This document shows, piece after piece, positions 1 through 64,000 of a DNA stretch of 64,000 nt. Positions within the stretch are counted from its first letter, which is position 1, and each line of letters begins with the position of its first letter. The position numbers were made by a program, and so were the translations under genes. The notes below the pieces were generated by a model that was given only the letters and a program-made list of their open reading frames with translations, made no database searches and had not been told where the DNA came from. Location of the stretch: IMG/VR virus record IMGVR_UViG_3300032285_001268, positions 32,001 through 96,000 of that record. One strand, written 5' to 3'. The stretch is from a virus.

Positions 1-101
1 TTGACCTGCTTGGGCAAGTATAAAGTTAAATGCTTGGGCAAAGCAGACGATTGACATTTTGAGCAAAGTATAGTATAATTGTTTTTTAAGGAGCGAAACT
101 T

Positions 102-458
102 ATGCAAGCAACACAGTTTAAAGTTAGCAAAAAGCTAACACTAGTAGGCGTTACACAAGAAGACGACACTACTTGTACAGAGTACAAGTGCAAAGTAAAA
201 GTGCAACTAGCAGGCGACAGTATTTGGGACTGTAATTTAAAAACAGTTACAATTAAAGAGATACACATTGCAGAGACAGACTGGGGCGATGGCGACACTA
301 ACATACACATTGCAGTTGTACACACAGGCGGTGACGACAGCTGGCGCATATACACAGACAGCGGATTTGAGGCTGCTGTTAGCGACTTGCTAGGGACAGA
401 CGTTAGTTTTACAGAGCAGGGCATGCAAGACGACGGCTACGCGAGTATGGAGTTGTAA
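102..458 (+). CDS. Hypothetical early protein (118 aa, acidic)
   Basis: ORF with its own promoter and GGAGCGAA RBS. Confidence 0.8.
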   Translation: MQATQFKVSKKLTLVGVTQEDDTTCTEYKCKVKVQLAGDSIWDCNLKTVTIKEIHIAETDWGDGDTNIHIAVVHTGGDDSWRIYTDSGFEAAVSDLLGTDVSFTEQGMQDDGYASMEL

Positions 459-526
459 TACATAGCGCACTTGACTTTTTGGGTTAAGTGCGCTATAATT
501 AACACTTACACACAGCAGGAGCGAAT

Positions 527-853
527 ATGTTTAATGCAAAAGATTTAGGCAAGCAGTTTATTAAGTTAGTGCAAGCTAAAGACACAGACTTAGTAGAAGA
601 TATTGTTGACTACGACGGCGAGGATACTTACTTGCTAGACTGTTATGTAGACGACGGCGAAGCTACAGACTATGCTAGCATAGACGAGTTAATTGCTAAA
701 GGCATTGACGGAATTGAAACTGTAGATACTGTAACAGTAATGGGTAGCGCAAGCGGCGACACACGCTGTTACAGCAATACTGTTACAGCAATAGTACTAG
801 ACGATGGTACTAAGTGGATGGATGCGGCATACTACGATTTAATTTTTGCTTAA
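527..853 (+). CDS. Hypothetical early protein (108 aa, acidic)
   Basis: ORF with promoter 471-499 and RBS 518-525. Confidence 0.8.
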   Translation: MFNAKDLGKQFIKLVQAKDTDLVEDIVDYDGEDTYLLDCYVDDGEATDYASIDELIAKGIDGIETVDTVTVMGSASGDTRCYSNTVTAIVLDDGTKWMDAAYYDLIFA

Positions 854-862
854 GGAGACTGT

Positions 863-1051
863 ATGAGCAACATGAGCAAAGCAATAGCATTGCATAAGGC
901 AGTGCAGATGTTAGAGGAAGTAGACGCACTAGTGCAAAAAACACTAGGGGCTAGTGACGACTGTTACGATGTGCATTGTGCGCTGGAGGACTTGCAGGAT
1001 ACACTTGCAGGTTTTGCAGAGCAGTTAGAGGAAATGCAAATAACAGAGTAA
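863..1051 (+). CDS. Hypothetical early protein (62 aa)
   Basis: ORF with AAGGAG RBS. Confidence 0.75.
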   Translation: MSNMSKAIALHKAVQMLEEVDALVQKTLGASDDCYDVHCALEDLQDTLAGFAEQLEEMQITE

Positions 1052-1132
1052 AGTGTAGGGCTTTTGGGCAAGCTGGTTGACAGTTTGCCCAAATCGCAGT
1101 ATACTATAGGCTAAGTTAACAAGGAGCGAACA

Positions 1133-1435
1133 ATGTTAAACATCAGCAAAATCGTAAAGGTCTACAACGGCAAAGTAGGTTGCATGTGCGGGTGTGGCGG
1201 CAAGTACAGCTACACAGCTGACGGGGCTACAAACTATGGCCCAGGCTATGACGTCTCCGACATGATTAACGAGCGTAGTGTACGCATTATTACAAAAAAG
1301 ATCCTCAGCAATCCTCTTGTCAAGTTTGAAGACAATTATGCTTATGTAGAGGACCGTGCCCGTAACAAGATGCAAATGGTTGTGTTCAAAGAGCCACAAG
1401 AGGTCTACAGCCCATTTGACACTTGTAACAGCTGA
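1133..1435 (+). CDS. Hypothetical early protein with CMCGCGG motif
   Basis: ORF with promoter 1077-1105 and RBS 1123; sequence YNGKVGCMCGCGGKY. Confidence 0.8.
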   Translation: MLNISKIVKVYNGKVGCMCGCGGKYSYTADGATNYGPGYDVSDMINERSVRIITKKILSNPLVKFEDNYAYVEDRARNKMQMVVFKEPQEVYSPFDTCNS

Positions 1436-1473
1436 CAGTATAATTAAAACTTAAACACAGCAAGGAGCGAACC

Positions 1474-1719
1474 ATGCAGGTTAAAGAGCTAATTGAAGAA
1501 CTCAAGTACATGGACCCAGATGCCGAAGTACACTTCGCCTATAACTATGGCGATCACTGGCGCACTGAAGTGGCCCCAAAGGTCAGTCGGGTGCAGTCGG
1601 GTGCAGTGGAGTTTAGTGACTACCACCGCATGGACAAGGTAGCTGAAGAGGACGAGTGCTGGGACGAAGATACTGGCGATTGGAAAGAAGACGTCCGCAG
1701 GGTTGTGATTATTGATTAA
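1474..1719 (+). CDS. Hypothetical early protein (81 aa)
   Basis: ORF with promoter 1416-1444 and RBS 1464. Confidence 0.8.
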   Translation: MQVKELIEELKYMDPDAEVHFAYNYGDHWRTEVAPKVSRVQSGAVEFSDYHRMDKVAEEDECWDEDTGDWKEDVRRVVIID

Positions 1720-1774
1720 CCCGTAGAACTGAAGGGGATTTGACAAGAGTCTCCTTTGGTGCTATAATTGAGTT

Positions 1775-1964
1775 AAGTTAGAAATTAGGGGTTACCTACA
1801 CCGTTAGGCCCTTGGAGAGGTGGAAGCGTTCCGACGGGGACCTAGTATCCAGGGCAAGAAGGCAGACCTTCGGGCGAAGCTGGCGGGTAGAGTAGGCTGT
1901 AATGACGAAGGCAACTGACGCCCTGGAGACGGTCCTAGGCAGTTAGACCGGAGTTCCCCTAGTT
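1775..1964 (+). ncRNA. Candidate structured non-coding RNA (~190 nt), family unknown
   Basis: Own consensus promoter (1740-1768), no RBS-led ORF, GC-rich. Closing stem 1783-1791/1956-1964, internal stems, and two hairpin loops (AACTGAC, GGCAGT) that are complementary to each other. Confidence 0.65.
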
Positions 1965-2023
1965 GACAACACTATCATTTGGTTGTATAATACATTTTTC
2001 AACAGTACTTAAAGGAGCGAACG

Positions 2024-2515
2024 ATGGGTACACGAAGCATGATTGCTATTCAAAATCCACATAGCAAACAAATCCGCGCAGTCTACTGCCACTGGGATGG
2101 CTACTTGGAGCACAACGGCGCTATCTTGCAGAAGCACTATGCCGCAAGCCCTAAAGTCAACAACCTTATTGCCTTAGGCGACTTGTCTAGCCTGCGCCCT
2201 GAGATTGGTGTGCAACACGCATTCAGCTCGCTTGATGTACCCAAGCAAGAGCAAGAGGCTTACGATAAAGAGCACGGCAACAGTTGCACGTTCTACGGAC
2301 GTGACAGAGGCGAGAAGGACGTGGGCTTTAAGGTGTTTGACACGCTGGCTAAGGCTTGCGATCACTACACTTGGAGCGACTACTACTACTGCTTCAAGTA
2401 CACTAAGGCCAGCGACTACACAGTTGGCGAGTGGCACTACAAGAAGAACGGCGAGCGTTGGAAGAAGCTGGCTCCTGCTATTGCTAAACTTGATCCAAAG
2501 GAGTGTGCAGAATGA
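2024..2515 (+). CDS. Conserved phage hypothetical protein (MGTRS...YCHWDGY type)
   Basis: N-terminal MGTRSMIAI and YCHWDGY motif, common in phage early regions; promoter and RBS present. Confidence 0.8.
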   Translation: MGTRSMIAIQNPHSKQIRAVYCHWDGYLEHNGAILQKHYAASPKVNNLIALGDLSSLRPEIGVQHAFSSLDVPKQEQEAYDKEHGNSCTFYGRDRGEKDVGFKVFDTLAKACDHYTWSDYYYCFKYTKASDYTVGEWHYKKNGERWKKLAPAIAKLDPKECAE

Positions 2516-2727
2516 AAAAGGTAATTGTGCGCACAGAACTATATCAGGAACTTGAGGTTCCTGATAGCTGGGATAGGTATGATGTATACGATTTCCTAGC
2601 CGAGAACGAGAGCTTCCGTGAGGCTTTCCAAGGTGTAAGTAACCAAGATCAAACAGCCCGCATCCTAGACTTGGGTGTGGTTAATGAAACAGTAACAGAG
2701 ATGGGAGAAGAAGCATATGACGACTAA
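2512..2727 (+). CDS. Hypothetical protein (71 aa)
   Basis: ATG at 2512 overlaps the upstream TGA (ATGA coupling). Confidence 0.7.
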   Translation: MKKVIVRTELYQELEVPDSWDRYDVYDFLAENESFREAFQGVSNQDQTARILDLGVVNETVTEMGEEAYDD

Positions 2728-2896
2728 GGCCGGATATTATCGCAAGAAGGCTATGAGTGACAGCAGGTTTGCCACACTCTATGAGGACCCTACCTACGAG
2801 TTGCCCGAGGACAAAGAGTTTGACGGCCCGGGATTTATTGATGTGACAGGCTGGACAGCAGAAGAAGTGCGCCGCCTGGGTCACGCAGACGAATAA
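2717..2896 (+). CDS. Hypothetical protein (59 aa, below track cut-off)
   Basis: Manual translation MTTKAGYYRKKAMSDSRF...GHADE*; overlaps the previous stop. Confidence 0.6.
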   Translation: MTTKAGYYRKKAMSDSRFATLYEDPTYELPEDKEFDGPGFIDVTGWTAEEVRRLGHADE

Positions 2897-2913
2897 CTAG
2901 TTCGCTCCTAGTT
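2895..2913 (+). promoter_or_regulatory. Hairpin displaying anti-RBS sequence TTCGCTCC
   Basis: Stem AACTAG/CTAGTT, loop TTCGCTC; 2900-2909 GTTCGCTCCT is the reverse complement of AGGAGCGAAC. Confidence 0.6.
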
Positions 2914-2930
2914 GCCCTTGAGGCCGGCAC

Positions 2931-2957
2931 GACCCCCTCCGAGATGGGGGTCACTTT
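2931..2957 (+). terminator. Probable intrinsic terminator
   Basis: GACCCCC/GGGGGTC stem followed by ACTTT (short U tract). Confidence 0.55.
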
Positions 2958-3067
2958 ACAGCTAGACTGTGGCTTTTTTGCCACACTACCAGACCAGACC
3001 CCGCTGTAGCGCGGTTGACGCCCAAGCCAAAATCCTTTATAATTACTACATAATGAAGGAGCGGGCA

Positions 3068-3208
3068 ATGAAGATCACTATCAAAATACCAAACAAAACT
3101 AGGGCACACCTAGTTCTATTTTGCAAGGACACACCCTTCAAGCAGAAGCGTGTAGAGAGCAAGATTAAATATAAACGTCAACCTAAGCACAAGGGGAAAG
3201 AGCTATGA
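3068..3208 (+). CDS. Small basic hypothetical protein
   Basis: ATG 3068 after promoter 3015-3043 and GGAGCGGG RBS; Lys/Arg-rich. Confidence 0.7.
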   Translation: MKITIKIPNKTRAHLVLFCKDTPFKQKRVESKIKYKRQPKHKGKEL

Positions 3209-3453
3209 AGGGCCTAATCACCAACCAATGGGACAGGGATAACCTTAACTTCCTGCTCAATACCAAAGACAAAGATCTAAAGGATTGGCATGCACAGGCA
3301 GACGCAGACGATCTAGCCTATGCTCAGGAACTCTTGGCCGCCTACAGCCTAGAGCTGAAACTTCAGGCTGAAGAGCTCCGTATTGAGTGCGAAATGGATC
3401 TAAAGGGCGACTTTAGCCAAGCATTAGCCGTGATTGACAAGATCAAGTTTTGA
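3205..3453 (+). CDS. Hypothetical protein (82 aa)
   Basis: ATGA overlap with the previous ORF. Confidence 0.75.
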   Translation: MKGLITNQWDRDNLNFLLNTKDKDLKDWHAQADADDLAYAQELLAAYSLELKLQAEELRIECEMDLKGDFSQALAVIDKIKF

Positions 3454-3490
3454 TACTATAATATACACTTAAACAACAAAGGAGCGAACT

Positions 3491-3637
3491 TTGAAGACAA
3501 TGACACAGAAACTAGAGCGTGATCGCTTAAATCGGTTAAAGCGTGAGCGTAAAGCCAATCGTCAGTTTGTGCTAGGTGCAGTGATGCTGGCAACTATCTT
3601 TGTAACCCCCTTGGCCGTTGCGGCCTTACTTTCTTAA
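3491..3637 (+). CDS. Small membrane protein (48 aa)
   Basis: TTG start after GGAGCGAA at 3481; basic N-terminus, hydrophobic C-terminus FVLGAVMLATIFVTPLAVAALLS. Confidence 0.6.
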   Translation: MKTMTQKLERDRLNRLKRERKANRQFVLGAVMLATIFVTPLAVAALLS

Positions 3638-3652
3638 TCATAGGAGCGAACT

Positions 3653-4240
3653 ATGCCTAATTGGTGCAACAACTATCTCGAATTAACTCACGATGATCCA
3701 GCAATGATCACTCGTGCCCGTAAGGCCTTTGCAGACGGACGACTGCTGGACGAATTTGTGCCAGTGCCAGAGAGCCTACACATCGTAGCAGGTCGAGTAG
3801 GTGACGACAACGATCCCAAGCAGATTGAGCTTGAGGCACAGGAAAAGGCCAACCTTGAGACACATGGCTACGCCACTTGGTATGACTACTGCGTCAACGA
3901 GTGGGGCACCAAGTGGGATGTAGGTGGTGATGACTACAGCCCTGCAGATGAAAAAGACCCTAATCATACTCGTATGAGTTTTGATAGTGCCTGGGCACCC
4001 CCTGTGCCTGCTATGGCCAAGTTCCAGGACTTGGGCTTCCGAGTCAAGTTGATCTACTGGGAGTCGGGCATGTGCTTCGCAGGCCTGTTTGACGAGAACG
4101 GTGATGACTTCTATGAACTTGGCGGTATGACTGCTGATCAAGTGGCTGAAGAGATCAACCCAGAGATCGACGAGTGCATGTGCATCAGCGAAAGTATGCG
4201 TGAATGGGAAGAAGAAAACGCTGAAGAGGAAGAAGAATAA
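3653..4240 (+). CDS. DUF1281/YubB-like (ferredoxin-like fold) protein
   Basis: MPNWCNN N-terminus, WYDYCVNEWGTKWDV and FDSAWAPP motifs. Confidence 0.7.
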   Translation: MPNWCNNYLELTHDDPAMITRARKAFADGRLLDEFVPVPESLHIVAGRVGDDNDPKQIELEAQEKANLETHGYATWYDYCVNEWGTKWDVGGDDYSPADEKDPNHTRMSFDSAWAPPVPAMAKFQDLGFRVKLIYWESGMCFAGLFDENGDDFYELGGMTADQVAEEINPEIDECMCISESMREWEEENAEEEEE

Positions 4241-4301
4241 CGGTTGACTGCCTTACCAAAAGGCAGTACAATTAGAATTAGTAAAACAACAAGGTACAGT
4301 A

Positions 4302-4448
4302 ATGAAAACCAACAAAGAAAAGAACTTAGAACATGATGCAAGGATGCAGGCCAAGGTTAGACCAAAGCCTGTAGAGTATAATTGGGAACCATTGGATGCA
4401 GTTGTAAAGCAATGGCGCCAAAGGAGTTATCAGAATGAGCAGGCTTGA
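4302..4448 (+). CDS. Hypothetical protein (48 aa)
   Basis: Manual translation MKTNKEKNLEHDARMQ...; downstream of promoter 4244-4272. Confidence 0.55.
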   Translation: MKTNKEKNLEHDARMQAKVRPKPVEYNWEPLDAVVKQWRQRSYQNEQA

Positions 4449-4716
4449 ATTCTATGCTCGTCCGTTAGTTGCCTTTGATGCACACCTAAAAGAACATCGT
4501 CAGATCTACTATCAGTTTGTCAAAACGATGAGTTGGGGTGCTAGTCCATATAGGTTTATCTGCCCAGAAGATCACGGTGGCGATTTGGTTACCATGATCC
4601 AAAGACAGATCAACGACTACTACATCCACAAAGAATTTGGCGATCGACCACCGAAACCTGAGCCTTTGGTTCGCCAAAAAAGAAAGAAAACGGTTGACAA
4701 GGGCTCAAAAAAGTAA
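4435..4716 (+). CDS. Hypothetical protein (93 aa)
   Basis: ORF with AAGGAG RBS. Confidence 0.75.
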   Translation: MSRLEFYARPLVAFDAHLKEHRQIYYQFVKTMSWGASPYRFICPEDHGGDLVTMIQRQINDYYIHKEFGDRPPKPEPLVRQKRKKTVDKGSKK

Positions 4717-4778
4717 TATAATTTGAACATGCTAAGAAATTGGCATTAATTTTAACACACACAGAAAGAGGTAACAAA

Positions 4779-5144
4779 ATGGCTACAGATAAAACATTTA
4801 ATGTATTTGGTGTTTCTAAACTCAATGGCGAGTACAAAGTTCGTTTCGCGAATGACGTGATGCGTATCAAGGTATTGGCCAAACATGGTCATGAAGATAT
4901 CACTCTTGTTGACTTGGAGAAGTCAGTGAGCAAGTATGAAGGTATCAAGGCTATTGCCACTATGCCAGAGTTTGCCAATGCGGCTGCTCAGAGTGCGATC
5001 GCTGAATACTTGGAAGAAAAAGCACCTAAGGCTAAGGTCTCTAAGCCTGTGGCAAAAGCCGCGAAGACTCCGGTAGCGAAGACTACCAAAGCGCCTGCGA
5101 AAGCAGTTCAGAAAGTTACTGAGAACGAAGACGCTCCTTTCTAA
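4779..5144 (+). CDS. Protein with Lys/Ala/Pro-rich (histone H1-like) tail
   Basis: Likely start ATG 4779 after AGAGG; C-terminal KAPKAKVSKPVAKAAKTPVAKTTKAPAK. Confidence 0.75.
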   Translation: MATDKTFNVFGVSKLNGEYKVRFANDVMRIKVLAKHGHEDITLVDLEKSVSKYEGIKAIATMPEFANAAAQSAIAEYLEEKAPKAKVSKPVAKAAKTPVAKTTKAPAKAVQKVTENEDAPF

Positions 5145-5147
5145 TCT

Positions 5148-5330
5148 ATGTTCATTCAGTACGAAGTCTGGGGCACACTCAACGGGCATGAAGAGCTCCT
5201 TGAGTGTGTAGCAACCCTAAAAGAAGCAGAAGAGTTGGCAGAAGAAGAAAGGTTCTTTGCTGATGAGATTTGGATCCTAGAGGACACGGACGGCGACCTG
5301 AAAGAAGTTAAGCGTTACCAGGGCCTATAG
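5148..5330 (+). CDS. Hypothetical acidic protein (60 aa)
   Basis: ORF whose last codons and TAG overlap the tRNA 5' end. Confidence 0.65.
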   Translation: MFIQYEVWGTLNGHEELLECVATLKEAEELAEEERFFADEIWILEDTDGDLKEVKRYQGL

Positions 5331-5397
5331 CTCAGTTGGTTAGAGCAGAGGACTCATAATCCTTTGGTCCCTGGTTCGAGTCCAGGTGGGCCCACCA
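5321..5397 (+). tRNA. tRNA-Ile2 (anticodon CAU, lysidine type) with encoded CCA
   Basis: Cloverleaf GGGCCTA...TGGGCCC-ACCA, anticodon loop CTCATAA, TTCGA T-loop; C4-G69 and C5-G68 (TilS determinants) favour Ile2 over Met. Confidence 0.9.
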
Positions 5398-5400
5398 CTC

Positions 5401-5430
5401 AAAGGTGTTGTAGAAATACAACACCTTTTC
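5401..5430 (+). terminator. Intrinsic terminator after tRNA
   Basis: AAAGGTGTTGTA-GAAA-TACAACACCTTT followed by TC. Confidence 0.8.
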
Positions 5431-5484
5431 TCTTGACATTTTGGCTAGGCCGTGCTATACTATAGGCTAAGTTAACAAGGAGCA

Positions 5485-5679
5485 GTGATGGGTTACAGAG
5501 TTCTTAACACCGTAGACACGATGCGTGACAATTATGGAGCACGTAAAGGCCTAGAAGGTCCTTACAATTTCAACGGCAGAGTGCTTTACTATGATCCTAA
5601 GGAAGGTAAGTATTACGATCCCAGCACAGACTTCTACGTGAGTCATGACGAATATTTTCGGTTGACAGGCCTCATCTAA
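5485..5679 (+). CDS. Hypothetical early protein (64 aa)
   Basis: Promoter 5433-5461; YYDPKEGKYYDP motif. Confidence 0.75.
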   Translation: MMGYRVLNTVDTMRDNYGARKGLEGPYNFNGRVLYYDPKEGKYYDPSTDFYVSHDEYFRLTGLI

Positions 5680-5718
5680 ACCTGTATAATTATACACATA
5701 CACAGCAAGGAGCGAACC

Positions 5719-5913
5719 ATGCAAGTACACTTTATCGACACAGGAACACAGCAAGACTATGGCTTCAAAGAAGTAGAAGTCCACAGCTTCAAAATGGATC
5801 ATGCTGATGCACCCTACGCCATCGTTAGCAACCCATTCTTTCCAGGAGACAGCCTACGGGCCGAGTATAACTTTTACAACGGTAGCCTGCAATGGACGGT
5901 TGACGTCAGTTGA
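5719..5913 (+). CDS. Hypothetical early protein (64 aa)
   Basis: Promoter 5662-5690, RBS 5709. Confidence 0.78.
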   Translation: MQVHFIDTGTQQDYGFKEVEVHSFKMDHADAPYAIVSNPFFPGDSLRAEYNFYNGSLQWTVDVS

Positions 5914-5952
5914 TTTTGGCAGTATAATTAACATATTAACAAGGAGCGAACC

Positions 5953-6153
5953 ATGTACGATATAGTCCAAAACCCAATTCCATTCAATGGATTCTTTTAC
6001 ACACCAGAATCATTTGCCCAACTGCAAGAGCGCATCGAACAGTTGCCAGCAAAGGAACGAGCACTTGTCTACACATTCGTAACACAGGCTATGAATCTGT
6101 GCTATCGAGAAGTAGAAGACAAGATCTTAAGCCGTGAAATCTTTGCACAATAA
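5953..6153 (+). CDS. Hypothetical early protein (66 aa)
   Basis: Promoter 5900-5928, RBS 5943. Confidence 0.78.
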   Translation: MYDIVQNPIPFNGFFYTPESFAQLQERIEQLPAKERALVYTFVTQAMNLCYREVEDKILSREIFAQ

Positions 6154-6162
6154 GGAGCAGTT

Positions 6163-6315
6163 ATGACTACAGCATTTGAAGCAGTTATCTACGCACTCTA
6201 CTACACATGGCCCATGTGGGCTTTCCTGGCCTTGCTGAGTCTAGCCCTGTTCGTAGAAGAAGGCATCAAAGCCTACAGCCTGCGCAAGATGGTTGACAAC
6301 CCCACGCTTTGGTAA
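6163..6315 (+). CDS. Small membrane protein (50 aa)
   Basis: Manual translation MTTAFEAVIYALYYTWPMWAFLALLSLALFVEEG...; AAGGAGCAG RBS. Confidence 0.65.
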   Translation: MTTAFEAVIYALYYTWPMWAFLALLSLALFVEEGIKAYSLRKMVDNPTLW

Positions 6316-6351
6316 TATAATTAAGACTTAAACAGCAACAAGGAGCGAACC

Positions 6352-6600
6352 ATGAAGCTAAACGAAACCCGCACCGTCCCATATGGCACCATCCAGTATG
6401 TAGAGGACGAGGACTTTGGCAAGTGCTATCTAGTGCGCCACAACTTCATCAAACGCGAGATCTTCGCTGACACAGTCAAAGAAGCCAAGCAAGAGCTGGA
6501 AGAACTGCAGAAGGAAATGTCAGAGCTGAACTCTGCTATCTCTAAGCTTCAACGCTATGGCTACAAGGTCTACAAAGAAGTTGACAGCCTGTACGCTTGA
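6352..6600 (+). CDS. Hypothetical early protein (82 aa, coiled-coil C-terminus)
   Basis: Promoter 6293-6321, RBS 6342. Confidence 0.78.
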   Translation: MKLNETRTVPYGTIQYVEDEDFGKCYLVRHNFIKREIFADTVKEAKQELEELQKEMSELNSAISKLQRYGYKVYKEVDSLYA

Positions 6601-6641
6601 GCATATAATTAACACTTACTTAAACAACATTGGAGCGAACA

Positions 6642-6965
6642 ATGATTACAGCAGAACAAATCCAAGCAGGCAAGACTCTAGCAGAAGCGGCTGGTCGTGC
6701 AGAGTACGCCAAATGGGGCGGTGACCGTGGTGCTTGTGGCTTTGCTTGGGTAGAGGTCTACGTGGACCGTACTAACAGCAAACAGGCCAAAGAGCTGATC
6801 AAGGCAGGCTTCCGCAAGGACTACAAACCAAAATGCTTGAGCATGTGGGATCCAGCAGGCTTGCCCGTGCAGAACATCGACATCAAAGAAGCAGGCGCTT
6901 ATGCCTATGCCAACTACCTTACAGCACTGGGCTTGCGGGCCTATGCGGGTAGCAGACTAGACTAA
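6642..6965 (+). CDS. Conserved phage hypothetical protein (GACGFAWV motif)
   Basis: Likely start ATG 6642 after GGAGCGAA at 6632; promoter 6581-6609. Confidence 0.8.
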   Translation: MITAEQIQAGKTLAEAAGRAEYAKWGGDRGACGFAWVEVYVDRTNSKQAKELIKAGFRKDYKPKCLSMWDPAGLPVQNIDIKEAGAYAYANYLTALGLRAYAGSRLD

Positions 6966-7038
6966 CCAAAACGTTAGGGCACATGCCCTAACTGTAGTAT
7001 AATTAATTTATTAACAGCGTAACAAAGGAGCGTAACAA

Positions 7039-7920
7039 ATGGTAGGTAAAGTCGTAACTAGTAAGATGCTAATGGCACTACAGCAAGATACCAAAAGCCT
7101 GGCCCAAGAGCCAGTTAAGAAAGACATCAGCACAGAGACTGATGAGCAGATCCTCAACCGTCTGCGTGATCGCTTTGAGATCTTAGATGACATGACCCGT
7201 GCAGTCAAGAAGGGCGATGTACGTGCTATGATCGTCACAGGCCCTCCAGGTGTGGGCAAGAGCTTTGGCGTTGAGAAAGTACTCAGCAAGCACGATGTGT
7301 TCGCTAACGTAGCAGACGACAAGAAGCTGAAGAAGTACGAAGTGGTCAAGGGTGCGATGAGCGCCATTGGCCTGTACTCTAAACTCTACGAATACTCAGA
7401 TAAGAAGTCAATCCTAGTATTCGACGACTGTGATAGCGTATTGCTTGATGACCTTAGCTTGAACATCTTGAAAGCCGCTCTGGATACCAGCAAGCGCCGT
7501 ATGATCCATTGGAACACAGACTCTAGGCTCTTGCGTTCAGAGGGTGTGCCCAACTCATTCGAGTTCAAGGGTGGTGCTATCTTTATTACCAACATCAAGT
7601 TCGATCACGTCAAGAGCAAGAAGCTACAGGATCACTTGGAAGCACTAGAGTCACGTTGCCACTACCTAGACTTGACTATCGATACAGAGCGTGAGAAGGT
7701 CCTGCGCATCAAGCAGGTAGTTACCGAGCACGGTATGTTAGATGACTATGAGCTGTCAGATGAAGCCAAGCTGGATGTGGTTGCGTTCGTAGATGCCAAC
7801 AAGCATCGCATGCGTGAGCTGAGCTTGCGTACAGTACTTAAGGTAGCAGACCTTAGAGCTAGCTTCCCGGACAAGTGGACTAGCGTAGCAGAGGTTACTT
7901 GTATGCGTGGCAGCCGCTAG
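7039..7920 (+). CDS. AAA+/P-loop ATPase
   Basis: Walker A GPPGVGKS, Walker B ILVFDD, sensor-like FITN, ALESR arginine finger. Confidence 0.85.
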   Translation: MVGKVVTSKMLMALQQDTKSLAQEPVKKDISTETDEQILNRLRDRFEILDDMTRAVKKGDVRAMIVTGPPGVGKSFGVEKVLSKHDVFANVADDKKLKKYEVVKGAMSAIGLYSKLYEYSDKKSILVFDDCDSVLLDDLSLNILKAALDTSKRRMIHWNTDSRLLRSEGVPNSFEFKGGAIFITNIKFDHVKSKKLQDHLEALESRCHYLDLTIDTEREKVLRIKQVVTEHGMLDDYELSDEAKLDVVAFVDANKHRMRELSLRTVLKVADLRASFPDKWTSVAEVTCMRGSR

Positions 7921-7992
7921 GGCTCAGACCCTACATGCCCGTGTAGAGTATACAGAGCAAGCCGGCCCAGACTGGCAGACTCTGTGCAGTGA

Positions 7993-8090
7993 GAACAACT
8001 GACGTGATTCGCTCCCACTAGGTTGTTCGGTAGTGTGGTCCCTGACACCGTAATTCCGATTCGCTCCCGGTTGTGTCAGGGATTTTTTTT
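7993..8090 (+). ncRNA. Candidate 3'-UTR-derived small RNA with two anti-RBS loops; the second hairpin doubles as an intrinsic terminator
   Basis: Hairpin 7993-8028 has loop ATTCGCTCC; hairpin 8039-8082 (10-bp stem) has a loop ending TTCGCTCC, followed by T8 (8083-8090). Confidence 0.65.
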
Positions 8091-8094
8091 GGCT

Positions 8095-8131
8095 GGGGTA
8101 ACCGGGGTGGTGGGGCCAATAGAGGGGTGGG
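8095..8131 (+). other. G-quadruplex-forming motif
   Basis: GGGG at 8095, 8104, 8112 and 8124 with loops of 5, 4 and 8 nt; intergenic. Confidence 0.5.
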
Positions 8132-8283
8132 AGGCTTATATGTTAGCAACTACTAACTTAGCTAGCTAGCGCATGGGTACCGAGCTTTTTTCCACCATCT
8201 AAAAGTTTAAGTACTTCTTTATAATTTTTTACGCGGCAATTTTTTTAGGCTGCAGGACCCATTTCGGGCTATATACTATTACT

Positions 8284-8466
8284 ATGAACAATCAAGACTA
8301 TAACCAAACTGTGCTTATACGTGGTCGTCTATATCGCTATGATCCGGACTTTGATGCCTATTATCGTGTACAGGAGCAGGAAGGTCCCGTGAGTCGTTGG
8401 GCTTGGATTGCCCTCTGTGCTCTGCTGGCCATCGTAGCTTTCTGCATAGAATTTCGTCCCCTATAA
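8284..8466 (+). CDS. Small membrane protein (60 aa)
   Basis: ORF with a C-terminal hydrophobic helix. Confidence 0.65.
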   Translation: MNNQDYNQTVLIRGRLYRYDPDFDAYYRVQEQEGPVSRWAWIALCALLAIVAFCIEFRPL

Positions 8467-8472
8467 GCTACT

Positions 8473-8697
8473 GTGCGCGAATACTACATACTCACGCTAG
8501 ATCCACGTGCCAGAGAAGTTATCACATGGATCGTTGATCACAATATCACCTGTGATGTACACCTTAATCGCACACGTTTTTGGGTTCCAGAAGGAGTATT
8601 ATCTACAGAGTTTCATCTACGCTTCAGTGACTGTTGTCCCCCTGTAGATCCCGCTGATGATCTACTCATTGGGCGCACACGCTACGGCCCATTCTAA
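8473..8697 (+). CDS. Hypothetical protein (74 aa)
   Basis: ORF track; follows the previous gene closely. Confidence 0.6.
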   Translation: MREYYILTLDPRAREVITWIVDHNITCDVHLNRTRFWVPEGVLSTEFHLRFSDCCPPVDPADDLLIGRTRYGPF

Positions 8698-9047
8698 CCA
8701 GCCAAAAGAAAAGCTCCACGAATAGAGCTTAAGGTTGCGGGCACGACCCGTATAGATGATCAAATTTTTACAACACTATGCGTTTGGTGGATTCTCCAAA
8801 TGGCACATTAGTTTGGTTCTCTTATACATAGTATACCCTCCCCTTGTTGTAATAGTATTTACAGATTACACCTAGATTACCGCGTCAAATGGGCTCGTTT
8901 TGCTCCATTAGATCTTTAACCAAATCAGGCCAATTAGGTAGCCTAGGGCAAAAGAGTATACCCCCAATAGCATCAACGCTAGGGGATATAACCAGTGATT
9001 TTCTACTATTTCTTTCAGTGTCATATGATTATTTACTATATACTAGC

Positions 9048-9266
9048 ATGAACACGCACATTTGGCTCACTAAACTCATCGCAGGATTGATCAGCATCTT
9101 TCAAGCTAGTACCTTAAGGGATAGGTATTATTCAGCTCTAAACAGAGTAGAGATCCTGGAAACTGCCCTAGAGGACATAGCTCGTATAAGTGAGTCTAGG
9201 GTAGATTCTAGTGAACGGCACAGGCTGATCAAGGGTATATGCGATAGAGGACTGGATCGAGAGTGA
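9048..9266 (+). CDS. Hypothetical protein (72 aa)
   Basis: Likely start MNTHIW at 9048, immediately after an AT-rich -10-like element. Confidence 0.55.
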   Translation: MNTHIWLTKLIAGLISIFQASTLRDRYYSALNRVEILETALEDIARISESRVDSSERHRLIKGICDRGLDRE

Positions 9267-9354
9267 ATCTTACTGCTAGCGGAACGCTGTGTTTCGCGTT
9301 TTACCGCTACGCTACTTCGTAGCTAGTCTAAAATTTTTCCGCTCGGCTTCGCCC

Positions 9355-9966
9355 TTAAAAATTTGCTGGGCCGCTCCGCTTAGTGTAAACACTCATGCAG
9401 ACTCCATCATTCACGTGAGTGCGTTCCAAATACCAAGTAGGAGTGCGAGTAGCAATCTCAGCCAGCTGTTCCTGCTTGTGTATTAAGACTAGGTGTGCAT
9501 CGTCAGTGGTATAGGCATCAGCTGTGTCTAAGATATAGAACAGGTGTTCAAGTCCAGTGGCGCCTGCGATCACGCTGGCTTTCTTTAGATAGTCATGTGC
9601 TTGGGGCATGGCTGCCCATTCAGCTTCGGTATCGTGCGGGGGATTGCTCATGACTAGGTCAAACTTGGGTGTGGCCACTTCGGGCCAAAAATTTGTGACC
9701 GTGTGTACGTTTAGATTAAGGGTCAGTCTGTTGACTCCCACGCACTGTGCCAGGGGTAGGTCTGTGGCCCATATACCTGCTCGGGGCCATTGTTTTTCAG
9801 CCCATAGAGCCATACAGCCCGTGCCCGTGCCTAGATCGGCTACGGCCTGCTTGGGAGGTAGATCTTTAAGGTGATCTATTAGTTCAGCCAGTTGGGGTAG
9901 GGGTAGGACCACATGCTCGGTGGCTGTTAAGACAAAATCATTCCAGTGTACTTGATATTCCATCAT
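9355..9966 (-). CDS. PrmC/HemK-like SAM-dependent methyltransferase
   Basis: DLGTGTG SAM motif, FDLVMSNPPH (NPPY-type) motif, AGATGL matching the GGxDGL region. Confidence 0.75.
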   Translation of the reverse strand: MMEYQVHWNDFVLTATEHVVLPLPQLAELIDHLKDLPPKQAVADLGTGTGCMALWAEKQWPRAGIWATDLPLAQCVGVNRLTLNLNVHTVTNFWPEVATPKFDLVMSNPPHDTEAEWAAMPQAHDYLKKASVIAGATGLEHLFYILDTADAYTTDDAHLVLIHKQEQLAEIATRTPTWYLERTHVNDGVCMSVYTKRSGPANF

Positions 9967-10011
9967 GTACTTATCGGCCTGACCCCCAGGGTAGATCTGA
10001 TCCTGAGCGGG

Positions 10012-10308
10012 CTAGCCCCACTGTAGTAGGAATAGGGTCTTGTTACGGCTCTGTCTAAATGCCACACAGGCCTGCCAGTATTCTTGTGCTTGACATGTTG
10101 AGTAGGCCCATTCTACCCAATGTGGGCCAGTGTACTTGGTCAGCCAGGATTCTAGTTCAGTGATGTTGTTGATCCAATCCTCTTGATAGTGCAAGGGACG
10201 GTGAGGCCATGGTACTATGGCTAGATGCTCAAAATTATGGTATTCAGGCAAATACATCATACAGTGATAGTTCAATGTACAAGTATTTAATTCCTGATGT
10301 CCTGCCAA
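10012..10308 (-). CDS. Hypothetical protein (98 aa, Trp-rich)
   Basis: ORF in the minus-strand gene run. Confidence 0.6.
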   Translation of the reverse strand: MAGHQELNTCTLNYHCMMYLPEYHNFEHLAIVPWPHRPLHYQEDWINNITELESWLTKYTGPHWVEWAYSTCQAQEYWQACVAFRQSRNKTLFLLQWG

Positions 10309-11163
10309 TTAAGTGGTAGTTTTAAAATGCGCCTGTTGTGCCTGGCGTATCTTGGCCAATATGCCGGGATCTGTTGCACTGGCCTTGCGGTGTTCAGCTA
10401 AGAGTTCCGGGTCAATTTCGTAACTGCACCATTCCTGATCTCCTAGGGCAAGGTCGTTCAACATGTCGTCCAGGAATCCTTGACCTAGATCCACACGCTG
10501 ATCAGTCTCGAATGCCTCGGCTAGTTTATCGGTTAGGACCAGATGATTGCTCAAGCACAGATGATTGTAACGGAAATCCACATAGGTTATCAAGCGACTG
10601 TAGTAGTCCTTGCCAGCCAATTGGTCAGATTCATTTTCACTGACAGTACATAGATCACCCCAGCTGACATGTATACTGGGAAAACTTCTGCTGGCGCCTA
10701 TTTGAAATTGGAAACCCAGCAGGACCTGTGGCTTGCGCAGTCCCCTTATCTGTATCATCTGGCTTAGCCATGCCAGTCTTTGTTCTACGCTGTCTTGATC
10801 CAGCACTGGATCTTGTAGGCGCTCTGTATAGAGTTTGGCTGCTTCGAACCAAGGTTTCAACCCGATCTCTTTAAACTTCCAGATGTACTCGTAACGGCTA
10901 ATTTCCGGATAATCTCTGTGATACCATTTACGTGCAGGGTGCGTTAGTACTACCACTAGATAGTCTTCCGGTAGCATATCGGGTATCAGCTGATGCAGTT
11001 GACGCCAGGCCCATTCTTGGCTGGTTCCACGTTGGCTCTTGTTGACTATTTCTTCTACGCCCAGACTTTCAGCTAACCGGCACATCCAAGTGCGTGGGTC
11101 TATATCTTTGTCTTTTTCGGCTGCACTGCTGTAGCTGTCACCAATAATATACAGTTTGCTCAT
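10309..11163 (-). CDS. Putative SGNH/GDSL-like hydrolase-fold protein
   Basis: N-terminal LYIIGDSYS and a downstream G-T-S block; weak. Confidence 0.45.
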   Translation of the reverse strand: MSKLYIIGDSYSSAAEKDKDIDPRTWMCRLAESLGVEEIVNKSQRGTSQEWAWRQLHQLIPDMLPEDYLVVVLTHPARKWYHRDYPEISRYEYIWKFKEIGLKPWFEAAKLYTERLQDPVLDQDSVEQRLAWLSQMIQIRGLRKPQVLLGFQFQIGASRSFPSIHVSWGDLCTVSENESDQLAGKDYYSRLITYVDFRYNHLCLSNHLVLTDKLAEAFETDQRVDLGQGFLDDMLNDLALGDQEWCSYEIDPELLAEHRKASATDPGILAKIRQAQQAHFKTTT

Positions 11164-11167
11164 GCAA

Positions 11168-11629
11168 TTAATTATCTTGCTTGACTGCGTCTCTGCTGTA
11201 GTATTGATAGTTTACTGATGTGGAATTTTCACGTAGGGTAACGGCACCGTTCTTATGATGGAAACGACGAGCCATTTCTGTCTGTGGACTGAGCGTGACA
11301 ATGGCCTTGATGTCCTTGTACTCTTGCTTGAGCCATTCAGCGGCCTGCTTGATTAACTTTTGACCTGCACCCGGACTATAACTCCAAATGGTGTAGAATA
11401 CTGCCACATCCTTGGTATGTCCCAGCTCGACTAGATCAGCTTCATCTTCTGGAATTTCTGTCAGCCACTGCATACAGGTAGCGGCCAAGATCTCTTCTCC
11501 TGCTTTTAGCAAGAGTATTTCGGCCGTTTCGTTAATACGTTGTTCCAACGGGATATGTGGTCGCACCGGATCATCTTTGATCACATGTGCTAGAGGATCA
11601 TTGAGGTCAGTGACGTGGTGCAGTTCCAT
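11168..11629 (-). CDS. GNAT-fold protein resembling the malonyl-CoA decarboxylase catalytic domain
   Basis: AVFYTIWSYSPGAGQKLIK...AIVTLSP...ARRFHHKNG. Confidence 0.5.
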   Translation of the reverse strand: MELHHVTDLNDPLAHVIKDDPVRPHIPLEQRINETAEILLLKAGEEILAATCMQWLTEIPEDEADLVELGHTKDVAVFYTIWSYSPGAGQKLIKQAAEWLKQEYKDIKAIVTLSPQTEMARRFHHKNGAVTLRENSTSVNYQYYSRDAVKQDN

Positions 11630-11677
11630 AAAGTTTTCCTTGATTATTATATGCGTATTTATTAATTCAAGGAAAAA

Positions 11678-13093
11678 TCAAAGGTCATCGCCTGGCAAGT
11701 TGTTGATCAACTCACGAAGTTTACTGCTCTCCACTGTGGCACGTACCTTGGGTGCTGGTGCACCATCTGTTAGTATTTCACCGGTACTTGGTACGATTGT
11801 TTGACGTTGTTTGATACTGTTGAGTAGACTTGATCCTGCCGATTGGCTGTTGTGACTACCGTACCCATCTTCTTCTGCTAGGTCACTGATGCGTAGACTG
11901 TCAATGTCAAACTCCAGATCAATTTTCTGTCCAACACCACTACTACTACGTGTCTTCATCAGTTGTATTTGATAGCGTCCACGCTCACGCATAGCACGGC
12001 TAGTAAAAATACCAAACACGTTATCTGCTGTTTGGATCTTACTTAATCCGCCTGAAATATGACTGTGGTCAAACTCTACTTCTTCCACAGCACCACGATT
12101 CAACTGTGCGGCTGTGACAAACACACAGTTCTTTTCTACTGCTAGATTACGCAGTTCTTCACTGACATACTTGTCCTTGATAAACAAGTCTGCTGGGCTG
12201 ATTTTCTTGCTGATAGGCATCAACAAGTCCAAGTAGTCAACTAAGAGTACATCGACCTTACGGTCCATCTTAATTTCATATTCTTTCAAATAACTACGGA
12301 GATCATTGGCTGTTTTGCCGCTGGGCATGTATTTGACTTGATAAGTTCCGCTCTTCTTACCAATCATTTTAACTTTCATTTCAACGTCATCAAGATTCTT
12401 AAAAATCTCTTTTGTAGGCATACCAGTTATCATAGCATCCATACGCATTGACACTAGTTCTTCTGAAAGTTCAAGTGTTAGGTACACGACATTTAGCCCT
12501 GCCAGTGCCCAGTTCACACCTAGGTTCGCTAGGAATAGCGATTTACCTGCACCTGATCCGCCTGCGAAAATATTCAATTCGCCTCTGTTCATACCACCGA
12601 ACAATTTGTCGTCTACTGATTTCCAACCTGTAGTAACTTGTCCGTTTTTATCTTTGATCTTCATTAGACGTGCTCTAGGGTCAGCAAAGTAATCTGTACC
12701 CATGTCTTTTTGCAGGCCTACCTGTATGGCCTGTTTGATCTTGTCTTCGACAGGACCGTATTCGCCTTTTTCCAGCAGGTCTGCACTTTCAAGAATTGCA
12801 CGTTCTAGACCTTTGTGTCGAATAAAGTTTTCAAACTCTACCAACAACCAATCGTAGTTCTTTTCTTTTAGATCTTGCGGATATTTGAGATCTACACCCA
12901 TTGCGGCATTGACGATATCATATGTGGGTAGCACATTGTATTCTTCAACGTACTTGTTGACAAACTCTGCACTTTCTTGCAAACGTCTATCAAATAGTGT
13001 GTGGTCAAAAATGCTTTGGCACCGAACAAATGTTGCGGCATCACTGAGCATCATTTCCAAGTATAATTTTTGTATATCGTAACCGTATTCCAT
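11678..13093 (-). CDS. gp41: Replicative DnaB-like helicase (T4 gp41-like)
   Basis: Walker A GGSGAGKS, LLVDYLD, TAAQLNR, LMKTR. Confidence 0.92.
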   Translation of the reverse strand: MEYGYDIQKLYLEMMLSDAATFVRCQSIFDHTLFDRRLQESAEFVNKYVEEYNVLPTYDIVNAAMGVDLKYPQDLKEKNYDWLLVEFENFIRHKGLERAILESADLLEKGEYGPVEDKIKQAIQVGLQKDMGTDYFADPRARLMKIKDKNGQVTTGWKSVDDKLFGGMNRGELNIFAGGSGAGKSLFLANLGVNWALAGLNVVYLTLELSEELVSMRMDAMITGMPTKEIFKNLDDVEMKVKMIGKKSGTYQVKYMPSGKTANDLRSYLKEYEIKMDRKVDVLLVDYLDLLMPISKKISPADLFIKDKYVSEELRNLAVEKNCVFVTAAQLNRGAVEEVEFDHSHISGGLSKIQTADNVFGIFTSRAMRERGRYQIQLMKTRSSSGVGQKIDLEFDIDSLRISDLAEEDGYGSHNSQSAGSSLLNSIKQRQTIVPSTGEILTDGAPAPKVRATVESSKLRELINNLPGDDL

Positions 13094-13111
13094 GTGTATA
13101 TTATAATGCCT

Positions 13112-14068
13112 TTAGATATTGATTTCAAGATGTTTGACAGGATCCCAGTGCCAGTTCCACTCGCGCTGTTTAGTATGATACAGCACCGATCCAATTGCTG
13201 AACTAGGATCTCCTGGATTAGGCAAACTCCAACGATATTTGAACATAGGTTCAACATATTTCTTATTAGCACGACTGTTCATAGCACAACCGCCCATGTA
13301 GACCAAACAGTCGGCATTGGTATATAACTTGGCAGTGGTCATTACTAGTTCCACTTGTTCTTCAAATACCTGTTGTACAGCCGCGGCTAGATCGCATTGT
13401 TCTTGTAGTGTAGTTAGTTCACCGTGATCCCAATTCAATACACCACGATGAAAATTGGTGTTTAATTCTAGTACTGTACCTGGATTAAAATAACTTCTGA
13501 CATAGTGTAAGAATCTGTTCGGATCACCTTGTTCGGCCATTTGCTGTAGCAAGAATTCGTCTCGGATAGGAGTTAATCCAACAAACTGAGTAAACGCTGA
13601 ATAGAACAAGCCCAAACTATGTGGATAACTACGACTCCACACTTTGGTCATTTCGCCGTGGACGCAGTTCCAAATTGTGGCACATTCAAACTCTCCGATA
13701 GCATCTAACACTACCACTGCCGCATGATTAAATGGACTAGTATAGTAACCTGCTGCCGCATGGCTACCATGGTGAGGTGTGTATCTGACTTTTGCATATT
13801 TTAATGCATTCCTCTTGATCCATTTGCTGGGCAATACGTCCAAGTTGGCCGCAGTATGGTATTGGCCAGCATAGACTTGGCGAGCTTTTTTAACCCACGG
13901 ACGTTCGTACCAAAATATACTACTAGGTCCGCCTGCACGATCTAATGCGTTAGTGATTAGACGTCGATCCATCCGGTCATTACTACTGGTTTCAAAACTG
14001 ACTAATCTATCAGTAAACACAGCAATACTACTGCCGTGATTGAGTGCGTTTATGCCCCAGTAAGTCAT
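13112..14068 (-). CDS. Carbamoyltransferase, N-terminal (Kae1-like) domain only
   Basis: HHGSHAAAGYYTSPF, VLDAIGE, GGCAMNSRAN, PGDPSSAIG; no C-terminal YrdC-like domain. Confidence 0.85.
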   Translation of the reverse strand: MTYWGINALNHGSSIAVFTDRLVSFETSSNDRMDRRLITNALDRAGGPSSIFWYERPWVKKARQVYAGQYHTAANLDVLPSKWIKRNALKYAKVRYTPHHGSHAAAGYYTSPFNHAAVVVLDAIGEFECATIWNCVHGEMTKVWSRSYPHSLGLFYSAFTQFVGLTPIRDEFLLQQMAEQGDPNRFLHYVRSYFNPGTVLELNTNFHRGVLNWDHGELTTLQEQCDLAAAVQQVFEEQVELVMTTAKLYTNADCLVYMGGCAMNSRANKKYVEPMFKYRWSLPNPGDPSSAIGSVLYHTKQREWNWHWDPVKHLEINI

Positions 14069-14178
14069 TTGTAGATAAATGGATCACGTTTGCGTAGCTC
14101 TTCAAGTCTACGTTTCATGTCTTTGCGTTCTTTATACCAACGCATCGGCCATAAGATAAAATCAATTATTTTTTTCAT
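14065..14178 (-). CDS. Small conserved T4-like phage protein (37 aa, ...LRKRDPFIYK)
   Basis: Manual translation MKKIIDFILWPMRWYKERKDMKRRLEELRKRDPFIYK*; couples primase to the next gene. Confidence 0.65.
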   Translation of the reverse strand: MKKIIDFILWPMRWYKERKDMKRRLEELRKRDPFIYK

Positions 14179-15151
14179 ATTCTTTAAACCAAGTTTTGGC
14201 CCTTAATCTAATTTTTAATTCATTGCTTTCTCGGCTAGATGCAATAAGATATAAAGTTGCTAGTCTACCAAGTTTCATTACAGCATCGTTAACGTCTTTA
14301 ACACCTTCAGGCCAATTGGGCATACTGACTGACCACCCATATTCAATTGCCTGTTCTACAGTCCTAGGACCTTCATGATCTTTATCTGGGACTAAGACAA
14401 TTTCTTTGCCTAGCTGTTTTAACTGCCAGTTTTGACTGTCCTTAATCTCAGCACCCAACAGAGCACAAGCATCTATACTTATTGCGTCAAATGGGCCTTC
14501 ACAAACAATCGTGAACTCTCTATCATCATGCTGACTATCTATGTTAAACAAGTATCCTGGCTGTTGCTCACTGATATATTTAGGTTTAGCGTCACCTATG
14601 GCACGGGCAGTATATCCCACAACAATATTGTCTTTGTAAAATGGAATAATAACCCTATTGCTAAACCCTACTTTAGGAGTCCAGTAAAACGGATAGTCGT
14701 CTAAGTATAAATTTCTATTGGCAAGATACTCTAACACTGGAGCAAGTTTATCAATCAACGATGACGATTTATTTGTCCACTCAGTTATTGGTTCACTGTC
14801 TATTGGTAAAGTTCTAGATTCAAATTTAGGAATGATTGTACGAACTTCTGCGCTATTGCTATCATCTAATCGTAGAGCTTCAAGGCGTAACTGTCCAATA
14901 ACATCATCGGGGATATTTAAATCCCGCATGAACTTGCTCATGTTCTTGCTGATATGTCTGCCTGGTTGCCAACTGCATTTGAATCCACAGTTAAAGCAAT
15001 GATAACTTACAGCATCTCCGCCGTTGATAATAAAGCCGCCACGCTGGCGTTTGTCTTGACAACAGACAGCATTAAAACTTATCCAACCACTTGGAGTTTG
15101 TTTTCGCTTTGCAGGCAGATATGCTGTTAGAGTGTCAGATATTAGGCTCAT
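14162..15151 (-). CDS. gp61: DNA primase (Zn-ribbon + TOPRIM; gp61-like)
   Basis: CC...YHCFNCG zinc ribbon, CEGPFDA and DKD TOPRIM motifs, KDVNDA. Confidence 0.88.
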   Translation of the reverse strand: MSLISDTLTAYLPAKRKQTPSGWISFNAVCCQDKRQRGGFIINGGDAVSYHCFNCGFKCSWQPGRHISKNMSKFMRDLNIPDDVIGQLRLEALRLDDSNSAEVRTIIPKFESRTLPIDSEPITEWTNKSSSLIDKLAPVLEYLANRNLYLDDYPFYWTPKVGFSNRVIIPFYKDNIVVGYTARAIGDAKPKYISEQQPGYLFNIDSQHDDREFTIVCEGPFDAISIDACALLGAEIKDSQNWQLKQLGKEIVLVPDKDHEGPRTVEQAIEYGWSVSMPNWPEGVKDVNDAVMKLGRLATLYLIASSRESNELKIRLRAKTWFKEYEKNN

Positions 15152-15162
15152 GCCTAATTATA

Positions 15163-16047
15163 CTAGGAAACAGTTATAAGATCAACCTTTCCGGGCCCAT
15201 TGTCTGTACTGTATCCACTGTAGATAGTTGTAAAGCCATATTGAGCACTAGTAGGACCTGGCCAATGCCAAGTTACTCGGAAGTAGTTGGCAGTACCAAC
15301 TGATTGAGTTACTGTTATAGTCTGAGCAAGTGATGTTGGTACGCCACCGCTTTCGTTTGAAAAGATCTGAGTTGATGTTGCTTTTTGTGGTTGCCAACTA
15401 GATTGGCTAATAGTCATGTCCGGTGTAGATTCTATGATAACCGTTCCTAAAAATCCGCTAGTAATATGTACAGCGAATGTCAGTGAAGTAGTTGCTTCAG
15501 CTTCATAGAATTTTGCAGGGATGGCGCTGGAATGATGCAGGACATTTCCAGATAAATCTATTTCACCTACAAAGTCTTTATATGTTCTAGGTGCTCGTGT
15601 TGTAGGAACAGCACTACCTACTAGATCTATTTTACCCAATGCACCAAATCTGCTGTCTGCATACAATGGCACTGTTGCACTGCCTTTAGTAGCAGTTACA
15701 GAGAAGTTTAAAAACTGTTGGTTAAGACTGGCTAAGTCTGCCGCAGGAATAGTAACAGATGCAATGCCTTTTACAGTACCCGATGGAGTTAATGTATAGG
15801 GAGTGTTACCAACAGCGTTGCCACTTTCATCCATGATGTTGAGATGTAAGTTGGTAATGTCGGGGCTAGTTACTAGCTCTAAGCGTTTTTGATCAGCGTT
15901 CTTAATGTCAAATTCTAAGACATTATCAACACCTTTATATAGTCGAACTGTTCTCTGATACACGTTTGTATACTCCGTAGTAAATCCTGCCAAATCGGCT
16001 AATAGTTGGATTCTATTAGGATATAAATAACTTGATATTTTTTGCAT
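15163..16047 (-). CDS. Hypothetical beta-rich protein, possibly virion-associated
   Basis: 294-aa ORF preceded by ATAAATA late-type promoter (16066-16072). Confidence 0.6.
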   Translation of the reverse strand: MQKISSYLYPNRIQLLADLAGFTTEYTNVYQRTVRLYKGVDNVLEFDIKNADQKRLELVTSPDITNLHLNIMDESGNAVGNTPYTLTPSGTVKGIASVTIPAADLASLNQQFLNFSVTATKGSATVPLYADSRFGALGKIDLVGSAVPTTRAPRTYKDFVGEIDLSGNVLHHSSAIPAKFYEAEATTSLTFAVHITSGFLGTVIIESTPDMTISQSSWQPQKATSTQIFSNESGGVPTSLAQTITVTQSVGTANYFRVTWHWPGPTSAQYGFTTIYSGYSTDNGPGKVDLITVS

Positions 16048-16070
16048 CTGGCAAACCTTTAATAGTATTT

Positions 16071-16445
16071 ATGGCAAAATTACGAGACACTGTAGAACAA
16101 AACTTACCTTATATTAGCGTTATTAACTACGGCGAAGAAGAGTATATCGGGATTATAATTAATCAAGATCAATACGTTCTTAGCTTTTACGACCTAAATG
16201 CTATCCGCACCCCTGAAGAAAAATCTGTATTTTTACAGATAGGCGAAACTTGGTGGTGGGAATCAAATCGCCAGTTTCCTATCAACATATTCTGTAGGGA
16301 TCAAATACAGCCCTTTGGATATGCTATTAAAACATTCAACAGCAAAGATACTCGAATAATACTAGGGCCAGTTGTAAATTTAATGAATCTTACAATCAAG
16401 CGAGTTAAACGCAAGAGTGTAAAACTAGTCCGCAGAGTTAGATAA
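16071..16445 (+). CDS. Conserved hypothetical protein (124 aa)
   Basis: Likely start MAKLRD at 16071, divergent from the previous gene. Confidence 0.65.
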   Translation: MAKLRDTVEQNLPYISVINYGEEEYIGIIINQDQYVLSFYDLNAIRTPEEKSVFLQIGETWWWESNRQFPINIFCRDQIQPFGYAIKTFNSKDTRIILGPVVNLMNLTIKRVKRKSVKLVRRVR

Positions 16446-17003
16446 CTGTTCACAAATTAAGTTCATTTGTACAACAATTACGTGGGCATAGGCAATAGCG
16501 TGGGCCTTCTTAAAGTAGTACTCATCGTTCTCCGGCTTCGTCCAAATCTCCGTCATAATCGTAGTCCAATCTTTCCCAATCAGATAACGTTTGGCCGGGC
16601 GTATCATCGCTAGTACTGCGGCCAACTGCTCGATAGACTCTGGTTTTGCTTGTCTCAGAATAGACCCATGCCCATTCACATGAAACAGGTTCTGGGTAAA
16701 CTCGTCTTCCTGTAGTAGGTCCCATAGTGGCTCAGTCTCCATTAGTTTTTTTAGGTGATCACGATCTCGTACACCATCATATACACTAACATTCAAAAAA
16801 TCTATTTTGAAATAACCTCTATCTTCTGCTTCTTTGTAGTCTATTGTACTTATTCCTGTGAATGGATTATGCGGTATTGAAGTACAATATACACCAGTGT
16901 TGTGCTTTTTAAAAGTGCCATTTTCACTAATTGCAGCCGCAATAGGTTTAAACACCTCAAGTGCTCTAGTTCTATCTGCAAAGTCTATATCAATATCTGG
17001 CAT
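16425..17003 (-). CDS. Miniature DnaE-like (family C polymerase) catalytic core
   Basis: PDIDIDF, HNTGVY, KIDFLNV, AMIRPA and YYFKKAHAIAY occur in DnaE order within only 192 aa. Confidence 0.85.
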   Translation of the reverse strand: MPDIDIDFADRTRALEVFKPIAAAISENGTFKKHNTGVYCTSIPHNPFTGISTIDYKEAEDRGYFKIDFLNVSVYDGVRDRDHLKKLMETEPLWDLLQEDEFTQNLFHVNGHGSILRQAKPESIEQLAAVLAMIRPAKRYLIGKDWTTIMTEIWTKPENDEYYFKKAHAIAYAHVIVVQMNLICEQLSNSAD

Positions 17004-17168
17004 TTAATAATCCGTATGTATCCACTCTTTAGGTTCGTCTTTGTTTGGATCATAAGGTTCCTTGGTAATAGGATTAACCAATCTCCAAATATCTGCACAG
17101 CGATTTTGTTCAGGTATTTCTTCTACAATAGTTCCGTCTTGTAGCAACCACGTGATAGGATTGTTCAT
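17004..17168 (-). CDS. Hypothetical protein (54 aa)
   Basis: Manual translation MNNPITWLLQDGTIVEEIP...; fills the gap exactly. Confidence 0.55.
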   Translation of the reverse strand: MNNPITWLLQDGTIVEEIPEQNRCADIWRLVNPITKEPYDPNKDEPKEWIHTDY

Positions 17169-17857
17169 AGATTCGACTCCTTGACCACTTGCTTGACTAG
17201 ATCAACATCTGCAGGAAGTTTTTTAAATTTATGTACCCAAAACTGTGGATCAATAATATTTCCAATTGCCGCAAGTTGCTCATCATTAAATTTCTGTAGC
17301 ATAGCTTTTCCTGACGGACAATTCAATATCACCCAAGGACTAACTTTTCCATCTTTGATATCGTAACTGGCCCTTGATAGACTAACATAGAGAAAATAAT
17401 GGTTCCATACGCTATTATTAGCCTCAGCCCACGACATCATATGTGAGATAGATCGTTGTAGTGCTGTTTCAACTGTTTCAGTTCTAATCAAATGTTGCAC
17501 ATACTGTTCGTAAAGTTCATCTCGGCACCAGTGGTCTAATTTAACTCCGCTGGTTACTACATAATCAATGAACGCATCAGGATATAAAGGGTTGACGTTA
17601 GAGACAAAAGAACCAAACTTAACAAAAGCATTATAATAAGGACTACGGGCAAAGTCTTCATAAGTTTTGTCACCTTTAGAATTTTGTGAAATTTTATAAA
17701 ATCTATTGTAAGTGTCGTAGCCTAATACAACATGTTTTTCAGTACGTGCTAGAGCTCTACGCTTTTGTTCGCATACGTGAACTGCCAATGTTTTTTCTTT
17801 GGAAAATTTATTTCCGCAATATTGACATGTATATGAACTTGGTGTTAGCGTCATCAT
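17165..17857 (-). CDS. Protein with N-terminal C2H2/C2HC zinc-finger-like motif
   Basis: YTCQYCGNKFSKEKTLAVHVC. Confidence 0.65.
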   Translation of the reverse strand: MMTLTPSSYTCQYCGNKFSKEKTLAVHVCEQKRRALARTEKHVVLGYDTYNRFYKISQNSKGDKTYEDFARSPYYNAFVKFGSFVSNVNPLYPDAFIDYVVTSGVKLDHWCRDELYEQYVQHLIRTETVETALQRSISHMMSWAEANNSVWNHYFLYVSLSRASYDIKDGKVSPWVILNCPSGKAMLQKFNDEQLAAIGNIIDPQFWVHKFKKLPADVDLVKQVVKESNL

Positions 17858-18330
17858 TTCAATTTTTTAGCAATAGTAGGTTCATCAAATCCATGTAGTC
17901 TAGCAAGCTCTTTTAGTTCCTTATCTGTGCTAATTTCAGCAAGCATTTCTAATTCGTCACGCTTGCGTGTAGGATAAATTTCTTCTAAGAACTTTAGCTT
18001 TTTACTGCCGCCAGCTTTCTTTTTGTTGCCAATCCACTCGTGAAAGAACTTAGTTTTACCGTCATAACTGCACATACACAGTAGCAACCATAATAGTTTA
18101 GGATGCTTCTGTAGCGTGTTCCAGTGCTTGTTAAAGTATTCGTTTACTGTTAAAACAAAATGTTCTTGTTGGTCTTGGCTAGCACCTTTGGCACTACTGA
18201 TATATCGATTTAAAATATAGAATTCGCTCTTAAGACTTTTTTGTTGTTCGGCATCCATTGCGTCCCACAATTCTCGAACATTTTGATCTACTGCCTGTAT
18301 CTTTTCTTTTAATTCGATTTTTTCACTCAT
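17854..18330 (-). CDS. gp62: Clamp-loader small subunit-like (T4 gp62-like)
   Basis: YILNRYIS...VNEYFN...FFHEWI pattern and size fit the gp62 family. Confidence 0.6.
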   Translation of the reverse strand: MSEKIELKEKIQAVDQNVRELWDAMDAEQQKSLKSEFYILNRYISSAKGASQDQQEHFVLTVNEYFNKHWNTLQKHPKLLWLLLCMCSYDGKTKFFHEWIGNKKKAGGSKKLKFLEEIYPTRKRDELEMLAEISTDKELKELARLHGFDEPTIAKKLK

Positions 18331-18605
18331 TGATCATCCTTAACCATACGATATATTATTATAACATTATCTATGGCTTTTTGCAAGGCCGGATTCTTCT
18401 TTCCGGCTAACCTAATTTTGATCCATTCGTTATGCGCTTCCAATTCTTTATTACCTGTAGTCCGTGGATCATAGGTCGGATCATTTTTATTGTAATCCCA
18501 ACCGACTACTTGCCTGGTACTAGGATTGGCACCGAATTCACGAGCATAAACTACGTTGTCTACACGCTCGTGTATGTAAGTGGCGCCGGGTTTAAGCGAT
18601 CCCAT
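18327..18605 (-). CDS. Hypothetical protein
   Basis: Likely start MGSLKPG at 18605. Confidence 0.6.
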   Translation of the reverse strand: MGSLKPGATYIHERVDNVVYAREFGANPSTRQVVGWDYNKNDPTYDPRTTGNKELEAHNEWIKIRLAGKKNPALQKAIDNVIIIYRMVKDDQ

Positions 18606-19257
18606 TTTGCACTGCCAATTGTTGGATTGTTTCTTCTTTGGGAACCAATCGAGCATCAAAGGCTAAACTAGTCCTAAAACCAGTACCTTTCCACGGATAA
18701 ACTGTATGTGGCAAATAACTTGGAAAAATAATAATAGAGCCTGCGGCCGGAGAATATTTCCAAGTATCTTGCATGATAAATTTGCCAACATCTCTAGTCT
18801 GTGGCAGTCTGAATAAAATTTGACTGTCGCTGGGTTGGCTCTCAATATCAAGTTCCGGAGCACTAATATAGATGTTCCCGCTGATGTTTCCAGCAGGGTG
18901 ACTGTGCATTTCTTGATAGTCTCCAGGACCTTGTCTTATGGTCCAAATACTAGTTACGACTGGGTCGCATAAGGTAAGATCCTCTGCACCGCTTTGTTTA
19001 GTCACTAACTCCATATAGCCACGACACATGTTTTCTAACCATTTAACTAGCCATTCAACATTAAGGTCGATCTTATTAGGATAAACTTGTATCTGTTGGC
19101 CACCTCGGGCAGATATAAACGGATTGTCACTGTCGTCTTGATCAGTGTGATTATCGTGCAGATCTTGAACCATAGTATACATCTTACTAAATTCTACTGG
19201 CGGTATTTGATCTATTGCAACAATGATAGGGCAAAAATAAGCAACTTTTAATTCCAT
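18592..19257 (-). CDS. 2OG-Fe(II) oxygenase (TIGR02466-like)
   Basis: HSH...ISGNIYI, FPSYLPHTV and RTSLAF motifs. Confidence 0.8.
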   Translation of the reverse strand: MELKVAYFCPIIVAIDQIPPVEFSKMYTMVQDLHDNHTDQDDSDNPFISARGGQQIQVYPNKIDLNVEWLVKWLENMCRGYMELVTKQSGAEDLTLCDPVVTSIWTIRQGPGDYQEMHSHPAGNISGNIYISAPELDIESQPSDSQILFRLPQTRDVGKFIMQDTWKYSPAAGSIIIFPSYLPHTVYPWKGTGFRTSLAFDARLVPKEETIQQLAVQNGIA

Positions 19258-19264
19258 GTTTTCC

Positions 19265-19771
19265 TCACAATAACTTATCTAATTGTATGATGTCGCTCTG
19301 TCGGCTGATTTCTTTTACAAAATATGCACAGTCTGGTTTTTCTCCTGGTTTAGTAGGAGTTGCCAACAGCTGGCCATTTTTCATCTTTGGAAAATACCAT
19401 TTAACATCATTATAGAAGTTTACAATTTCTATCTTTTTAAATTCTATTCTAAAACTACTTATAGGGTTAAAAATTAATGCTTCAAACCCGCGATCATTTA
19501 AACTAGTCAATGGAAGCACTTCAATGTCACACCCGCTTGAGCTATCACCTACTGCAATGCTCCAATCTAATGGCATGACTACTTCGTCTTCACCTATCCT
19601 TAAGACCATTGCCGGCGAGTTGAATGATTCTAAGAATATCAAAGGCATAAAAAAGAAATCAGGCTCAACTGGATTACTGTTATCTAGAACTGCGAATCTA
19701 GTATTTTCGTCTACCTCATCTGGTAAATTGTTCAAACTAAAAGTTTGATTATCTAATGTTAATATTTGCAT
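19265..19771 (-). CDS. Conserved hypothetical protein next to UvsW
   Basis: 168-aa ORF in the operon. Confidence 0.7.
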   Translation of the reverse strand: MQILTLDNQTFSLNNLPDEVDENTRFAVLDNSNPVEPDFFFMPLIFLESFNSPAMVLRIGEDEVVMPLDWSIAVGDSSSGCDIEVLPLTSLNDRGFEALIFNPISSFRIEFKKIEIVNFYNDVKWYFPKMKNGQLLATPTKPGEKPDCAYFVKEISRQSDIIQLDKLL

Positions 19772-19777
19772 AATTCC

Positions 19778-21244
19778 TTATTTAGACCAGTCTACTTTTT
19801 CTAATGTAAACGGGTACTTGGCTTCCTTGTAAAATTTCTTTCTCTCGGTAAGATGCCGCTTGGCATACTTACATGTGGACGTAAGGTCCCAGATTTGAAC
19901 GAAGTCTTTATCTTCTGCTTTTCTAATGCCTCGCCCAATACTCTGTATAACTCTGACAAAGCTCTTTCCGGGCTCCAAAAGAACCAGATTAAAAATCCTA
20001 GGGATATTAATACCAACAGCGGCCACACCGTAAGTCGCCACAATAATCTTGTTGTCACTAGTCTTAACTTCGTCATATTCTTCTTTCCTGTCTTTCGTTT
20101 TAACTTCGCCTGATATAAACACCGAGCCTTCTAATTCATTTACTAAAAATTTGCCTGAATCAATCCTATTAACTAGGACTAGTGTATTGCCTGTGTCTGA
20201 TATTTTTTTAATTAATTTTGAAATGTATAACATCCTGTCATCGTCAGTGACTAAGTATTTTAATTCATCGCTGTATGCCTTAAACTCTGGCAAGTCTATC
20301 ATCTGTACTACATTCACGTGACAATTTGATAGTACTCCCATTTGCTGTAATTCGTGAGCCTTAATGCCGCCAATCACTGGTCCAAGACTAATAAAAATCT
20401 GTTCAGATTCATATTTTTCCTTGGGAATTGTTCCAGTCAATCCCCAACGAATTGGCGCATTACATAAATTTTGAGTTAATAGATTCTTTAGTACATCTGC
20501 CTTGGCCATGTGTACTTCGTCAACAATTATAGTCTTAACTCCGTCTAAAAATTCAGCTAGTGTTACTATATCGTGTTCACTATTTTTTGATTTTTTGTCT
20601 AAAATATTAAGACTTTGCCACGTGCAGATTGTATGTGTTTTATTAAGATCTTTTCTATCACCGTAGTAAACACCAACATCTAAACCAACTGTGATAAAAT
20701 CTTCTTCTGTTTGTTCTACAAGGCTCTTATTGGGAACAATGGTAATAGTCCTGCCGTATTTTTCTGCCAACTGACTCAATGTAGCTGTTGTAATAGTTTT
20801 GCCAGCACCTGTTGCAATTTCTTGTAGACTTTGTGAATTATCGAGAAATCTATTAATAGCTTCTACTTGATAATCACGTAGCATGATAGGTTTGCCTTCA
20901 TCGACGTGTCCTTTTGGCCATACTTTACCTTGGTCGGCCCAGTAGGTTTCAGTTACAGGCTCGAACGAAATTTTTGGAGTATCTCGTTGATCATCAACTT
21001 CCTCAACTCCGATTCCCATACCAGCTAATACATTTAAAATAGTTTCTAATTGATAGAGATAGCCGTTACCACCTAGGCCAAATAAACTGACCATTCCGTC
21101 CCAACGTCCTAGTTTATATGCCGGTTGATATCTTGCGTATGGAATTTCATACTTAAATGTTGACACTAATTTCTTACGAGCATCTAATGGCAGATTCTCT
21201 AATTTAATGTTAACTTCGTCTCGGATCACTAATCTTACGGTCAT
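19778..21244 (-). CDS. uvsW: SF2 DNA helicase (UvsW-like)
   Basis: ATGAGKT, DEVH, GLTGT, QSIGRGIR. Confidence 0.9.
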   Translation of the reverse strand: MTVRLVIRDEVNIKLENLPLDARKKLVSTFKYEIPYARYQPAYKLGRWDGMVSLFGLGGNGYLYQLETILNVLAGMGIGVEEVDDQRDTPKISFEPVTETYWADQGKVWPKGHVDEGKPIMLRDYQVEAINRFLDNSQSLQEIATGAGKTITTATLSQLAEKYGRTITIVPNKSLVEQTEEDFITVGLDVGVYYGDRKDLNKTHTICTWQSLNILDKKSKNSEHDIVTLAEFLDGVKTIIVDEVHMAKADVLKNLLTQNLCNAPIRWGLTGTIPKEKYESEQIFISLGPVIGGIKAHELQQMGVLSNCHVNVVQMIDLPEFKAYSDELKYLVTDDDRMLYISKLIKKISDTGNTLVLVNRIDSGKFLVNELEGSVFISGEVKTKDRKEEYDEVKTSDNKIIVATYGVAAVGINIPRIFNLVLLEPGKSFVRVIQSIGRGIRKAEDKDFVQIWDLTSTCKYAKRHLTERKKFYKEAKYPFTLEKVDWSK

Positions 21245-22440
21245 AATGTCTTGTACTCAATTAGCGTAGGTTTTTCTGAATATGTAATTACTAAATCGCA
21301 ACACTTGGAATATACTGCTGTTTTGTTGTGTCTTAGGTAACCATCAAAAAATATAACACTCATAGGTTTCCATGGATTTTTTAGGAAAAATTTCGGTAAT
21401 TTTCCACCTAAAATACAGGCTACTTTTAAGTGCTCATCTAAGGGTTTATTGTAATTTTCGTCTGCAATAGTGCTGTTAAAAATTTTGCCTTTTTCATTAT
21501 TAGGTAATCTAAAATAAACACCAACTGAATCGTCTACTGAATTTTCCTTCAAAGATTTTGACAAAATTTCCAGATTTTTTAAGGTTTTTTCTTCGTCCCA
21601 AACATCAAATACAAACAGTACCGGTAGTCTTTTTAGTTGTACAAGACTGTTTACAATTTCCGAAAGACCATGCTGAGTGTTATCGACCCAAATCCTAGGA
21701 GATCCTCGATTTGCCAGGTATTCAACTAGCGTCTCACCTGGATTTTTTGGAGTTTTTGTAAAATACTGATATCGTATACTTCTGTCAGATATGATATTTT
21801 GATCAATATGTGTTTCAATGCCAAGGTCAGCAGTAATACTTTTTTGAAAGTTTTGATGCTCAATGTTGGTCAGTAAAAATTGGTCAAAAAATTCGTCTTG
21901 AGACCAAGATTTTATGGTAGTGTAATAATCTTGTATTTCGTCTTCAATGACAAAATTAAAATTTTTCAAACTATCAATGATCGTGACAATATTTTTTTCG
22001 GTCAGGCTAGCACGGTATGTTTTGCCATTTGCAGTCTGGGTCAAATTTTCGATATTTTTGCTGATATCGGTTAAAATTTTCCTAATTTGACCATTATGTG
22101 TAAAATTGACCTCAATGCCCGGTTCATCGGTATTTTTATCAACTGTATAAATTTTTCTTATCTGCTCAATTTGCTTAAAATTCTTAGTCCAGCTGGGTAG
22201 TGATAAAATTTCTTCAATTTCATCAGAAAATATTTTCAGTTTTTTTTGATTTTCTCGTAAAATCTTGGTTACTAGTCGACTTTGATTTTCAGTTATAAAT
22301 GTAGGGCCAAGAATATACTTTACCATACTAGTGCAGGTTTCAAAATCCTTCTTTGAAAGATTTTTTTCAGCATAGCTATCTGGATAATTTACAATTTTTA
22401 CTATTAGTTCATCAACTGTTATCATATTACTAGTGTACAC
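21241..22440 (-). CDS. Hypothetical protein (399 aa)
   Basis: Long ORF coupled to uvsW; no motif recognised. Confidence 0.7.
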   Translation of the reverse strand: MYTSNMITVDELIVKIVNYPDSYAEKNLSKKDFETCTSMVKYILGPTFITENQSRLVTKILRENQKKLKIFSDEIEEILSLPSWTKNFKQIEQIRKIYTVDKNTDEPGIEVNFTHNGQIRKILTDISKNIENLTQTANGKTYRASLTEKNIVTIIDSLKNFNFVIEDEIQDYYTTIKSWSQDEFFDQFLLTNIEHQNFQKSITADLGIETHIDQNIISDRSIRYQYFTKTPKNPGETLVEYLANRGSPRIWVDNTQHGLSEIVNSLVQLKRLPVLFVFDVWDEEKTLKNLEILSKSLKENSVDDSVGVYFRLPNNEKGKIFNSTIADENYNKPLDEHLKVACILGGKLPKFFLKNPWKPMSVIFFDGYLRHNKTAVYSKCCDLVITYSEKPTLIEYKTL

Positions 22441-22470
22441 TAACTTATTTTAAAAGTAAACCTTTTAGAC

Positions 22471-22504
22471 AAAAAAATAGGCCCTATAATATTTAAGGCC
22501 TATT
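22471..22504 (-). terminator. Intrinsic terminator after uvsY
   Basis: AATAGGCC...GGCCTATT stem with A7 on the plus strand. Confidence 0.7.
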
Positions 22505-22526
22505 GTCTGCCAATTGGGCGAATTGA

Positions 22527-22979
22527 TTATAATGTTGCGTCTTCCATTCCAGCAACACGCAATTTGATAATATTTGAAAGTTGCCATTGTTTGACGTCTA
22601 AAGATTTAGTAATTCCAAGCCATTTGTTTCTAAGCAAGGCAAATTCATTGATAATTTTTTCCATATCAACAACATCAGCTTCACCCTCGACAAATTTTTC
22701 ACAATCTCTTGAACTTAGGGCACGTTGATAGTTTTCAAGATACTTTCTAAAGAAACCACTTTTCAATCTGCGTAGCTCTATGTTCAAATATTCCAAAATT
22801 GCTTCAATTTCTTGTAATTGACTAAACCGTTGTTCGACAACACCGGGCATAGCCGCAGATGCTTTTTCAATATTACCTACAACTTTTACTTCTTGGCGAG
22901 CTGTTGCCAGCTCTGCCTCAAAATATTGAATTGCATCAGGAATATATGAAATATCCTTGGCTATTTTAGCATACCACAT
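22527..22979 (-). CDS. uvsY: Recombination mediator (UvsY-like)
   Basis: Helical 150-aa protein with LENYQRALSSRDCEKFVEGE and LDVKQWQLSNIIKLR; next to uvsX. Confidence 0.8.
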   Translation of the reverse strand: MWYAKIAKDISYIPDAIQYFEAELATARQEVKVVGNIEKASAAMPGVVEQRFSQLQEIEAILEYLNIELRRLKSGFFRKYLENYQRALSSRDCEKFVEGEADVVDMEKIINEFALLRNKWLGITKSLDVKQWQLSNIIKLRVAGMEDATL

Positions 22980-23221
22980 TAAAAATCCAATTCTTTATTG
23001 TAGTCTTCATCATCGTCGACCTCATCTTCTTCATCAAGATAGTATTCAATCGCCTGATCAAGAGTGTTGTCAACGCCCATTGCACTTTGTAAAGTTCTAT
23101 CGCTAACACCGAAGTCTGCTAACAGATCGATATAACGTTCTGCTACTACTTCTAGTTGTTTTTTGTCAATATACTCGACAAAGTTTAACCAAATATCACC
23201 AATTTGTGTTTCATTCAACAT
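22979..23221 (-). CDS. Hypothetical acidic protein
   Basis: ATG 23221 overlaps the uvsX end. Confidence 0.65.
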   Translation of the reverse strand: MLNETQIGDIWLNFVEYIDKKQLEVVAERYIDLLADFGVSDRTLQSAMGVDNTLDQAIEYYLDEEDEVDDDEDYNKELDF

Positions 23222-24269
23222 GTTCTTCATTCTCCTCGGGAACGGTAGTTGTATTAATAGTACTGATATCGAATTTCTTCATTATCATATCTAATTTATC
23301 ATCTTTCCATTCTTTTCGGTAGAATTTGAATTCCTCACCTGTCTCTGGATCAACCCACTTAAGACGATTACCTTCTTGTTTTAGCAGGCCTGCCTTTTCA
23401 AACATGTCTACTAGACCACTATAAGGATTCATACCTGTTTCGTACGGGATTTTTACCTGTAGTGTTTCAAAAGGTTTAGCATAACGTGTCTTCATGATCT
23501 TACATGCGGCACGGATACCATTTACTTCGGTGGTTTTATTACCATCTTCGTCTTCTTTCAACTTCAACTTCTTCATGGCAACCACGATAGAACTTGCGTA
23601 AACGAAGCCTTGTCCGCCTGAAATTTTATCGTCTGGATCAAACATATCTTGGCTAGCGTATGTGTGATTAGTAGCCACCAAGCCGACGTTATAATTACCA
23701 AACATGTTAACACAATTACGAACCAGCGCCGTAAGTGCTTTAGGTTTACGACCCATATCACCTTTTAAGTCTCCTGCTTCAAATTGATTGACATCGGTAG
23801 GGGTAAGCAACATACCCAAGCTGTCTATGACAAACAAGACTTTTGGACGCTCTTCCATGGCTTTGTATTCTTTCATGAATTCGTTGATAGTTTTAGCAAC
23901 ATCATCAATCATAGCCATATTGAGTTTGAGAAGTTTTTCTTCACTTGTATCTACACCAAGTGCATGTAACCATTTTTCGTCAAGTGCATTTTCACTGTCA
24001 ATTAAAATACAATAAATGCCTTGCTCTTGTGCGTTCTTGATAATGTTACCAGAACAAATATAACTTTTGCCAGCGCCTGATTCGCCAGCAAATACTGTAA
24101 CCTTACCCAAAGGAATACCTTTGTTAAAATCACCTGAGATTAGGTAGTTTAAGGCAAAATTGCCTGTGCTAACCCAATCAGTAGGATCGTTGAATCCTAC
24201 ACCAAGTCCATCAATTGACTTGGTCAAAGTCTTTCTAAACTTTGATAAATCGAAGGCTTTTGTAGCCAT
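23211..24269 (-). CDS. uvsX: RecA-like recombinase (UvsX)
   Basis: GESGAGKS, IDSENALD, VIDSLG, TNHTY, SGGQG, KTRY. Confidence 0.93.
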   Translation of the reverse strand: MATKAFDLSKFRKTLTKSIDGLGVGFNDPTDWVSTGNFALNYLISGDFNKGIPLGKVTVFAGESGAGKSYICSGNIIKNAQEQGIYCILIDSENALDEKWLHALGVDTSEEKLLKLNMAMIDDVAKTINEFMKEYKAMEERPKVLFVIDSLGMLLTPTDVNQFEAGDLKGDMGRKPKALTALVRNCVNMFGNYNVGLVATNHTYASQDMFDPDDKISGGQGFVYASSIVVAMKKLKLKEDEDGNKTTEVNGIRAACKIMKTRYAKPFETLQVKIPYETGMNPYSGLVDMFEKAGLLKQEGNRLKWVDPETGEEFKFYRKEWKDDKLDMIMKKFDISTINTTTVPEENEEHVE

Positions 24270-24335
24270 AGTTAATTCTCCTAATGATGATAACCTGGGC
24301 GTACGACTAAGTCGCAGAGGCCCAAGCCGTATTTT

Positions 24336-25307
24336 TTACTTCTGACGATTGCGAATCATTGCCAAGATGTCTTGGGCACGTGAATCACCGCCTGCGCCTG
24401 TTGCTTCAGCTTTTGCGGCTGGAGCAGGTGCTGACTTAGCAACTGGTGCTTCATCTTCATCAATGTCGTCTACTGGCGCACTTGCCTTAGGAGTTGATTT
24501 AACAGGATCGCCAGTGTTTTGGCCCATGCCTGCTGGTTTGAAATATTGTCCCCAACGTTCCATATCATATGGCTCGCCGTCAACTGATGCTTCAAACATT
24601 TCTTTCATTACCTTAAGCTCAATTTCACTTGGCTTCTTAGGAAGGAAATCATTTAAATTAAACAAACCATACTGTTTAACAGCGGCTTGTTCAGCATCGC
24701 TTAGTGGACGCTCACGACGTGACCATGTTGAAGTTGAGTAGTCAGCGTAACCGCCTTTGCTACCTTTCTTCATACGGAAGTCTAGACCGTGTACATAGTC
24801 AGTTGGCAAATCTTCCAATTCTGGATCAACAAGTGCTGAACGAATTAGTGTAAAGATTTGAGGACCGATAATGAAACGGCGGATTGGATTTTCTGGAGTT
24901 TCTTTTTCGCCTAGGCCGTCTTCAGAGACAAAGCCTTGGAAAATGTAACTGCGTTTTTTCCAGTACTTACGACCCATATCTTCCAATGCTGGGTCTTTAA
25001 ACCATCCACGCACTTCTGAAAGAATAGGACATGTATCGCCATACATTTCTACGCATGGTACTTGTACTGTGATTTGTTTGCTTTCGGATTCGCCTTTGAC
25101 GCCTGCAAAGGGAAGTTTGATCATTGCACGTTCAACCCAGAAAAAAGTATTATCTGTGTTGCCGTCTGGTAGGAATCGTAGAACCGATTCACCGCCTTCT
25201 TTTAAGTTCCAGAACGGATAAATTGAGTTATCACCGCCTGTACGTTCTCCTGAACCTTTTGATTCAGCTGCCTTAAGTTTTGCACGAATTTCTGCTAAAG
25301 ATGCCAT
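24336..25307 (-). CDS. gp32: Single-stranded DNA-binding protein (gp32-like)
   Basis: LRFLP, CPIL, YWKKRSY, Y..S.W pattern and acidic/flexible C-tail. Confidence 0.88.
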   Translation of the reverse strand: MASLAEIRAKLKAAESKGSGERTGGDNSIYPFWNLKEGGESVLRFLPDGNTDNTFFWVERAMIKLPFAGVKGESESKQITVQVPCVEMYGDTCPILSEVRGWFKDPALEDMGRKYWKKRSYIFQGFVSEDGLGEKETPENPIRRFIIGPQIFTLIRSALVDPELEDLPTDYVHGLDFRMKKGSKGGYADYSTSTWSRRERPLSDAEQAAVKQYGLFNLNDFLPKKPSEIELKVMKEMFEASVDGEPYDMERWGQYFKPAGMGQNTGDPVKSTPKASAPVDDIDEDEAPVAKSAPAPAAKAEATGAGGDSRAQDILAMIRNRQK

Positions 25308-25461
25308 AATTATTCTCCTATTAATAGCCTTTGTTTGCTTTTTATTTTGCCTATATTTGTTTTAGAACCTACTAAAACAAAAAACGCATACATGTTATTG
25401 TATACGTTTTTATTTAGCAGAGCAAGACTAATCTTGCTCTAAATGTGAATATTTTACTCGA

Positions 25462-26436
25462 TTATCTTCTTGCCAATTCGACTATACGAGCAAGGATTGG
25501 ATCATGTCCAAAAGCATTTGATTCTTGTGTAACAACATTTGAACTATTAGCAACAGGTTTAAATCCATTTGGTGCTCTTGCCGCAATAAGTCTGTCTGTT
25601 AAGTCTGGTTTGCCGCCACCCTTAGTTGCCCATGCTTGATCTTCTGGACTCATAGCCGCATAGATAGCGGCTTGTTTAGGATCATTAGCATACGGATTTG
25701 GCGCTTGCTGAACTGGTGCTGGCTGTGTAGAACTACCATTAGGCGGTTCAGTAGGCTCAGTTCGATTTAATGATGCCAAGTACTGATCGTAAGTCATGTT
25801 ACCTGGCAGTGCGCTAGCGTCTAGTGGCTTTGCCTGGGCAACAGGTGGTACTTGTGTTGGTTTGACTGGATTATAATTACGCTTTACTCCCTTTGGCGGC
25901 GGTATCTCTGGGTGAGCTTTTGCAACTTTATCAGTTGCATCTCCCCATAGTCCGTCAGGCTTAACTCCTGGAAGAGTTTTTTGCCAATCATAAATTGCAG
26001 GATCTCCACCACGTGCTAAACCTGGGCGATCAGTAGTTGTAGTCGGTGCTGGTTGTGTAGCACTCGAACTTGTAGTACTAGCAACAGTAGTCGGCGCCTG
26101 TGCCGCAGGCGCAACTGGTCCAGGGCCTTGAGTTCCGTTAGCCTTTGCTTGTGCAATTAGTGTTTGTGCATTACCAGTTGGATTGCTATTAAGCCATTTC
26201 GTCATTTGATCAGGATTATATTCATCTCCTCCGTGACCAGTAGCTATCATTCCTGCCAAGTACTCGTTTTGTCTCCTCAGTTGAGCAATAGCGTCCTTAG
26301 CACCTGGATTTGTTTTTTCAAGTGAAGTAATAGCTGGAGCTAGAGCAGCCGCTATCTTTGCATTAGTTTCTTCCGCCAATCTAGTTTTTAACTTAGATGC
26401 TAGGTCTACTAATTGTGATTCAGTAATCTTTGTCAT
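25462..26436 (-). CDS. Pro/Ala/Thr-rich protein with a possible peptidoglycan-binding motif
   Basis: Low complexity; WQKTLPGVKPDGLWGDAT resembles the PG_binding_1 DGxxGxxT motif. Confidence 0.55.
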   Translation of the reverse strand: MTKITESQLVDLASKLKTRLAEETNAKIAAALAPAITSLEKTNPGAKDAIAQLRRQNEYLAGMIATGHGGDEYNPDQMTKWLNSNPTGNAQTLIAQAKANGTQGPGPVAPAAQAPTTVASTTSSSATQPAPTTTTDRPGLARGGDPAIYDWQKTLPGVKPDGLWGDATDKVAKAHPEIPPPKGVKRNYNPVKPTQVPPVAQAKPLDASALPGNMTYDQYLASLNRTEPTEPPNGSSTQPAPVQQAPNPYANDPKQAAIYAAMSPEDQAWATKGGGKPDLTDRLIAARAPNGFKPVANSSNVVTQESNAFGHDPILARIVELARR

Positions 26437-26438
26437 GA

Positions 26439-28625
26439 TTATCTTCCAATAATACTTAAAATACGTTGAATGTCAGCGTACGATGCTTCGGCCATTTGTG
26501 AGCCGTTAACACCTGCAAGCTCTTGCATTCTAGCGTGTTCTGGAGCATGATGCTGTTCGTGATCTGGATCAATCTCGTCTAGCTTCTCTAATACTGATTT
26601 AACGTGTGATGCTTTAGCACCAGGAAACTCACCGTTCTTAAATGCTGTTAGTACTTTGATCTTTGCACGAGTCTTGCCACCGTTTATCTTAGGAGTAGGA
26701 CCAGTTTGATCATCAACAAATCCTTCTACAGTTTTCCAGATCTCTTCAATTGGGTTTGCCTGACTAGCACCAAATCCAAACTGTTGAGGTTTCATACCAC
26801 ACTCGCCAATGATCTCTTCTAGTGATTTAACGCCATGTCCAAAGTCTAACATTGTTTCTAATGTTGCGCCTGCTTCCTTAGCGCGATGTATCGCACGAAC
26901 AATTTTACTAAATGGTGATTTCTCTCCAGTAGTTTCAGCCATTGGAGGAGTTTCAGGCGGAACTTCGGTGCTAGCTGTAGCTGTTGGTTCTGTAGGCGGA
27001 ACTTGGGCATTGGCTGTAGCTATTGGTTCAGCGGCTACATCAGCACTAGCTGTTGACGCAACTTCATCGCCACCAGTTGGCGTGCCAGTATTAATGTTCA
27101 ATGAGTTTGAAGCAATAATTTGCTTGGCTGCTTTTTCTGAACCCATTGGTAGATCTGGGTCTGTAATTTTTCCGCTTGCAATATCATTAATATACAATTT
27201 TATTGCTGGGCCAACTTCGTCTTCTGCTGATAAAGACTTAAGATAGTCATTGGTAAACGTTGGCGTTTCAATTATTCCAGCAAGGCTAAGGCTAGCATTT
27301 GTACCATTAGGGCCTGCTGTTAATTTAGAAGAAATAAAACCTTTAACTTTTTCAAGTGCTTGACTTGCCTTAGATGCATCTGCTGAAAATAACATATTTT
27401 TACCGTCAGCATCGACGCCTGATTCAGAAACAATGCGATCAAAGAAATTTAATAGTTCAGCTTCTTCTTTTGTCATTTTTTCTGTTTCGCGACGGGCTTT
27501 GTCACTTAGGTTAGGTGCTTTGCCCCTAGGATCTTTTTTAGGATCTGCTTTCTTCCATTCGCCTTCTTCTTTCCAGCGAATGACTTTACCATTTTCATCT
27601 TTTTCTTCTGTACGTTCTTCATCTAGTAAATCGTCTGGGCTAACTTCTCTAACTGGTATTTCAGTTTCGTCAACTAAACGGAAGATGTAAGGAAATGCTG
27701 TTTTTAAATCTTCGTTGAATGTACGGATTGTTAGTCTATCAATCCAGTCACTCATAACTTCTTCAGGAATCATCTGTTCTTCACGATCAGTGAATGATTC
27801 TGCAAACTGTTCATAGTATGCAGGACGTTGTAGCAGACCGATTTCTTTTTTCACACTGTCAATGCGTTCCATTACCTTGTCAGTAATATCACTCATAGCT
27901 TCTGATAGTGTTGCATTACGGCTAACATAACCTTTAAATTTACGTAGCTGTGCTAATTCTTCACTTAGGCTAACAATGTGTTTGCCGATGCCATCATAAG
28001 GAATACCACCATGTTTTAAATGTTCAGCTAGAGCGCGAGCGCCGTTAAGATGTTTAACAGGGTACTTAAATCTTTCGCCTTGTGCGTTCTCAACCCAAAT
28101 GCCTTCAATGTGCATTGTTCTTCCTGCTGGTAGGTCAGGATTAACTGGTTGGCTGTGTTTGATAATAATTTTAGCTTCGCCTAAGTCTTGGTAGCTCATT
28201 CTTGAGGTGCCAAACAACTTATTTTCCATGATCGGTTCCATCGATTCTTCCTTGGGTTTTGCTTGGAAAGCATAATCTCGTTTATCTAAATTACTCTTTC
28301 CAATATTCTGTACATCAAAATTTAATAGTCTATCTTTTGCAAATTGTCTAAAACTGCGAATAAATTTAAAAGCACCTGGATGTTTGCGCTCAGCTAGATC
28401 TCCGCTGATCTGCATAACTACACCTTCTTCTTCATCAAGTGTAATTGCAATAGTGCCTAATTCTTCGCCTTCTTCTTTATATTCAAACTCAAAGAAACGT
28501 GCTTTTGGAATATCAGTTTTTTTGCTTAAAACCTCAGCATTTTCGTCCCCAATTTTGATTTCTGGGAATCTAGTTTGTATTTTGCCATAAAGATCTTTGG
28601 CTATTTTATCTAAATTTGCGTTCAT
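26439..28625 (-). CDS. Large acidic hypothetical protein (728 aa), probably late/virion
   Basis: ATAAATA 4 nt upstream of the ATG; located next to the terminase. Confidence 0.7.
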   Translation of the reverse strand: MNANLDKIAKDLYGKIQTRFPEIKIGDENAEVLSKKTDIPKARFFEFEYKEEGEELGTIAITLDEEEGVVMQISGDLAERKHPGAFKFIRSFRQFAKDRLLNFDVQNIGKSNLDKRDYAFQAKPKEESMEPIMENKLFGTSRMSYQDLGEAKIIIKHSQPVNPDLPAGRTMHIEGIWVENAQGERFKYPVKHLNGARALAEHLKHGGIPYDGIGKHIVSLSEELAQLRKFKGYVSRNATLSEAMSDITDKVMERIDSVKKEIGLLQRPAYYEQFAESFTDREEQMIPEEVMSDWIDRLTIRTFNEDLKTAFPYIFRLVDETEIPVREVSPDDLLDEERTEEKDENGKVIRWKEEGEWKKADPKKDPRGKAPNLSDKARRETEKMTKEEAELLNFFDRIVSESGVDADGKNMLFSADASKASQALEKVKGFISSKLTAGPNGTNASLSLAGIIETPTFTNDYLKSLSAEDEVGPAIKLYINDIASGKITDPDLPMGSEKAAKQIIASNSLNINTGTPTGGDEVASTASADVAAEPIATANAQVPPTEPTATASTEVPPETPPMAETTGEKSPFSKIVRAIHRAKEAGATLETMLDFGHGVKSLEEIIGECGMKPQQFGFGASQANPIEEIWKTVEGFVDDQTGPTPKINGGKTRAKIKVLTAFKNGEFPGAKASHVKSVLEKLDEIDPDHEQHHAPEHARMQELAGVNGSQMAEASYADIQRILSIIGR

Positions 28626-28635
28626 GTTATATTTA

Positions 28636-30231
28636 TCAGATGCCTGTTGATATGTATATGGGCAAAGGTAGTTCTAAATCTTCTTCTAATTCGCTTTGAA
28701 CACGCAATGTTTCAAATACGTTAGGATCCCACTCAGCTAGTACCTGTGAGATTCGAACTACTAGTAGCAGTGACGCAACTAGGTCGTCGTGTTGCCCTAC
28801 TTTTGCTTTAAATGTAGTACCTGCGGCAATAAATGTTTTTAATTCGCTAATTAATGGTCTACTGTTTAAGGTCATTTTATCTTCTTCGATTAGATATTTG
28901 ACCTTAGCACAAGTGCTGATTTTATTGCCAAACGTAGTATTAAAACCCTTACGGAATTTACGCACATGTCCTTTTCTAGCAGGCTCACTCATGAACATTC
29001 CCGGAAATGTTTCTTCTCCGAGATTATTAATAACAACCAATGCGCTTTCACCTACAGTATTATTTTCTACACTCCAGTAAATGCTGTTGAAATTATCAGC
29101 ACCTATTTCGTCCTGTATGTATCGTAAAATATCCCTAAAAATTTTAACCTGTTGCTGGATCGGTGTAATGTTATGTTGCCACTCTCCGATCTGCACCATG
29201 CTGGGCATTTCAAATATTTGTATTGCTCCGTAGTCTCCTCCTGTTCCGAGACTGGGATCTAGCGCGGCCACATACACATTTCCCGCAGTTGGTTTCTTCC
29301 ACCAGCGTACTTGTCCTTGCTTGAACGCCGGTTCTTTTCCGGGTAGTTCTGCTAGTTTTAAACTGTTAATTAGTGTTTCGTCGTAGACTAAGAATTCGCA
29401 ACCGTACTCACGACGGAAACGTTCTTCGCCAATGCGTCCCATCTCAGTCTTTTTCCAATCTTCACCACGATCCGGATGTTCCCACCACTCGGCACGGAAT
29501 CCATGGAACCCGTTAACTCCTGTGCCATCTTCTTTTTCGTTGCCGTATTCGTCAAACTTGTTTTGTGACTCTTTCCAAATAATAGCAAACTCGTCTTCGT
29601 CTGAGTTTGGTGTACTGGTGATAATTGCTCGACCACCAGTTGCTAGTGTTGGGCTGATTGACGTCCAAAATTCTGTAGCAATGTTAGGTTGTACGAAAGC
29701 AAACTCATCGCAATATAGTAAGGATATGGACATACCACGACCGGTATTACCAGTAGTAGTAGCTGATACAATTCTTGATCCGTTATCAAATTCAATACTC
29801 CCTTTGTTATAGTTTACAACACCACAACGTATGTGATCTTCGCACAGTTCATAGCCATAGCGGATACGTTGCATAATTTCCTGTGAGCCTGTGTATTTGT
29901 GCGCGGCCACTAGAATAGTTTGATCTGGATGGAACATAGCATACCATAGCAGGTAACTTGATGCACAAGTTGTCTTACCACTTTGACGTGGTAGCATGTT
30001 GATGTTAAAACGATAATCGTGATAGGCGGCCAGCAAGCGTTCTTGATATTCAAATGGTTCAAATTTAACTTTACCCTTTACCGGATGTTGAATATGAAAG
30101 AATTTTTTAGCGAAAGCCAAGTACCCGTTGGTGGGATCAGAACATGCGATCAAGTCAGCAATTTGTTCTTCTGTAAACTTTTCTTTACTATGCGCTTTTT
30201 TGGTTAAGACGCCGTCTAGTGATTTTGCCAT
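28636..30231 (-). CDS. gp17: Terminase large subunit (gp17-like)
   Basis: PRQSGKT Walker A, YCDEFAF Walker B, TSTPN, ALDPS nuclease Asp, HDDLV. Confidence 0.95.
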   Translation of the reverse strand: MAKSLDGVLTKKAHSKEKFTEEQIADLIACSDPTNGYLAFAKKFFHIQHPVKGKVKFEPFEYQERLLAAYHDYRFNINMLPRQSGKTTCASSYLLWYAMFHPDQTILVAAHKYTGSQEIMQRIRYGYELCEDHIRCGVVNYNKGSIEFDNGSRIVSATTTGNTGRGMSISLLYCDEFAFVQPNIATEFWTSISPTLATGGRAIITSTPNSDEDEFAIIWKESQNKFDEYGNEKEDGTGVNGFHGFRAEWWEHPDRGEDWKKTEMGRIGEERFRREYGCEFLVYDETLINSLKLAELPGKEPAFKQGQVRWWKKPTAGNVYVAALDPSLGTGGDYGAIQIFEMPSMVQIGEWQHNITPIQQQVKIFRDILRYIQDEIGADNFNSIYWSVENNTVGESALVVINNLGEETFPGMFMSEPARKGHVRKFRKGFNTTFGNKISTCAKVKYLIEEDKMTLNSRPLISELKTFIAAGTTFKAKVGQHDDLVASLLLVVRISQVLAEWDPNVFETLRVQSELEEDLELPLPIYISTGI

Positions 30232-30245
30232 AACTTTATTTACAT

Positions 30246-30273
30246 AAAAAAAGGGCTCCTAAGAGCCCCTTTT
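30246..30273. terminator. Bidirectional intrinsic terminator
   Basis: A7-GGGCTC-CTAA-GAGCCC-CTTTT. Confidence 0.75.
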
Positions 30274-30286
30274 GAACTGCGACGAA

Positions 30287-31363
30287 TTATTTTTTATATT
30301 TGTTGTATTTGGCACGTACCGGTTCCAAGTCCTTGCCTTCTGCCTCTGCATCACGCAATGCCTGCATACCTTTTTTACCATATTTCATTATGCCTTTGGC
30401 AGCACGACTCATTGTTTTTTTATCTTCTAGAACTTCAAGTTCTAAATCGTGATCTTCATAGGCCATGATTGGTGCAGTAGCTACCTTTGGCGAATACGCT
30501 GACATAGCTGTTTGGCATTCTGGTGTTAGCATAGCATGTTTGAAATGATGTGCTACGTGTGCGTGACGTACTTCGTGATCGTCATGTTTCTTTTCACGAT
30601 AGCCCATGCCGTCATAAAAATAGTCGTATAACTTTTCATAAAGTTCTGGGGTTAAACGGCCAGCTTCTTCAAACTGCTTAACATCATGCTTGTGACTAGC
30701 AATGATATTTGCTAGAGCGTGACGATGTGGATCTTCGTTGCAACCTTCATTAAGTGTGCGTGTCTCGCGAGTTTTTACTTCATTGTATAGTTTTTGTAAT
30801 CGATCTACTAGACCTTCGTGCATTCTTGGGCTAGCAATAGGCAATCCAGTTTGGCGTAGACGATGATCACCGTGGTTTGCGCTGAAGTCATCTGACGGTG
30901 GATTAGTTACTGCTGACACATCAAATGTTTCTTCGCCTGAACTATTTGGAGCAGAATTTTTCCATTCTTCTTCCATTTCAGATCCTAGCACAATAGCGTC
31001 TGCACCTTGTACATGATGTGCAGGTGCAACCATTGGTTCGCCTACAGGCTCTTCTTCACCGGATTGTTCAATGTTGCGCAGGATCTTCATGAGGTCACTA
31101 ATACCGTTAGGACCTGATCCATTCATGCTAACATTCATAGTTACTGAATCCGCTTGTTTAGGAGCAGAAGAAATCTTTGGAAGTTCAAGATGTGGCATTT
31201 CGTCGCCACACTCGGCTGTCATTGCCGGTGTTGAGCCTGATGAAGAATCTTGTGCGCCAACTGCTGAATTGCCAACACCGGACGATGAATCACCGGTCAT
31301 TGTCATATCTTGAGTAGTTTCTTCAATCGCTCTTAATTTTTCTGCTAGTTCATAAAAATTCAT
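30287..31363 (-). CDS. Acidic, low-complexity hypothetical protein (candidate internal head protein)
   Basis: Start MNFYELAEKLRAIEE at 31363; His/Glu-rich. Confidence 0.65.
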   Translation of the reverse strand: MNFYELAEKLRAIEETTQDMTMTGDSSSGVGNSAVGAQDSSSGSTPAMTAECGDEMPHLELPKISSAPKQADSVTMNVSMNGSGPNGISDLMKILRNIEQSGEEEPVGEPMVAPAHHVQGADAIVLGSEMEEEWKNSAPNSSGEETFDVSAVTNPPSDDFSANHGDHRLRQTGLPIASPRMHEGLVDRLQKLYNEVKTRETRTLNEGCNEDPHRHALANIIASHKHDVKQFEEAGRLTPELYEKLYDYFYDGMGYREKKHDDHEVRHAHVAHHFKHAMLTPECQTAMSAYSPKVATAPIMAYEDHDLELEVLEDKKTMSRAAKGIMKYGKKGMQALRDAEAEGKDLEPVRAKYNKYKK

Positions 31364-31364
31364 A

Positions 31365-31910
31365 TTATTTTCCTTTTGGCGCATTAGGTACAGACTTTGC
31401 TAAAAGTTGATCATTAACACCTGTGTATTGTTCTGGACTGTGCTTGGTCTTGCTTAATTCTTTTAAGAAATTTAGTTTATGTTCTTCACCAACTAACTTC
31501 TGTGCGCCCGGTGTATCTTCTAACTCATGCTTGGTTAAAAGTGCTTGACCTGATTTGTCAAGATTAGCGTGGTTAAGTTCAACTTCTTGTTGTTCAAGTT
31601 CAGTTAATGCTAAAATATTAGTAGCTGGAATACGTAACCCTTCTGCGATTTTATCTAGCACTTGACGGCTAGTCGCTGGATAATTTGTTATAACATCAAA
31701 CAAACTAACTGCTATGTTTTTGTGATTAGGAAATTCAGTGTGGCTAGCAGTAATAGGTGTGCGTTTGCCAGCCGATACTGTTGCTACTTCAAATTCTGAT
31801 AAAGCACGTTTAATAGCATCTGTGCAGTTATCAGGGCAATCACCTGCAATCTTTACTTTGAAAGTGTAGGTTTTTTTGCTCTCTGTTAGGTATTCTTTAA
31901 ATGATTTCAT
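31365..31910 (-). CDS. Candidate internal head protein with capsid-targeting-like N-terminus
   Basis: MKSFKEYLTE resembles the T4 CTS MKTYQEFIAE; late promoter 31929-31935. Confidence 0.6.
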   Translation of the reverse strand: MKSFKEYLTESKKTYTFKVKIAGDCPDNCTDAIKRALSEFEVATVSAGKRTPITASHTEFPNHKNIAVSLFDVITNYPATSRQVLDKIAEGLRIPATNILALTELEQQEVELNHANLDKSGQALLTKHELEDTPGAQKLVGEEHKLNFLKELSKTKHSPEQYTGVNDQLLAKSVPNAPKGK

Positions 31911-31931
31911 AGTGCGATTCCAATACTATAT

Positions 31932-32411
31932 TTATTTCAAATTCTTTAGTTTCTCTAGTAAGCTATTACGATCTGTAACGATATAGCCATCGCCCGGAAT
32001 GGTAAGTCCGTTATCTCCGCCGGCAGCATCATTGTCTAATTTCTGCTTCTTAAGCTGTAGATCTATCATTTTTAGCTTCTTATCTAACTTGGCTGTTTTA
32101 GCTTGAATAGCATTGCCTAGCATACTAGCGGCTACTTCAAACAGACGTCCGCTGTATCTAGCTTCTACGTTCATACCTAAATCCATGATATCTTCATAGG
32201 CATCAACTGCACGTTTGGCTAGATCATCTAACTCAGCGTCGCTAACATCTCCCAATCCCTTTACCTGCGGTAAAGCCGCTGAAATCTTGTCAAACTCTGA
32301 AATATCACGAAGTAGTGGCTTGGCCGCTTCTTGTGGTTGTTTCTTTTCTTCTTGCTTGACAATCTTTTTGCTTTCGGGCAAATTTAATAGTTCTTCTAAT
32401 TTTTTAGTCAT
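31932..32411 (-). CDS. gp16: Terminase small subunit (gp16-like)
   Basis: Helical core RLFEVAASML and C-terminal IVTDRNSLLEKLK. Confidence 0.7.
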   Translation of the reverse strand: MTKKLEELLNLPESKKIVKQEEKKQPQEAAKPLLRDISEFDKISAALPQVKGLGDVSDAELDDLAKRAVDAYEDIMDLGMNVEARYSGRLFEVAASMLGNAIQAKTAKLDKKLKMIDLQLKKQKLDNDAAGGDNGLTIPGDGYIVTDRNSLLEKLKNLK

Positions 32412-32422
32412 ACTATTACTTA

Positions 32423-32854
32423 TCAGCCGCCGGTATGGAATAAATCATTTTCGTTAATGATTCTAAACTTAATACCCTGTTGTTTACACCAATGATTTGC
32501 GGCTGCCCATTTTGCCTGATTTTTAACGAACTGTGCTTGATTATATTTGTTTTTGCCCACACGCTCTAGTATACTTTGACTCGCTGGTTTTATCTCAATT
32601 AGTTCGACATTTGTTCGATTCATCTTGTCAGCATATTGTATGAAAAAATCTGGCACATATACTGTCTGTCTGCCAGTAAGCGGATCTCTGTAGGGTATTT
32701 GTATCGCTTCGCTAGCCCATTTTTGTACACTAACATTCGTGTCACAAAAATTCATAAAACTCCACTCCCAACTGGATCTATATGTAGGAACCTTAGTACC
32801 TACATACTTTTCCGGGTGTCGCATATTGAATTTACCACGAGCAAACTTTGCCAT
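32423..32854 (-). CDS. gp4: Head completion nuclease (T4 gp4-like, TnsA-type)
   Basis: YRSSWE, WASE.IQIPY, YVPDF, IEIKP. Confidence 0.85.
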   Translation of the reverse strand: MAKFARGKFNMRHPEKYVGTKVPTYRSSWEWSFMNFCDTNVSVQKWASEAIQIPYRDPLTGRQTVYVPDFFIQYADKMNRTNVELIEIKPASQSILERVGKNKYNQAQFVKNQAKWAAANHWCKQQGIKFRIINENDLFHTGG

Positions 32855-32855
32855 G

Positions 32856-33227
32856 TTATACTAAGATGTTTCTACTTTCAAAGGTATCTTCTATCTTTGC
32901 AACACGGTATCCTAGTAGACTAGTGTTTTCTCTGTAGGCATTGAGTACCTGCGCTACAATCTGACTAAGTTGAATGTCTGTCAGTGATTTTAGTGAGTCA
33001 AGTAAAGAAAACGGTGCTACGTTATCAATACGTGCTTGGTTTAATAGCACAATAGTAATGGATCGAGAACTGTCTTGGTCAAAGCCGCGTTTTAAAAAGA
33101 ATCCAACAACTGCATCAATTTCGTATGATGGAAAACTAACTTGTTGTTTAAAGAATTTATCAAAGAACGCTTTAGTTTGAATGTTGTTAACTGACTGCTG
33201 TAGTTGAGGTAGATTTAGTGTTGCCAT
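32856..33227 (-). CDS. Hypothetical protein (123 aa)
   Basis: ORF in the tail operon. Confidence 0.7.
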   Translation of the reverse strand: MATLNLPQLQQSVNNIQTKAFFDKFFKQQVSFPSYEIDAVVGFFLKRGFDQDSSRSITIVLLNQARIDNVAPFSLLDSLKSLTDIQLSQIVAQVLNAYRENTSLLGYRVAKIEDTFESRNILV

Positions 33228-33228
33228 G

Positions 33229-34227
33229 TTATTTTCCTAGATTTACTTGACTAGCAATAATAGGACTTGATGTTTGTGCAACTGTAGAATTTGGAAAATT
33301 AATACCAAGCGTGTTGCCAGTTCCAGTTACGTTTGCTCCATCCACATTGATCACACCCATGTTTCCTGGAACTGTACCTTGACTAGCATTTTGATAGTTG
33401 TTTACAGTTTGTATCATGTTAGATAAAAAGTTATTTGCATTAGATTGATTGTTTTGACTGCTCAAAACACTACTAACACCGATACGAGTGTCGCCGACTA
33501 ATGGGCTAGGTGTTGGATCATAATGCTCTCTACCGAACCCTTCTATAGTATCGGAACCTACAACACCAAGACCATATTCTACTGCTTCGCATTGAAGTTT
33601 CATATCAAATTCTTGTGTTTGCTGGCCCTGCGCATAGTCTACTCTGTTGTAGTTCCAAAAAGTAATAATAGGATTAACGAGTTTATAACTGACAAACTCA
33701 TGACGAGCCATTTGATAGATAATAATATAATTAAAGAACGGTTCTGTACTTCCGTTGTCTAAACCATAGGGCTGAGTAATATAGTTAGAATTTTTTGTAG
33801 CAGTCCTACTGTACGCACCTGGAACTCCTGCACTATTAAAATCAGCATAGTAATAGCTGTAATAATTTTGCCATAGTTGATTTATTATGCCTGTATTATC
33901 ATCATGAAATTTCATAGTAATTTCACCAGGCTTAGATTGATATTGCATTACTTTTTTTCTGTTATACTGATTTAACAATTCTGTCGAAACAGTATAGCTA
34001 GGCAAGTCTGTGCTTTTAACCAACATACCAATAGTTGATCCAAATCTTTCAACTAGGTCAGTAGTTCTAAGTGCGCCCTTGTTAAGACTAAATGCCACAT
34101 GGAATAAAAATTTAGATTTTGGTGCCAGCGCAAATTGTTCGTCCGCAAATAGACGAGCCGCATGCTGTTGATCTCGTAGACTAATATACGGATCGGAAAC
34201 TAGTTCATTGGTGGGAGTGAATGACAT
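33229..34227 (-). CDS. Tail tube initiator / baseplate protein (gp54/gp19 family)
   Basis: VKSTDLPSY...NQYNRK...ITMKFHDD tube-fold pattern. Confidence 0.65.
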   Translation of the reverse strand: MSFTPTNELVSDPYISLRDQQHAARLFADEQFALAPKSKFLFHVAFSLNKGALRTTDLVERFGSTIGMLVKSTDLPSYTVSTELLNQYNRKKVMQYQSKPGEITMKFHDDNTGIINQLWQNYYSYYYADFNSAGVPGAYSRTATKNSNYITQPYGLDNGSTEPFFNYIIIYQMARHEFVSYKLVNPIITFWNYNRVDYAQGQQTQEFDMKLQCEAVEYGLGVVGSDTIEGFGREHYDPTPSPLVGDTRIGVSSVLSSQNNQSNANNFLSNMIQTVNNYQNASQGTVPGNMGVINVDGANVTGTGNTLGINFPNSTVAQTSSPIIASQVNLGK

Positions 34228-34275
34228 AATATTATTTATTAACGGTTATTATCTACGCACTTAATGATTATGCAT

Positions 34276-34303
34276 AAAAAAGCCCACTAATGTGGGCTTG
34301 TTT
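34276..34303 (-). terminator. Intrinsic terminator after the tube gene
   Basis: A6-GCCCAC-TAAT-GTGGGC. Confidence 0.7.
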
Positions 34304-34304
34304 A

Positions 34305-34952
34305 TTAACCGATTTGACCGCCGCCGCCAGTAGCATTAGTACTACGAGTTTGTTTAAACCCTGGTGTACCAAATCCAGCTGAAGGTCCAATTTGAACAGC
34401 ATTATCCATTTGGATACTGATGTCGATGGTCATCACTGCTTGTTGTGTATATGTTACTGTATTGTAGTTTGTCGATGCTAGATAACAACCATAGCACTCC
34501 CATGTTTCAAGAACATTAGGACCGCCTGTTGGATCAGCACCGTTACCGCCGTCTAACATTTCAATACGCATGGTAAACTTATAGTCACCGCCTGATGCCG
34601 CTGAACTTTGTTCAAAGAAGTCAAACTGTTTCTGATTTTGTTCACCAACTAGCTTGCTAACAGCACCAGTTACATCATCGCGTAACTTGATTGTTAATGG
34701 TTGCCACTTAGGACGACCAGCATAGTGAATTGTTGAGTTGTACACTTGAAGTGTTTGATCTTCAAACTGTACGTTTGGACGAGCCGCATCTTGAACTTGT
34801 TTTGTAAGTTCAGTTGTTGAACCGCTTACACCAAAATTTTCAAAACTAACTCTAAAACGGTACTGCAACTTAGGCATTAACATGCCCTGTGTTGATGCGC
34901 TTTGATTAGAAGCTAGCGGTACTGTAAATCTTGATAATGACGCAATTGACAT
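34305..34952 (-). CDS. gp19: Tail tube protein (gp19-like)
   Basis: PKLQYRFRV, YAGRPKWQPLTIKLRDD; directly after the sheath gene. Confidence 0.88.
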   Translation of the reverse strand: MSIASLSRFTVPLASNQSASTQGMLMPKLQYRFRVSFENFGVSGSTTELTKQVQDAARPNVQFEDQTLQVYNSTIHYAGRPKWQPLTIKLRDDVTGAVSKLVGEQNQKQFDFFEQSSAASGGDYKFTMRIEMLDGGNGADPTGGPNVLETWECYGCYLASTNYNTVTYTQQAVMTIDISIQMDNAVQIGPSAGFGTPGFKQTRSTNATGGGGQIG

Positions 34953-34966
34953 TTAATTTCTCCTAA

Positions 34967-37900
34967 TTATTTTCCGCCCAAGCCTTTAATGGCTCCGGTG
35001 TTTTCTAAACGCAACGGTATGTAAATAAATTCTACTGCTTTAACAGGTTCAATTGCTATGTCAAGATGCAATTCGTTACGATCAATTCTTGCAGGTGTGT
35101 TGTTGCTAGTGTCACACACAACTAAGTAATCGTAAATGGCACGCTGACCTACTAATTCTAACATTAGGCTTTCTGCTGCCTGCTTAATTTCATTACGAGT
35201 AATTGTATCGTTTGGTTCAAACACATATGGTTTTGCCAATCTGTCAAGCTGTCTACGTAGATAAACAACTAAACGTGCTACGTTGATACGATCTAATGAA
35301 CTTGCAACTAGCTGACGTGTTTTTTGTCCGTAAGCCACTAAACCTACACCTGTTAAGTATGTAATTGGGTTTACGTTGTTTAATTGCAATGTATCACGTT
35401 GTCCTGTGTTTAATGCTACTGCATTAAATTCTCCAGTTTGTCCATCAACATATCCAACTGAGCTAGCGTTAGTAATACCACCACGACGTACACCAGCTGG
35501 TGCAAACCAAGGATAACTTACGTTGTCATTTAATGCAATAGTACGTAACATCATGTGGCTCGGTGGAACAACAATGTTGTTACCTAACAAGTCTGTTGAG
35601 TAGCCCCATGGATAGTAAATTCCGATATATGCATCTGTAGTTACTAGTCCTTCTTCGCTGTCAGTAACTGCGCTATTAACGTTCTGTGCCCAGTTGCCTA
35701 GTGTAGTTGCATCTGGTTTTAAACGTGCTGGAGTATCAGCAACAATAAATGCTGTTAGGCCGCGATCGTAGTTTAATGATTTCAATGCTGGAGTTGTTTC
35801 AATATAACCTGGGCATGATATTAAATTAAACACACGAGATTCGTTATCACGAATTTCTTGGTTACTATTAATTGTAGCATTTAACGCTGTTACAACAACT
35901 TCACGAACTGCCTTGCGTCCAAAACTTCCTGAACCATCAGCTTGATTAGCCGCGTAGCTTACCCAACGATCTGGGAAGTATGAGCTCATTAGTTCGTTGC
36001 TATGACGTGGATTTCTGTTGCTTGTGTTGATATGATTTTTAACATATTTCTTAACATTGAATCCTGAACGACGTAGATTCCATAACAACATTCCTTTTGG
36101 AAATAATGCTGGATCTGGTGCGTCTGGATCTAAAAAGTCACTGCTTAGTAAATTTATAATAGTACTTGGTGTATCAACAGTACCATTAGTATTCCAACGT
36201 GCATCTGCAAACAAAACACCGTTTTCACTAACTTGGTCAGTCTTGTCAACTAATACCCATAATTTTGTTGTAAAATTATACTTGTAAATTACTGGGAAAT
36301 TTTCAATATCCGCAGTATCGATCCATAGATCGCCGTTAGCCAATGCAGTGCCATCGCTTTGTACAGTAGGTTGTGTTGCTGAAACAATCGGACCAGCTGG
36401 GTCAGTTGTCGAACCGCCTGCTTGATTTTGTGTGAAGTTCAAATAGCCAACCCATGTTGTACCATTGTTAACCATGATATCGATTGCGCCAGTAATGTTA
36501 GTATCATACCAGATAGTACCATCTGCGGCTGTGCTAGTTGGAGCAGAGTTGCTCACATTAGCAAATCCTAATTGTGTACCAGGTGCTACCGAACTCCATA
36601 AGCTAGCAACGTAGCTTCCGTTGGTGCCTGTTGGGCTAGAATAAAAATTAGTTGTAATGCCTGGGGTAAACAACTTACCGACTGGGCCAGTTGTTGCGTT
36701 TGGCGTTGTATCAACTAAGCGGAAGTCACCGCCTGCAATATGTGAAATTGTAATTGTATTATCAGAATTTAATGTTGCTACCAAATTTGAATTTGGTAAA
36801 GCGGCTGTAAATGCTGTTAAAAATGCCTGAGCATCTGCTGTTGCATTTCCTGTTGCTGTGAAACTAACTGTAGTAGACGCTGTTAAACTTGTGCTACCGA
36901 TCACGCTTTCTTGTACTGTAAATGCGTTAGCACCAGAAACAAATGTTGATGCTTGTACAGGAACTGATACAATAGATGCAGCACCTGCACCAGTTCTAAT
37001 GTATAATTTAAAGTTAGACAATGCTGGAGCAACTTCACCGTCATTGTATTTTACATAGATAGATCCTGTAGCTAGATTTGCACCGCCACCTGTTGGATCT
37101 AATACAGCTAATGCGCTTTGTCCGTTTGCGCTAACTGAAACTTTTTGTTCTACCCATGCACTAGTAGTTGCATTGTATTTTTTAACCACCCAATCAGCAC
37201 CAAGATTTGGCTGGGTTGTCTTAACCCAAATAGAACCAGTTGGATAACCATTTGCTGAACTTGTATTATCAGTTCTCTTGAATGTTGGAACTTGATAGTG
37301 CGGAGCAATTACTAAACTTGGAGCAAGATATGTAGTTGAAGACAATCCAACTTTTGCTACAGATGTACCGCTTAGTACAATTGAAACACCTGTTGAAAAT
37401 AAATTCAAATAACCGTTAATATTGCCTGCTGTAACACCAGTGATATTTGCGGCATTGATTGCAGTGATTAAACCAGTTAAGGTTGTTTGTCCTGTAATAG
37501 TATTACCGTTGATAACCAGTGTATCACCTGATAATAATGTTATGCTAGAATTAGGAGTTGTACCAGTCGCTGTAGGCCAACTTGCGGCCCATGCACTAGT
37601 TCCAACTTCTACCCACACACCTGCGGCACTTGCTGAGAGATATTTTTTAAAGAATAATTTTTGTAGTGTTGTAACCGCTACAATAGCGTAGTCACCAATC
37701 GCACCAACGCTTGGATTAATTGTTGTATAGGTTAATGTTGAACCATTCCAGTTAGATAATTTACTAGTATCTGTAATTACAGTAACTGATTGATTTGTAA
37801 ATGTTTGGCCGCCAGTTGTAGTAGCTGCCGCTGAATTCCATTCGAAGATACCGTATTTTGTACCTACAGTGTCTAACCAAATTGTGCCATCTGGAGGTGG

Positions 37901-38287
37901 GCTTGTTGGAGTGTTTGTCGATCCGCTTAGTGATGCTAGGTCAACATCTGCACGTACAACATACGCACGATTGCTTACTCCTAAGAAGCTGTATGCGGCT
38001 TCTAGACCATATTCGTTTTGTTCTCCAGCGTGGATCGGATTGTTTTCTGCGTCGGTATAAAACTTTGGAATACCGAATGTGTCAGAAACATCTTTCTGGC
38101 TGGTTAATAAGTAAACCTTACCAGCGTTTGCCGCTGTTGTGCCGGGAGCAGTACCTGTTCCTGCACCGTTAGCTTTGTTTTGCGCTGACGCAACAACAAA
38201 CAAAGGAACTGTACCTGCTGCCGCCGGAGTATAAAAACTCTCATCAACGACTGTTACCGATACGCCTGGTGAATTTAATGTAGCCAT
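34967..38287 (-). CDS. gp18: Contractile tail sheath protein (gp18-like), enlarged
   Basis: SPGVSVTVVDES N-terminus; PWFAPAG..RG, NPI, GQKT, DRINVARL, FEPND and PVKAVEFI C-terminal motifs. Confidence 0.95.
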   Translation of the reverse strand: MATLNSPGVSVTVVDESFYTPAAAGTVPLFVVASAQNKANGAGTGTAPGTTAANAGKVYLLTSQKDVSDTFGIPKFYTDAENNPIHAGEQNEYGLEAAYSFLGVSNRAYVVRADVDLASLSGSTNTPTSPPPDGTIWLDTVGTKYGIFEWNSAAATTTGGQTFTNQSVTVITDTSKLSNWNGSTLTYTTINPSVGAIGDYAIVAVTTLQKLFFKKYLSASAAGVWVEVGTSAWAASWPTATGTTPNSSITLLSGDTLVINGNTITGQTTLTGLITAINAANITGVTAGNINGYLNLFSTGVSIVLSGTSVAKVGLSSTTYLAPSLVIAPHYQVPTFKRTDNTSSANGYPTGSIWVKTTQPNLGADWVVKKYNATTSAWVEQKVSVSANGQSALAVLDPTGGGANLATGSIYVKYNDGEVAPALSNFKLYIRTGAGAASIVSVPVQASTFVSGANAFTVQESVIGSTSLTASTTVSFTATGNATADAQAFLTAFTAALPNSNLVATLNSDNTITISHIAGGDFRLVDTTPNATTGPVGKLFTPGITTNFYSSPTGTNGSYVASLWSSVAPGTQLGFANVSNSAPTSTAADGTIWYDTNITGAIDIMVNNGTTWVGYLNFTQNQAGGSTTDPAGPIVSATQPTVQSDGTALANGDLWIDTADIENFPVIYKYNFTTKLWVLVDKTDQVSENGVLFADARWNTNGTVDTPSTIINLLSSDFLDPDAPDPALFPKGMLLWNLRRSGFNVKKYVKNHINTSNRNPRHSNELMSSYFPDRWVSYAANQADGSGSFGRKAVREVVVTALNATINSNQEIRDNESRVFNLISCPGYIETTPALKSLNYDRGLTAFIVADTPARLKPDATTLGNWAQNVNSAVTDSEEGLVTTDAYIGIYYPWGYSTDLLGNNIVVPPSHMMLRTIALNDNVSYPWFAPAGVRRGGITNASSVGYVDGQTGEFNAVALNTGQRDTLQLNNVNPITYLTGVGLVAYGQKTRQLVASSLDRINVARLVVYLRRQLDRLAKPYVFEPNDTITRNEIKQAAESLMLELVGQRAIYDYLVVCDTSNNTPARIDRNELHLDIAIEPVKAVEFIYIPLRLENTGAIKGLGGK

Positions 38288-38393
38288 TCTTTTCTCTCCA
38301 TGATGACATGTGCTTAGTAGTATTTATAGCTTTTGGACTTTTTATGCTAGTTAAAGCACCGAGAAAAGGGGCAAAAAAGGCTTAAATATTTTT

Positions 38394-38729
38394 ATGAGAC
38401 CATTATGCACCTGCGGGTATAGACCAGCCGCTATTAACTATGTTAAGAACGGTCGTACTTACTATCGAAAACTATGCGAAGCCTGCCTTAAGGGCGGAAA
38501 ATATGCTGGTATTGCCAGGTGGCATCGTGCTGGTTATAAAATAAAAACCCAATGCGATAAATGTGGATTTAGATCACCGCACACAGAAGTGTTTAATGTT
38601 TTTCACGTAGACGGTGATCTAAATAACTGCAAACATACTAATCTTAAGACGGTATGTGCAAACTGTCAGCGAACTCTGCATAAAGAGGGAGTGGTGTGGC
38701 GTCAGGGCGATTTAACACCAGACTTTTAA
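38394..38729 (+). CDS. HNH endonuclease with zinc fingers
   Basis: CDKCG...VFHVDGDLNNCKHTNLKTVCANC. Confidence 0.8.
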   Translation: MRPLCTCGYRPAAINYVKNGRTYYRKLCEACLKGGKYAGIARWHRAGYKIKTQCDKCGFRSPHTEVFNVFHVDGDLNNCKHTNLKTVCANCQRTLHKEGVVWRQGDLTPDF

Positions 38730-39324
38730 CTTGAGTGTATAGATCATCAATAGTTTCGTTGTTGTCTAATACATAGTCAAAATTAGTGCCAACCCATGCA
38801 GTTTCGCTAGCGTGTATGCCGTAACTGGCTAGCTTTTCTTTGAACATATCCATGCCCTCGTTGGCGTATTTTGCCACAGCATACCATTCGGGTTCCTCAC
38901 CACGAACTACACGGATAACGATTCCGCCCGCATCTTTGATTGATTTAATTTCGTTAGGGAAACGACAGTCGCTGATAACAATGTCGTCTTTACTATTACG
39001 GAGTTTGTTTTCTAGACTAGCAATCCATATATCATCGTGGAATGCTTTGCGGCATACTTCTGTGCCCCAATATTGTAGTACCCATCGAGGAGTTAAGTTG
39101 GGCATATTCAAGCGTTCGCTCCACCACGGATCTACTTGCTCACGCCATTCGCGAGCAGTTTTTGTTCGGCCTTCTAGCATTGTTCGGTCCCAACCGAATA
39201 CTTGTGCTACTGCATCTTTGAGTGAATTTGCAAACGATTCTCGACGAAAACCGTGAAAGTTAGTAAGATAATCGGCAATAGTATCCTTGCCAGAACCGAT
39301 AAAACCGCACACACCAATAATCAT
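38644..39324 (-). CDS. Deoxynucleoside monophosphate kinase (T4 gp1-like)
   Basis: IIGVCGFIGSGKDT, FANSLKD, TPRWVLQYWGTE, ISDCRFPNE, HASE. Confidence 0.88.
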   Translation of the reverse strand: MIIGVCGFIGSGKDTIADYLTNFHGFRRESFANSLKDAVAQVFGWDRTMLEGRTKTAREWREQVDPWWSERLNMPNLTPRWVLQYWGTEVCRKAFHDDIWIASLENKLRNSKDDIVISDCRFPNEIKSIKDAGGIVIRVVRGEEPEWYAVAKYANEGMDMFKEKLASYGIHASETAWVGTNFDYVLDNNETIDDLYTQVKSLVLNRPDATPLPLYAEFADSLHIPS

Positions 39325-39382
39325 AGAGCCCCCTAAAGTAACTCTAGTATATAACAGTTTTATTACAAGGTCAAATTATTTG

Positions 39383-40168
39383 TTAGCCAAGAACAAAATA
39401 GTAGCCCGATCCACCAGCAACGTAGGTGTCCAATTCTTTATCGAGTCTTTCAAAATCTTCTTTTGCACTATTTTTTAAATCAGTACCATTTAGAGTAATG
39501 GGACTTTGTGGGCCAGCAATACTAGCAAACTTACTACGTGCTTCGCCCAAAATTTGTTTACATACTGCTAGGGAATAATCACGTAGCCATTGCTTGGCTT
39601 GGTAATCCTGTAGTAATACCCAGTCTGGTCGATAGTTGTAGCTCTGTACTAGAATCTGTTCGCCTTGGGCAAACGGGCGTTGTAGAATAGTTAAGGTGTG
39701 ACTTGTTGGTTTCCAAGCAAATTCAATATAGCTACCAAACATGCGTCCTACCAGTTTCTGATAGCCAGCAAACATGTCGTAAGTTGCTAGACCGCCCATC
39801 ATACTACCGCTCATCAAGTAGGTGTTTGTGTACGCCAAGTTGAACGGCTCGAACAATGTTCCGCCTGCACCTAAACCACTCCTTGAACCCACTGCTCTGC
39901 GGAATACTTGACGAACTGTCATAACTTCGTCCGGTAATCTATACTCGTTAATGTCCTGTATGAGTTCTAAAAACAAGTAACTTTCTTCTACAGCATTGGG
40001 GCTTTTTTGACGATAGCGTGTTAATGCACGATCTAGCGCAGTTTCATAATGTATAGGGTCTAGTTCTACTTCGATCATGCCGTCGCCCAACATGTTCTTA
40101 ACATAGCTAAAAACCTTGTTGCGTTCTACGGTAGAATTAGATTCAACTGATGATGGTAAATCGTCCAT
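39383..40168 (-). CDS. gp13: Neck protein (gp13-like)
   Basis: IEVELD, WLRDYSLAVCKQILGEARSKF..I.GP..ITLNG; likely start 40168 after GGAG. Confidence 0.8.
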   Translation of the reverse strand: MDDLPSSVESNSTVERNKVFSYVKNMLGDGMIEVELDPIHYETALDRALTRYRQKSPNAVEESYLFLELIQDINEYRLPDEVMTVRQVFRRAVGSRSGLGAGGTLFEPFNLAYTNTYLMSGSMMGGLATYDMFAGYQKLVGRMFGSYIEFAWKPTSHTLTILQRPFAQGEQILVQSYNYRPDWVLLQDYQAKQWLRDYSLAVCKQILGEARSKFASIAGPQSPITLNGTDLKNSAKEDFERLDKELDTYVAGGSGYYFVLG

Positions 40169-40228
40169 AATTTGCTCTCCATACATATTTATCGTCATTA
40201 GGCGAGAGTATATTGCGATAAATATCAT

Positions 40229-41671
40229 ATGCCACGTTTATCCTTATACAAGCCCGAAAAAGGCAACGACTATAAATTTATAGATCGCCAAGCTAGCGAG
40301 ATGTTTCAAGCTGGCGGTACAGATGTGTATTTGCACAAATATTTAGGGTCAAATACCGACCCTGCGAATGCCACAGCCGCTACTCCAAACTATTCAACAC
40401 TTAGCCCAACAAATATCCAAGATTTACTATTTTTAGAAAATCGAGATAGAACTTACGATACTGAAATTTATCGTATCCGAGGCATATACAATGTTCAAAA
40501 TATTGACTTTAATCTAAGTCAATTTGGCCTGTTTATTGATAACGACACATTGTTTATGACTGTGCATATTAACGATTTTATCAAGTATGTGGGTCGAAAA
40601 CCAATCAGCGGCGATGTATTAGAATTACCACATCTAAGAGATACGTTTGCACTCGACGACCACGACGTTAGTTTACCTCGATACTATGTTATAGAGGACG
40701 TTGGCCGTGCAAGTGAAGGATTTTCAGTAACATGGTTTCCACATTTATATCGATTAAAACTTAAGAAGGTTACTGATAGCCAACAGTTTTCACAACTGTT
40801 CAGCCAACCTGTGCTTGATTCTAACGGTGACGCTACTAATACCACACTCAAAGAATTGTTGAGTACATATAACAATGAGTTGGCTATTAATGATCAACTT
40901 ATTGCTCAAGCTGAAGATGATGCTCCTAAGAGTGGTTATGAAACTAGACAGTTCTATACACTATCTGTTGACTCTAAGGGAGTTCCAGTTTTAAACACTG
41001 CCGACGAAGATGATATCGACGCTAGTTCAATGGGGTCTTCTATACATGCTAGTCAAGTTGATGCTGTACCGCAACGTAGCGGATATACTGGATACTTGCT
41101 AGGTGATGGTTTCCCTGTTAACGGATACGATTTTGGATTTGGTATTCAATTCCCTGCATCTGCGGCCAAGGAAGATTTCTTTCTAAGAACAGATTTTTTA
41201 CCTAATAGATTATTTAAATTTGATGGTATTCGTTGGATTAAAGTTGAAGACGCTGTTCGGATGACTATGACTAATAACGATTCTCGCCAGACTCTCAAGA
41301 CAGGATTTATCAATAACGATAAATTTACCTATAATGACGAACTTGCTTCTGATGTAGTTGTCTTGACTGCTGGAGATCATATAATTAACACGACTATTGA
41401 TTACCAAGTACCATTATACGTAACACTAAAACTAGAAACTATTATATTAGAATACGCATTGTCAGACTATTCTGGATTAGTTTCTAGCTACGCTTATACA
41501 GATCCAACGACCCATACAACTAGCAATAAAATTAGAATTACACTACCTATTATATCAACAACACAGCAAACGATCCCATATAACGGACAGTGGACTGTGA
41601 AAATCTATAACTACAGAGAATCACAAAAACAAAGCCTTAGCAAGGCTCTTAGACCTAAGGCAGATTTATAA
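40229..41671 (+). CDS. gp14: Neck/head-closure protein (gp14-like)
   Basis: GTDVYLHKY, FLENRDR, LSQFGLF, P..GDVLELP. Confidence 0.75.
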   Translation: MPRLSLYKPEKGNDYKFIDRQASEMFQAGGTDVYLHKYLGSNTDPANATAATPNYSTLSPTNIQDLLFLENRDRTYDTEIYRIRGIYNVQNIDFNLSQFGLFIDNDTLFMTVHINDFIKYVGRKPISGDVLELPHLRDTFALDDHDVSLPRYYVIEDVGRASEGFSVTWFPHLYRLKLKKVTDSQQFSQLFSQPVLDSNGDATNTTLKELLSTYNNELAINDQLIAQAEDDAPKSGYETRQFYTLSVDSKGVPVLNTADEDDIDASSMGSSIHASQVDAVPQRSGYTGYLLGDGFPVNGYDFGFGIQFPASAAKEDFFLRTDFLPNRLFKFDGIRWIKVEDAVRMTMTNNDSRQTLKTGFINNDKFTYNDELASDVVVLTAGDHIINTTIDYQVPLYVTLKLETIILEYALSDYSGLVSSYAYTDPTTHTTSNKIRITLPIISTTQQTIPYNGQWTVKIYNYRESQKQSLSKALRPKADL

Positions 41672-43125
41672 TGCAATATTTTTATGATGGACAGATAAGA
41701 CGATATTTGTTACAGACTATTCGTGTCTTGAGCAACTTTGTTGTCAAATACGGTGACGGCACTTTACATCGAATACCTGTATTGTACGGAGATGCCGACC
41801 GTCAAGTGGCCAGCATCATGCGTAAAAATTCAGAAAATGCTGTCAACTCTATTCCTCGTATGAGTGTGTATATTAAGAGTTTAGCATTAGATCAGTCAAG
41901 ATTAGCTGATTCAACTTATGTTGGAAAACTACATTTTAGAGAGCGCGATATTGACCCAGGCACAGGTAGCTATAATCAAAGTCAAGGCAGAAACTATACA
42001 GTAGAACGTTTGATGCCAACGCCGTTTAAATTGACCATAGCTGTTGATATTTTGACCAGTAGTACTGAGCAGAAATTACAGGTGATGGAACAGATACTAG
42101 TATTGTTTAATCCTAGTTTAGAATTACAAACAACTGACAATTATATTGACTGGACTAGTTTAAGTGTGCTAACACTAAATGATGTACATTGGTCAAGTCG
42201 TAGCGTGCCGGTTGGTAATGATACTCCGATTGACGTGGGAACTTTAACTCTTGATGCTCCGATCTGGATCAGTCCTCCAGTCAAGGTCAAACACTTGGGT
42301 GTAATTACAAAAATATTTACTAGCCTTTATAACAGTGCAACTGAAAGCGAAATTGGCTATGTTGACGGATTAGGCGTAGATGCTACAGATTCTACAATTA
42401 GTTTCAGTGATTTGCTTTCAGAAGATATTACAACGATTTCGACTTATAAAATCGCTGTGTATAATAAACAGGCAGTATTGCTTAAGAACACTGAAAATGT
42501 TGTTCCAGTAGAACCAACACTGGATATTCCAGAGCCACAAGGTACACCAAACAACTGGCAAGAATTTTTAAATCAATATCCTGGAAAATATAAAGCTGGG
42601 TCTAGTCAAATATTTTTAATGCAACCTAATGGTACTGAAGTTATTGGAAGTATTGCTGTTAATACCACTAACAATAGTTTATTAATGATTGACTGGGACG
42701 CTGATACCTTAACTACCAATACCGGTATAGATAGTAATGGTGTTTTTGATTATCAACCGGGCTATGATGCTCCCGGAAGCTATAGAAGTAATAGTCCAGG
42801 AACATTTGATGCTATAGTAAATCCACAAACCTATAATCCAGGGTCATTAAGTGCAGGGCATCGATTCTTAATTATTGATGATATTGGTAGCGAAATTAAC
42901 ACTAATCCTGCACCCGCATGGGGTAGCCTGGTTGCCAAAGCCAATGACATCATTGAATACACTGGCACACATTGGTCTGTTGTCTTTAGGGCTAGTCACA
43001 ACGAGCACAACATGGTCTGGCAAACTAATATATACACAGGAGTTCAGTATCTATGGAACGGTATTTCATGGATTAAGAGCTTTGAAGGTGAATATGGACC
43101 AGGTCAATGGAGACTAAAACTTTAA
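41671..43125 (+). CDS. gp15: Tail terminator / sheath stabiliser (gp15-like) with C-terminal extension
   Basis: YFYDGQIRRY, IPVLYG, PRMS, MPTPF, EQILVLFNP. Confidence 0.8.
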   Translation: MQYFYDGQIRRYLLQTIRVLSNFVVKYGDGTLHRIPVLYGDADRQVASIMRKNSENAVNSIPRMSVYIKSLALDQSRLADSTYVGKLHFRERDIDPGTGSYNQSQGRNYTVERLMPTPFKLTIAVDILTSSTEQKLQVMEQILVLFNPSLELQTTDNYIDWTSLSVLTLNDVHWSSRSVPVGNDTPIDVGTLTLDAPIWISPPVKVKHLGVITKIFTSLYNSATESEIGYVDGLGVDATDSTISFSDLLSEDITTISTYKIAVYNKQAVLLKNTENVVPVEPTLDIPEPQGTPNNWQEFLNQYPGKYKAGSSQIFLMQPNGTEVIGSIAVNTTNNSLLMIDWDADTLTTNTGIDSNGVFDYQPGYDAPGSYRSNSPGTFDAIVNPQTYNPGSLSAGHRFLIIDDIGSEINTNPAPAWGSLVAKANDIIEYTGTHWSVVFRASHNEHNMVWQTNIYTGVQYLWNGISWIKSFEGEYGPGQWRLKL

Positions 43126-43556
43126 ACGAACAGATAGTATGCAGTGGTGCTTTGATCTACAGCAAAGTAACTCATCGATGTCTACTGGTTCAAAAAGCTC
43201 AGGGAAAACATTCGGGAACTTGGGGTTTAGTCGGCGGAACTAACATCGAAGGCGAAACTGCTTGGCAGGGTCTACAGCGCGAAATCCAAGAAGAAATTGG
43301 TTTTATTCCTGAGATAGCTAAAACACTACCTCTTGAAAAATTTACCAGTAATGACAGCGTGTTTAATTTCCACACGTATTTCTGTATAGTAGAACAAGAA
43401 TTTATCCCCATACTAAGCGATGAACACACAGCATGGGGATGGTTTGATCTCAGCTGTTTTCCTAAGCCTGTACACAAAGGACTAGATCTTAGTCTTAGAA
43501 ATAAAATAATCCAAACTAAAATACAAACAATAATAGACATTATTGACAGCCTATAA
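43107..43556 (+). CDS. NUDIX hydrolase
   Basis: Nudix box GGTNIEGETAWQGLQREIQEEIG. Confidence 0.88.
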   Translation: METKTLNEQIVCSGALIYSKVTHRCLLVQKAQGKHSGTWGLVGGTNIEGETAWQGLQREIQEEIGFIPEIAKTLPLEKFTSNDSVFNFHTYFCIVEQEFIPILSDEHTAWGWFDLSCFPKPVHKGLDLSLRNKIIQTKIQTIIDIIDSL

Positions 43557-43579
43557 AAAAGCCCCTTTCGGGGCTTTTT
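43555..43579. terminator. Bidirectional terminator between convergent genes
   Basis: A6-GCCC-CTTTC-GGGC-T5. Confidence 0.8.
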
Positions 43580-43585
43580 GTTTGA

Positions 43586-46500
43586 TTACGCTTGAGCTTC
43601 ACCCCAACGTAGAATCATGTTAGTGTTAATTGGCGCACCTTGTGTAATATACGCATTAACAAACAATACGTCTGGTCCGTTTGGATAAGCACCACGGCCA
43701 CCGATCGCTGTGTTTGTCAATTCTTTCAAGAATGTCAAATCTAACGAGTCTTTGTTAGCTGGTGAGTTAATGAACGAGAATACTGTTTCACCTGGTGTTG
43801 CATAAGTACCGCGGCTAAACGTTATTACGTTACCAGAACTTAGTGCCGCTAGCACTGGTGAACTAATGGTAATGTTTAGGCCGTTAATTGCAGTTACCTT
43901 AGTGTTACCAGACATTGCTGAGTTAGTTGTTACAGAAACAACGTCGTCACCCACTTGAATACCGGTTGTGTTGTTAACTGGAATTACTGAAACACCAATT
44001 GCAACTGTACCTGTACATGTTGTGCTATTAGTAGCAGAGTTTGTAAACACAATGCTAGTACCAGCCGCAACTTGTGAGAAACTTGGTTGACCAGTTGGAA
44101 TAGTTGGGCTGTTCAAACTGTTAAACACAATGTTACTTGCACTTGTTGGGTAATTACTTGGGTTAATAATCGCTTCAATAACAATGGCCGCGTTAGTACC
44201 AGCAGTACCTGTGGTTGATTCTAGACCTTGTAGCAAGAATGACGCACGATTAATAAGTTCACGCTGTCCTAGGTCACCTGTTAGAGCATTACTCACTGAC
44301 GGTGCTAGTCGAATAGCAAACAATGTTGTACGTTTTGTTGTAATGTTAACGTTAATAGACTGATAGCTGAAAATGTATGAACGGTCTGTATCAAAACCAC
44401 CGTCTTGTACAAAGGCCGCACCCCAGTGACTTACAATCGGACTGGCACTTGGCAGTACTAGGATCACACCAGCTGTTGGTGCGTGTACAGTAGGTGCACC
44501 AGCTGTAAATGTTCTGTAACCGCCAGTTGCCCAAGGTACAATAGTAGCTTGACGTGTACAACCAGTTAGTCCGCCTGCGGTAAACCAATACAAGCTGTTA
44601 GGTGCAGTGACCGTAACTTGGTTTAGTTGAGCGCCACCTTGTGTTGCGGCTAGTGTAATTGTTGTTCCGCCTGCTGGAATACTTTGAACATAATATGTAA
44701 CGTTACTTTGCAAATTACCTAGTGTGTTACCATAGTCGTTGACAAAAACAATTGGTTGTCCAACTGCTAGTCCTGCAGAACTATCTACCCTAACCACGTT
44801 ACCTGTTGAACTAGTACCTGTGGCTGTAATTTGATATTTGCCTGTGTAGCTGATCAATTCGTTATCGACATAGACTACCGGAGCAATCGAAGGAGTTGGA
44901 GCCGCTGGGAATAAACTAGCGTCCTTAATAGGAATTACTGTGTCAGTTAGACTTACGTTAACACTTCCCGTGATATAGCTCTTGGCATTTGAATCATTTA
45001 GAACTTCGTAGCGCACAGGCATGTTACCTGCTCGCATCCATGCTTCGTTGTTCAAGTTGTTGTTACGCAATCTGTGACAGAAAACATAATCGCCTTTTGG
45101 ACCACGGAACATCCAATCAATCGCACCAGCACCGTACCATGTCCATTGCATACCGACCATGTTCATCTTGGTTTGATCAATCTTGTATCCTGATGTATTA
45201 TAAGGACTGTTGCTACCGTCCATACGGTCAAAGTTCCATTTGCTTTGCGGAACTACGTAGTCAACTGTCTTGGTAATCTTAATACCTGATACGTTTTGTG
45301 CGCCACGCCATTGTGGGTTGACGTACATTAGTGTGTCTGAAACAACCTGTGTTACCATGTGGCTCATACCGCGGATAACAATCTTGTCGCCTGCGGCCAA
45401 TTGTGCTTGGAAGCGTGTGTTAACACCGATAATTTGTCCAGAGTCAACAACTACAGAAATTGTACCTGCTAGTTGGAATGTTGAACTGCGTCGTACAACT
45501 GAAATAACTTGTCCATCGTACTGGAAGAATACACCGTTTTGTTCGTCGTATGTTCCAGAGCGTACCACAGCACCGTACCAGTTTACTAGACTTAGCAAAC
45601 ATGGATCTTGGATTTGTGCGCCAACTGCTGGGTTAATTGCACCCAATACCTGTGTAGCTGTTACAGTTAGTGTACGTTCGTCAATGATACCAGTTACAAC
45701 ATAGTTGCCGTTAAAACCACTAGTCAATACACCGCTTAGGTTAATAGTAGATCCTACCTGTGCTCCGTGATCAGTATCGTCTGTGGTGATTGTAATTGTT
45801 GATCCAATCGCTGTACCATTGGCCACTACTGAACGAACAAAGTAGTTTGGCGCCATTAGTAAACCAGTATTGAAGTTAATAGCCTTACCAGACTGGTAAC
45901 GAATATATTTCTTACTCATACGTATCGCTTGCGCACCGTGACTTGGTAAACTTGTACCTAGTTGTACACCACCGTCTAGTGGACGATGTGAGTAGAATGA
46001 GTCAGGACGAGCATATAGCTGTCCTTGTACAGTAGTTGCCGCTGTGATAAAACCTGGGCTACGTGCTGTAAATGTAAATGATGTCAAGCTAGTTGTCTGC
46101 TCAACAAAGAATGGTCCTGATAGTAACAAGTGATTGTTATTACCGTTATCAGAGAATATGTAGTTTAGGATTGTACATCCTGGAACAAATCCATGTGGTG
46201 TAACAGTATTAACTGTACAGGTCACATAGGCACTTGTTGACACAAAAGTGTTTGTACTAGATACAGAACCAGTTGAAGTGCTTACTGTGTAAGTACCTGC
46301 GCCACCTGGAGTTCCGTTAACCTGTGCTGTGATAAATGTTAAACTTGGCACAGTATTACCTGTGTTAAGTGCAATACCTTGACCAACTGCTAGTGTACCG
46401 CTGGCCACTGCTGAAACTGTCAGTGTGCTGCCTGTTAGTGCCGCAGTAAACGAACATGAAGTAGTTGGTGTTGAGTAGGTAAATGTTGGCAAACTGACCA

Positions 46501-48082
46501 CTGTACCAAACAAGTAACCGCTACCAGCGTTGACTGATGTTAGTGTTAGTGGAACACCAACTGTTGCGGTCATCGAACCGTAGGCAGTTGATTGAGTTTG
46601 TACTGTACCAGAGCCACCTGCTGTGATCGGTAGTGAGGTTGATAGTTGTGCGTTAACACCGTCAATGATTGCGTAAACATAGTATGTACCCGCTGACACG
46701 TTACCAATAGTTGTACCAGTAACTACAATCTGCTCACCAACAGTCATGTTAGTTGTACCACCAACTTGCTGACCTAAGTATGTGTATCTTGCAAACTGTA
46801 CTAGGTTGTTAGTTGCGTTGGTTGCAACGATTGTCGTAGTGTAGATGATGTTTTGGCTGACGGTAATCTGGTTACCTGCAGGAATACTTGCAATATAGTA
46901 AGTAGTACCGGCTGTGATATTGCCAAAACTTCCGCCAGCTGTAACATACATGTTACCACCGGTGTAGGTTGATGTTGGAACAAAGTTAGTAGTTAAGGCG
47001 ATGTCAGTGCAGAGTGTTACTGTTCTAGTATCAATAATAGTCTTGATATAGTATGTTGAACCAGTAGTTAATCCACCAAATGCACTACCTGAGAAAATTA
47101 AAGACTGTCCAACGACCATACCAACTGTAGTACCTAGTGTAACAGTATTACCTGTAGTGTTTGTCGACACTGCGTTGGTTTGAATCTGTTGGAATGTGAT
47201 AGCATTACCAGTTTGGAAAGAGCCTGTAACTGCCGCACTTAGCGTGATAATGTTTGTACCGCTTGCTGAGGATATAGCTGTCACGTTACTAACAGCATTG
47301 ATGTCAGCGCCGGTATAAAATCCGCCTTGACGTAGTTGAATGAATGCAGTGTAAATGTTGTCGCCATTGACAAAACCTACACGACCTTTGGCAATAAATG
47401 TAAATTGTGTTGTGCTGAGTATTTGATAAACAATAAAAGAACCTTCAGCACGGTCAAAACCCGTAATTGCCGAGTTAAAACCTTTAATTGTAATCGGAGT
47501 ACCAACTTGATAACCGTGTGCTAGTTGTGTAGTGATTGTGATAATAGATGCCGCTGTTGCTGAGCCACCTGAGTTAAATGACGCATCCGAAGTTGCGGCA
47601 GTTACTACTAGGTCAGTACCCGGAATTTCAAAAATTGATGGGTTCTGGCGCATTTGACTAACTGTCAACCACTTAGTTGGTTGCATTCCATATTCAAAGT
47701 CAGCGTCAAGCATGGATTGCGGATTGGCAACACGTTGACGTTCGAACGCATCTGTGCCCATTGGCCAAGGGCGAGTGCGAATTAATTCATCTTCGAAGAA
47801 AATTTGTATAGTATCACTAGCAGATTGGCCTGTTAAGGTTCCAACAAGCGTGATGATCGTAACACCGTCAGCATTGTCCAAGGTTGTTGGAAATGCCACA
47901 TCATTAAAACGAACAAAGTTAACAGTAGTTCCTGAAAAACTAGTATCTGCAAAGTTGTATAAAATTACATTTTTTGTTGTGTTAGTGATGACTAATAATT
48001 GTTGCAGGTCGATTTTACCTGGCACTTCAATAGTATTTGTGCCTGGCGTAAAAACGTACTGTCTCATCTGACTTTTGGCCAT
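43586..48082 (-). CDS. Large virion structural / tail-fibre protein (1498 aa)
   Basis: Thr/Gly/Val-rich repeated beta modules (GxxxGxTYY..), a lectin/concanavalin-like stretch (SKKYIRYQSGK...WTWYGAG) and a late-type promoter upstream. Confidence 0.75.
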   Translation of the reverse strand: MAKSQMRQYVFTPGTNTIEVPGKIDLQQLLVITNTTKNVILYNFADTSFSGTTVNFVRFNDVAFPTTLDNADGVTIITLVGTLTGQSASDTIQIFFEDELIRTRPWPMGTDAFERQRVANPQSMLDADFEYGMQPTKWLTVSQMRQNPSIFEIPGTDLVVTAATSDASFNSGGSATAASIITITTQLAHGYQVGTPITIKGFNSAITGFDRAEGSFIVYQILSTTQFTFIAKGRVGFVNGDNIYTAFIQLRQGGFYTGADINAVSNVTAISSASGTNIITLSAAVTGSFQTGNAITFQQIQTNAVSTNTTGNTVTLGTTVGMVVGQSLIFSGSAFGGLTTGSTYYIKTIIDTRTVTLCTDIALTTNFVPTSTYTGGNMYVTAGGSFGNITAGTTYYIASIPAGNQITVSQNIIYTTTIVATNATNNLVQFARYTYLGQQVGGTTNMTVGEQIVVTGTTIGNVSAGTYYVYAIIDGVNAQLSTSLPITAGGSGTVQTQSTAYGSMTATVGVPLTLTSVNAGSGYLFGTVVSLPTFTYSTPTTSCSFTAALTGSTLTVSAVASGTLAVGQGIALNTGNTVPSLTFITAQVNGTPGGAGTYTVSTSTGSVSSTNTFVSTSAYVTCTVNTVTPHGFVPGCTILNYIFSDNGNNNHLLLSGPFFVEQTTSLTSFTFTARSPGFITAATTVQGQLYARPDSFYSHRPLDGGVQLGTSLPSHGAQAIRMSKKYIRYQSGKAINFNTGLLMAPNYFVRSVVANGTAIGSTITITTDDTDHGAQVGSTINLSGVLTSGFNGNYVVTGIIDERTLTVTATQVLGAINPAVGAQIQDPCLLSLVNWYGAVVRSGTYDEQNGVFFQYDGQVISVVRRSSTFQLAGTISVVVDSGQIIGVNTRFQAQLAAGDKIVIRGMSHMVTQVVSDTLMYVNPQWRGAQNVSGIKITKTVDYVVPQSKWNFDRMDGSNSPYNTSGYKIDQTKMNMVGMQWTWYGAGAIDWMFRGPKGDYVFCHRLRNNNLNNEAWMRAGNMPVRYEVLNDSNAKSYITGSVNVSLTDTVIPIKDASLFPAAPTPSIAPVVYVDNELISYTGKYQITATGTSSTGNVVRVDSSAGLAVGQPIVFVNDYGNTLGNLQSNVTYYVQSIPAGGTTITLAATQGGAQLNQVTVTAPNSLYWFTAGGLTGCTRQATIVPWATGGYRTFTAGAPTVHAPTAGVILVLPSASPIVSHWGAAFVQDGGFDTDRSYIFSYQSINVNITTKRTTLFAIRLAPSVSNALTGDLGQRELINRASFLLQGLESTTGTAGTNAAIVIEAIINPSNYPTSASNIVFNSLNSPTIPTGQPSFSQVAAGTSIVFTNSATNSTTCTGTVAIGVSVIPVNNTTGIQVGDDVVSVTTNSAMSGNTKVTAINGLNITISSPVLAALSSGNVITFSRGTYATPGETVFSFINSPANKDSLDLTFLKELTNTAIGGRGAYPNGPDVLFVNAYITQGAPINTNMILRWGEAQA

Positions 48083-48145
48083 TTATATTTCTCCGAATTG
48101 GTTCATTATCTTTATTTAGTTGTTTTTAAGCCTAAGACAGCAATT

Positions 48146-48865
48146 TTACTGTCCCATGCCAAAATACACCAGGGCAAGACCCGTATTTTCAGCGTATCGT
48201 TTAGTGGCGATCTGACTTCGATTACTGTTCCATCTGGCATCAATCGCTGTAATTGTTGCATTTGTAAATTGCGCACTAGCGGGTGTGGTTAAGCCTACAC
48301 TCATGTTATCCATACTGCCAAGGCTGGAAGAACTGATAGTTACAGTTCCAGCAGTTGGGGCAATGTTGATAGACCCGCCATCGGGCATGTTAATAACACC
48401 ATAAAGTGTTGTAGTAACTCCAGTTTTTCCTAGAGTCAAGCCGCCGCTTGGGCTGATAGTGATCGCACCTGGTACATTGAAATTTACACTGGTAGTGGCT
48501 GCTAAGTCTGTAAATGTACCTGCTTTAGGAGTTGTAGCGCCAATGGCAATGTTGTCTAAACTACCGGTACTAGACGGATTAAATGTGATACTTCCGTTAA
48601 CTGCTGACAGACTTCCAGTGATCGAAACTGCACCATTAACTGTTAGTCCAGTTAATGTTCCTGGAATACTGGTAATTGTTGATGCAAGACTAGTGTTGGT
48701 AACTAGGGGACTTCCGTTATAGCTGATATAACTACCTGCTGTTAATTCTAATCTACTACCAGTCAAAGTCAAAGTATTAGCAATGACGTTGCCATTGACG
48801 TCTGCTACAAAATACGGACTAATATATCCGTAGTCACTTCTAAATAGTTTTGCTGTAGTTGACAT
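48146..48865 (-). CDS. Fibre-like protein with GSxxNxxIGxTTP repeats (2 copies)
   Basis: Repeats seen in translation. Confidence 0.7.
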   Translation of the reverse strand: MSTTAKLFRSDYGYISPYFVADVNGNVIANTLTLTGSRLELTAGSYISYNGSPLVTNTSLASTITSIPGTLTGLTVNGAVSITGSLSAVNGSITFNPSSTGSLDNIAIGATTPKAGTFTDLAATTSVNFNVPGAITISPSGGLTLGKTGVTTTLYGVINMPDGGSINIAPTAGTVTISSSSLGSMDNMSVGLTTPASAQFTNATITAIDARWNSNRSQIATKRYAENTGLALVYFGMGQ

Positions 48866-48868
48866 AAT

Positions 48869-49543
48869 TTAAGCTAATGCTACTCCATATACTGCGGCCA
48901 ACGCACTGGCGTAACCGTTGGTCACTGCTGAATTTGCTCCAGCTGGTTGTGTAGTCATTGTGACTGTGGTAAACACTGCCGAACTTGGAGTTGTTAATCC
49001 AATGCTCATGTTGTTGATAGAACCTGTAGTAGTTGGGCCAATAGTAACTTGTCCAGTACCGGTTGGGCTTAGGTTTACACTGGCATTTGCACCAGTTACG
49101 CTAACAGCACCTATAGCTGACAAGCTGGTGAACTGTCCAGTGTTTGGTGTTGTAGCACCAATACTCATGTTATTAATAGTGCCTAGCTGGGTAGGTCCTA
49201 TAGTAAGCACACCGTTGCCAGTTGGCGCAATGGTAATATTACTGTTTGCGCTAGAAAATGTAACGTCGCCAGTAATGGTCAATGTTGAAAAAGTACCAGC
49301 TCTTGGAGTAGTTGCACCAATTACCACATTGTCTAAAGATCCTGTAGTTGCAGGATTAACTGTGAATGTGTTATTAACGGATAGGTTAGGAATAGTTCCG
49401 CTAGTGGCAAACGACAATGTATTTGTAGTTGCATTTGTAGTTATTGCCAGTCCGTTTGAACTGGTTAGGTTCAACGTATTGTTTGACGAGTTTAAGGCAA
49501 TTGTATTTTGGCCTGAAACCGCAAGGTAGGTATAAGAGTTCAT
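48869..49543 (-). CDS. Fibre-like protein with GSxxNxxIGxTTP repeats (3 copies)
   Basis: Repeats seen in translation. Confidence 0.7.
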   Translation of the reverse strand: MNSYTYLAVSGQNTIALNSSNNTLNLTSSNGLAITTNATTNTLSFATSGTIPNLSVNNTFTVNPATTGSLDNVVIGATTPRAGTFSTLTITGDVTFSSANSNITIAPTGNGVLTIGPTQLGTINNMSIGATTPNTGQFTSLSAIGAVSVTGANASVNLSPTGTGQVTIGPTTTGSINNMSIGLTTPSSAVFTTVTMTTQPAGANSAVTNGYASALAAVYGVALA

Positions 49544-50976
49544 ATTGCCACTGCTCCGAGTAATAATCTTGATAGTAATTTGCTTCTAGTAATCAATGCT
49601 GTTCCGTTTGTAGATGGATTGTTGATTGTGATCGACGTAAATCGACCAGATGCCGCATAACCTGTACTGGTATAGAAACCAGCAAATGTAACAGGGTCTG
49701 CCAGCAATGCTGGTATTAGTGTGCCAGTGATGTAGGGCGCATACGTTTGTGTATTGTTTTGAAGATATGCCGTCATGGCCAATGCATCTGCACTAGTTAC
49801 TGATCCGTCGTTAGTGATATCAAATAATAAACGACCATTAACTGTTGGAGACGGAAGGCCGCCCACAGCCGCTCGCAATATATTTGCCGGAAGATTTGCA
49901 TAATCTAATCCAGTACCTACACTCATATTGTTTATACTACCTAATACGCCGCTAGTAATTTGTACAGATCCTGTAGGAGTTAACGAAATATTTTGATTAT
50001 TAGAATTTAACGATAAAATCGTTTGTGCTGTTAAACTTGTAAACTTGCCAGTAGTCGGTGTTGTAGCACCAATACTCATATTGTTGATAGATCCAGGTAA
50101 TCCAGATGCAATAGTTACTAGACCGGTTGCAGGAACTAGAGCAATATCTAATCCAGTTCCCGAAATGTTTAAATTTCCACCAGCTGTTAAATTTGTAAAT
50201 CTAGCGTCGACTGCTACAGATCCGCCAATAATTACGTTATTCAAAGATCCAGCAGTTACCGGAGTCGCTGTAAAAGTGTTATTGACATTTAGATCTTTAA
50301 CATAATTTAAATTAAAATTAATTGAATTGTTATTTGATGTTGTTACACCAATTGACGGATCAGCGGCAAATGTCAGTGTGTCAAAGATAAACTTTGATGT
50401 TAGTGTTGGCTGACTTAGGGTGTTTATAGTACTAATGTGTGCAACAACAATACTGCCGGCATCATTTAATTGTATAGCACCGTTGGGTAAATTTGTGCCA
50501 GACCAGTTTAAATTAGTTCCAGACTGTCCGCCTAAACTGGTCGTTTCACCAACTAGTGCTGTTGGTTGTAGGGGTTTTAATCTTTCAGAATAGGTAGCTT
50601 TAAATGTTACTTTAATACCGCTAAGGGCTGTTATGCCATCTGCATCCAAGAACGGGTTGGCAATTATCTGTACTTTTGAATTGTCAATTGTTGCTGACAG
50701 GTTAATTAGGTCTTTACCTGTATTTGAGCGACCGTAAACTACAACACTAGCTTGGCTGTAGTGAGCTATAACTTTTACTTCAAGATGCTCGACATTGTCT
50801 TTGTCGTATTCTGCAATAATTTCATAATTGGCGCTAGAAAAATCTCCAATAAAGAAGGTATCAATTACAGTATTTGTAAAAACCGGTATTGCTTCGCCCT
50901 TAAAAGAAAAGTTTGCACGATTCTTAAATTTAAGAGTGTTGCCCAGTCCTTTTGTAAAATAGTCAAGAAAGTTCAT
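49540..50976 (-). CDS. Fibre-like protein with 3 repeats and a dockerin/EF-hand-like motif
   Basis: FDITNDGSVTSADALAMTAYL. Confidence 0.7.
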   Translation of the reverse strand: MNFLDYFTKGLGNTLKFKNRANFSFKGEAIPVFTNTVIDTFFIGDFSSANYEIIAEYDKDNVEHLEVKVIAHYSQASVVVYGRSNTGKDLINLSATIDNSKVQIIANPFLDADGITALSGIKVTFKATYSERLKPLQPTALVGETTSLGGQSGTNLNWSGTNLPNGAIQLNDAGSIVVAHISTINTLSQPTLTSKFIFDTLTFAADPSIGVTTSNNNSINFNLNYVKDLNVNNTFTATPVTAGSLNNVIIGGSVAVDARFTNLTAGGNLNISGTGLDIALVPATGLVTIASGLPGSINNMSIGATTPTTGKFTSLTAQTILSLNSNNQNISLTPTGSVQITSGVLGSINNMSVGTGLDYANLPANILRAAVGGLPSPTVNGRLLFDITNDGSVTSADALAMTAYLQNNTQTYAPYITGTLIPALLADPVTFAGFYTSTGYAASGRFTSITINNPSTNGTALITRSKLLSRLLLGAVAI

Positions 50977-51075
50977 AAGATTCCACCAATCATATATATT
51001 TATTCATAACCAGTTTGGTTGCAGTCCTAGTTAAAATCTGCTAAATTAATGTAATTAGTATTCAAGGAAAAATAC

Positions 51076-51714
51076 ATGAGTTTACGCAAACTTTTGGGCG
51101 ATGAGGAATTTAATCCGGGCGATTTGTCAAGATTTTCCGTAGGAGGCAAGACAAATTTCAACCCCAAGCCAGTCATTGGCATTGCCCGCGATGGTATTAT
51201 TAATCAATTCAAGCCTAATCACGTAAAAACCCCGGATGATTTTGATCCTATTCCCGATGCCCTAAAAGCCATTGCTTTGATCCGTAGCAAGGGTTACAGG
51301 ATTGTTATTTTTGCCAGCCAGTGGGGCATCAGTGAAGGCCGATTAACTCAAGTAGACGTTGATCTCGTACATCAAAAAATGCTCCAACTATTCGGTGAAG
51401 CGGGTTGTTCTAGCATCGAAGGCATCTATTACAGTACTAGCAAGATGAAAGAAGACATTTATGCGTTCCCTAATACCGGAATGTTTGAACGTGCTGAGAA
51501 AGAAGCCCGAGTTAAATTTAAAGAAGGCTGGTTCGTGGGCCATACTATTGCCGAAATCAAGGCCGCACAAAATATCAAAGCAAAGCCGATCTTAATTACA
51601 ACTGGGGAAGGCTTGGAAACTGAGAAAAAACTAAACAGTTATGCCAATCGAGACCTCAAACAAAAGACTAAAGTCTTTAGTACTTTACTAGAATTTGCAG
51701 AAAGTTTAGAATAA
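51076..51714 (+). CDS. GmhB-like HAD phosphatase with degenerate catalytic motifs
   Basis: Collinear with GmhB (RDG, QxGIxxG, GIYY, GM) but IARDG, ASQ, AFP and GHT replace DRDG, TNQ, RKP and GD. Confidence 0.75.
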   Translation: MSLRKLLGDEEFNPGDLSRFSVGGKTNFNPKPVIGIARDGIINQFKPNHVKTPDDFDPIPDALKAIALIRSKGYRIVIFASQWGISEGRLTQVDVDLVHQKMLQLFGEAGCSSIEGIYYSTSKMKEDIYAFPNTGMFERAEKEARVKFKEGWFVGHTIAEIKAAQNIKAKPILITTGEGLETEKKLNSYANRDLKQKTKVFSTLLEFAESLE

Positions 51715-51715
51715 T

Positions 51716-51741
51716 AAAAAAGCACCCGAAGGTGCTTTTTT
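51716..51741. terminator. Bidirectional terminator
   Basis: A6-GCACC-CGAA-GGTGC-T7. Confidence 0.85.
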
Positions 51742-53543
51742 TATGAGTTTGCTACTTTAATCATTTTGCCGTATTCTGGCAAGTATAGATATTCGATATC
51801 ACTCTTAGATAGTGTACTTACTGCATCGTACAATGTTTCAACTAGAGGATCACCACCTAGATTAAAGCTGGTATTAAACACGATAGGACAACCAGTCTTT
51901 TCTTCAAAGGTTTTGATTAGATCGTAGTAGTGTTTATTCTGTGTTGGATTAACTGTTTGAATACGGCAAGTTCCGTCAACGTGAATGATACTAGGAATCT
52001 TATCTTCAATTCCTGGCTGGCAGTTTACCGCATACATCATAGTAGGGCTGGATTTCATACCGCGTAAGTCAAACCATTCGTGTACACGTTCTTCTAGGAT
52101 AGATCCAGCGAACGGACGGAAATATTCACGACGTTTAACTTCGTTGACAAAATCTTTACCATCTTTAAAGCGTGGATCAAACAAGATTGTACGATTTCCC
52201 AATGCACGTGGGCCGTTTTCTGAACGTCCTTGGAACATGGCTACAATATTCTTGCTGGTGATTAGTTCTACAACATCTGCATGTGTAGCATCACTGACTT
52301 CACCACCAAACTCTGCGGCTGTTTGGGAGATTTCGTCATCTGTATAACAGTATGCTGGTCCAAGATATAGTGTGTCTACTTGTGGTCCTACTGTTTCGTC
52401 TTGTGTTAACGAACGATGGAACATCAGTGCCGCACCAATAGCAGTACCTGCATCGTTACTTACTGGCTCGACATACAATTCAATGCCGTCGTCTTTGAGT
52501 GCTTCTAAGTAGTGATAGTTAGCAACACAGTTTAAACCATAACCGCCACTTAGTACAACCTTGTTACGGCCTGTATCTTTAACTGCCTTGCGGATCAATT
52601 TAACCACTTGATCTTGTGTTTGTGTTTGGCAAGCATAGGCTAAATCTCTGCGATTCTGTAATTTAGTTAAATCACTACCTGTGAAGCCGCTAAGTTCTGG
52701 GTACATACCAGAGTTAACAATAGCACCGTTGGGATAATTTGGGATGATTACATTGCGATCCGAAGTTTGATATACTGCATTTTCATCATCTGTAAACAAC
52801 TTAGGAATATTATCATTAGGCTTACCGTACGGGAATAGCCCCATGGTCTTGCCTGCTTCGATACTGCTGAATCCGCAATATTCTGTTACAGCTTCATATA
52901 CCTTGGTAATACCTGCGCGATCTGTGATTAATACTTCATGTACACCATCTTCTCCGTAGAACGAACTACTCATAGCAGGATCATGCTGTGTTATTGTAGG
53001 TGTGCGTAGTCCAATGTGTTTGTAAACCGTTTTAAAGTTTGAAGGATAATCGCAAGTAATAACAGATTCAGTTTCCCAACCAATAGTTGCTTCGCCATTA
53101 GAGCTTAATGGAATAAATGTACCCGCACCGTCAACTACCACGCTGACTGCTGTGTCAAAACCTGAACGATAGAACGCACAGGCCGCATGTAGTTTGTGAT
53201 GGATATAACTTAGATCAACTACCTGTGGATGTTGATAGATATTTTCTGTTCTGCGGATAAGGCCAAGTTTACGTGCTAAACCTGTATAGACGTCATCGCT
53301 GGTAAAATCTACACGTCCGGCAGTATCTTTAAGACTTTGTGTATGTGCGATTACAAGATAATCTAGCCTATCTGTATATTCTAAAATTTTAACCATCGAA
53401 GCGTACGGACCGCCATCGTATTTGTGTCGGCTTAGACGCTCTTCTTCAATACTAAAAACGATTTCACCGTCTTTAAGTAAACATACGCCTGCATTGTGGC
53501 CGCGAGCAATAGCCGCTATCCAAACTGAATTATCTTTATTCAT
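51741..53543 (-). CDS. Carbamoyltransferase, full-length (NodU/CmcH/TobZ family)
   Basis: EEERLSR, HHKLHAACAF, DGAG, GKTMGL, LSGG..LNCVAN, DAGTAIG, GPRALGNR, RPFA, NTSFN. Confidence 0.92.
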   Translation of the reverse strand: MNKDNSVWIAAIARGHNAGVCLLKDGEIVFSIEEERLSRHKYDGGPYASMVKILEYTDRLDYLVIAHTQSLKDTAGRVDFTSDDVYTGLARKLGLIRRTENIYQHPQVVDLSYIHHKLHAACAFYRSGFDTAVSVVVDGAGTFIPLSSNGEATIGWETESVITCDYPSNFKTVYKHIGLRTPTITQHDPAMSSSFYGEDGVHEVLITDRAGITKVYEAVTEYCGFSSIEAGKTMGLFPYGKPNDNIPKLFTDDENAVYQTSDRNVIIPNYPNGAIVNSGMYPELSGFTGSDLTKLQNRRDLAYACQTQTQDQVVKLIRKAVKDTGRNKVVLSGGYGLNCVANYHYLEALKDDGIELYVEPVSNDAGTAIGAALMFHRSLTQDETVGPQVDTLYLGPAYCYTDDEISQTAAEFGGEVSDATHADVVELITSKNIVAMFQGRSENGPRALGNRTILFDPRFKDGKDFVNEVKRREYFRPFAGSILEERVHEWFDLRGMKSSPTMMYAVNCQPGIEDKIPSIIHVDGTCRIQTVNPTQNKHYYDLIKTFEEKTGCPIVFNTSFNLGGDPLVETLYDAVSTLSKSDIEYLYLPEYGKMIKVANS

Positions 53544-54649
53544 TACGCTTTTTCCTTTATTTGTCCTACTGGTAATTTATCTCTTACCACTTGTGGCATT
53601 TGTATTGGGCCACTTGATTGTTGTGTAAATTCAGGAGCAGGTGCTTGTACAGTCGGTGCTTGTGGTGCAACTAACTTTGGAGCAGGCCTTCCTTCTTGTT
53701 TTACATAAAACTTTTTAACCATTTTATCGACAGATTCTACAATTACATCTTCAATCTTATCGTTCATGGCCATGATACCATCATTATTTCTATCAGCAAC
53801 TTCGTCTGGGCAGATGCGTATTGGACTATACATTCTAACACCTTCGCCCATGTCTAGTACATCAAATTTTTCGTAGTCGGGGTATGAAATATTTTCTGGG
53901 AATGTAGATCCTGCAACAACTGTAGCAGTTCTATCTAGTGCGTAGGCAATATGTTGTCCCACTGAATCACAGCCTAAAAAGTGATCACAACTGGCAATAA
54001 GTCCAGCCCACTGGCGGATATGTATTTGATTTGGTTGCGCAACAGGATCTTTACAGCCTTCAGTTTCAAAATTAATTTGAAACTCTGCCATTAACATTAC
54101 GGCATAACCTTTTTGTTGTAGCTTTTTAACAATGCTAATGACATTCTTATATTCAAAGCTACGTCCTGACGAATCATATATTACACTGTCATTAACAGTT
54201 ACACCACGACCAAATGGTTGGAATACTACAACTTTGTCTTTGCCTGTACGTTGTTTAACATCAGCAATGGTTAACTGTCCTTGAACTAGTTCTTCTGTAC
54301 TAAGTTTGAGTTTAGGTCTTGGCAGTTCACGAACACCTTTTCCATTGATTTCGATATCAAATGCCTGGGATAAGTTGCATTTTTGATTATAATACTCCCA
54401 AACACGATATGGTTCTGGTGTTTTAACTTCTGTATTAACTAGCAAATCTCTAAAAATATTCTTATGCCAGTTGTCGTAAGTTTTGTTGTACAGTTTTGGA
54501 TGGCCTTTGTAAAAGTCTGTACCACCTTCACAAATAATTAAAAAATCCTCATCTGGATTTTCTTCGGCATATAGTTCAAGTGCCGGAATTGAGCAAATTA
54601 CGCGGCCTGCGCCGCCGTTAATAAAGAAGGCTGCTGGTCTTTTATTCAT
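53543..54649 (-). CDS. Glycosyltransferase family 9-like (heptosyltransferase-like)
   Basis: GGAGRVICSIPAL, VFQPFG, HFLGCDSVGQHIAYAL..TVVAGST.P. Confidence 0.7.
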   Translation of the reverse strand: MNKRPAAFFINGGAGRVICSIPALELYAEENPDEDFLIICEGGTDFYKGHPKLYNKTYDNWHKNIFRDLLVNTEVKTPEPYRVWEYYNQKCNLSQAFDIEINGKGVRELPRPKLKLSTEELVQGQLTIADVKQRTGKDKVVVFQPFGRGVTVNDSVIYDSSGRSFEYKNVISIVKKLQQKGYAVMLMAEFQINFETEGCKDPVAQPNQIHIRQWAGLIASCDHFLGCDSVGQHIAYALDRTATVVAGSTFPENISYPDYEKFDVLDMGEGVRMYSPIRICPDEVADRNNDGIMAMNDKIEDVIVESVDKMVKKFYVKQEGRPAPKLVAPQAPTVQAPAPEFTQQSSGPIQMPQVVRDKLPVGQIKEKA

Positions 54650-54714
54650 ATGATCCTTTTATCTACACAGTTAATGATTGTGAGATATTTATAGTATACA
54701 GGATCTTGACCGAT

Positions 54715-54742
54715 AAAAAAAGGCCTATTGCTAGGCCTTTTT
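54715..54742. terminator. Intrinsic terminator
   Basis: A-run-GGCCTA-TTGC-TAGGCC-T-run. Confidence 0.75.
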
Positions 54743-54759
54743 GATTGATTTCACCAAAA

Positions 54760-55524
54760 TTACAAACGAGGATTTTTATCGCCAGGTGCTGGTGCTTTTG
54801 GCTGTGCATTAACTGCCGCTGGAGGTGCTGGAGGTGTACCATCATGCACTTCTGCAGGTGTAAATGCTTCTGCACGTGGATCATTTGGGAATGGAATCAT
54901 CCATGGATCTAAATGTCCGTGTGTATCAGGAATCGCTTCTAATTCTTTAATAACATCGTTGATTTTAGCAACTACTTCTTCGCTGTACTCGTTATATGGA
55001 TCAGCTAGATCACGCTTGTAACCTTCGATGATCATTAAACGAGCTGTTTCGTGTTGCTCGGCTGTAACGTGTGGCTCTTTCCATGGGAAAGGTTTATTCC
55101 ACTTTTGACCAGCGATATCGTAATTAACTTTAGCTACTTCATATGTATGATCTGGATATGTTGGATCAGGACGTACATAGTGTACAGTACCGTCATCCAA
55201 TGCATACTCTTTATCAGTATATGTATCTTCGTGTAGGTCAACAAAGAAACTAGCAACCACTGGTTCTGTCTTAGCATCAACTAGTACAGCGGTACTGTGT
55301 AGACCAGCTTTACTAACTGCAACTTGACGTGCAAACTCTGGATCACGAGGATCTACTTCTACATAGTGCATTGCTAGATTCAATGCGCCGGTGTTGTTAT
55401 CAACCAGCACCCAAATCTGTGCAGGACCTTCATAAATGCCTTTAGCCTTTAGCCCTTTAGTGGCTTGTTGAGAAAGGTATTCATCAGGCAAGTCGTATTC
55501 AAATTCAAATTTAATATTTGCCAC
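54760..55524 (-). CDS. Acidic hypothetical protein, possible fibre assembly chaperone
   Basis: GTG start at 55524 after GGAG; directly downstream of the Cys-rich fibre-like genes. Confidence 0.6.
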   Translation of the reverse strand: MANIKFEFEYDLPDEYLSQQATKGLKAKGIYEGPAQIWVLVDNNTGALNLAMHYVEVDPRDPEFARQVAVSKAGLHSTAVLVDAKTEPVVASFFVDLHEDTYTDKEYALDDGTVHYVRPDPTYPDHTYEVAKVNYDIAGQKWNKPFPWKEPHVTAEQHETARLMIIEGYKRDLADPYNEYSEEVVAKINDVIKELEAIPDTHGHLDPWMIPFPNDPRAEAFTPAEVHDGTPPAPPAAVNAQPKAPAPGDKNPRL

Positions 55525-55536
55525 TTTTATCTCCAA

Positions 55537-57003
55537 TTATCTGTAAGTGATTCTAATCATTCCAGGCATTCCTGGCTGTCCTTGCGCACAACTGCCGCCA
55601 ACAACATAATATGTTGATCCGCCTGTGCCAGGACTATACTGCGAGCTAACATACGCCCAACCTGCCATACTTACTGCGTTACAGTATGGTGTAGGATCGT
55701 AGCCGTTACCAGTTCTTCCTTGAACTACCCAACCACCGCATTGGTTAACTAAACCAGCTGGGAATGGTACAAATGTCTTATTCCAGCATACGTTGTCGCA
55801 ACAAACATGATAGTAACAACCTTTAACGCCTTGAATATTTATATCGCCGCCATATGCACAAGCATTAATCGGGGCAAATCCACTAATAGTTGTCGCTGCC
55901 GCTGTACTTGAACGGTCAACAGTCCAAACTGTAGGGCTTGTACAACCAATAATAGTTGTACCACCTGTTACGTTTGTACCAGTTAGTGTGTAGTTTAAGC
56001 CAAACGATCCAGATACTGTACCGCCTGCTGTAAATGTTGTTCCGCTGATTGTACCAGCAGATGCTGTTGCGGTTGCTGTTTGTGAACAACCTGGTGCGCA
56101 AGTACAGAATGAGAAACAGCATGCTGGGTAGCAGTAAGAGCATCCACCAAATCCGCCTTCAGCGCAGAAGTTGTTTACACAGTATGGGTTACCGTACTGT
56201 ATTGTATATAATGTATTGTTTGAGTTAGTTGCTGAAGCCGCATTACTCATTGTAGCCGCAAAACCATAGATCGGAGCAGGACCCCATGTAAAGTTTTGGT
56301 TAATACCCCAAATAGAACCTTGGCCAGAACCGCTAACGTTAGAACAAATGTAGGTATTATTTGAGAAACATGTACCGCCAGTTTGGAAAGTTTGCTGTGC
56401 CCAAATACACATACCAACAACTGGAGTTCCGCAAACGATTGGACCTACACAGAACTGGTTGCTACCTACGCAACCACAACTTGTGTAGAAGCTGTTGACT
56501 GCTGTAATTGTTGTACTTCCAGGAATACCTGTACCAGTGATAGTTGCACCAACCATACCTAGAGTACACATACATGTACCAAATGTTGTTGATGTATTAC
56601 ATGTTGTACCGCAAACGTTTAGGATTGGACCGCATACTACTGTAGTACAACCTCTTGAACCAGTTGTACCGCATGCGCAGTCTGTTGCGCCAGCTTGGCA
56701 TGTGATAAAGCAAGTGCAAGGAATAACTGTTAAGGTCTTTTTGCTGTATGCACCTGATGATCCTGGAGGACCGCCAGCGCAACAGCATGAGCCTGCACCG
56801 CCACCGCCACCGCCCCATAGTTCGATGGTTGCAACGCAATATTGTAGTGTTGGTGGAACTACCCAAGCACGGCAGCAAATCTCATGAACTGCCGCAAAAC
56901 AGCACTGCCAACAACCAGACCACATGAACCATTGACATCCATTTGGTAAGTTTTGGGCTGCCGCCTCTCCTGGTTGTGATAGTAAACTTCGTAAATTTGA
57001 CAT
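55537..57003 (-). CDS. Cys/Gly-rich virion-like protein, paralogue 1
   Basis: 46 Cys in 488 aa (hand count); WGGGGGGAGSCCC, NFCAEGG, GMIRITYR. Confidence 0.75.
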   Translation of the reverse strand: MSNLRSLLSQPGEAAAQNLPNGCQWFMWSGCWQCCFAAVHEICCRAWVVPPTLQYCVATIELWGGGGGGAGSCCCAGGPPGSSGAYSKKTLTVIPCTCFITCQAGATDCACGTTGSRGCTTVVCGPILNVCGTTCNTSTTFGTCMCTLGMVGATITGTGIPGSTTITAVNSFYTSCGCVGSNQFCVGPIVCGTPVVGMCIWAQQTFQTGGTCFSNNTYICSNVSGSGQGSIWGINQNFTWGPAPIYGFAATMSNAASATNSNNTLYTIQYGNPYCVNNFCAEGGFGGCSYCYPACCFSFCTCAPGCSQTATATASAGTISGTTFTAGGTVSGSFGLNYTLTGTNVTGGTTIIGCTSPTVWTVDRSSTAAATTISGFAPINACAYGGDINIQGVKGCYYHVCCDNVCWNKTFVPFPAGLVNQCGGWVVQGRTGNGYDPTPYCNAVSMAGWAYVSSQYSPGTGGSTYYVVGGSCAQGQPGMPGMIRITYR

Positions 57004-57015
57004 TTCCTTCTTACC

Positions 57016-58047
57016 TTATCTATATGTTATTCTAATCATGCCTGGACCACCTGGGTATCCGTAACAGCAAGGGTTACCGCATGATGTTGCAGTCATACCG
57101 CCCTGTCCTGGTAAGAATCCAGTACGGTCTGTTGCTGTATCAATGGGGAATCCAATGTTTACTGTACAACGTGACCAGTCTTGTAAACAAGCATCGCCCT
57201 GTGTACGCTGTGGCATATATCCACCGCCGGTATTTACTAGGCCGCCTGGGAATGGTACATATTGGAACCAATAGCATGATGATCCGCAACCACACATAGT
57301 CCATAAGTAACCTGAACGTCCTGGAGCTCCGCAATCTGCACCGAAGAAACAAACACAACTTTGTTCGTTATAAGATCCCAAATAAATTGCACCGTAGTAG
57401 CAACATTGGCTAGCGAATGTCGGATAGTTACCCCAGAATGTGAAACAGCAACCAACACCGCCCATACCGCCTTCAGCACATAGGTTGCATAGTCCCTGTC
57501 CCTGTACCCATGTTGTACAACCAGTACAGCCACGTGGGTCGATACTACAACCAGCTGGATAAGCAACTGCCATACAGTAACAGCATCCTGGGCTTGTATA
57601 ACCCCAAACGTTGCCGCAATTACACAGTGAACCTGTGTTTTGTAAGTAACCGGTTTGATTTTGCTGAAGACCTGCGCCAGGTCGTCCTGCTGAGTTATCA
57701 GTACCAATACAGCATACTGCACCTGTACCTGCACAAACTTGTTGTGAAATTAATAATGTTTTAACCGCATAAGCACCAGAACCGCCTGGCATACCTTGCA
57801 TACAGCAACATCCGCCTGCGCCTGCGCCGCCACCACCGATTAATTCAAATGTTACACAGCAACGTGTGTCAGCTGGTACGCACCACTGTTGCATACAGTT
57901 GGCGTTATATGAGTTGTCAGGTGTATTTTGGCAGTGGTTCATAAAAATGAACGTACAGCCTTGAGGGACATATGGTGAGTTCGTAAAGCTCTGACTGCAT
58001 TGGAACTTCTGTCCTGGTTGATATAATAATGATCGTAATGTTGCCAT
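57016..58047 (-). CDS. Cys/Gly-rich virion-like protein, paralogue 2
   Basis: 38 Cys in 343 aa (hand count); IGGGGAGAGGCCC, NLCAEGG, GMIRITYR. Confidence 0.75.
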   Translation of the reverse strand: MATLRSLLYQPGQKFQCSQSFTNSPYVPQGCTFIFMNHCQNTPDNSYNANCMQQWCVPADTRCCVTFELIGGGGAGAGGCCCMQGMPGGSGAYAVKTLLISQQVCAGTGAVCCIGTDNSAGRPGAGLQQNQTGYLQNTGSLCNCGNVWGYTSPGCCYCMAVAYPAGCSIDPRGCTGCTTWVQGQGLCNLCAEGGMGGVGCCFTFWGNYPTFASQCCYYGAIYLGSYNEQSCVCFFGADCGAPGRSGYLWTMCGCGSSCYWFQYVPFPGGLVNTGGGYMPQRTQGDACLQDWSRCTVNIGFPIDTATDRTGFLPGQGGMTATSCGNPCCYGYPGGPGMIRITYR

Positions 58048-58060
58048 AGTTTTCTTCTTT

Positions 58061-58993
58061 TTATCTCACACAAACTGTATCGTAGGACATTGAAATTCTA
58101 ATCATGCCGCCAGCACCACCAGTACCGCAATAACAGTTACCTGCACATGCTACCGCTGTTGCACCGCCAACACCCGGAGTTCTAATGTTTGAGCCGCCAA
58201 TGATACCGTAGCCTACACGACAGCTATCCCATGAACCTGGCTGGTTTGCATCACATATACGTTCAGCAATATAAGTTTGACCAGCCGCTGTTTGCGATGG
58301 ACTTGTCATATGACTTGGCACAGCAAAAATATGCTTGTATTGACATGAGTTTTGGTTGCATGAGTCAGTGTACAAGAAGCTGTTGCATCCTGGTGCACCG
58401 TAGTCAGCACCAAAATAACATGCACACCATTGGCCTACAAAGCAACACATTGATCCTTGTGACCAACCTGCGTTACATTTACCAGTAAACAATGGGTTAC
58501 ATTGATACGGGAAAAATGGCCAGCAATATGAACATCCTGGTATTCCACCTTCTGCACAGAAATTACTTAGACCGTAACCTGTGATGTAGGTTGTACATCC
58601 TCTAAATCCACAGCCCATTGTTGGTGCGCAACATGTTGCGTATCCTGGGAATAGCTGATAACAGCATCCTGCTAGACCGCCCATTGTAGTTGCACAAACT
58701 GTTTTTCTTGCATAAGCTCCTGCGCCGCCGGGGATACCCCACGAACAGCAACACGAACCTGCACCACCACCACCGCCACCCCAGATTTCAAAAGTCAAGC
58801 GAGTCACGCCGGCAGGCACTACCCAACAACATAATGCATTTCTGCAATAGTTGTTGTCAAAACTGATGTTACACATGCCCACAAAGACTAACTCTGAACC
58901 TGTCTTCAGACGACTCAGAGGCTGAGTCCTGTTAGACATATCAGGTGTCGTATAATCTGCGTAAGCTGGTAACAGTGATCTAAGATTAGACAT
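58061..58993 (-). CDS. Cys/Gly-rich virion-like protein, paralogue 3
   Basis: 32 Cys in 310 aa (hand count); WGGGGGGAGSCCC, NFCAEGG, GMIRIS. Confidence 0.75.
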   Translation of the reverse strand: MSNLRSLLPAYADYTTPDMSNRTQPLSRLKTGSELVFVGMCNISFDNNYCRNALCCWVVPAGVTRLTFEIWGGGGGGAGSCCCSWGIPGGAGAYARKTVCATTMGGLAGCCYQLFPGYATCCAPTMGCGFRGCTTYITGYGLSNFCAEGGIPGCSYCWPFFPYQCNPLFTGKCNAGWSQGSMCCFVGQWCACYFGADYGAPGCNSFLYTDSCNQNSCQYKHIFAVPSHMTSPSQTAAGQTYIAERICDANQPGSWDSCRVGYGIIGGSNIRTPGVGGATAVACAGNCYCGTGGAGGMIRISMSYDTVCVR

Positions 58994-59009
58994 TTATTTT
59001 TCCTACTGA

Positions 59010-59336
59010 TTAAGATCCTGCTATGATCCAGCCGCTGTAAGCGGTTACCCAGATTAATGTTATACTTGCAAAGCTAACGTTGATAGTTAGAGCTTCAGTC
59101 AAATTTTGAATTTTATTACCGTTGTTGTTAACTGTAATATTGTTTGTAAAAGCATTACCACCGACGTCGATGATTTGAATTGTATCACCGTCTATACCTG
59201 TTGAAGGTAGGGTGATAGTAAAAGCGCCGCCTGTGCTGTTTGCTAAAATTCTATCGTTGGCTACTGCTGTGTAAGTTGTACTAATTTGTCGTACTACTGC
59301 ACCAGCGGTACCAGTTGTTGTAATATATCGTCCCAT
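59010..59336 (-). CDS. Tail-fibre-associated protein (T4 gp34 N-terminal-repeat-like)
   Basis: NSTGGAFTITLP...GDTIQIID..G.AFTNNITV pattern. Confidence 0.6.
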   Translation of the reverse strand: MGRYITTTGTAGAVVRQISTTYTAVANDRILANSTGGAFTITLPSTGIDGDTIQIIDVGGNAFTNNITVNNNGNKIQNLTEALTINVSFASITLIWVTAYSGWIIAGS

Positions 59337-59359
59337 ATAAATTCCCCTAACAGTATTAT

Positions 59360-59686
59360 TTATGACGTTGAGGTCTCAATCCCATAGGCCACAGCATTTA
59401 CGTTTGTTGTGCTAGAGCGCACTAAAATGCTGTTTCCAGGACTTAAAACCAACCCTGTTCTTTCTAAAACACCCCTTGCTAGTATTTCTGTTTCATATTC
59501 AATAAATTCACCGTTAGCAATCGATGAAGTTGAAGCACAAATGCCCATTCTCACCGTGATTGATTGGTTGGATCTATTGACAATGTTCACAGAAGCTACT
59601 GTAAAAAATCCTGTAGGAGCCGTATAAAGTAGGGTGTCTGTTCCTGCTGAAACAATGTCTACCGCTCCTAGTCTTCCTGATGCCAT
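59360..59686 (-). CDS. Small conserved virion-associated protein
   Basis: MASGRLG...LYTAP...VNIVNR...AVAYGIE. Confidence 0.65.
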   Translation of the reverse strand: MASGRLGAVDIVSAGTDTLLYTAPTGFFTVASVNIVNRSNQSITVRMGICASTSSIANGEFIEYETEILARGVLERTGLVLSPGNSILVRSSTTNVNAVAYGIETSTS

Positions 59687-59701
59687 ATTAATTCTCCGTT
59701 T

Positions 59702-62700
59702 TTATGATAGTAAGAAATTCATTGCTAGTGGGACGCCGTCAATTCCGCCTACAAAGTACATCTTATTGTTTACAGTAATCTGTACACCTGTAGTTGTAGA
59801 AATTGAGTTACCTGAAATGTATATTACGCCTGCTGTCAATGTATTTACGTTTAATGTGCTTCCGCCGCCACCAATTTGGCTACTAATGTAGGACTTGATT
59901 GCCTTCTGTGTAGGGACAATGTTGTCTGAGTTAGCAGTAAAATATGGATCTGTTGAAAACTGTGTGATAGTTGCGCTACCACTACCCACCGCTACTGAGC
60001 CTAACTGTAAGCTCTGTAGACCAGCTAAGTTGAATGCGTTAGCGTTCAATGTTGCAACACCTGTACTTTGTACAACTGTAAACAAGTTACCAACGTTGAA
60101 GTTACCGTCTTGGTCAGTGCTTGTAAAGAATGTACGTCCGCCGCCGAACGCAACAGTTTGTTTTGTTGAGTCAGCCGCGATAGCTGGGGTATTTGGATAA
60201 TTGGTGCTAACTTGGTTGCCTGTACCAACGTTCAAGAAGTCATGTCCAGTTAAACGAACCTGACTGTACTTCAACCTTAATGTTGCCGTCGCATTGTGCG
60301 CAGGTGCTGGTGTTGAGCCAGCCGCAGTAAACGATGGATTAATTTGGAACTGAGCAGTATATGGAGCAAGTCCGCTGCCGCCCGTTGGTAGAATATTTGT
60401 GATAGCTACTAGCTTGTAGTAGTTAGGATCGCCTGCAAATGTTATGTTACTACCAGGTGTTGGAGTTGTGTAAATTCCAGACACGTTGATGTAACTTCCT
60501 AACTGATACAAATCAGAGTAACCATTACCTGTTACTGATACGTTACTTACTGTTGCGTAGCTAGTACCTCTATTGGTAAATGTTGGATTAGCCAATACGC
60601 CAGTACCTCTACGTACAATAAAGTTTGTAGTAAATGTTGCACCAGGTGTTGCAGTACCGGTAGTTGTTGTTAAGGCAAATACTGGACTTGCGGCTGTAGC
60701 ATTAGCGTAAGTATCTGTAATTTGAATACTTGTAGAGCTGTTTACTTTGCCCACATAGTAGGTTGTACCAGTAGAGTAGCTACCAATACTACCGCCTGTG
60801 AATGTGCCAGTAACTACGATAGCCTGTCCAACATAGTAAGTACCTGCTGTTACAGTTAGTGTACCTACTAGATCAGCAATTACCACTGAAGCAATAATAC
60901 TTGTTGGCGATGTTGCGCTTTGGTTTGGATCAACTACAGATACTACTGGAGTTGTTGTATATCCGCTACCTGGCTCAACTATACGCCATTCAGTAATTAA
61001 ACCGCCGGCAATTTTTACACGACCTTGTGCAGTTGGACCAGTTACGATACTATTAGCAGTAGTGCTACCAGTTGTAAATGCTACCCATAGTGGGTTTCCG
61101 CCTGGGTTACCAAATACAGAGAATGGCCATGTGTTGCTTGTGGTCAATGTCTGTTTAGTCCATGTGATACCGTCTTCTGATGTTGCCGCAGTTGCAGTTT
61201 GACCAGCTGTTGAGTTCCATGAACCGCCCTGTGTGCTTAGTGTAGCCACAGGAACTAGTGTAGAACTTGTACTTAATGTTACTTGGTTGCTGTTGATGCT
61301 AGCAATGTAGTAGGTTGTACCTGATTGTAATCCGCCAAATACTGAACCAAATACTGAAGTCCAACTTGCGACTGATGTTGTCAATGCTAGTGGACTGCTA
61401 CCGTAAGCTGAACCAAGTGTTACTTGTCCGCTTGTTGGTATTGTTAGTACGTAGTAGGTTGCACCGCTAACTAGACCAGCTAAGTTGTATGCACCGCTAG
61501 TAGCATAAGCAGTAATTGTTGTACTTGCTGTCTGTACTGGAAGACCTGAAACTGTATAGCTTATAGCAGTTGTTGGAACACCTGATACGCTTTCTGTTGC
61601 TGGAACATAGGCGTTTGTTGGAGTGCCCGATGTTACTTGGTTCAATGCGTAGGTACCTTGAGCGCCAGCTGTGGTCAATGTAACTGCACCACTTAGCGCA
61701 CCAATTAAGTTTTTGCTGATAGTAATTATACTACCATTGATACCGGTAACTAGTGATCCACCTTGTATTACAGCACCAGTACCGTCACTGATAATCTGTC
61801 CAACTACTACTGATGCAATAGTACCAGTTGTAAATGTGCTCAATGTTATTGTATTAGTACCTGTTGTACCTGTACCAGTTGCGGCAGCCACAGTTGCTAC
61901 TGTACTTGTAGATTGTGTTACAATGTATGAACCGTATGTTACTGAACCACCATATAGGTATTCAGCATTAGCTAGACCAGTTGTACCTGATTGAGTAGTC
62001 AATGTTGGAACAACGCAAGCTGAAACGTTACCAGCAACAGGAGTTGTACCTGTACCGCCAGTGTTGTTGTATACTTGGATTGTAATTACAGTGTTACTTG
62101 TGATAGCTGTTACTGTTACTACACTTGGTGATCCACCAAATATTGCGCCAGTGCCACTGGTTGCTTGTATCCATGAACCAACTTGAACATAACGTAGGTC
62201 AAATGCTGAGCCACCTGTTAGTGTTGCTACCCACGGACTTGCCGATGTTCCAGCTCCACTAATTGCGCTAACTGCCACTGTACCACCGCCAGCTGTAATG
62301 TTGCTGAAAGTTGGAGTTGCAATTGAACCAAATGGTTGTGCTGTCATTGGTGCGTATAGTGCATATAAACCAGGACCGCTTACTGCCTGAACGTTTAAGG
62401 ATGCATTTAGGTTACCAACTAGCGGTGAGCTAATTGTCACTGTGCTTGCGCTTATGTTAATTGCTGTGATTGTAACGCCAGCAAGCAATCCGCTATTAGT
62501 ACCGTTGACTAAATGATTTCCTATTGATATTGAATTAATAGTACCTGTTGTAAAGCCACTTACTGTTAGTACGTTAGATCCTGTATAACCAAAGAATGTT
62601 GCAGTAGCAAGAATTGTGTTAGTATTAGTTGTTTGACCAACAATGTATGTTCCTACTGGAACAACTGCTGAAGCAGTTCCAGATAATTGTTGACCTGCTG

Positions 62701-64000
62701 ACAAGCCTGAGCTTGTTGCGCCAGCATTTAGGTAAACTGTGCTTACGTTAGCCACTATACCTGCAACTGGAGTTTGACCGCCAGTTACTGTGTATGTAAG
62801 TACAGTTCCGCTTGTGATACTTGTTACTACCACGCTTGTTGGTTCACCTTGATATAATGAACCAGTAGTACCTGCTACAGTTGATGTTGTAGCTGTGATA
62901 GTCATACCTACCATGTAACCGCTTGTATTTGCTACAGTTAATGTAGCTGTCCAAGGACCAGTACCTGTAATACTGCTCACAGTACCTGTAGTTGATAATA
63001 CTGGAGTTGTGAATGTTCCAGATACAACTGAACCTGTATTAATTGTACTGATAGTTGAAGCATTCGGATAAACACCGGTTCCAGATACAATCATACCTGT
63101 TGCCAATGTACCAGTTACTGCGGTAGTTGGGGTTAAAACGTTGCCGATTGCACCACCGGTTCCTAATCCAGTTGGGCCAACACCGTTTGAAATAAATCCA
63201 GTAACGCTTGCTTGGTTCCACTGTCCGCCTGCGGTAAATGTCCATGAGCCTACACCGTTGGTCACTGTGAATGGTGAACCGTTATAGCTTGTTGCAACTA
63301 CAATCTGATTAGTACCAGTATTGTTTGTCAATACATAGTATGGATATCCTGCTTGTAATCCGCCTAGTGAAGCGCCGACTAAACTTGTCCATGCTCCTGC
63401 ACCGTTAGCTAGTGAAACTACAGGAGTTAAACTTGCACTGGTAGACAATGTTACGTTTGATCCACTTACAGAAGCAATGTAGTATGTTTGACCTGATGTT
63501 AATCCGCCAAATACTGTACCTGCAACACCTGTCCAATATCCAGCCGCATTACTTTGTGTAATTGCGCCCGAGCTTGGAGCAAGACCAACTGTAATAGTAC
63601 TTGCTGTTCCAGTAATTGTTGTTGATGCAACTGTCTGGCTTGTGCTCACATACCATGTTGAACCTGCGCCACTTCCTGAAATGTTTTGTGTAATATAAGT
63701 ACCAGTAACTACACCAGTTCCTGTTAACACCATACCAACTGTGATTGTTCCTGAACCAACAGTACCAACTGTTAGTACATAACCACTAATTGAACTGGTC
63801 AACATGCTGGCAGTTGCCGAGTTAGTTGCTTGGATATAGTAGGTTGTTCCTGATGTTACACCAGTACCCATTGATGCACCTGCAGAACTTGTCCATGCAC
63901 CTGCGGCATTGCTTACTGACGCATTAGAGCCGCCAAACGATGTAGAAACAGTTACGTTAGAACCTTGGATGCCTGTAATATAGTAAGTTGAACCAGAGTT
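59702..64000 (-). CDS. Very large Thr/Gly/Ser-rich tail-fibre/structural protein, 5'-truncated by the window edge
   Basis: The frame stays open for 43 codons upstream of the track start (63871) to position 64000; repeated GGLxSGxTYY modules; C-terminal HDFLNVGTG...TDQDGNF. Confidence 0.8.
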   Translation of the reverse strand, partial: NSGSTYYITGIQGSNVTVSTSFGGSNASVSNAAGAWTSSAGASMGTGVTSGTTYYIQATNSATASMLTSSISGYVLTVGTVGSGTITVGMVLTGTGVVTGTYITQNISGSGAGSTWYVSTSQTVASTTITGTASTITVGLAPSSGAITQSNAAGYWTGVAGTVFGGLTSGQTYYIASVSGSNVTLSTSASLTPVVSLANGAGAWTSLVGASLGGLQAGYPYYVLTNNTGTNQIVVATSYNGSPFTVTNGVGSWTFTAGGQWNQASVTGFISNGVGPTGLGTGGAIGNVLTPTTAVTGTLATGMIVSGTGVYPNASTISTINTGSVVSGTFTTPVLSTTGTVSSITGTGPWTATLTVANTSGYMVGMTITATTSTVAGTTGSLYQGEPTSVVVTSITSGTVLTYTVTGGQTPVAGIVANVSTVYLNAGATSSGLSAGQQLSGTASAVVPVGTYIVGQTTNTNTILATATFFGYTGSNVLTVSGFTTGTINSISIGNHLVNGTNSGLLAGVTITAINISASTVTISSPLVGNLNASLNVQAVSGPGLYALYAPMTAQPFGSIATPTFSNITAGGGTVAVSAISGAGTSASPWVATLTGGSAFDLRYVQVGSWIQATSGTGAIFGGSPSVVTVTAITSNTVITIQVYNNTGGTGTTPVAGNVSACVVPTLTTQSGTTGLANAEYLYGGSVTYGSYIVTQSTSTVATVAAATGTGTTGTNTITLSTFTTGTIASVVVGQIISDGTGAVIQGGSLVTGINGSIITISKNLIGALSGAVTLTTAGAQGTYALNQVTSGTPTNAYVPATESVSGVPTTAISYTVSGLPVQTASTTITAYATSGAYNLAGLVSGATYYVLTIPTSGQVTLGSAYGSSPLALTTSVASWTSVFGSVFGGLQSGTTYYIASINSNQVTLSTSSTLVPVATLSTQGGSWNSTAGQTATAATSEDGITWTKQTLTTSNTWPFSVFGNPGGNPLWVAFTTGSTTANSIVTGPTAQGRVKIAGGLITEWRIVEPGSGYTTTPVVSVVDPNQSATSPTSIIASVVIADLVGTLTVTAGTYYVGQAIVVTGTFTGGSIGSYSTGTTYYVGKVNSSTSIQITDTYANATAASPVFALTTTTGTATPGATFTTNFIVRRGTGVLANPTFTNRGTSYATVSNVSVTGNGYSDLYQLGSYINVSGIYTTPTPGSNITFAGDPNYYKLVAITNILPTGGSGLAPYTAQFQINPSFTAAGSTPAPAHNATATLRLKYSQVRLTGHDFLNVGTGNQVSTNYPNTPAIAADSTKQTVAFGGGRTFFTSTDQDGNFNVGNLFTVVQSTGVATLNANAFNLAGLQSLQLGSVAVGSGSATITQFSTDPYFTANSDNIVPTQKAIKSYISSQIGGGGSTLNVNTLTAGVIYISGNSISTTTGVQITVNNKMYFVGGIDGVPLAMNFLLS

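Follow-up and report, generated by a model that had tools for sequence, protein, structure and literature searches.

The window analyzed here is a 64,000-nucleotide stretch, bases 32001-96000, of a 185-kb IMG/VR virus record (IMGVR_UViG_3300032285_001268) estimated to be ~50% complete. The tail sheath protein of this record shares 46% identity with its counterpart in Agrobacterium phage Atu_ph07 and ~36% with those of Rak2-like phages, and the source of the record is therefore an uncultured jumbo myovirus. Positions 1-8000 of the window are an array of early genes in which nine + strand promoters match TTGACA-17-TATAAT perfectly, out of 15 such promoters in the entire record, all of which lie within 27-38.6 kb. 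The promoters of the array each drive a small ORF without assigned function and, apart from a tRNA-Met gene at 5321-5397, the cassette at 1740-1964 is the only one that lacks an ORF. Its neighboring genes encode small proteins that have no Pfam match and match only PHROGs of unknown function. The tRNA-Met gene, 3.4 kb downstream of the cassette, is the single tRNA gene found in the record.

An earlier note on this DNA had read the cassette as a promoter-driven, ORF-free structured RNA. We confirmed the perfect promoter that it described at 1740-1768 (+), a sigma-70-type element with 12/12 matches (TTGACA, 17-nt spacer, TATAAT) and a TG before the -10 hexamer that makes it an extended -10 promoter. 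The RNA region is also free of any ORF with a ribosome-binding site, the best + strand ORFs being 27 aa (TTG start) and 32 aa (GTG start) long, and ARAGORN found no tRNA or tmRNA in it. A covariance model of the family described below places the RNA core at 1784-1963 (+; 106.4 bits, E ~1e-25, model positions 1-191), which is the model's only match in the whole 185-kb record. Just ahead of the core, the leader AAGTTAGA (1776-1783, +) is a remnant of the 5' strand of a long outer terminal stem in which, among relatives, CAGTTAGAAAAG pairs with CTTTTCTAACTG; the 3' partner is absent from the window, where no TCTAAC occurs downstream of the RNA. The 3' strand of this outer stem is replaced by the promoter (1963-1991, +) of the next gene (2024-2515), which abuts the last bases of the closing stem P1, and no terminator lies between the RNA and that gene. 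The window copy is thus of the stand-alone type, which has one promoter and lacks an adjacent tRNA; tandem promoters are absent from it, as is any boxA-like motif from its entire record. We conclude that window 1784-1963 (+) is a real gene for a stable structured noncoding RNA of ~180 nt, which is probably expressed early, since it sits in a dense array of consensus promoters.

Homologous loci were fetched via a neighboring 163-aa protein and then searched with the RNA. This revealed 14 significant same-strand matches, some on one side of the protein and some on the other, and not at a fixed distance from it. The core 19-mer GGTTACCTASAYYRYTAGG is present in 116 IMG/VR viral contigs, and a profile search (nhmmer) returned 129 matches comprising 70 distinct full-length sequences. 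From alignment A2, which holds 44 representatives less than 88% identical to one another, we built covariance model R1, with which we recovered 79 copies from 78 sources. Genome records contain a single copy, the exception being a tandem duplication in phage L177. Junction strands and the 19-mer GGUUACCUACACCGUUAGG are near-invariant across the family, whereas the rest of the RNA has a median identity of ~57% to the window copy and the neighboring proteins are 45-85% identical. These alignments indicate that the family is a large, conserved group of structured noncoding RNAs, with ~70 distinct full-length sequences.

The paired structure of this family is well supported by compensatory change. 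When the RNAalifold structure was imposed on A2, standard pairs occupied 90% of cells, compared with 36-47% when the 3' partners were slid by 1-3 columns; both sides of the pair changed in 36/48 pairs among the 44 representatives, and 0/500 shuffles reached any of the observed measures. Covariation among homologues, by which the earlier note had proposed to judge the RNA, is thus clear. Several G-U pairs are invariant, for instance one P3 pair in 44/44 representatives, and because these fit the + strand only, the + strand is the one transcribed. An APC-corrected mutual-information scan of 78 sequences in a model-based alignment returned, as its top pairs, nothing but nested pairs of the fold.

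In the family fold, the closing stem P1 leads through a junction strand, UUA, into a three-way junction with two further branches. The P1 strands of the window copy, AATTAGGGG and CCCCTAGTT, lie at 1783-1791 and 1956-1964, exactly where the earlier note had drawn a closing stem, and form 9 pairs including one G-U; helices 1-2 covary, with AU changing to GC. The first branch consists of P2 (CCUAC/GUAGG, 1795-1799/1892-1896) stacked on P3 (CCGUU/GGCGG, 1801-1805/1882-1886) and bears the P4 and P5 arms. The 5' strands of P2 and P3 (1795-1807, pairing with 1892-1896 and 1880-1886; helices 3-4) fall inside the near-invariant 19-mer. Both stems had been proposed previously as CCTAC/GTAGG and CCGTTAG/CTGGCGG. 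The former holds across the family with compensatory changes; for the latter, the CCGTT/GGCGG part is family-wide and likewise compensated, and the additional AG/CT pairs exist only in the window lineage.

A second three-way junction, with conserved strands AGG, CAUGAA and GGAGAAGC, gives rise to P4 and P5. Generally, P4 contains an internal loop and ends in a hairpin with a GACG or GCCG loop, and P5 is capped by GNRA or UUCG and sometimes carries long inserts. In the window copy, the P4 arm (1808-1855, +; helices 5-7) has an outer helix at 1808-1816/1848-1855, an internal loop and an apical hairpin, P4a. The outer strands GCCCTTGGA and TCCAGGGC, another stem anticipated by the earlier note, are kept as a helix across the family, with double changes in 7/8 pairs. 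The apical part differs from what had been drawn: the hairpin GGAA-GCG-TTCC is displaced by a competing, conserved one, GUUCC-GACG-GGGAC (1828-1832/1837-1841, within 1828-1841), which is backed by both covariation and the minimum-energy fold. Positions 1856-1881 (+) hold a junction strand AAGAA and the short P5 hairpin, whose exact pairing in the window is ambiguous. Most relatives have CAUGAA at the equivalent junction and a P5 with a GNRA cap or long inserts; the CC-UUCG-GG apex of the window (1867-1874), the tetraloop that had been spotted in the single sequence, is homologous to the relatives' GNRA-capped hairpin.

The second branch is a 3' domain that occurs in at least three architectures, all with an A-GACGK-U loop hairpin, and is preceded by the conserved strand CAGUAAUGA, represented in the window by the nearly invariant columns CUGUAAU (1897-1903, +). 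The window copy has variant A of this domain (1904-1955, +; helices 9-11), with outer pairs 1904-1906/1953-1955, a nested helix ACTG/CAGT (1914-1917/1940-1943) and an apical hairpin (1925-1927/1933-1935) with the conserved loop A-GACGG-U. The kissing-loop signature that the earlier note had seen here, between loops AACTGAC and GGCAGT, did not survive alignment: AACTG/CAGTT is an ordinary nested helix around the GACGG-loop hairpin, and the 78 sequences contain no non-nested Watson-Crick covariation and no pseudoknot. Two further long-range pairings were rejected. A contact between the P4a loop and the 3' hairpin loop gave 32 fitting versus 26 non-fitting cases in a third-base-pair test (hand count from a loop table), and a switch that pairs the GACGG loops with the 5' strand of P3 is contradicted by members with CCACU/GGUGG, in which the loops stay unchanged when P3 covaries. 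An ATG in GUAAUGAC opens short frames that might be read as a small peptide or tmRNA-like tag, but their length and sequence vary from member to member and follow the covariation of the hairpin, and this reading was rejected.

Taken alone, the fold energy of the window sequence is not exceptional (z = -1.33 versus shuffled sequences). The single sequence therefore proves nothing by itself, and it is the covariation across homologues that argues for a genuine structure. One could nevertheless regard the window copy as a chance fold in a spacer or as a decaying remnant of the family, considering that its fold energy is not significant, that its outer stem is lost and that it scores below most members (106 versus 120-190 bits). 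However, it has lost none of the invariant family positions and none of the core helices, and its perfect promoter is kept. Relative L030 also has a short P1, with the 5' leader retained and a fresh 3' junction, and therefore this form persists. We consider a non-functional copy barely credible.

The family corresponds to no catalogued RNA family, and in the databases searched it is restricted to uncultured giant (jumbo) freshwater phages. No real Rfam 15 match was obtained for three diverse members (the window copy, L128 and L188), even at E<=10. The matches at noise level were bxd_5 for the window (11.2 bits, - strand, 1752-1810) and NEAT1_2 for L128 (13.3 bits), with none for L188, and nothing in Rfam 15, which includes families such as raiA and HEARO, overlaps the core 1784-1963 at gathering score. 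The earlier note, which had seen no hallmarks of tRNA, tmRNA, RNase P, SRP or 6S RNA, is borne out by these searches and by ARAGORN, and the match to a known family that it had named as grounds for dropping the novelty of the RNA did not appear. A scan for the 19-mer in 185,579 prokaryote species, with one genome per species, found no copy of the RNA and only four matches due to chance. A blastn search with two members against 50,697 phage records gave no match, the covariance model found no copy in the closest cultured jumbo phages (Atu_ph07, Phosso and CBB), and a full-text literature search found no description of the family.

Certain known RNAs were rejected on structure or gene content. 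A 6S RNA is rod-like with a central bubble that resembles an open promoter, and the conserved fold is multi-branched with two branch points and has no Rfam 6S match. A retron ncRNA (msr-msd) is discounted by the absence of a reverse transcriptase (PF00078) from the record, where genes for ribosomal protein S21 and RNase III were not found either. We also compared the RNA by eye with the 16S 3' end GGUAACC, the sarcin-ricin loop, the L11-binding region, T-loops, box C/D motifs and the Asp codon GAC in loops; none fits the conserved structure or holds across variants.

The genomic context of the relatives gave indications of how the RNA may be made. A sigma-70-type promoter lies within 260 nt upstream in 63/69 distinct members, its distance matching that in the window. 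Together with the conserved family, the compensatory changes and the strand signal of the G-U pairs, these promoters strongly support the view, already held in the earlier note, of a functional structured RNA with its own promoter. Many divergent members lie inside a same-strand tRNA array, often as the first element of the tRNA operon, with a gap of typically 17-25 nt between the RNA and a tRNA that is usually Asp and otherwise Glu, Ser or Leu. The ~250 nt upstream of such members contain, in order, a terminator-like hairpin, two sigma-70 promoters, a boxA-like motif and then the RNA. The tandem promoters are ~100 nt apart, each followed by an AGTTAGRAA leader, and the boxA-like motif GTTCTTTAAAAAG is found in 25 members, all of the tRNA-operon type and most of them with tandem promoters. 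Flanks of the RNA itself form a terminal duplex with a median of 27 pairs, and at least 25 in many members. A duplex of at least 20 pairs is not present in the window, which has 9 solid pairs, a lineage variant common to at least L030; the duplex energy is -18.9 kcal/mol in the window versus -30 to -43 for the long-duplex members listed.

This arrangement recalls the bacterial rRNA operon, with its tandem P1-P2 promoters, boxB-boxA leader, RNase III stems around 16S and 23S, and spacer and distal tRNAs. In the relatives, the RNA occupies the "16S position" behind two sigma-70 promoters, a hairpin and GTTCTTTAAAAAG, within a duplex of 20-30 pairs and ahead of tRNAs. The boxA-like motif can be compared with the rrn boxA TGCTCTTTAACAA, and is identified as boxA by this resemblance only. 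Unlike an rRNA operon, the unit encloses an RNA of ~180 nt with no detectable rRNA similarity, and the window copy has no boxA, tandem promoters or long duplex.

In 20/71 members, including the window, a second promoter comes directly after the RNA, and in L006, L157, L170 and L084 the -35 hexamer of the next promoter lies inside the RNA's own 3' helix. L030 and L154 resemble the window in having no terminator between the RNA and the next gene. We found no conserved neighboring protein, the best cluster being present in 21/45 loci at variable positions. Moreover, the identity of the RNA to the window copy is uncoupled from that of neighboring proteins (74% and 47%, respectively, in L038; 53% and 75% in L006), a pattern that fits shuffling of cassettes among early regions.

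We asked what these features imply for a cis-acting leader, that is, a nascent RNA that acts on its own transcript or polymerase as an antiterminator, a folding insulator or a 5' stabilizer. Processive antitermination by RNA has precedents in the HK022 put RNA and in Bacillus EAR. The family RNA is almost always the first element behind its promoter; in tRNA operons it comes right after the boxA-like motif and heads kilobases of untranslated RNA, and the missing terminator in the window, L030 and L154 would let a transcript run from it into the next gene. With its 9-pair stem, the window copy in particular could be a simple 5' leader of an early mRNA. Yet the second strong promoter that follows in 20/71 members makes their downstream genes independent of read-through, and the very long terminal duplex of most members resembles a processing stem, not a tether. 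The tandem duplication in L177 suggests that dosage matters, boxA already explains antitermination in the operon type, and the family has no similarity to the put or EAR models in Rfam. On this evidence we judge a cis-acting leader unlikely, although it ranks second among the readings considered.

Instead, we favor a stable RNA that acts in trans by binding a conserved host component, a composite statement to which we give about an even chance; the mechanism, which we infer, is its weaker part. An excised, trans-acting RNA is preferred over a leader because of the long processing stems, the promoter right behind the RNA and the lack of a conserved neighboring protein. A strong promoter or an rrn-like unit, together with the one tandem duplication, points to an abundant product. 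The invariance of the junction core, set against the divergence of the remaining RNA and of the proteins nearby, favors a conserved target, a ligand or a catalytic core over a fast-evolving, host-specific defense protein. That the RNA is often co-expressed with tRNAs is a loose hint at translation or tRNA metabolism, a link that fails locally because the available half-genome has one tRNA gene.

Other small phage RNAs offer points of comparison. The T4 rnaC and rnaD RNAs (species 1 and 2) are small stable RNAs of a tRNA cluster that are co-transcribed with it and matured by host RNases, and many relatives of the family RNA are placed alike. They differ in several respects: rnaC folds like a tRNA and has a tRNA-like T arm, GGGUUCGAAUCCC, which the family lacks; the long terminal duplex and the rRNA-operon-like leader are features of the family, not of rnaC and rnaD; and the window copy does not lie in a tRNA cluster. 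A search of T4 69.5-74.5 kb with the family profile (nhmmer) found no homology to either RNA. Y RNA and YrlA share with the family a long helix formed by the ends, a multi-branched head, a similar size and the nature of a stable noncoding RNA. They are associated with Ro60 or Rsr, occur also in some phages and usually have the Ro60/Rsr gene adjacent. Neither TROVE (PF05731) nor RtcB (PF01139) was found in the ~50% complete 185-kb record, and three family members gave no Rfam match to Y RNA families. The Y RNA/YrlA T arm is likewise absent: the alignment contains no GUUCRANYC-type loop, the family's hairpin loops being GACG or GCCG, GNRA or UUCG, and GACGK.

In PA5oct, a Rak2-like jumbo phage, the ORF-free ncRNA001 (236 nt) and ncRNA002 (451 nt) each account for several percent of phage reads (PMC7318152). 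These are likewise orphan RNAs, and highly transcribed, but no conserved structure has been shown for them; the best score of the family model in the PA5oct ncRNA region was 9.6 bits, which is noise, and indicates no homology.

A further parallel is with GOLLD and ROOL (RF02032 and RF03087), orphan RNAs of phages and prophages, some from lake metagenomes, that lie near tRNA islands, have no known protein partner and assemble into homo-oligomers (PMC12286853). They are strongly covarying phage orphans, as is the family described here, and the two share an ecological and genomic niche: in the relative L165, one tRNA array contains both a GOLLD RNA and a family member. Given that the family, too, has no conserved partner protein nearby, and that the 3' hairpin loop of many members contains a self-complementary ACGU core, one may think of an RNA-only quaternary assembly, a small counterpart of the GOLLD and ROOL nanocages. 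GOLLD and ROOL are three to four times larger, however (>500 nt versus 180-230 nt for the family), and are pseudoknotted, forming 8- and 14-mer cages, whereas the family has no detectable pseudoknot or intermolecular contact. About half of the members have GACGG and not the palindromic GACGU, no loop-loop covariation was found, and covariance models (Rfam 15, three members) gave no match and thus no homology to either RNA. We regard such an assembly as improbable and place it third.

A ribozyme or a ligand pocket would account equally well for the near-invariant core. In the first of these readings, the RNA cleaves itself or otherwise acts in processing, for example, and so helps to mature the transcript it heads. 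The combination of near-invariant junction strands (UUA, CAGUAAUGA, AGG, CAUGAA and GGAGAAGC) with covarying stems of free sequence would suit a catalytic RNA, and the size is similar to that of the glmS and VS ribozymes. P2 and P3 are conserved in sequence, though, which is unusual for purely structural ribozyme stems; no signature of a known self-cleaving class and no Rfam match was found, and in the relatives host RNase III and RNase P suffice for processing. We therefore allow a ribozyme only a slim chance. We allow the same to a small-molecule aptamer, either a riboswitch or an abundant sponge for a signaling nucleotide of host immunity, the anti-defense sponge that the earlier note had in mind. 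The RNA is 5'-proximal in its transcript and placed early behind a strong promoter, and its conserved multi-helix junction could form a pocket. Against a riboswitch, P1 has at least 25 pairs in many members and so is not switchable, and a tRNA or another promoter comes next in place of an expression platform with a terminator or ribosome-binding site. The RNA is also unlike any known riboswitch class, and no ligand is indicated. Ranked, then, the trans-acting RNA comes first, followed by the cis-acting leader and the RNA-only assembly, with the ribozyme and the aptamer or sponge on a par behind them.

Coupled with the context data, the trans-acting reading suggests the following course of events. 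Early in infection, host RNA polymerase would transcribe the RNA strongly. Many relatives would have it released from the head of an rRNA-operon-like tRNA transcript, probably by RNase III, which would cut in the terminal duplex of at least 25 pairs, and by RNase P, which would process the tRNA that lies a few bases further downstream, while the boxA-like motif may shield the long untranslated transcript from Rho; the roles assigned to the RNase III stem and to boxA are drawn from what is known of rrn operons. In the window copy, whose duplex is down to 9 pairs and is not followed by a terminator, the 3' end would have to be generated by trimming a read-through early transcript as far as P1. 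Once released, the RNA would act in trans as a scaffold or decoy. Its invariant junction would bind a conserved host component and not a partner specific to the phage, the most plausible component being one linked to translation or tRNA metabolism.

A bolder version is that the family constitutes a new class of viral RNA that works without a phage protein partner: a stable effector, made from an early promoter or an rrn-like unit, whose core either plugs into a universal host machine or self-assembles like GOLLD and ROOL. The candidate machines would be the ribosome, RNA polymerase, a tRNA-processing or tRNA-modifying enzyme, or a tRNA-targeting immune nuclease. We consider this version possible but doubtful.

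Regardless of the mechanism, our results assign a gene to an otherwise "empty" promoter cassette. Strongly covarying orphan structured RNAs are rare and have repeatedly led to riboswitches, ribozymes and RNA cages, and this one is widespread in uncultured lake jumbo phages, which are among the least understood groups of viruses. The core changes more slowly in evolution than the surrounding phage proteins do, and in many genomes the RNA would be expressed in the manner of an rRNA; together with its spread, these properties suggest that the RNA is abundant and that its target is conserved. At ~180 nt and with a clean secondary structure, it is easy to synthesize, so that binding partners, catalysis, ligands and oligomerization can all be tested. 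Further unnamed RNAs seem to be encoded in these tRNA operons, and the family may be one piece of a larger phage RNA toolkit. If the bolder version is true, a viral RNA would reprogram the cell without any phage protein partner.

Around the window copy of the RNA, perfect sigma-70 consensus promoters are densely arrayed, with 9 at window positions 1-8000 and 15 in the whole record (27-38.6 kb), every one of them on the + strand. In window 1-8000, the small early ORFs nearly all have a perfect promoter of their own, and almost no terminators separate these promoter-ORF cassettes.

Further promoter features occur at the relatives' loci (L-numbered viral contigs bearing members of the RNA family). 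In several of these, the -10 element of the promoter that serves the RNA lies at the centre of an inverted repeat of 11 bases, GTTCATGTGCT-ATAATA-AGCACATGAAC (L002:870-900 and L007:490-520, also L014, L009, and L011). This repeat looks like an operator, and it is absent from the promoter of the window's RNA copy. In seven loci (L136, L128, L118, L153, L165, L101, and L147), the RNA is preceded at ~60-240 nt by a leader resembling that of an rRNA operon. Its parts are a hairpin that looks like a terminator, two promoters in tandem with a spacing of ~100 nt, a small hairpin of the GAAA type (CTAGTTAGGAAATTAACTAG), and the boxA-like sequence GTTCTTTAAAAAG. At the other end of the RNA, the gene overlaps the next promoter in L006, L157, L170, and L084: the -35 hexamer (TTGACA) of the following gene's promoter lies within the RNA's own 3' helix (UUGACAAUGG), in the last 20 nt of the RNA, and the -10 falls directly past P1, the terminal helix that closes the RNA.

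Two further conserved stretches accompany family members. Between promoter and RNA, some stand-alone loci (those with their own promoter and no adjacent tRNA) contain a conserved element of ~95-100 nt carrying …AAGGCGATCCTCAAATG…AAAAAGGGTYGTARCCAARGGAYACGRAGAGAGTTTGGAGACTCTGCC (L048:2580-2735 and L004:60-175, also L084, L133, and L010), which may be a leader or another, as yet unnamed, structured RNA. In L136, L128, L118, and L153, where tRNA-Asp comes after the RNA, the 130-nt gap that separates this tRNA from tRNA-Glu is filled by conserved sequence that is not a tRNA, GAGAGCCACATCGCCTGGACACTTCC…CACTAGGTCCTGCAA, at ~10-130 nt past tRNA-Asp; it is a candidate additional small RNA of the operon. 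The RNA itself occurs more than once in a locus only in L177, as a tandem pair of diverged copies (L177:93-514; 168 and 147 bits).

Whereas relatives with the RNA family have arrays of 20-30 tRNAs, the window's 185-kb record encodes a single tRNA, tRNA-Met (CAU; window 5321-5397). In the arrays of L168 and L184, ARAGORN called a 'tRNA-Pyl', a suppressor-type tRNA with a CUA anticodon, ~1.1 kb downstream of the RNA; this is a possible hint of amber read-through or of recoding in that phage. Another array, in L165, houses both an RNA-family member and the known large phage RNA GOLLD (Rfam RF02032, 200.8 bits; L165:10468-10931), itself with an embedded tRNA; because the two share one tRNA array, these lake phages carry both GOLLD and a member of this family.

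Follow-up and report, generated by a model that had tools for sequence, protein, structure and literature searches.

A putative antisense hairpin family in the early 3′UTRs of uncultured freshwater T4-like phages

Introduction

Directly behind the stop codon of a short open-reading frame (ORF) in an uncultured phage genome stands a small hairpin whose loop region is the exact complement of a ribosome-binding site (RBS) that recurs throughout the phage's own early genes. Is this hairpin an RNA element that acts on early translation, a docking site for a protein, a scrap left by the shuffling of gene cassettes, the partner of some other RNA structure, or an accident? We addressed the question in a window of 64,000 nt, which covers bases 32001-96000 of one virus record; the record has 185,262 bp, 40.7% G+C and a completeness of ~50% (CheckV). 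Coordinates are those of the window unless they are marked as genome positions.

Results

A tagged early block in a T4-like lake phage

The source of the hairpin is an uncultured T4-like lake phage. The product of its AAA-ATPase gene (7039-7920) matches PHROG 1250 and shows at most 47% identity to PA5oct and T4-like NrdC.10-type proteins. GenBank phages gave no DNA match to the virus record beyond a tRNA-Met gene; IMG/VR holds hundreds of related contigs. The tRNA-Met (CAT) lies at 5321-5397 in the early block and shares 88-92% identity with its counterparts in Acinetobacter T4-like and Pseudomonas phiKZ-like phages.

The + strand block at genome 26.3-40.1 kb, which reaches to ~8.1 kb in the window, is flanked by minus-strand genes. 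It contains ~24 near-consensus TTGACA-N17-TATAAT promoters, each followed by a short leader and then, in most cases, by (A)AGGAGCGAA(C) 1-4 nt before the ATG. Most early genes carry the tag GGAGCGAA, which spans the Shine-Dalgarno (SD) sequence and the spacer, and whose complement is UUCGCUCC. One 2.7-kb part of the block, genome 30364-33087 (window 1-1087 plus sequence upstream), has 5 TC and 6 CC dinucleotides on the coding strand, compared with ~90-180 in neighbouring stretches of like length. Given this scarcity, mRNAs from that part can hardly hold an anti-SD-like CUCC.

A hairpin at the 3′ end of an early unit

The features of the unit that ends at the hairpin, and of the region behind it, are as follows.

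1963-1991, + strand: sigma70-type early promoter, consensus TTGACA-17-TATAAT, at the head of the unit that ends at hairpin 2895-2913
2013-2022, + strand: RBS AGGAGCGAAC of gene 2024-2515, the first in the unit; matches 2900-2909 exactly over 10 nt, with pairing predicted in the full-length transcript
2717-2896, + strand: 59-aa ORF at the end of the unit, without a family match; its TAA stop abuts the hairpin
2895-2913, + strand: anti-RBS hairpin, stem 2895-2900/2908-2913, loop 2901-2907; core CTAGTTCGCTCCTAG (2898-2912) invariant in 8 related loci
2931-2952, + strand: GC-rich, terminator-like hairpin GACCCCC/GGGGGTC, arms 2931-2937/2946-2952, -15.9 kcal/mol
2968-2985, + strand: third hairpin, UGUGGC-U6-GCCACA, -10 kcal/mol, z -4.7
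3015-3043, + strand: next early promoter, TTGACG-17-TATAAT, forming a PeSL-like cassette with hairpin, stem-loop and RBS
3641-3653, + strand: RBS TAGGAGCGAACTA of the gene 3653-4240, 13-nt complement of 2898-2910

Transcription from the promoter at 1963-1991 would place the hairpin at the 3′ end of its unit. Its sequence reads as originally described: the stem arms AACTAG (2895-2900) and CTAGTT (2908-2913) enclose the loop TTCGCTC (2901-2907), after the TAA stop at 2894-2896. The complementarity is likewise as stated, with 2900-2909 an exact 10-nt complement of AGGAGCGAAC, a sequence that marks 8 RBSs of the window and 11 of the whole genome. All 8 + strand copies in the window lie just upstream of starts. 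On the minus strand of the window the sole copy is 2900-2909, where shuffles give an expectation of 0.04. The claimed 13-nt match between 2898-2910 and 3641-3653 is real, and TAGGAGCGAACTA occurs only at 3641-3653 (+) and 2898-2910 (-). Since TAGGAGCGAACTATG is read at 3 of the 11 RBSs, some extension past 10 nt is expected and the 3 extra bases add little. The label DUF1281 given to the protein of 3653-4240 was not reproduced: Pfam returned no match of any kind for it, even at E<=10.

Folded by itself the hairpin has little stability (-4.7 kcal/mol), and the minimum-energy structure of a 111-nt stretch around it contains a competing CGAAU/GUUCG stem in its place. The loop begins with UUCG, which fits the YUNR U-turn motif that Franch et al. 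are said to have described in 1999 for antisense recognition loops; we count this fit for an antisense reading. A second hairpin with the same AACTAG...CTAGTT stem, around the loop GGCACAC, lies ~200 nt downstream at 3097-3115, inside ORF 3068-3208, and was flagged on both strands by a terminator scan.

Two other readings of 2900-2909 were discarded. As a minus-strand RBS, it would place the SD ~20 nt from GTG 2884, the start closest to it on that strand, and the ORF lacks conservation. As the remnant of an inverted promoter cassette it would need a -10 or -35 box, and there is none beside it.

The GACCCCC/GGGGGTC hairpin had been called a terminator. The stem-loop is there, but ACUUUAC follows it in place of a U-run directly after the stem, and the terminator scan did not call it. 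The name holds by homology only, because the orthologue in one related contig (L197) has a T7 run after it. Together with the hairpin at 2968-2985, the promoter at 3015-3043, an RBS and the ATG at 3068, this stem-loop makes up the layout of a PeSL. Passages of one study describe PeSLs of T4-like phages, in which a stem-loop directly precedes a sigma70-type early promoter and the promoter leads to an SD and a start; the units are repeated through hyperplastic early regions and linked there to gene swapping (PMC4122927).

Transcript-sense copies of the loop motif lie in early 3′UTR hairpins

A motif common genome-wide in random contexts was the outcome named in the original prediction as speaking against it. 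We found the opposite distribution. The sequence TTCGCTCC has 7 + strand copies in the 185-kb genome. Two of these are genuine RBSs of minus-strand genes (genome 26201 and 112730), two lie inside minus-strand genes (genome 71115 and 128814) whose mRNAs carry the sense form, and the remaining three are hairpin 2895-2913 and twin hairpins at window 8008 and 8060. Every transcript-sense UUCGCUCC in the 185 kb (3 of 3) thus sits in the loop of a 3′UTR hairpin of the early block, and a one-mismatch search of that block for the loop motif gave no further copies. The twins are listed below.

7993-8028, + strand: first sister anti-RBS hairpin, GUG-AUUCGCUCC-CAC enclosed in a longer stem; follows the AAA-ATPase gene
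8039-8090, + strand: second sister anti-RBS hairpin, CCG-AUUCGCUCC-CGG, forming the tip of the T8 terminator with which the early block ends

The start region of a divergent 75-aa gene on the minus strand (genome 26009-26233), CGGGAGCGAACCUAUG at genome 26196-26212, lies 5.8 kb upstream of the window. It offers 10 contiguous pairs with the twin loops, closing C-G pairs included; ordinary early RBSs give fewer.

An invariant loop on changing stems

As first noted, hairpin 2895-2913 differs in its stem from the 8.0-kb hairpins, where GTG/CAC and CCG/CGG form part of longer stems. The same independence of loop and stem runs through the relatives. Downstream of the AAA-ATPase gene, TCGCTCC is present in 80 of 80 related loci, with at least 2 copies within 200 nt in 76 of them, and its last copy is typically at the tip of a U-run terminator. 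Among 161 distinct contexts, ~100 have the loop AUUCGCUCC, and the inner stems around it covary (CCG/CGG in 80, GUG/CAC in 12, CUG/CAG in 3, GCG/CGC in 2, and others). A flanking stem of at least 3 bp is found in 112 of the 161 contexts, compared with 24 of 402 RBS-sense controls, and in RNAfold predictions the motif falls within a hairpin loop in 106 of 161, a count that drops to 9-17 of 161 when the flanks are shuffled. Placement in the 3′UTR ahead of a terminator is general: 92 of 108 distinct hairpin contexts lie outside + strand ORFs, at a median of 73 nt from the end of the last ORF, and 93 of 108 have a T-run within 100 nt. The exact 15-mer CCGATTCGCTCCCGG gave more than 120 IMG/VR matches; among the matches listed, 87 of 125 sites are in an early-promoter or RBS context. 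The RBS tag is equally family-wide, with 150 copies of AGGAGCGAAC and 123 of AGGAGCGAAA in the fetched loci.

Selection on the loop, proposed from the window's own hairpins, is therefore strongly supported: across hundreds of related contigs the loop stays invariant while stems and flanks change. The hairpins also keep company with the tag. In 80 loci around homologues of a 163-aa protein, they occur in 19 of the 39 loci with GGAGCGA RBSs and in 0 of the 41 without, counts that are uncorrected for phylogeny. Judged by sequence, hairpin 2895-2913 is a true member of a conserved 3′UTR hairpin family, which belongs to a clade of uncultured freshwater T4-like phages. Rfam 15, which includes phage C4 and the staphylococcal Rsa RNAs, gave the tRNA as its sole real match in window 1-10000 (E<=1) and none at 2880-3000 or 7900-8100. 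A literature search with the motif string returned nothing relevant.

An invariant 9-nt loop on short covarying stems is also the classic signature of a protein operator. The hairpins could be bound by an RNA-binding protein of the phage or its host, for example one that serves in processing, stability, termination or antitermination, on the model of lambda boxB or the T4 gp43 operator, with the RBS complementarity secondary. Their position in or adjoining terminators would suit such a protein, as would the unpaired bases that, by eye, recur beside the inner stem (e.g. UAA(A/G)(U/C) before CCG). What a protein site leaves unexplained is the exact 8-10-nt complementarity of the loop to an equally invariant early RBS, and the restriction of the hairpins to loci that use GGAGCGA RBSs; nor has a candidate protein been identified. 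Profile searches of the ~50% complete genome for RegA (PF01818) and RegB (PF10715) gave no match, a result that is uninformative because the controls were silent as well. We consider this explanation unlikely.

Alternatively, the loop may have its true partner elsewhere. Certain late genes have in their 5′UTR a sense hairpin, CCG-GGAGCGAAU-CGG, which could meet the anti-RBS hairpin by loop-loop kissing. In these leaders the exact reverse-complement 15-mer stands between a late-promoter-like TAAATA box and the ATG of csgF-like and holin-like genes, in the jumbo-phage fragments L236 (7015-7031), L238, L259, L260 (4010-4038) and L316. The window's own genome (~50% complete) is without the sense hairpin, however, and the contigs that have it are fragments of distant phages in which only sense copies were checked or seen. 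A kissing partner of this kind is quite improbable.

Several further features of these loci are recorded here. The csgF-like products next to the sense hairpin are secreted proteins, and in L260 the sense hairpin is followed by a second RBS, AAGGAGCGAAC. In other relatives, L142 (4824-4860), L130, L134 and L146 among them, the first anti-RBS hairpin is followed by GTATTTAGC, the complement of which is TAAATAC. The minus strand there thus reads a late-promoter-like box and a sense hairpin, as in the csgF-like loci, and no minus-strand ORF comes after these sites.

A movable module

The core of the hairpin at 2895-2913, CTAGTTCGCTCCTAG, has 20 exact IMG/VR matches. Eight are on the sense strand in an early-promoter context (L191, L193, L197, L198, L199, L201, L205, L209); at least two others (L204, L206) look like RBSs on the minus strand of phages unrelated to this one, and the remainder is unrelated sequence. 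In 8 of 8 early-promoter loci a stop codon adjoins or overlaps the start of the hairpin, whose stem often includes the TAG, and the genes that precede the hairpin are unrelated to one another. A GC-rich stem-loop comes next in most of the eight, and then a TTGACA promoter. The GACCCCC...GGGGGTC hairpin is common to the window, L193 and L197; a T7 run follows it in L197, and L199 and L201 have U-runs as well. Alignment A1 has 15 invariant core columns and a mean column identity of 48%. At its fifth pair the stem has A-U in the window and L193, and G-C in L197, L199 and L201.

The same hairpin/terminator module stands behind unrelated genes in L193, L197, L199, L201, L191 and L209. In L001-L012, which are the closest relatives when judged by the 163-aa protein, no hairpin of this kind lies downstream of its gene. 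Without syntenic conservation, hairpin 2895-2913 behaves as an accessory, movable module. This mobility, in a region built of ~24 promoter-RBS cassettes, speaks for a by-product of cassette shuffling, in which an inverted scrap of an RBS region travels with PeSL-like terminator-promoter cassettes and is functionless as RNA; passages of the PeSL study describe such elements as mediators of these swaps (PMC4122927). But a passenger of this kind should not always lie sense to early transcription and always in a 3′UTR, keep its loop invariant while its stems covary, or be retained in 80 of 80 ATPase loci, and no promoter remnant lies beside the inverted RBS. We regard the by-product explanation as improbable.

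There is, finally, the view that the complementarity has no biological meaning. One 8-mer match per few kb is not rare, and the hairpin is weak. Recurrence, position, covariation and co-occurrence statistics all contradict chance, which we consider scarcely credible.

Predicted pairing with tagged RBSs

The reading that we prefer, with a probability of about 0.55, is that the hairpin acts as an antisense element from the 3′UTR and would pair with tagged early RBSs, in trans or through fold-back onto the 5′ RBS of its own transcript. Structure predictions are consistent with both routes. In isolated 3′ fragments the loops are predicted to be unpaired with P of at least 0.93. Cofolding of hairpin 2895-2913 with 14 early start regions gives net energies of -11 to -21 kcal/mol, as the weak stem opens and adds pairs, and the RBS at 3641-3653 forms one of the strongest predicted duplexes (-19 kcal/mol). 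The fragment with the twin hairpins gives -6 to -13 kcal/mol with early start regions.

Within single transcripts, the equilibrium prediction for ~1998-2960 pairs the RBS at 2013-2022 with 2900-2909 (P~1), and mutation of the loop is predicted to free that RBS. In the ATPase unit (6616-8090), equilibrium prediction pairs loop 1 with the 5′ RBS at 6632-6639 (P 0.7-1.0) and leaves the terminator loop free.

The original prediction had allowed for pairing in trans or intramolecularly on read-through transcripts. The first part stands, in that cofolding makes pairing in trans energetically favourable. The second does not extend to the next downstream RBS: in a fold of 2700-3120, 2900-2909 pairs with 3054-3063 at P=0, and 3054-3063 pairs with 3033-3040. 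Pairing with the next RBS on read-through RNA was rejected on this ground, and we favour antisense occlusion of tagged RBSs, whether by trans action or by fold-back.

The local pairing in that fold is an observation in its own right. On read-through RNA, the RBS of gene 3068-3208 (3053-3060) is predicted to pair (P~1) with UCCUUUAU at 3033-3040, inside the spacer/-10 region of promoter P3015. Transcripts from P3015 start past this segment, so the RBS would be open in them. The logic of such predicted masking is that of T4 genes e, soc and 49.

How far might fold-back account for the family? Across relatives, the tag is barely commoner at the RBS that comes first upstream of a loop, with exact GGAGCGAA at 47% vs 45% and GGAGCGA at 75% vs 58%, uncorrected for phylogeny. 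Three loops serve ~17 tagged RBSs in this genome, and a strict cis model therefore cannot be general. In relatives, many early RBSs are GGAGCAC or GGAGCAG, and their pairing with the loop would be 5-6 nt long.

Searches for co-variation of RBS and loop found no clade in which loop and tag had changed together, both motifs being invariant. One-to-many pairing would explain why the tag and the loop are both frozen. No other CTCC loop turned up in a regular-expression search of the fetched loci, and an IMG/VR scan for variant loops between CCGAT...TCCCGG flanks with a T-run gave 101 matches, 0 of them in an early-promoter context. Loci with the other tags GGAGTTGA, GGAGCTGA and GGAGCACA yielded a sole candidate, which proved to be coding: TCAACTCC in L045/L048 lies inside a minus-strand 241-aa ORF, and the other copies in those contigs are all coding.

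Discussion

The loop, its position behind early genes and its tie to the RBS tag are conserved in hundreds of related contigs, and the family is on that account probably an RNA switch on early-gene translation. In the mechanism that we propose, each family hairpin lies between a stop codon and a terminator-type stem-loop and would present UUCGCUCC in its loop. Base-pairing of the loop with tagged RBSs would most likely block 30S binding and so limit or shut off early translation. Acting in trans, the terminator-protected 3′ ends of early transcripts could reach many early mRNAs. In cis, a completed 3′ end could fold back onto the 5′-proximal RBS of its own transcript.

Regulators of this kind are known, and the conservation of the element is real, yet on sequence grounds it appears to fall in no described RNA family. 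The nearest mechanistic parallel is in Staphylococcus, where UCCC loops of RsaE and RNAIII bind the SDs of many mRNAs and block the initiation complex; the unpaired C-rich motif lies in conserved loops, often in several copies and near the terminator, as it does here (PMC2790875). The phage hairpins likewise have a C-rich motif that is predicted to be unpaired in the loop and an 8-13-nt complement to several SD regions. They share no sequence or Rfam relationship with the staphylococcal RNAs and are phage-encoded elements of mRNA 3′UTRs. Unlike those RNAs, they would use an 8-10-nt seed that reads a private tag (CGAA) beyond the SD, and their targets would be the phage's own early regulon.

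Phages have their own precedent in c4 of P1/P7. According to work attributed to Citron and Schuster in 1990, c4 reportedly acts on the ribosome-binding region of its target through short loop complements. It is encoded in the immI operon and is thus an antisense RNA from the same operon as its targets (PMC8198154). Whereas c4 lies upstream of a single target, is cut from the transcript and controls lysogeny, the present element is 3′-terminal, would act one-to-many and has no Rfam match.

The likeness to hok is in overall shape. Translation of hok mRNA is inhibited by fold-back, and the 5′-3′ closure predicted for both units here resembles it. Masking of an SD by the same RNA is also known in T4, where a segment of the transcripts of genes e, soc, 49 and I-TevI pairs with the SD and some transcript forms go untranslated (PMC3014915). 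Those are local hairpins that span an internal promoter, whereas the partner here lies ~880 nt away at the 3′ end.

The arrangement in which the hairpin is embedded corresponds to PeSLs, with stem-loop, early promoter, SD and start in the same order. It differs in having one more hairpin, with an invariant loop, ahead of the terminator stem; the passages of the source that deal with PeSL stem-loops describe them as terminator stems and mention no anti-RBS loop (PMC4122927).

For the biology of the phage, a comparison is the shut-off of early genes in T4, where a common GGAG-type SD singles these genes out for coordinated inactivation, with RegB and RegA as the proteins involved (PMC3014915). 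The logic would be the same here, with a shared SD as the mark. The agents in T4 are proteins, and the RegB consensus GGAGRAYARAA does not fit GGAGCGAAC. We tentatively suggest, at somewhat less than an even chance, that these phages use a private RNA code: the tag GGAGCGAA on most early genes, its exact complement in the loops of early 3′ ends, and RNA alone to time or shut off the early regulon. As of a 2010 review, no small trans-acting regulatory RNA of T4 had been functionally characterised (PMC3014915). If the code exists, early shut-off would proceed without a RegA- or RegB-type protein, through fold-back on finished transcripts, trans-acting 3′ fragments or both, and the conservation of the early RBS beyond the part that pairs with 16S rRNA would be explained.

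The hairpin would bring a regulatory element into the mobile terminator-promoter cassettes known from T4-like genomes, and its motif could be used in RNA family libraries and as a marker of early regions in metagenomic phage contigs. With a simple target rule, an 8-10-nt seed against a tagged RBS, it provides a sequence-defined and widely conserved RNA candidate for early shut-off in abundant uncultured lake phages.

Follow-up and report, generated by a model that had tools for sequence, protein, structure and literature searches.

The window analysed here is the whole stretch of 64,000 nucleotides formed by bases 32001-96000 of a 185-kb IMG/VR viral contig, the completeness of which is estimated at approximately 50%. 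Because related contigs reach 345-383 kb, the source is identified as an uncultured jumbo phage; it is a freshwater phage with T4-type genes, and a Megablast search against deposited phages returned no match. Positions 1-7920 of the window constitute a plus-strand block of small genes, hereafter the early block, driven by more than 12 sigma-70 promoters that match TTGACA-17-TATAAT almost perfectly. The early leaders (window 1-7038), from the -10 box to the SD, are A/C-rich and nearly free of G, e.g., acacttacacacagcaa, and A/C-rich, G-poor leaders were found in every lineage examined (L171, L175, L183 and L202 among others), tag-less ones included. The last early gene encodes an AAA+ ATPase, and its mRNA bears a structured 3′UTR. 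In the following, the octamer GGAGCGAA, which serves as the RBS of early genes, is called the tag, and its complement TTCGCTCC is called the anti-tag. The features of the locus are as follows.

90-97, plus strand: RBS tag GGAGCGAA of gene 102-458
518-525, plus strand: RBS tag GGAGCGAA of gene 527-853
1123-1130, plus strand: RBS tag GGAGCGAA of gene 1133-1435
1464-1471, plus strand: RBS tag GGAGCGAA of gene 1474-1719
2014-2021, plus strand: RBS tag GGAGCGAA of gene 2024-2515
2895-2913, plus strand: mid-cluster hairpin AACTAG[TTCGCTC]CTAGTT directly past a stop codon, with the octamer at 2901-2908
3481-3488, plus strand: RBS tag GGAGCGAA of a gene starting from TTG 3491
3643-3650, plus strand: RBS tag GGAGCGAA of gene 3653-4240, the sole copy not directly behind a promoter
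5709-5716, plus strand: RBS tag GGAGCGAA of gene 5719-5913
5943-5950, plus strand: RBS tag GGAGCGAA of gene 5953-6153
6342-6349, plus strand: RBS tag GGAGCGAA of gene 6352-6600
6632-6639, plus strand: RBS tag GGAGCGAA, with an ATG at 6643
7027-7034, plus strand: RBS of the ATPase gene, GGAGCGTA, identical to the tag at 7/8 positions
7039-7920, plus strand: last early gene, AAA+ ATPase related to T4 NrdC.10, the mRNA of which bears the 3′UTR
7921-8090, plus strand: structured 3′UTR of the last early gene, 170 nt, with an intrinsic terminator at its end
7993-8028, plus strand: hairpin 1, apical loop ATTCGCTCC with a G-C closing pair, no U-run; its stem class covaries in relatives
8008-8015, plus strand: anti-tag octamer TTCGCTCC in loop 1
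8037-8090, plus strand: hairpin 2 plus T8, an intrinsic terminator whose apical mini-hairpin CCG-ATTCGCTCC-CGG displays the anti-tag
8060-8067, plus strand: anti-tag octamer TTCGCTCC in loop 2

Each of the 11 plus-strand copies of the tag in the window stands 1-4 nt ahead of a start codon, and 10 of them lie approximately 20 nt downstream of a TATAAT or TATACT -10 box. The tagged genes are promoter-proximal in 10 of the 11 cases, and the operon-internal genes have other SDs. Over the whole 185-kb contig the tag occurs 17 times, with 15 RBSs in the early block and two on minus-strand genes. The two minus-strand copies are situated just before an ATG at contig positions 26201 and 112730 (the latter corresponding to window 80730, beyond the window end), and the tag is therefore not strictly limited to the plus-strand cluster.

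An earlier note, made from the letters of the window alone, had proposed that two hairpins behind the last early gene expose in their loops the exact complement of the RBS of 11 early genes, within an 11-nt direct repeat, and that this octamer is present in excess of chance. The complementarity between TTCGCTCC and GGAGCGAA is exact, and the hairpin coordinates and both loop octamers are as claimed, except that the outer stem of hairpin 2 extends to 8037. The direct repeat GATTCGCTCCC lies at 8006-8016 and 8058-8068. On both strands together the octamer has 15 matches, compared with 0.75 +/- 0.86 (maximum 3) in 100 dinucleotide shuffles. As the note had also stated, the plus strand of the early region holds three copies of TTCGCTCC (2901, 8008 and 8060), all in hairpin loops; a fourth plus-strand copy in the window, at 39115, is intragenic. 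Folding the region with RNAfold, which had been put forward as a check, left both octamers of the 3′UTR unpaired in the minimum-energy structure. The outer stem of hairpin 1 is formed by GAACAAC (7993-7999) and GTTGTTC (8022-8028), and an inner stem GTG/CAC closes the 9-nt loop ATTCGCTCC. Hairpin 2 pairs 8037/8039-8048 with 8073-8082, has an inner stem CCG/CGG and scores 61.5 bits with the covariance model R1. The mid-cluster hairpin at 2895-2913 is weak as a free hairpin, and in the 5′ part of the 3′UTR a different hairpin occupies 7952-7987.

Hairpin 2 has the make-up of an intrinsic terminator, namely a G+C-rich hairpin directly followed by a U-run (T8 at 8083-8090), and the same arrangement is found in 51 distinct relatives. 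A simple terminator scan missed it because the scan was limited to loops of 3-8 nt, and within the same limit the scan detected no strong terminator inside the early block. No sigma-70-like promoter was found by scanning the plus strand from 6609 to 8000. Because no promoter of their own precedes them, the hairpins are regarded as a 3′UTR, and because no strong terminator was found inside the early block, a common 3′ end at 8090 is expected for the transcripts of the nested promoters. An Rfam search of positions 1-12000 at E<=1 returned only the tRNA on target, with no match on 7921-8090. The tRNA is a tRNA-Met (CAT) gene within the early block at 5321-5397 (Rfam 72.6 bits; ARAGORN). A reading of the anti-tag loop as a tRNA-like T-loop was dropped: ARAGORN and Rfam gave only this tRNA-Met, and the loop was judged to be without the conserved T-loop adenine. 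The YUNR U-turn motif is reportedly a feature of fast-pairing antisense loops, and the UUCG in the anti-tag loop presumably fits this motif.

Two further observations concern the sequence around these elements. CTCC is approximately 2-fold under-represented on the early coding strand (14 occurrences versus 28 expected in window 1-7920; 1.1/kb versus 1.75/kb elsewhere), and this depletion was discarded as evidence because a 2-fold effect is too weak. Behind the terminator, positions 8091-8283 contain a G-rich stretch (ggctggggtaaccggggtggtggggcc...gggtgggagg) followed by 'cttatatg', 'gcgcatgggtaccgag' and 'ttttttacgcggcaatttttttagg', and these blocks recur in relatives, including L171, which is without the anti-RBS hairpins. 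The stretch is a conserved non-coding element at the junction of the early plus-strand block and the convergent minus-strand replication genes, and its role may be that of a phage-specific promoter or of an origin.

The 3′UTR-bearing gene encodes a protein with a PF13191 AAA_16 domain that is 37% identical to NrdC.10 of Aeromonas phage 25 and 47% identical to its counterpart in PA5oct. In PA5oct the gene lies operon-internally, and an IMG/VR scan seeded from that phage returned no relatives. Public data contain more than 8000 close relatives of this ATPase gene. Among the distinct leaders of relatives, the RBS of the ATPase gene is the exact tag GGAGCGAA in 40 and GGAGCGA[C/T/G] in 35.

The earlier note had held that its proposal would fail if the octamer were not conserved in loops of related phages. 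A protein-seeded scan of IMG/VR and JGI metagenomes provided 160 loci with ATPases 73-92% identical, all belonging to the clade of the window. Among 120 distinct downstream regions, for which the ATPase identity is 74-92%, 114 have two or three copies of GATTCGCTCCC behind the ATPase gene (two in 111, three in 3), and the remaining six have one. The repeat is exact in 229/237 copies, and the stems around it vary and covary. A recurrent variant with an altered third base accounts for five copies, and one more change affects the same position, which is the partner of the last and most variable position of the tag. At the loci with the variant loop GAATCGCTCCC (L024, L029, L031, L032 and L074), no GGAGCGAT RBS was found among the promoter-proximal tags. 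The flanks of the octamer (G-A ... C) are invariant although they are not complementary to the tag, which indicates that the loop is constrained beyond its pairing with the tag. On the target side, GGAGCGAA is the dominant promoter-proximal RBS in every close relative (326 copies; the next, GGAGCGAC, has 68), and all copies counted in the sequence ahead of the ATPase stop are followed by a start codon.

The hairpins themselves are supported by their variability. Each of the 217 distinct contexts folds around the loop, and 202 different 5′ arms occur among them; the native hairpins have a mean of -18.2 kcal/mol compared with -10.9 for controls in which the 3′ flanks were exchanged between loci (p=9e-62). 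A first MAFFT alignment of the terminators lost the helix register. In 27 in-register terminator hairpins, 95.8% of the cells are paired, versus 61.6% in shuffled and 33-48% in slid alignments; these rows were pre-selected for helix register, which inflates the pairing percentage and leaves the variety of pairs unaffected. The covariation score of this alignment is 0.895 versus 0.19, and its doubly changed cells number 110 versus 30. Within the helices, G·U pairs outnumber A·C mismatches by 104 to 14, and this excess assigns the structure to RNA of the plus strand, as does the U-run behind hairpin 2. The G·U against A·C count replaced a comparison of unconstrained fold energies, which favoured the minus strand (135/217) and was judged to be confounded by pairing of the loop and of A/T-runs. 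In 90 distinct relatives the equivalent 3′UTR measures 95-191 nt, and the mean unpaired probability of the octamer there is 0.88, compared with 0.33 for other 8-nt windows. In addition, a second hairpin class, GCTAG[TTCGCTC]CTAGC, is present approximately 5 kb upstream in syntenic positions (L012, L024/L103, L061, L097, L104 and L166), and the mid-cluster hairpin at 2895-2913 of the window belongs to it; the only sequence that it has in common with the first class is the octamer, precisely the segment with complementarity to the tag. Many relatives (L023, L049, L052 and others) have one more conserved hairpin, ACAGC-AAGCAGCCnCUAAGA-GCUGU, within the first 70 nt past the ATPase stop, where the window has a different one.

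Co-variation between the early RBS motif and the loop in related phages had likewise been named as a check, and it was found. A profile-seeded scan produced 80 loci with ATPases 54-73% identical to that of the window in the members checked. In this set, the tag takes the form GGAGC[N]A, and T[N′]GCTCC occurs at most 1.2 kb past the ATPase gene, in most cases within the loop of a hairpin or immediately ahead of one. The tag/loop pair is C/G at 19 loci (e.g., L202, gcctgggagtaggtTGGCTCCggcccaggc), T/A at 12, A/T at 3 and G/C at 4 as well as in the window clade. A maximum-likelihood tree of 102 ATPases was constructed, and the 60 rows with both features were scored: tag and loop are concordant in 56, and the four discordant rows have single or ambiguous tags. 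On this tree the tag switched at least eight times and the loop at least six times, and the switches are nested, with A/T inside T/A and both T/A and A/T inside C/G. Independent-pairs tests for each state yielded 1-3 pairs on supported branches, none of them discordant, which is too few for significance. One base thus passes through all four nucleotides, each time accompanied by its Watson-Crick partner; this pattern is classically taken as the mark of base pairing, and it argues against a protein operator.

The association also holds locus by locus. In other lineages with the tag on the RBS of the ATPase gene itself, 37/38 loci have a complementary motif downstream. The exactly complementary 7-mer is found downstream in 35/39 distinct ATPase-tagged loci, against 0.12 per 1.2 kb in a deliberately generous control, and the three variants of the 7-mer that are not complementary occur only three times altogether. 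Two loci, L184 and L185, have a separate pair, GAGAGGT with ACCTCTC. Five lineages with ATPases 53-67% identical (L171, L175, L177, L179 and L183) have the same promoter and A/C-rich leader design with generic AAGGAG sites, and searches of them revealed no GGAGCGAA, no TTCGCTCC and no covariance-model match; lineages without the tag are thus also without the hairpins. A scan seeded from L177 found no relatives. In L198 and L215, which belong to the lineage with tag A, a second motif, 'ccaATTCGCTCtgg', similar to the loop of the window, lies approximately 50 nt past TTGCTCC; it may be a relic or a second specificity.

Because the loops are exposed and invariant, the stems covary and tag and loop change in a compensatory manner, the core idea of the earlier note, that the loops pair with the RBS shared by the early genes, is strongly supported, and we consider that they very probably do so; its further suggestions, that a terminator-bounded RNA accumulates and silences the whole cassette at once as a timer or negative feedback, or blocks superinfecting relatives, are hypothetical. 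For the loop:tag duplex an energy of -13 to -14 kcal/mol is predicted; the corresponding value for an E. coli-type anti-SD tail on the tag is approximately -11, or -7.6 when a shorter context is used. Every loop type has its cognate tag as the best predicted partner, with a margin that falls to 0.3 kcal/mol for some, and a contact of 8 bp may require a chaperone.

We propose the following model, in which the 3′UTR of the gene for the NrdC.10-like AAA+ ATPase would function as a regulatory RNA element. Its two hairpins, the second of which is the intrinsic terminator of the operon, display UUCGCUCC single-stranded in their apical loops. This octamer would pair with GGAGCGAA, which consists of the SD core GGAG and a lineage-private 3′ extension and resides on promoter-proximal early mRNAs with short, presumably unstructured A/C-rich leaders. 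The 8-bp duplex, predicted to be stronger than SD:anti-SD, would keep the 30S subunit off the RBS and may form a nuclease substrate. All early transcripts from the nested sigma-70 promoters would share the 3′ end at 8090, and another group of transcripts perhaps ends near the hairpins at 2895-2960. The loops could then act in cis on the transcript that contains them, in the manner of icaR, and in trans, on 3′ fragments that are longer-lived than the mRNA bodies, and either route would lead to negative feedback or a timed shut-off of early translation. Repression by pairing, its timing, the choice between cis and trans and a stable fragment are elements that we infer from sequence comparison, and the full model, including repression of early translation, appears likely to us. 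A cis interaction between the 5′ and 3′UTR is at least as likely as a free master sRNA because the most constant tagged gene elsewhere is the ATPase gene that bears the 3′UTR. This suggests that an icaR-like contact between the 5′ and 3′UTR is the ancestral core and that the tag spread to 11-15 early genes in the window clade.

A narrower explanation, which we regard as unlikely, is that the loops pair only with the RBS of the ATPase mRNA that carries them, in the manner of icaR autoregulation, and that the remaining early genes have the tag as a side effect of sharing promoter-leader cassettes. The frequent tagging of the ATPase gene alone in other lineages, with the complementary motif downstream at nearly all such loci, would agree with it, as would the missing separate promoter ahead of the hairpins and the resemblance of the promoter-leader cassettes to each other. 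However, 11-15 genes of the window clade carry the octamer unchanged within leaders that otherwise vary, and the tag dominates the promoter-proximal RBSs of all close relatives. Moreover, the ATPase RBS of the window is itself an imperfect copy of the tag, and long read-through transcripts would bear several tags for each 3′UTR.

It is also conceivable, if quite improbable, that the pairing is real and its effect positive, in that a 5′-3′ contact stabilises early mRNAs or shields them from a 5′-end-dependent or SD-directed nuclease such as a RegB-like GGAG endonuclease. In T4-type phages, RegB cuts GGAG in early SDs. Covariation between tag and loop is equally expected under a protective contact, and according to PMC5737220, the hbs mRNA of B. 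subtilis is stabilised by contact between its 5′ and 3′UTR and so offers a precedent. Nevertheless, a duplex over the SD should block 30S binding, and no homologue of RegB or RegA turned up in the half of the genome that was available; searches of the contig for RegB (PF10715) and RegA (PF01818) gave no match, and neither did the controls, so that these searches were without a working positive control.

That the loops are operators for an RNA-binding protein (of the coat-protein or N/boxB type, or a terminator factor), with an incidental complementarity to the RBS, is in our judgement highly unlikely. Such an operator would fit the invariance of the loop past the eight bases that pair, which extends to its flanks G-A ... 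C and to the G-C pair that closes it, and the position of one motif in the apex of the terminator itself, but it gives no reason for the loop to follow the tag through all four nucleotides or for the second hairpin class to share exactly the octamer. Finally, a DNA-level site, at which a double-strand-binding protein would read GGAGCGAA/TTCGCTCC in either orientation past early promoters and at the end of the cluster, would account for the presence of these 8 bp in the two orientations inside a single 13-kb block and for the switch of the complement in both places, yet it can practically be set aside, as the plus-strand copies are in every case found in the loop of a hairpin whose stem covaries, G·U exceeds A·C in a strand-specific manner and a U-run terminator follows; it is the loop context, and not covariation alone, that disfavours this reading.

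Pairing between the loops and the tags, as we prefer to read the locus, can be compared with several known systems, although a literature search found no described phage system of such a design. The window has the features of anti-SD RNAs as a class, with a motif complementary to the SD region of several mRNAs and the same C-rich motif unpaired in hairpin loops. In phages P1 and P7, the c4 antisense RNA acts on icd-ant through two short loops that pair with sites covering the RBS; c4 is located upstream of its single target in the immunity region of a temperate phage and is released by RNase P. The element described here resembles c4 in being a phage RNA co-transcribed with its target and having loops complementary to RBS sites, and it differs in being a 3′UTR element of a lytic T4-like jumbo phage with many targets. 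In T4, the proteins RegA (a repressor) and RegB (an endonuclease) silence many early mRNAs via the RBS or GGAG; the proposed element would perform the same task with RNA, rather than protein, as the effector.

Among bacterial RNAs, the cuckoo, RSs0680 (CcsR) and alpha-r14 sRNAs of Alphaproteobacteria have 2-4 hairpins with an identical aSD-like loop and variable stems, and the cuckoo sRNAs are chromosomal stress sRNAs co-transcribed with an upstream gene (PMC4615179). The phage element shares with them the adjacent hairpins, within the range of 2-4, with the same anti-SD-like loop motif and highly variable stems, and the placement behind a gene with which it is co-transcribed, whereas the motif is CCUCCUCCC in the cuckoo RNAs and UUCGCUCC here, and the element is phage-encoded, belongs to the 3′UTR of an early gene (that of the ATPase) and is matched to a private extension found on the phage's own RBSs. 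Homology with the cuckoo family was considered and rejected, as the loop here is AUUCGCUCC and Rfam gave no match on the 3′UTR at the threshold given above. In S. aureus RNAIII, hairpin H14 is the terminator. In RNAIII (hairpins 7, 13 and 14) and the Rsa sRNAs with the UCCC motif, C-rich loops base-pair with G-rich SD regions on several mRNAs of related function and block the ribosome (PMC2837412). Conserved C-rich hairpin loops complementary to the SD region of several mRNAs are common to RNAIII and the phage element; RNAIII, unlike the latter, is a 514-nt quorum-sensing effector of unrelated sequence that draws its specificity from extended duplexes or two loop-loop contacts, whereas a single 8-nt tag is common to the whole early regulon of the phage.

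In the icaR mRNA of S. aureus, the 3′UTR contains an anti-SD motif that binds the SD of its own mRNA; this pairing hinders the loading of ribosomes and gives rise to a substrate for RNase III (PMC3868564). A partial likeness to icaR is that in most lineages the gene carrying the 3′UTR has the matching tag: the ATPase RBS agrees at 7/8 positions in the window, exactly in the 40 leaders counted above and with a complementary motif in the other lineages. The difference is that icaR concerns one gene, the motif of which lies 260 nt behind the stop codon, whereas the phage has twin loops, one of them in a terminator, and 11-15 tagged genes. With a different motif and no Rfam match, the phage element is no homologue of cuckoo, RNAIII or icaR. 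We describe it as a strongly conserved candidate regulatory anti-SD RNA backed by covariation.

If the pairing works as proposed, the phage would possess an RNA-only early shut-off consisting of one short 3′UTR element and a tag on each target. In large lytic phages, early shut-off is known mainly through proteins, i.e., T4 RegA and RegB, and transcription-factor takeover. With more than 8000 public relatives of the ATPase, the group of phages that carries the device would be very abundant in lakes. The natural variants of tag and loop provide a ready series of compensatory mutations, with the loop form UUGGCUCC (C to G) and the compensating tag form GGAGCCAA (G to C), and they could serve as sets of orthogonal translational switches if the pairing is true. 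A bolder reading, which we put forward as doubtful, is that the tag-loop pair is a private and evolvable translational address code, in which each lineage combines an SD extension (GGAGC-G/C/A/T-A or GAGAGGT) with a cognate RNA switch whose silencing is confined to the early regulon of that lineage. Different codes are present in the same lake metagenomes (L009 with G/C together with L203 with C/G in 3300027756; L030 and L033 with G/C together with L188 and L250 with C/G in 3300023184), and the code may therefore diversify under selection during co-infection. If such an address code exists, there would be selection for orthogonality to, or interference with, related phages, and the tag-loop pairs would constitute an RNA-based analogue of immunity specificities.

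Follow-up and report, generated by a model that had tools for sequence, protein, structure and literature searches.

The closest described system is the split minimal DNA polymerase III alpha that accompanies a family B DNA polymerase (PolB) in jumbo phages of 'group 2.2'. This enzyme was described computationally by Iyer, Anantharaman, Krishnan, Burroughs and Aravind, who name Atu_ph07 as a member of the group and, in the part of the article concerned with this enzyme, propose that it synthesizes one strand or acts in repair (Iyer et al. 2021, Viruses, PMC7824862). A literature search for later papers on the split minimal Pol III alpha found none, and the omics paper on PA5oct says nothing about the gene. 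The arrangement itself is already known, from the 2021 prediction and from annotations in PHROGs and several GenBank records. New in the present work are the exact split point, the conservation of individual residues, an estimate of selection, confident structural models, and the natural fused forms of the enzyme.

To our knowledge, all enzymes in which the bacterial replicase fold has been seen at work have ~900-1400 aa. In cyanobacteria, the halves of DnaE encoded by dnaE-n and dnaE-c carry intein halves, and trans-splicing joins them within the fingers to give a normal DnaE of full length. The DnaE protein of Bacillus subtilis is of full length and binds the clamp; Sanders and colleagues reportedly described it in 2010 as the primer-extending partner of PolC.

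The window analyzed here is a stretch of 64,000 nucleotides, bases 32001-96000 of a 185-kb viral contig from IMG/VR with an estimated completeness of ~50%. It encodes a protein that belongs to the split minimal Pol III alpha family, in which it is the C-terminal unit (hereafter the C-unit, its N-terminal counterpart being the N-unit). With the described enzymes this protein shares the match to the full-length profile, the ~190-aa stand-alone form starting at the DxD strand, and a setting in what is probably the replication module of a T4-core jumbo phage. In contrast to the described phages, the lineage of the window is uncultured, and the recovered contig contains neither the partner gene nor PolB. 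The protein is very probably the C-terminal piece of a two-piece minimal C-family (Pol III alpha/DnaE-like) nucleotidyltransferase typical of the T4-core 'group 2.2' jumbo phages, a reading that is directly supported by homology, conservation of residues, the fold, the position of the split, the co-occurrence of the two units, and natural fusions. The features of the locus are collected in Table 1.

Table 1. Features of the C-unit gene, its neighborhood and the natural fusions. Positions refer to the window unless another locus is named.
Feature	Position	Strand	Remarks
C-unit CDS	16425-17003	-	192 aa, ATG start; predicted Mg2+-/template-binding unit of the split minimal Pol III alpha
PDIDID, aa 2-7 (PDIDIDF, aa 2-8)	16983..17000	-	placed by E. 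coli numbering and conservation
D3 codon	16995-16997	-	E. coli D401
D5 codon	16989-16991	-	E. coli D403
HNTGVY, aa 34-39	16887..16904	-	E. coli H511-AGGVV; directly after the expected thumb position (E. coli ~433-510)
KIDFL, aa 66-70	16794..16808	-	K66 is E. coli K553; D68 is D555, the third catalytic aspartate
IRPA, aa 134-137	16593..16604	-	E. coli fingers motif FRPG, 638-641
FKKAHAIAY, aa 164-172	16488..16514	-	E. coli FNKSHSAAY, 756-764
Small gene, phrog_11637	16071..16445	+	function not assigned; convergent, 21-nt overlap with the C-unit 3' end
54-aa ORF	17004-17168	-	in the C-unit frame; stop codon directly before the C-unit start codon (TAAATG)
Zn-finger protein, phrog_11058	17165..17857	-	230 aa; N-terminal C2H2-like CxxC...HxxC
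2OG-Fe(II) oxygenase (PF13759)	18592-19257	-	in the replication block
399-aa ORF	21241-22440	-	between UvsW and UvsY; no Pfam or PHROG match
Carbamoyltransferase N-terminal domain-only protein (PF02543)	13112-14068	-	between primase and DnaB
P0103 fusion	L184:1066-2193		natural N+C fusion
P0274 fusion	L200:519-1649		natural N+C fusion

The translated reading frame starts with MPDIDIDF and contains, in DnaE order, all five motifs listed in a preliminary description of this DNA. The E. coli motif positions and the catalytic residues D401, D403 and D555 quoted there agree with the MG1655 dnaE gene, fetched for numbering, in which PDFDVDF occupies residues 400-406, KFDFLG 553-558, and FNKSH 756-760. 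An assignment of the catalytic D401 and D403 to D5 and D7 of the phage protein was rejected on the MG1655 numbering, which leads to D3 and D5; D7 corresponds to E. coli D405. The internal, motif-preserving deletions proposed in the same description were confirmed by comparison with E. coli: (i) 26 residues lie between the DxD and H motifs, as compared to ~105 in E. coli, where this gap holds the thumb (P2 to H34 in the C-unit against 111 aa from P400 to H511), and (ii) 28 aa lead from R135/P136 to F164, as compared to ~116 aa from R639/P640 to F756. The chain terminates ~20 residues past the FKKAH motif, at approximately residue 770-785 of E. coli DnaE. The profile alignment covers residues 538-641 and 740-769 of the E. 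coli protein, and the DxD strand was matched to 400-406 by motif.

The thumb, PHP, OB and clamp-binding parts had been said to be absent, and this holds: no PHP, beta-binding or OB part is found within the 192 residues, nor is the thumb; PHP (PF02811) has no match on the contig or in the genomes of five relatives, and the beta-binding HhH domain (PF14579) has none in the five relatives. The NTP-binding GRGS half of the palm is also absent from this chain, whose start is the DxD strand. In the Pfam search, the C-unit scored 9.8 bits with PF07733 (DNA_pol3_alpha), missing the gathering cut-off of 23.9, and gave a weak, sub-threshold match to the finger domain PF17657 at aa 110-137. Lacking PHP, thumb and beta-binding/OB parts and scoring below the Pfam threshold, the C-unit is not DnaE proper. 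As compared with the bacterial enzymes (E. coli, 1160 aa, 2HNH; Taq, 2HPI/3E0D; Mtb, 5LEW), the C-unit retains the equivalents of D401/D403/D555 and K553, and the phage units share with them the HxGG strand, the RPG and FxKSHxxAY fingers motifs, and the fold of palm and fingers. The phage core differs in lacking PHP, the thumb (E. coli ~433-510), ~90 aa of the fingers between RPG and FNKSH, the beta-binding HhH and OB domains, and the tau-binding tail; moreover, its palm is divided over two polypeptides, and the whole core comprises ~360 aa instead of 1160.

The C-unit matches the family phrog_11778, annotated as 'DNA polymerase', with E 1.5e-69 (aa 3-186 against positions 8-194 of the 197-position profile), and colinearly matches positions 578-678 of phrog_405, the family of full-length phage DnaE. 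When 1.84 billion representatives were searched exhaustively without a profile, at a threshold of E <= 0.001, 427 C-unit clusters at 50% identity were obtained, nearly all of them 185-215 aa long, and relatives are present at no fewer than 560 loci (at least) in IMG/VR. Among cultured phages, 96 records have tblastn matches to the C-unit; among the matches listed, the genomes are 280-490 kb, with one of 94 kb. The cultured orthologues are from Atu_ph07 (53% identity), Phosso (50%), the PA5oct group (47%), and 121Q/RaK2/PBECO4-like phages (43%), identity to any cultured phage being <= 53%.

The M-PDIDIDF start is kept in 80 of 80 sequences (that of the window and 79 close relatives), despite variable upstream sequence. 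In a set of 87 diverse homologues with 30-57% identity to the window protein, residues D3, D5, K66, D68 and P136 are invariant, including all three catalytic aspartates that the preliminary description had regarded as kept, and D7, H34, G37, I134, R135, K165, H168 and A173 show conservation of >= 90%. The ratio dN/dS, proposed as a check in that description together with a structural overlay, has a median pairwise value of 0.13 in 446 pairs. The reading frame is confirmed to be a genuine gene under strong purifying selection and not a chance ORF.

The AlphaFold2 model of the C-unit (pLDDT 96.8, pTM 0.89), built on the alignment of these homologues, was compared by Foldseek with the PDB, and C-family enzymes (Pol III alpha, DnaE1 or PolC) occupy the first 17 places, 14 with a probability of 0.8-1.0. 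They include Taq Pol III alpha (4IQJ/2HPI/3E0D), Mtb DnaE1 (7PU7/5LEW) and the E. coli enzyme (2HNH), with a probability of 1.0 for 4IQJ, 2HPI, 7PU7 and 5LEW; large gaps in the alignments fall at the extra domains of the bacterial enzymes. The model matches only C-family polymerases. The data support the view of the C-unit as a DnaE-derived remnant of palm and fingers that keeps the three catalytic aspartates, as well as the internal nature of its deletions, which remove the thumb and, between the RP and FxKxH motifs, most of the fingers.

In relatives, the GRGS half of the palm is encoded by a separate gene. An N-unit gene that passes the PF07733 cut-off is present in three of three cultured relatives (Phosso, 121Q and Paride), and the N-unit was found in the three most complete of five uncultured relatives, G001 (83% complete), G002 (71%) and G003 (60%). 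Only the N-units pass this cut-off in the relatives, scoring 35-49 bits, and they are encoded 31-185 kb away from the C-unit. Counts of cultured phages with the C-unit and the N-unit are 34/34 in Escherichia, 11/11 in Pseudomonas, 11/10 in Klebsiella, 8/8 in Salmonella, and 8/8 in Erwinia. The N-units (phrog_11127) are 165-180 aa long, have an invariant W-G-x-G-R-G-S-S-V-x-S-Y block, and in 98 of 110 cases have EFLK or EFLR as their last residues. Besides the C-unit, five relatives yielded no other piece of the fingers, and PolB is present in the relatives W01-W03, G002 and G003. Of the interpretations offered in the preliminary description, 'one subunit of a split polymerase' has stood, whereas the stand-alone 'minimal DnaE' has not, the GRGS palm half being a separate gene of ~170 aa in relatives. 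The same description expected to be refuted if the missing domains lay in separate genes and together formed an ordinary split DnaE; this applies to one piece, the N-unit, and even with it restored the enzyme would still differ greatly from an ordinary DnaE.

The profile alignment of the N-unit spans residues 323-392 of E. coli DnaE, up to ...ERFL (ERFLN being 389-393). Since the N-unit profile stops at residue 392 and the C-unit begins at P400, alignment places the split point in the short PERVS loop of the palm, between its NTP-binding half and the metal-binding strand. No intein halves were found at this junction: the N-units end in EFL[KR] and the C-units start with M-PD.D.D, with no extra sequence. 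The cyanobacterial split DnaE is likewise a C-family polymerase made from two distant genes, but the phage split is inside the palm and offers no room for intein segments. As judged from the sequences, assembly of the N-unit and C-unit would have to be non-covalent, because the junction ends leave no room for an intein.

Both units also occur as a single chain. Three such fusions, P0103 (375 aa), P0273 and P0274 (both 376 aa), share 78-81% mutual identity. In the P0103-type fusion, the N-unit, a linker of ~8 residues (EFIK-DNKEGIYNIA-DFDID) and the C-unit follow each other in one reading frame. Two of the three, P0103 and P0274, come from two separate samples and lie among the same genes, with a convergent small gene downstream. 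The stand-alone N-units nearest to the N-half of P0103 are 66% identical to it and are unlinked to any C-unit. P0103 matches phrog_11127 and phrog_11778 colinearly, and its match to the full-length DnaE family crosses the junction. In the sections of Iyer et al. 2021 (PMC7824862) that deal with it, the enzyme is described as split, and the natural fusions P0103, P0273 and P0274 are not mentioned. Two other proteins, P0151 (350 aa) and P0152 (550 aa), carry C-unit tails on unrelated N-termini and were judged to be most likely assembly chimeras; one of these N-termini is helicase/nuclease-like, and the other consists of a bacterial exonuclease and the PHP start of DnaE/PolC.

The structure of P0103 was modeled from a mixed alignment with N-units on the N-half and C-units on the C-half, in which the first ~10 residues of the C-unit were aligned poorly. 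The model has a pLDDT of 94.0 and a pTM of 0.90, and its uncertainty is confined to the linker. It matches Mtb DnaE1 (5LEW) with Z 21.9 over 329 residues at 4.0 A, the Taq ternary complex (3E0D) with Z 20.4, and PolC (3F2C) with Z 17.7; over the C-family polymerases, fingers included, the Z scores are 14-22, high values that in part reflect likeness to solved DnaE structures. The next fold class, which comprises the CCA-adding enzyme, Cid1 and Pol X, reaches Z 3.7 or less. In this model, the N-unit and C-unit show themselves to be complementary parts of one palm, a result that bears on the fused chain and not on binding between separate chains.

Neither the N-unit nor PolB was found on the 185-kb contig. 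The search for the N-unit covered a motif regular expression, tblastn with three N-units and their neighbors, PF07733 and phrog_11127. A search for PolB and PHP genes had been proposed in the preliminary description; it was negative for both on this contig, and among the relatives it returned the PolB genes listed above and no PHP. By ORF-by-ORF tblastn, the contig is colinear with G002 from 43.7 to 185.2 kb (1.8-154.5 kb in G002), and G002 carries PolB at ~165 kb and the N-unit at 191.4 kb. The two genes are probably missing here because the contig ends before the equivalent positions; by synteny, the N-unit and PolB would be expected ~37 and ~10 kb past its right end, respectively. The other end of the contig (G000:C1:1-43000, overlapping the start of the window) is not colinear with G002, and these first ~43 kb have only scattered small-protein matches to 155-240 kb of G002.

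The C-unit gene is located in the window within a replication and recombination block of T4 type that includes DnaB, primase, UvsW, UvsY and a RecA/UvsX-like protein. The local order of UvsW ... C-unit, convergent small gene, structural protein, primase and DnaB is common to 121Q, Paride and Phosso. The small gene, whose ATG start was inferred from the G002 homologue, keeps its convergent arrangement in 121Q, Paride, Phosso and G002 and behind the fused genes, and is a candidate functional associate of the C-unit. Immediately upstream, the 54-aa ORF has no family match and no counterpart in G002; it is probably a small gene particular to this lineage and translationally coupled. Read-through of its TAA codon, which would join it to the C-unit, was rejected given the absence of this ORF in G002 and the conserved Met start. 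Elsewhere in the block, the 399-aa ORF has 21% identity to its positional counterpart in G002, and the 121Q gene at this place is annotated as 'DNA polymerase exonuclease subunit'. The PF02543 protein and the PF13759 oxygenase may be DNA-modification enzymes.

Three other explanations of the C-unit were weighed against this evidence. It could be a self-sufficient stripped Pol-beta-like nucleotidyltransferase, for example a terminal transferase, a primer maker or a synthase of signaling nucleotides. Such an enzyme would accord with the invariance of the metal-binding aspartates and K66, with the model in which the 192-aa chain appears to fold confidently by itself, and with the absence of the partner gene from the contig, but this absence is probably explained by the early contig end. 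Pol-beta-fold active sites are defined by the hG[GS] triphosphate-binding loop, and it is the N-unit that has this loop and not the C-unit. The co-occurrence of the two units across genera, their fusion in three natural proteins, and a fold matching the C-family at Z 14-22 against < 4 for CCA-adding enzymes, Cid1 and Pol X also speak against independent action, which we consider very unlikely. Somewhat harder still to believe is that what is left of a degraded DnaE gene persists as a catalytically dead protein with a structural or regulatory role: the massive losses as compared with DnaE would fit this, but the catalytic residues are invariant over the 87 diverse homologues, purifying selection is strong, the 427 clusters are of uniform length, and both units conserve their start and stop positions.

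The adjacent Zn-finger protein had been named in the preliminary description as a possible partner, and it might take the place of the N-unit or, as a DNA-binding accessory, that of the thumb and HhH domain. It starts with a C2H2-like segment and is encoded on the same strand just upstream of the C-unit, with only the 54-aa ORF between them; in G002 its homologue abuts the C-unit gene, and 121Q, Paride and Phosso have in or near this position genes that are alike by matching size only. Nothing beyond this synteny ties it to the active site. No fusion with the C-unit was found, phrog_11058 has no family annotation, the Atlas clusters that contain the protein are all viral and hypothetical and provide no functional lead, and other small genes precede the fused N+C genes in L184 and L200. 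A functional partnership with the Zn-finger protein is unlikely, and the split C-family enzyme composed of the N-unit and C-unit remains the preferred reading.

From the features of this split enzyme, we infer how the pair may assemble physically, as well as its catalytic activity, substrate and biological role. The C-unit would supply the beta-strands with the metal-binding D3, D5 and D68 and with K66, forming a two-metal site, together with the HxxG strand and the shortened fingers, whose IRPxK and FKKxH motifs in DnaE line the template/dNTP pocket. The N-unit would bring the GRGS triphosphate-binding loop and the helices of the first half of the palm. Most likely, the two units assemble non-covalently and without an intein into one Pol-beta-fold active site. 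The pair may be a small, non-processive, proofreading-free DNA polymerase that acts beside the family B replicase of the phage. With thumb, HhH domain, clamp-binding motif and exonuclease all missing, the pair is expected to synthesize distributively and with frequent errors, unless phage accessory proteins assist it. The conserved place of the C-unit gene near those for primase and the DnaB helicase suggests a role in extending primers or filling gaps at the fork, or in repair. DnaE of B. subtilis may be a functional analog, as judged by synteny, in that it is a second C-family polymerase beside the main replicase and the phage gene is close to those for primase and helicase. Templated synthesis on duplex DNA is not assured, because ~90 residues of the fingers, the whole thumb and the HhH domain are missing. 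We tentatively consider a further possibility, which is rather doubtful, that the ~360-aa pair is an active polymerase, smaller than any other known C-family enzyme, that elongates the products of primase or closes gaps at the phage fork before the family B replicase takes over, with phage-specific accessory proteins in place of the thumb and clamp-binding parts; candidates for these accessories are the Zn-finger protein and the phrog_11637 protein.

A widespread phage family keeps ~360 aa of the replicase fold, in two genes, beside a complete family B replicase. If active, the pair would define the minimal catalytic core of the C-family polymerases and would add a second polymerase to T4-type replisomes. 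In that case, the rare natural fusions would also offer a view of the modular assembly of the Pol III palm.
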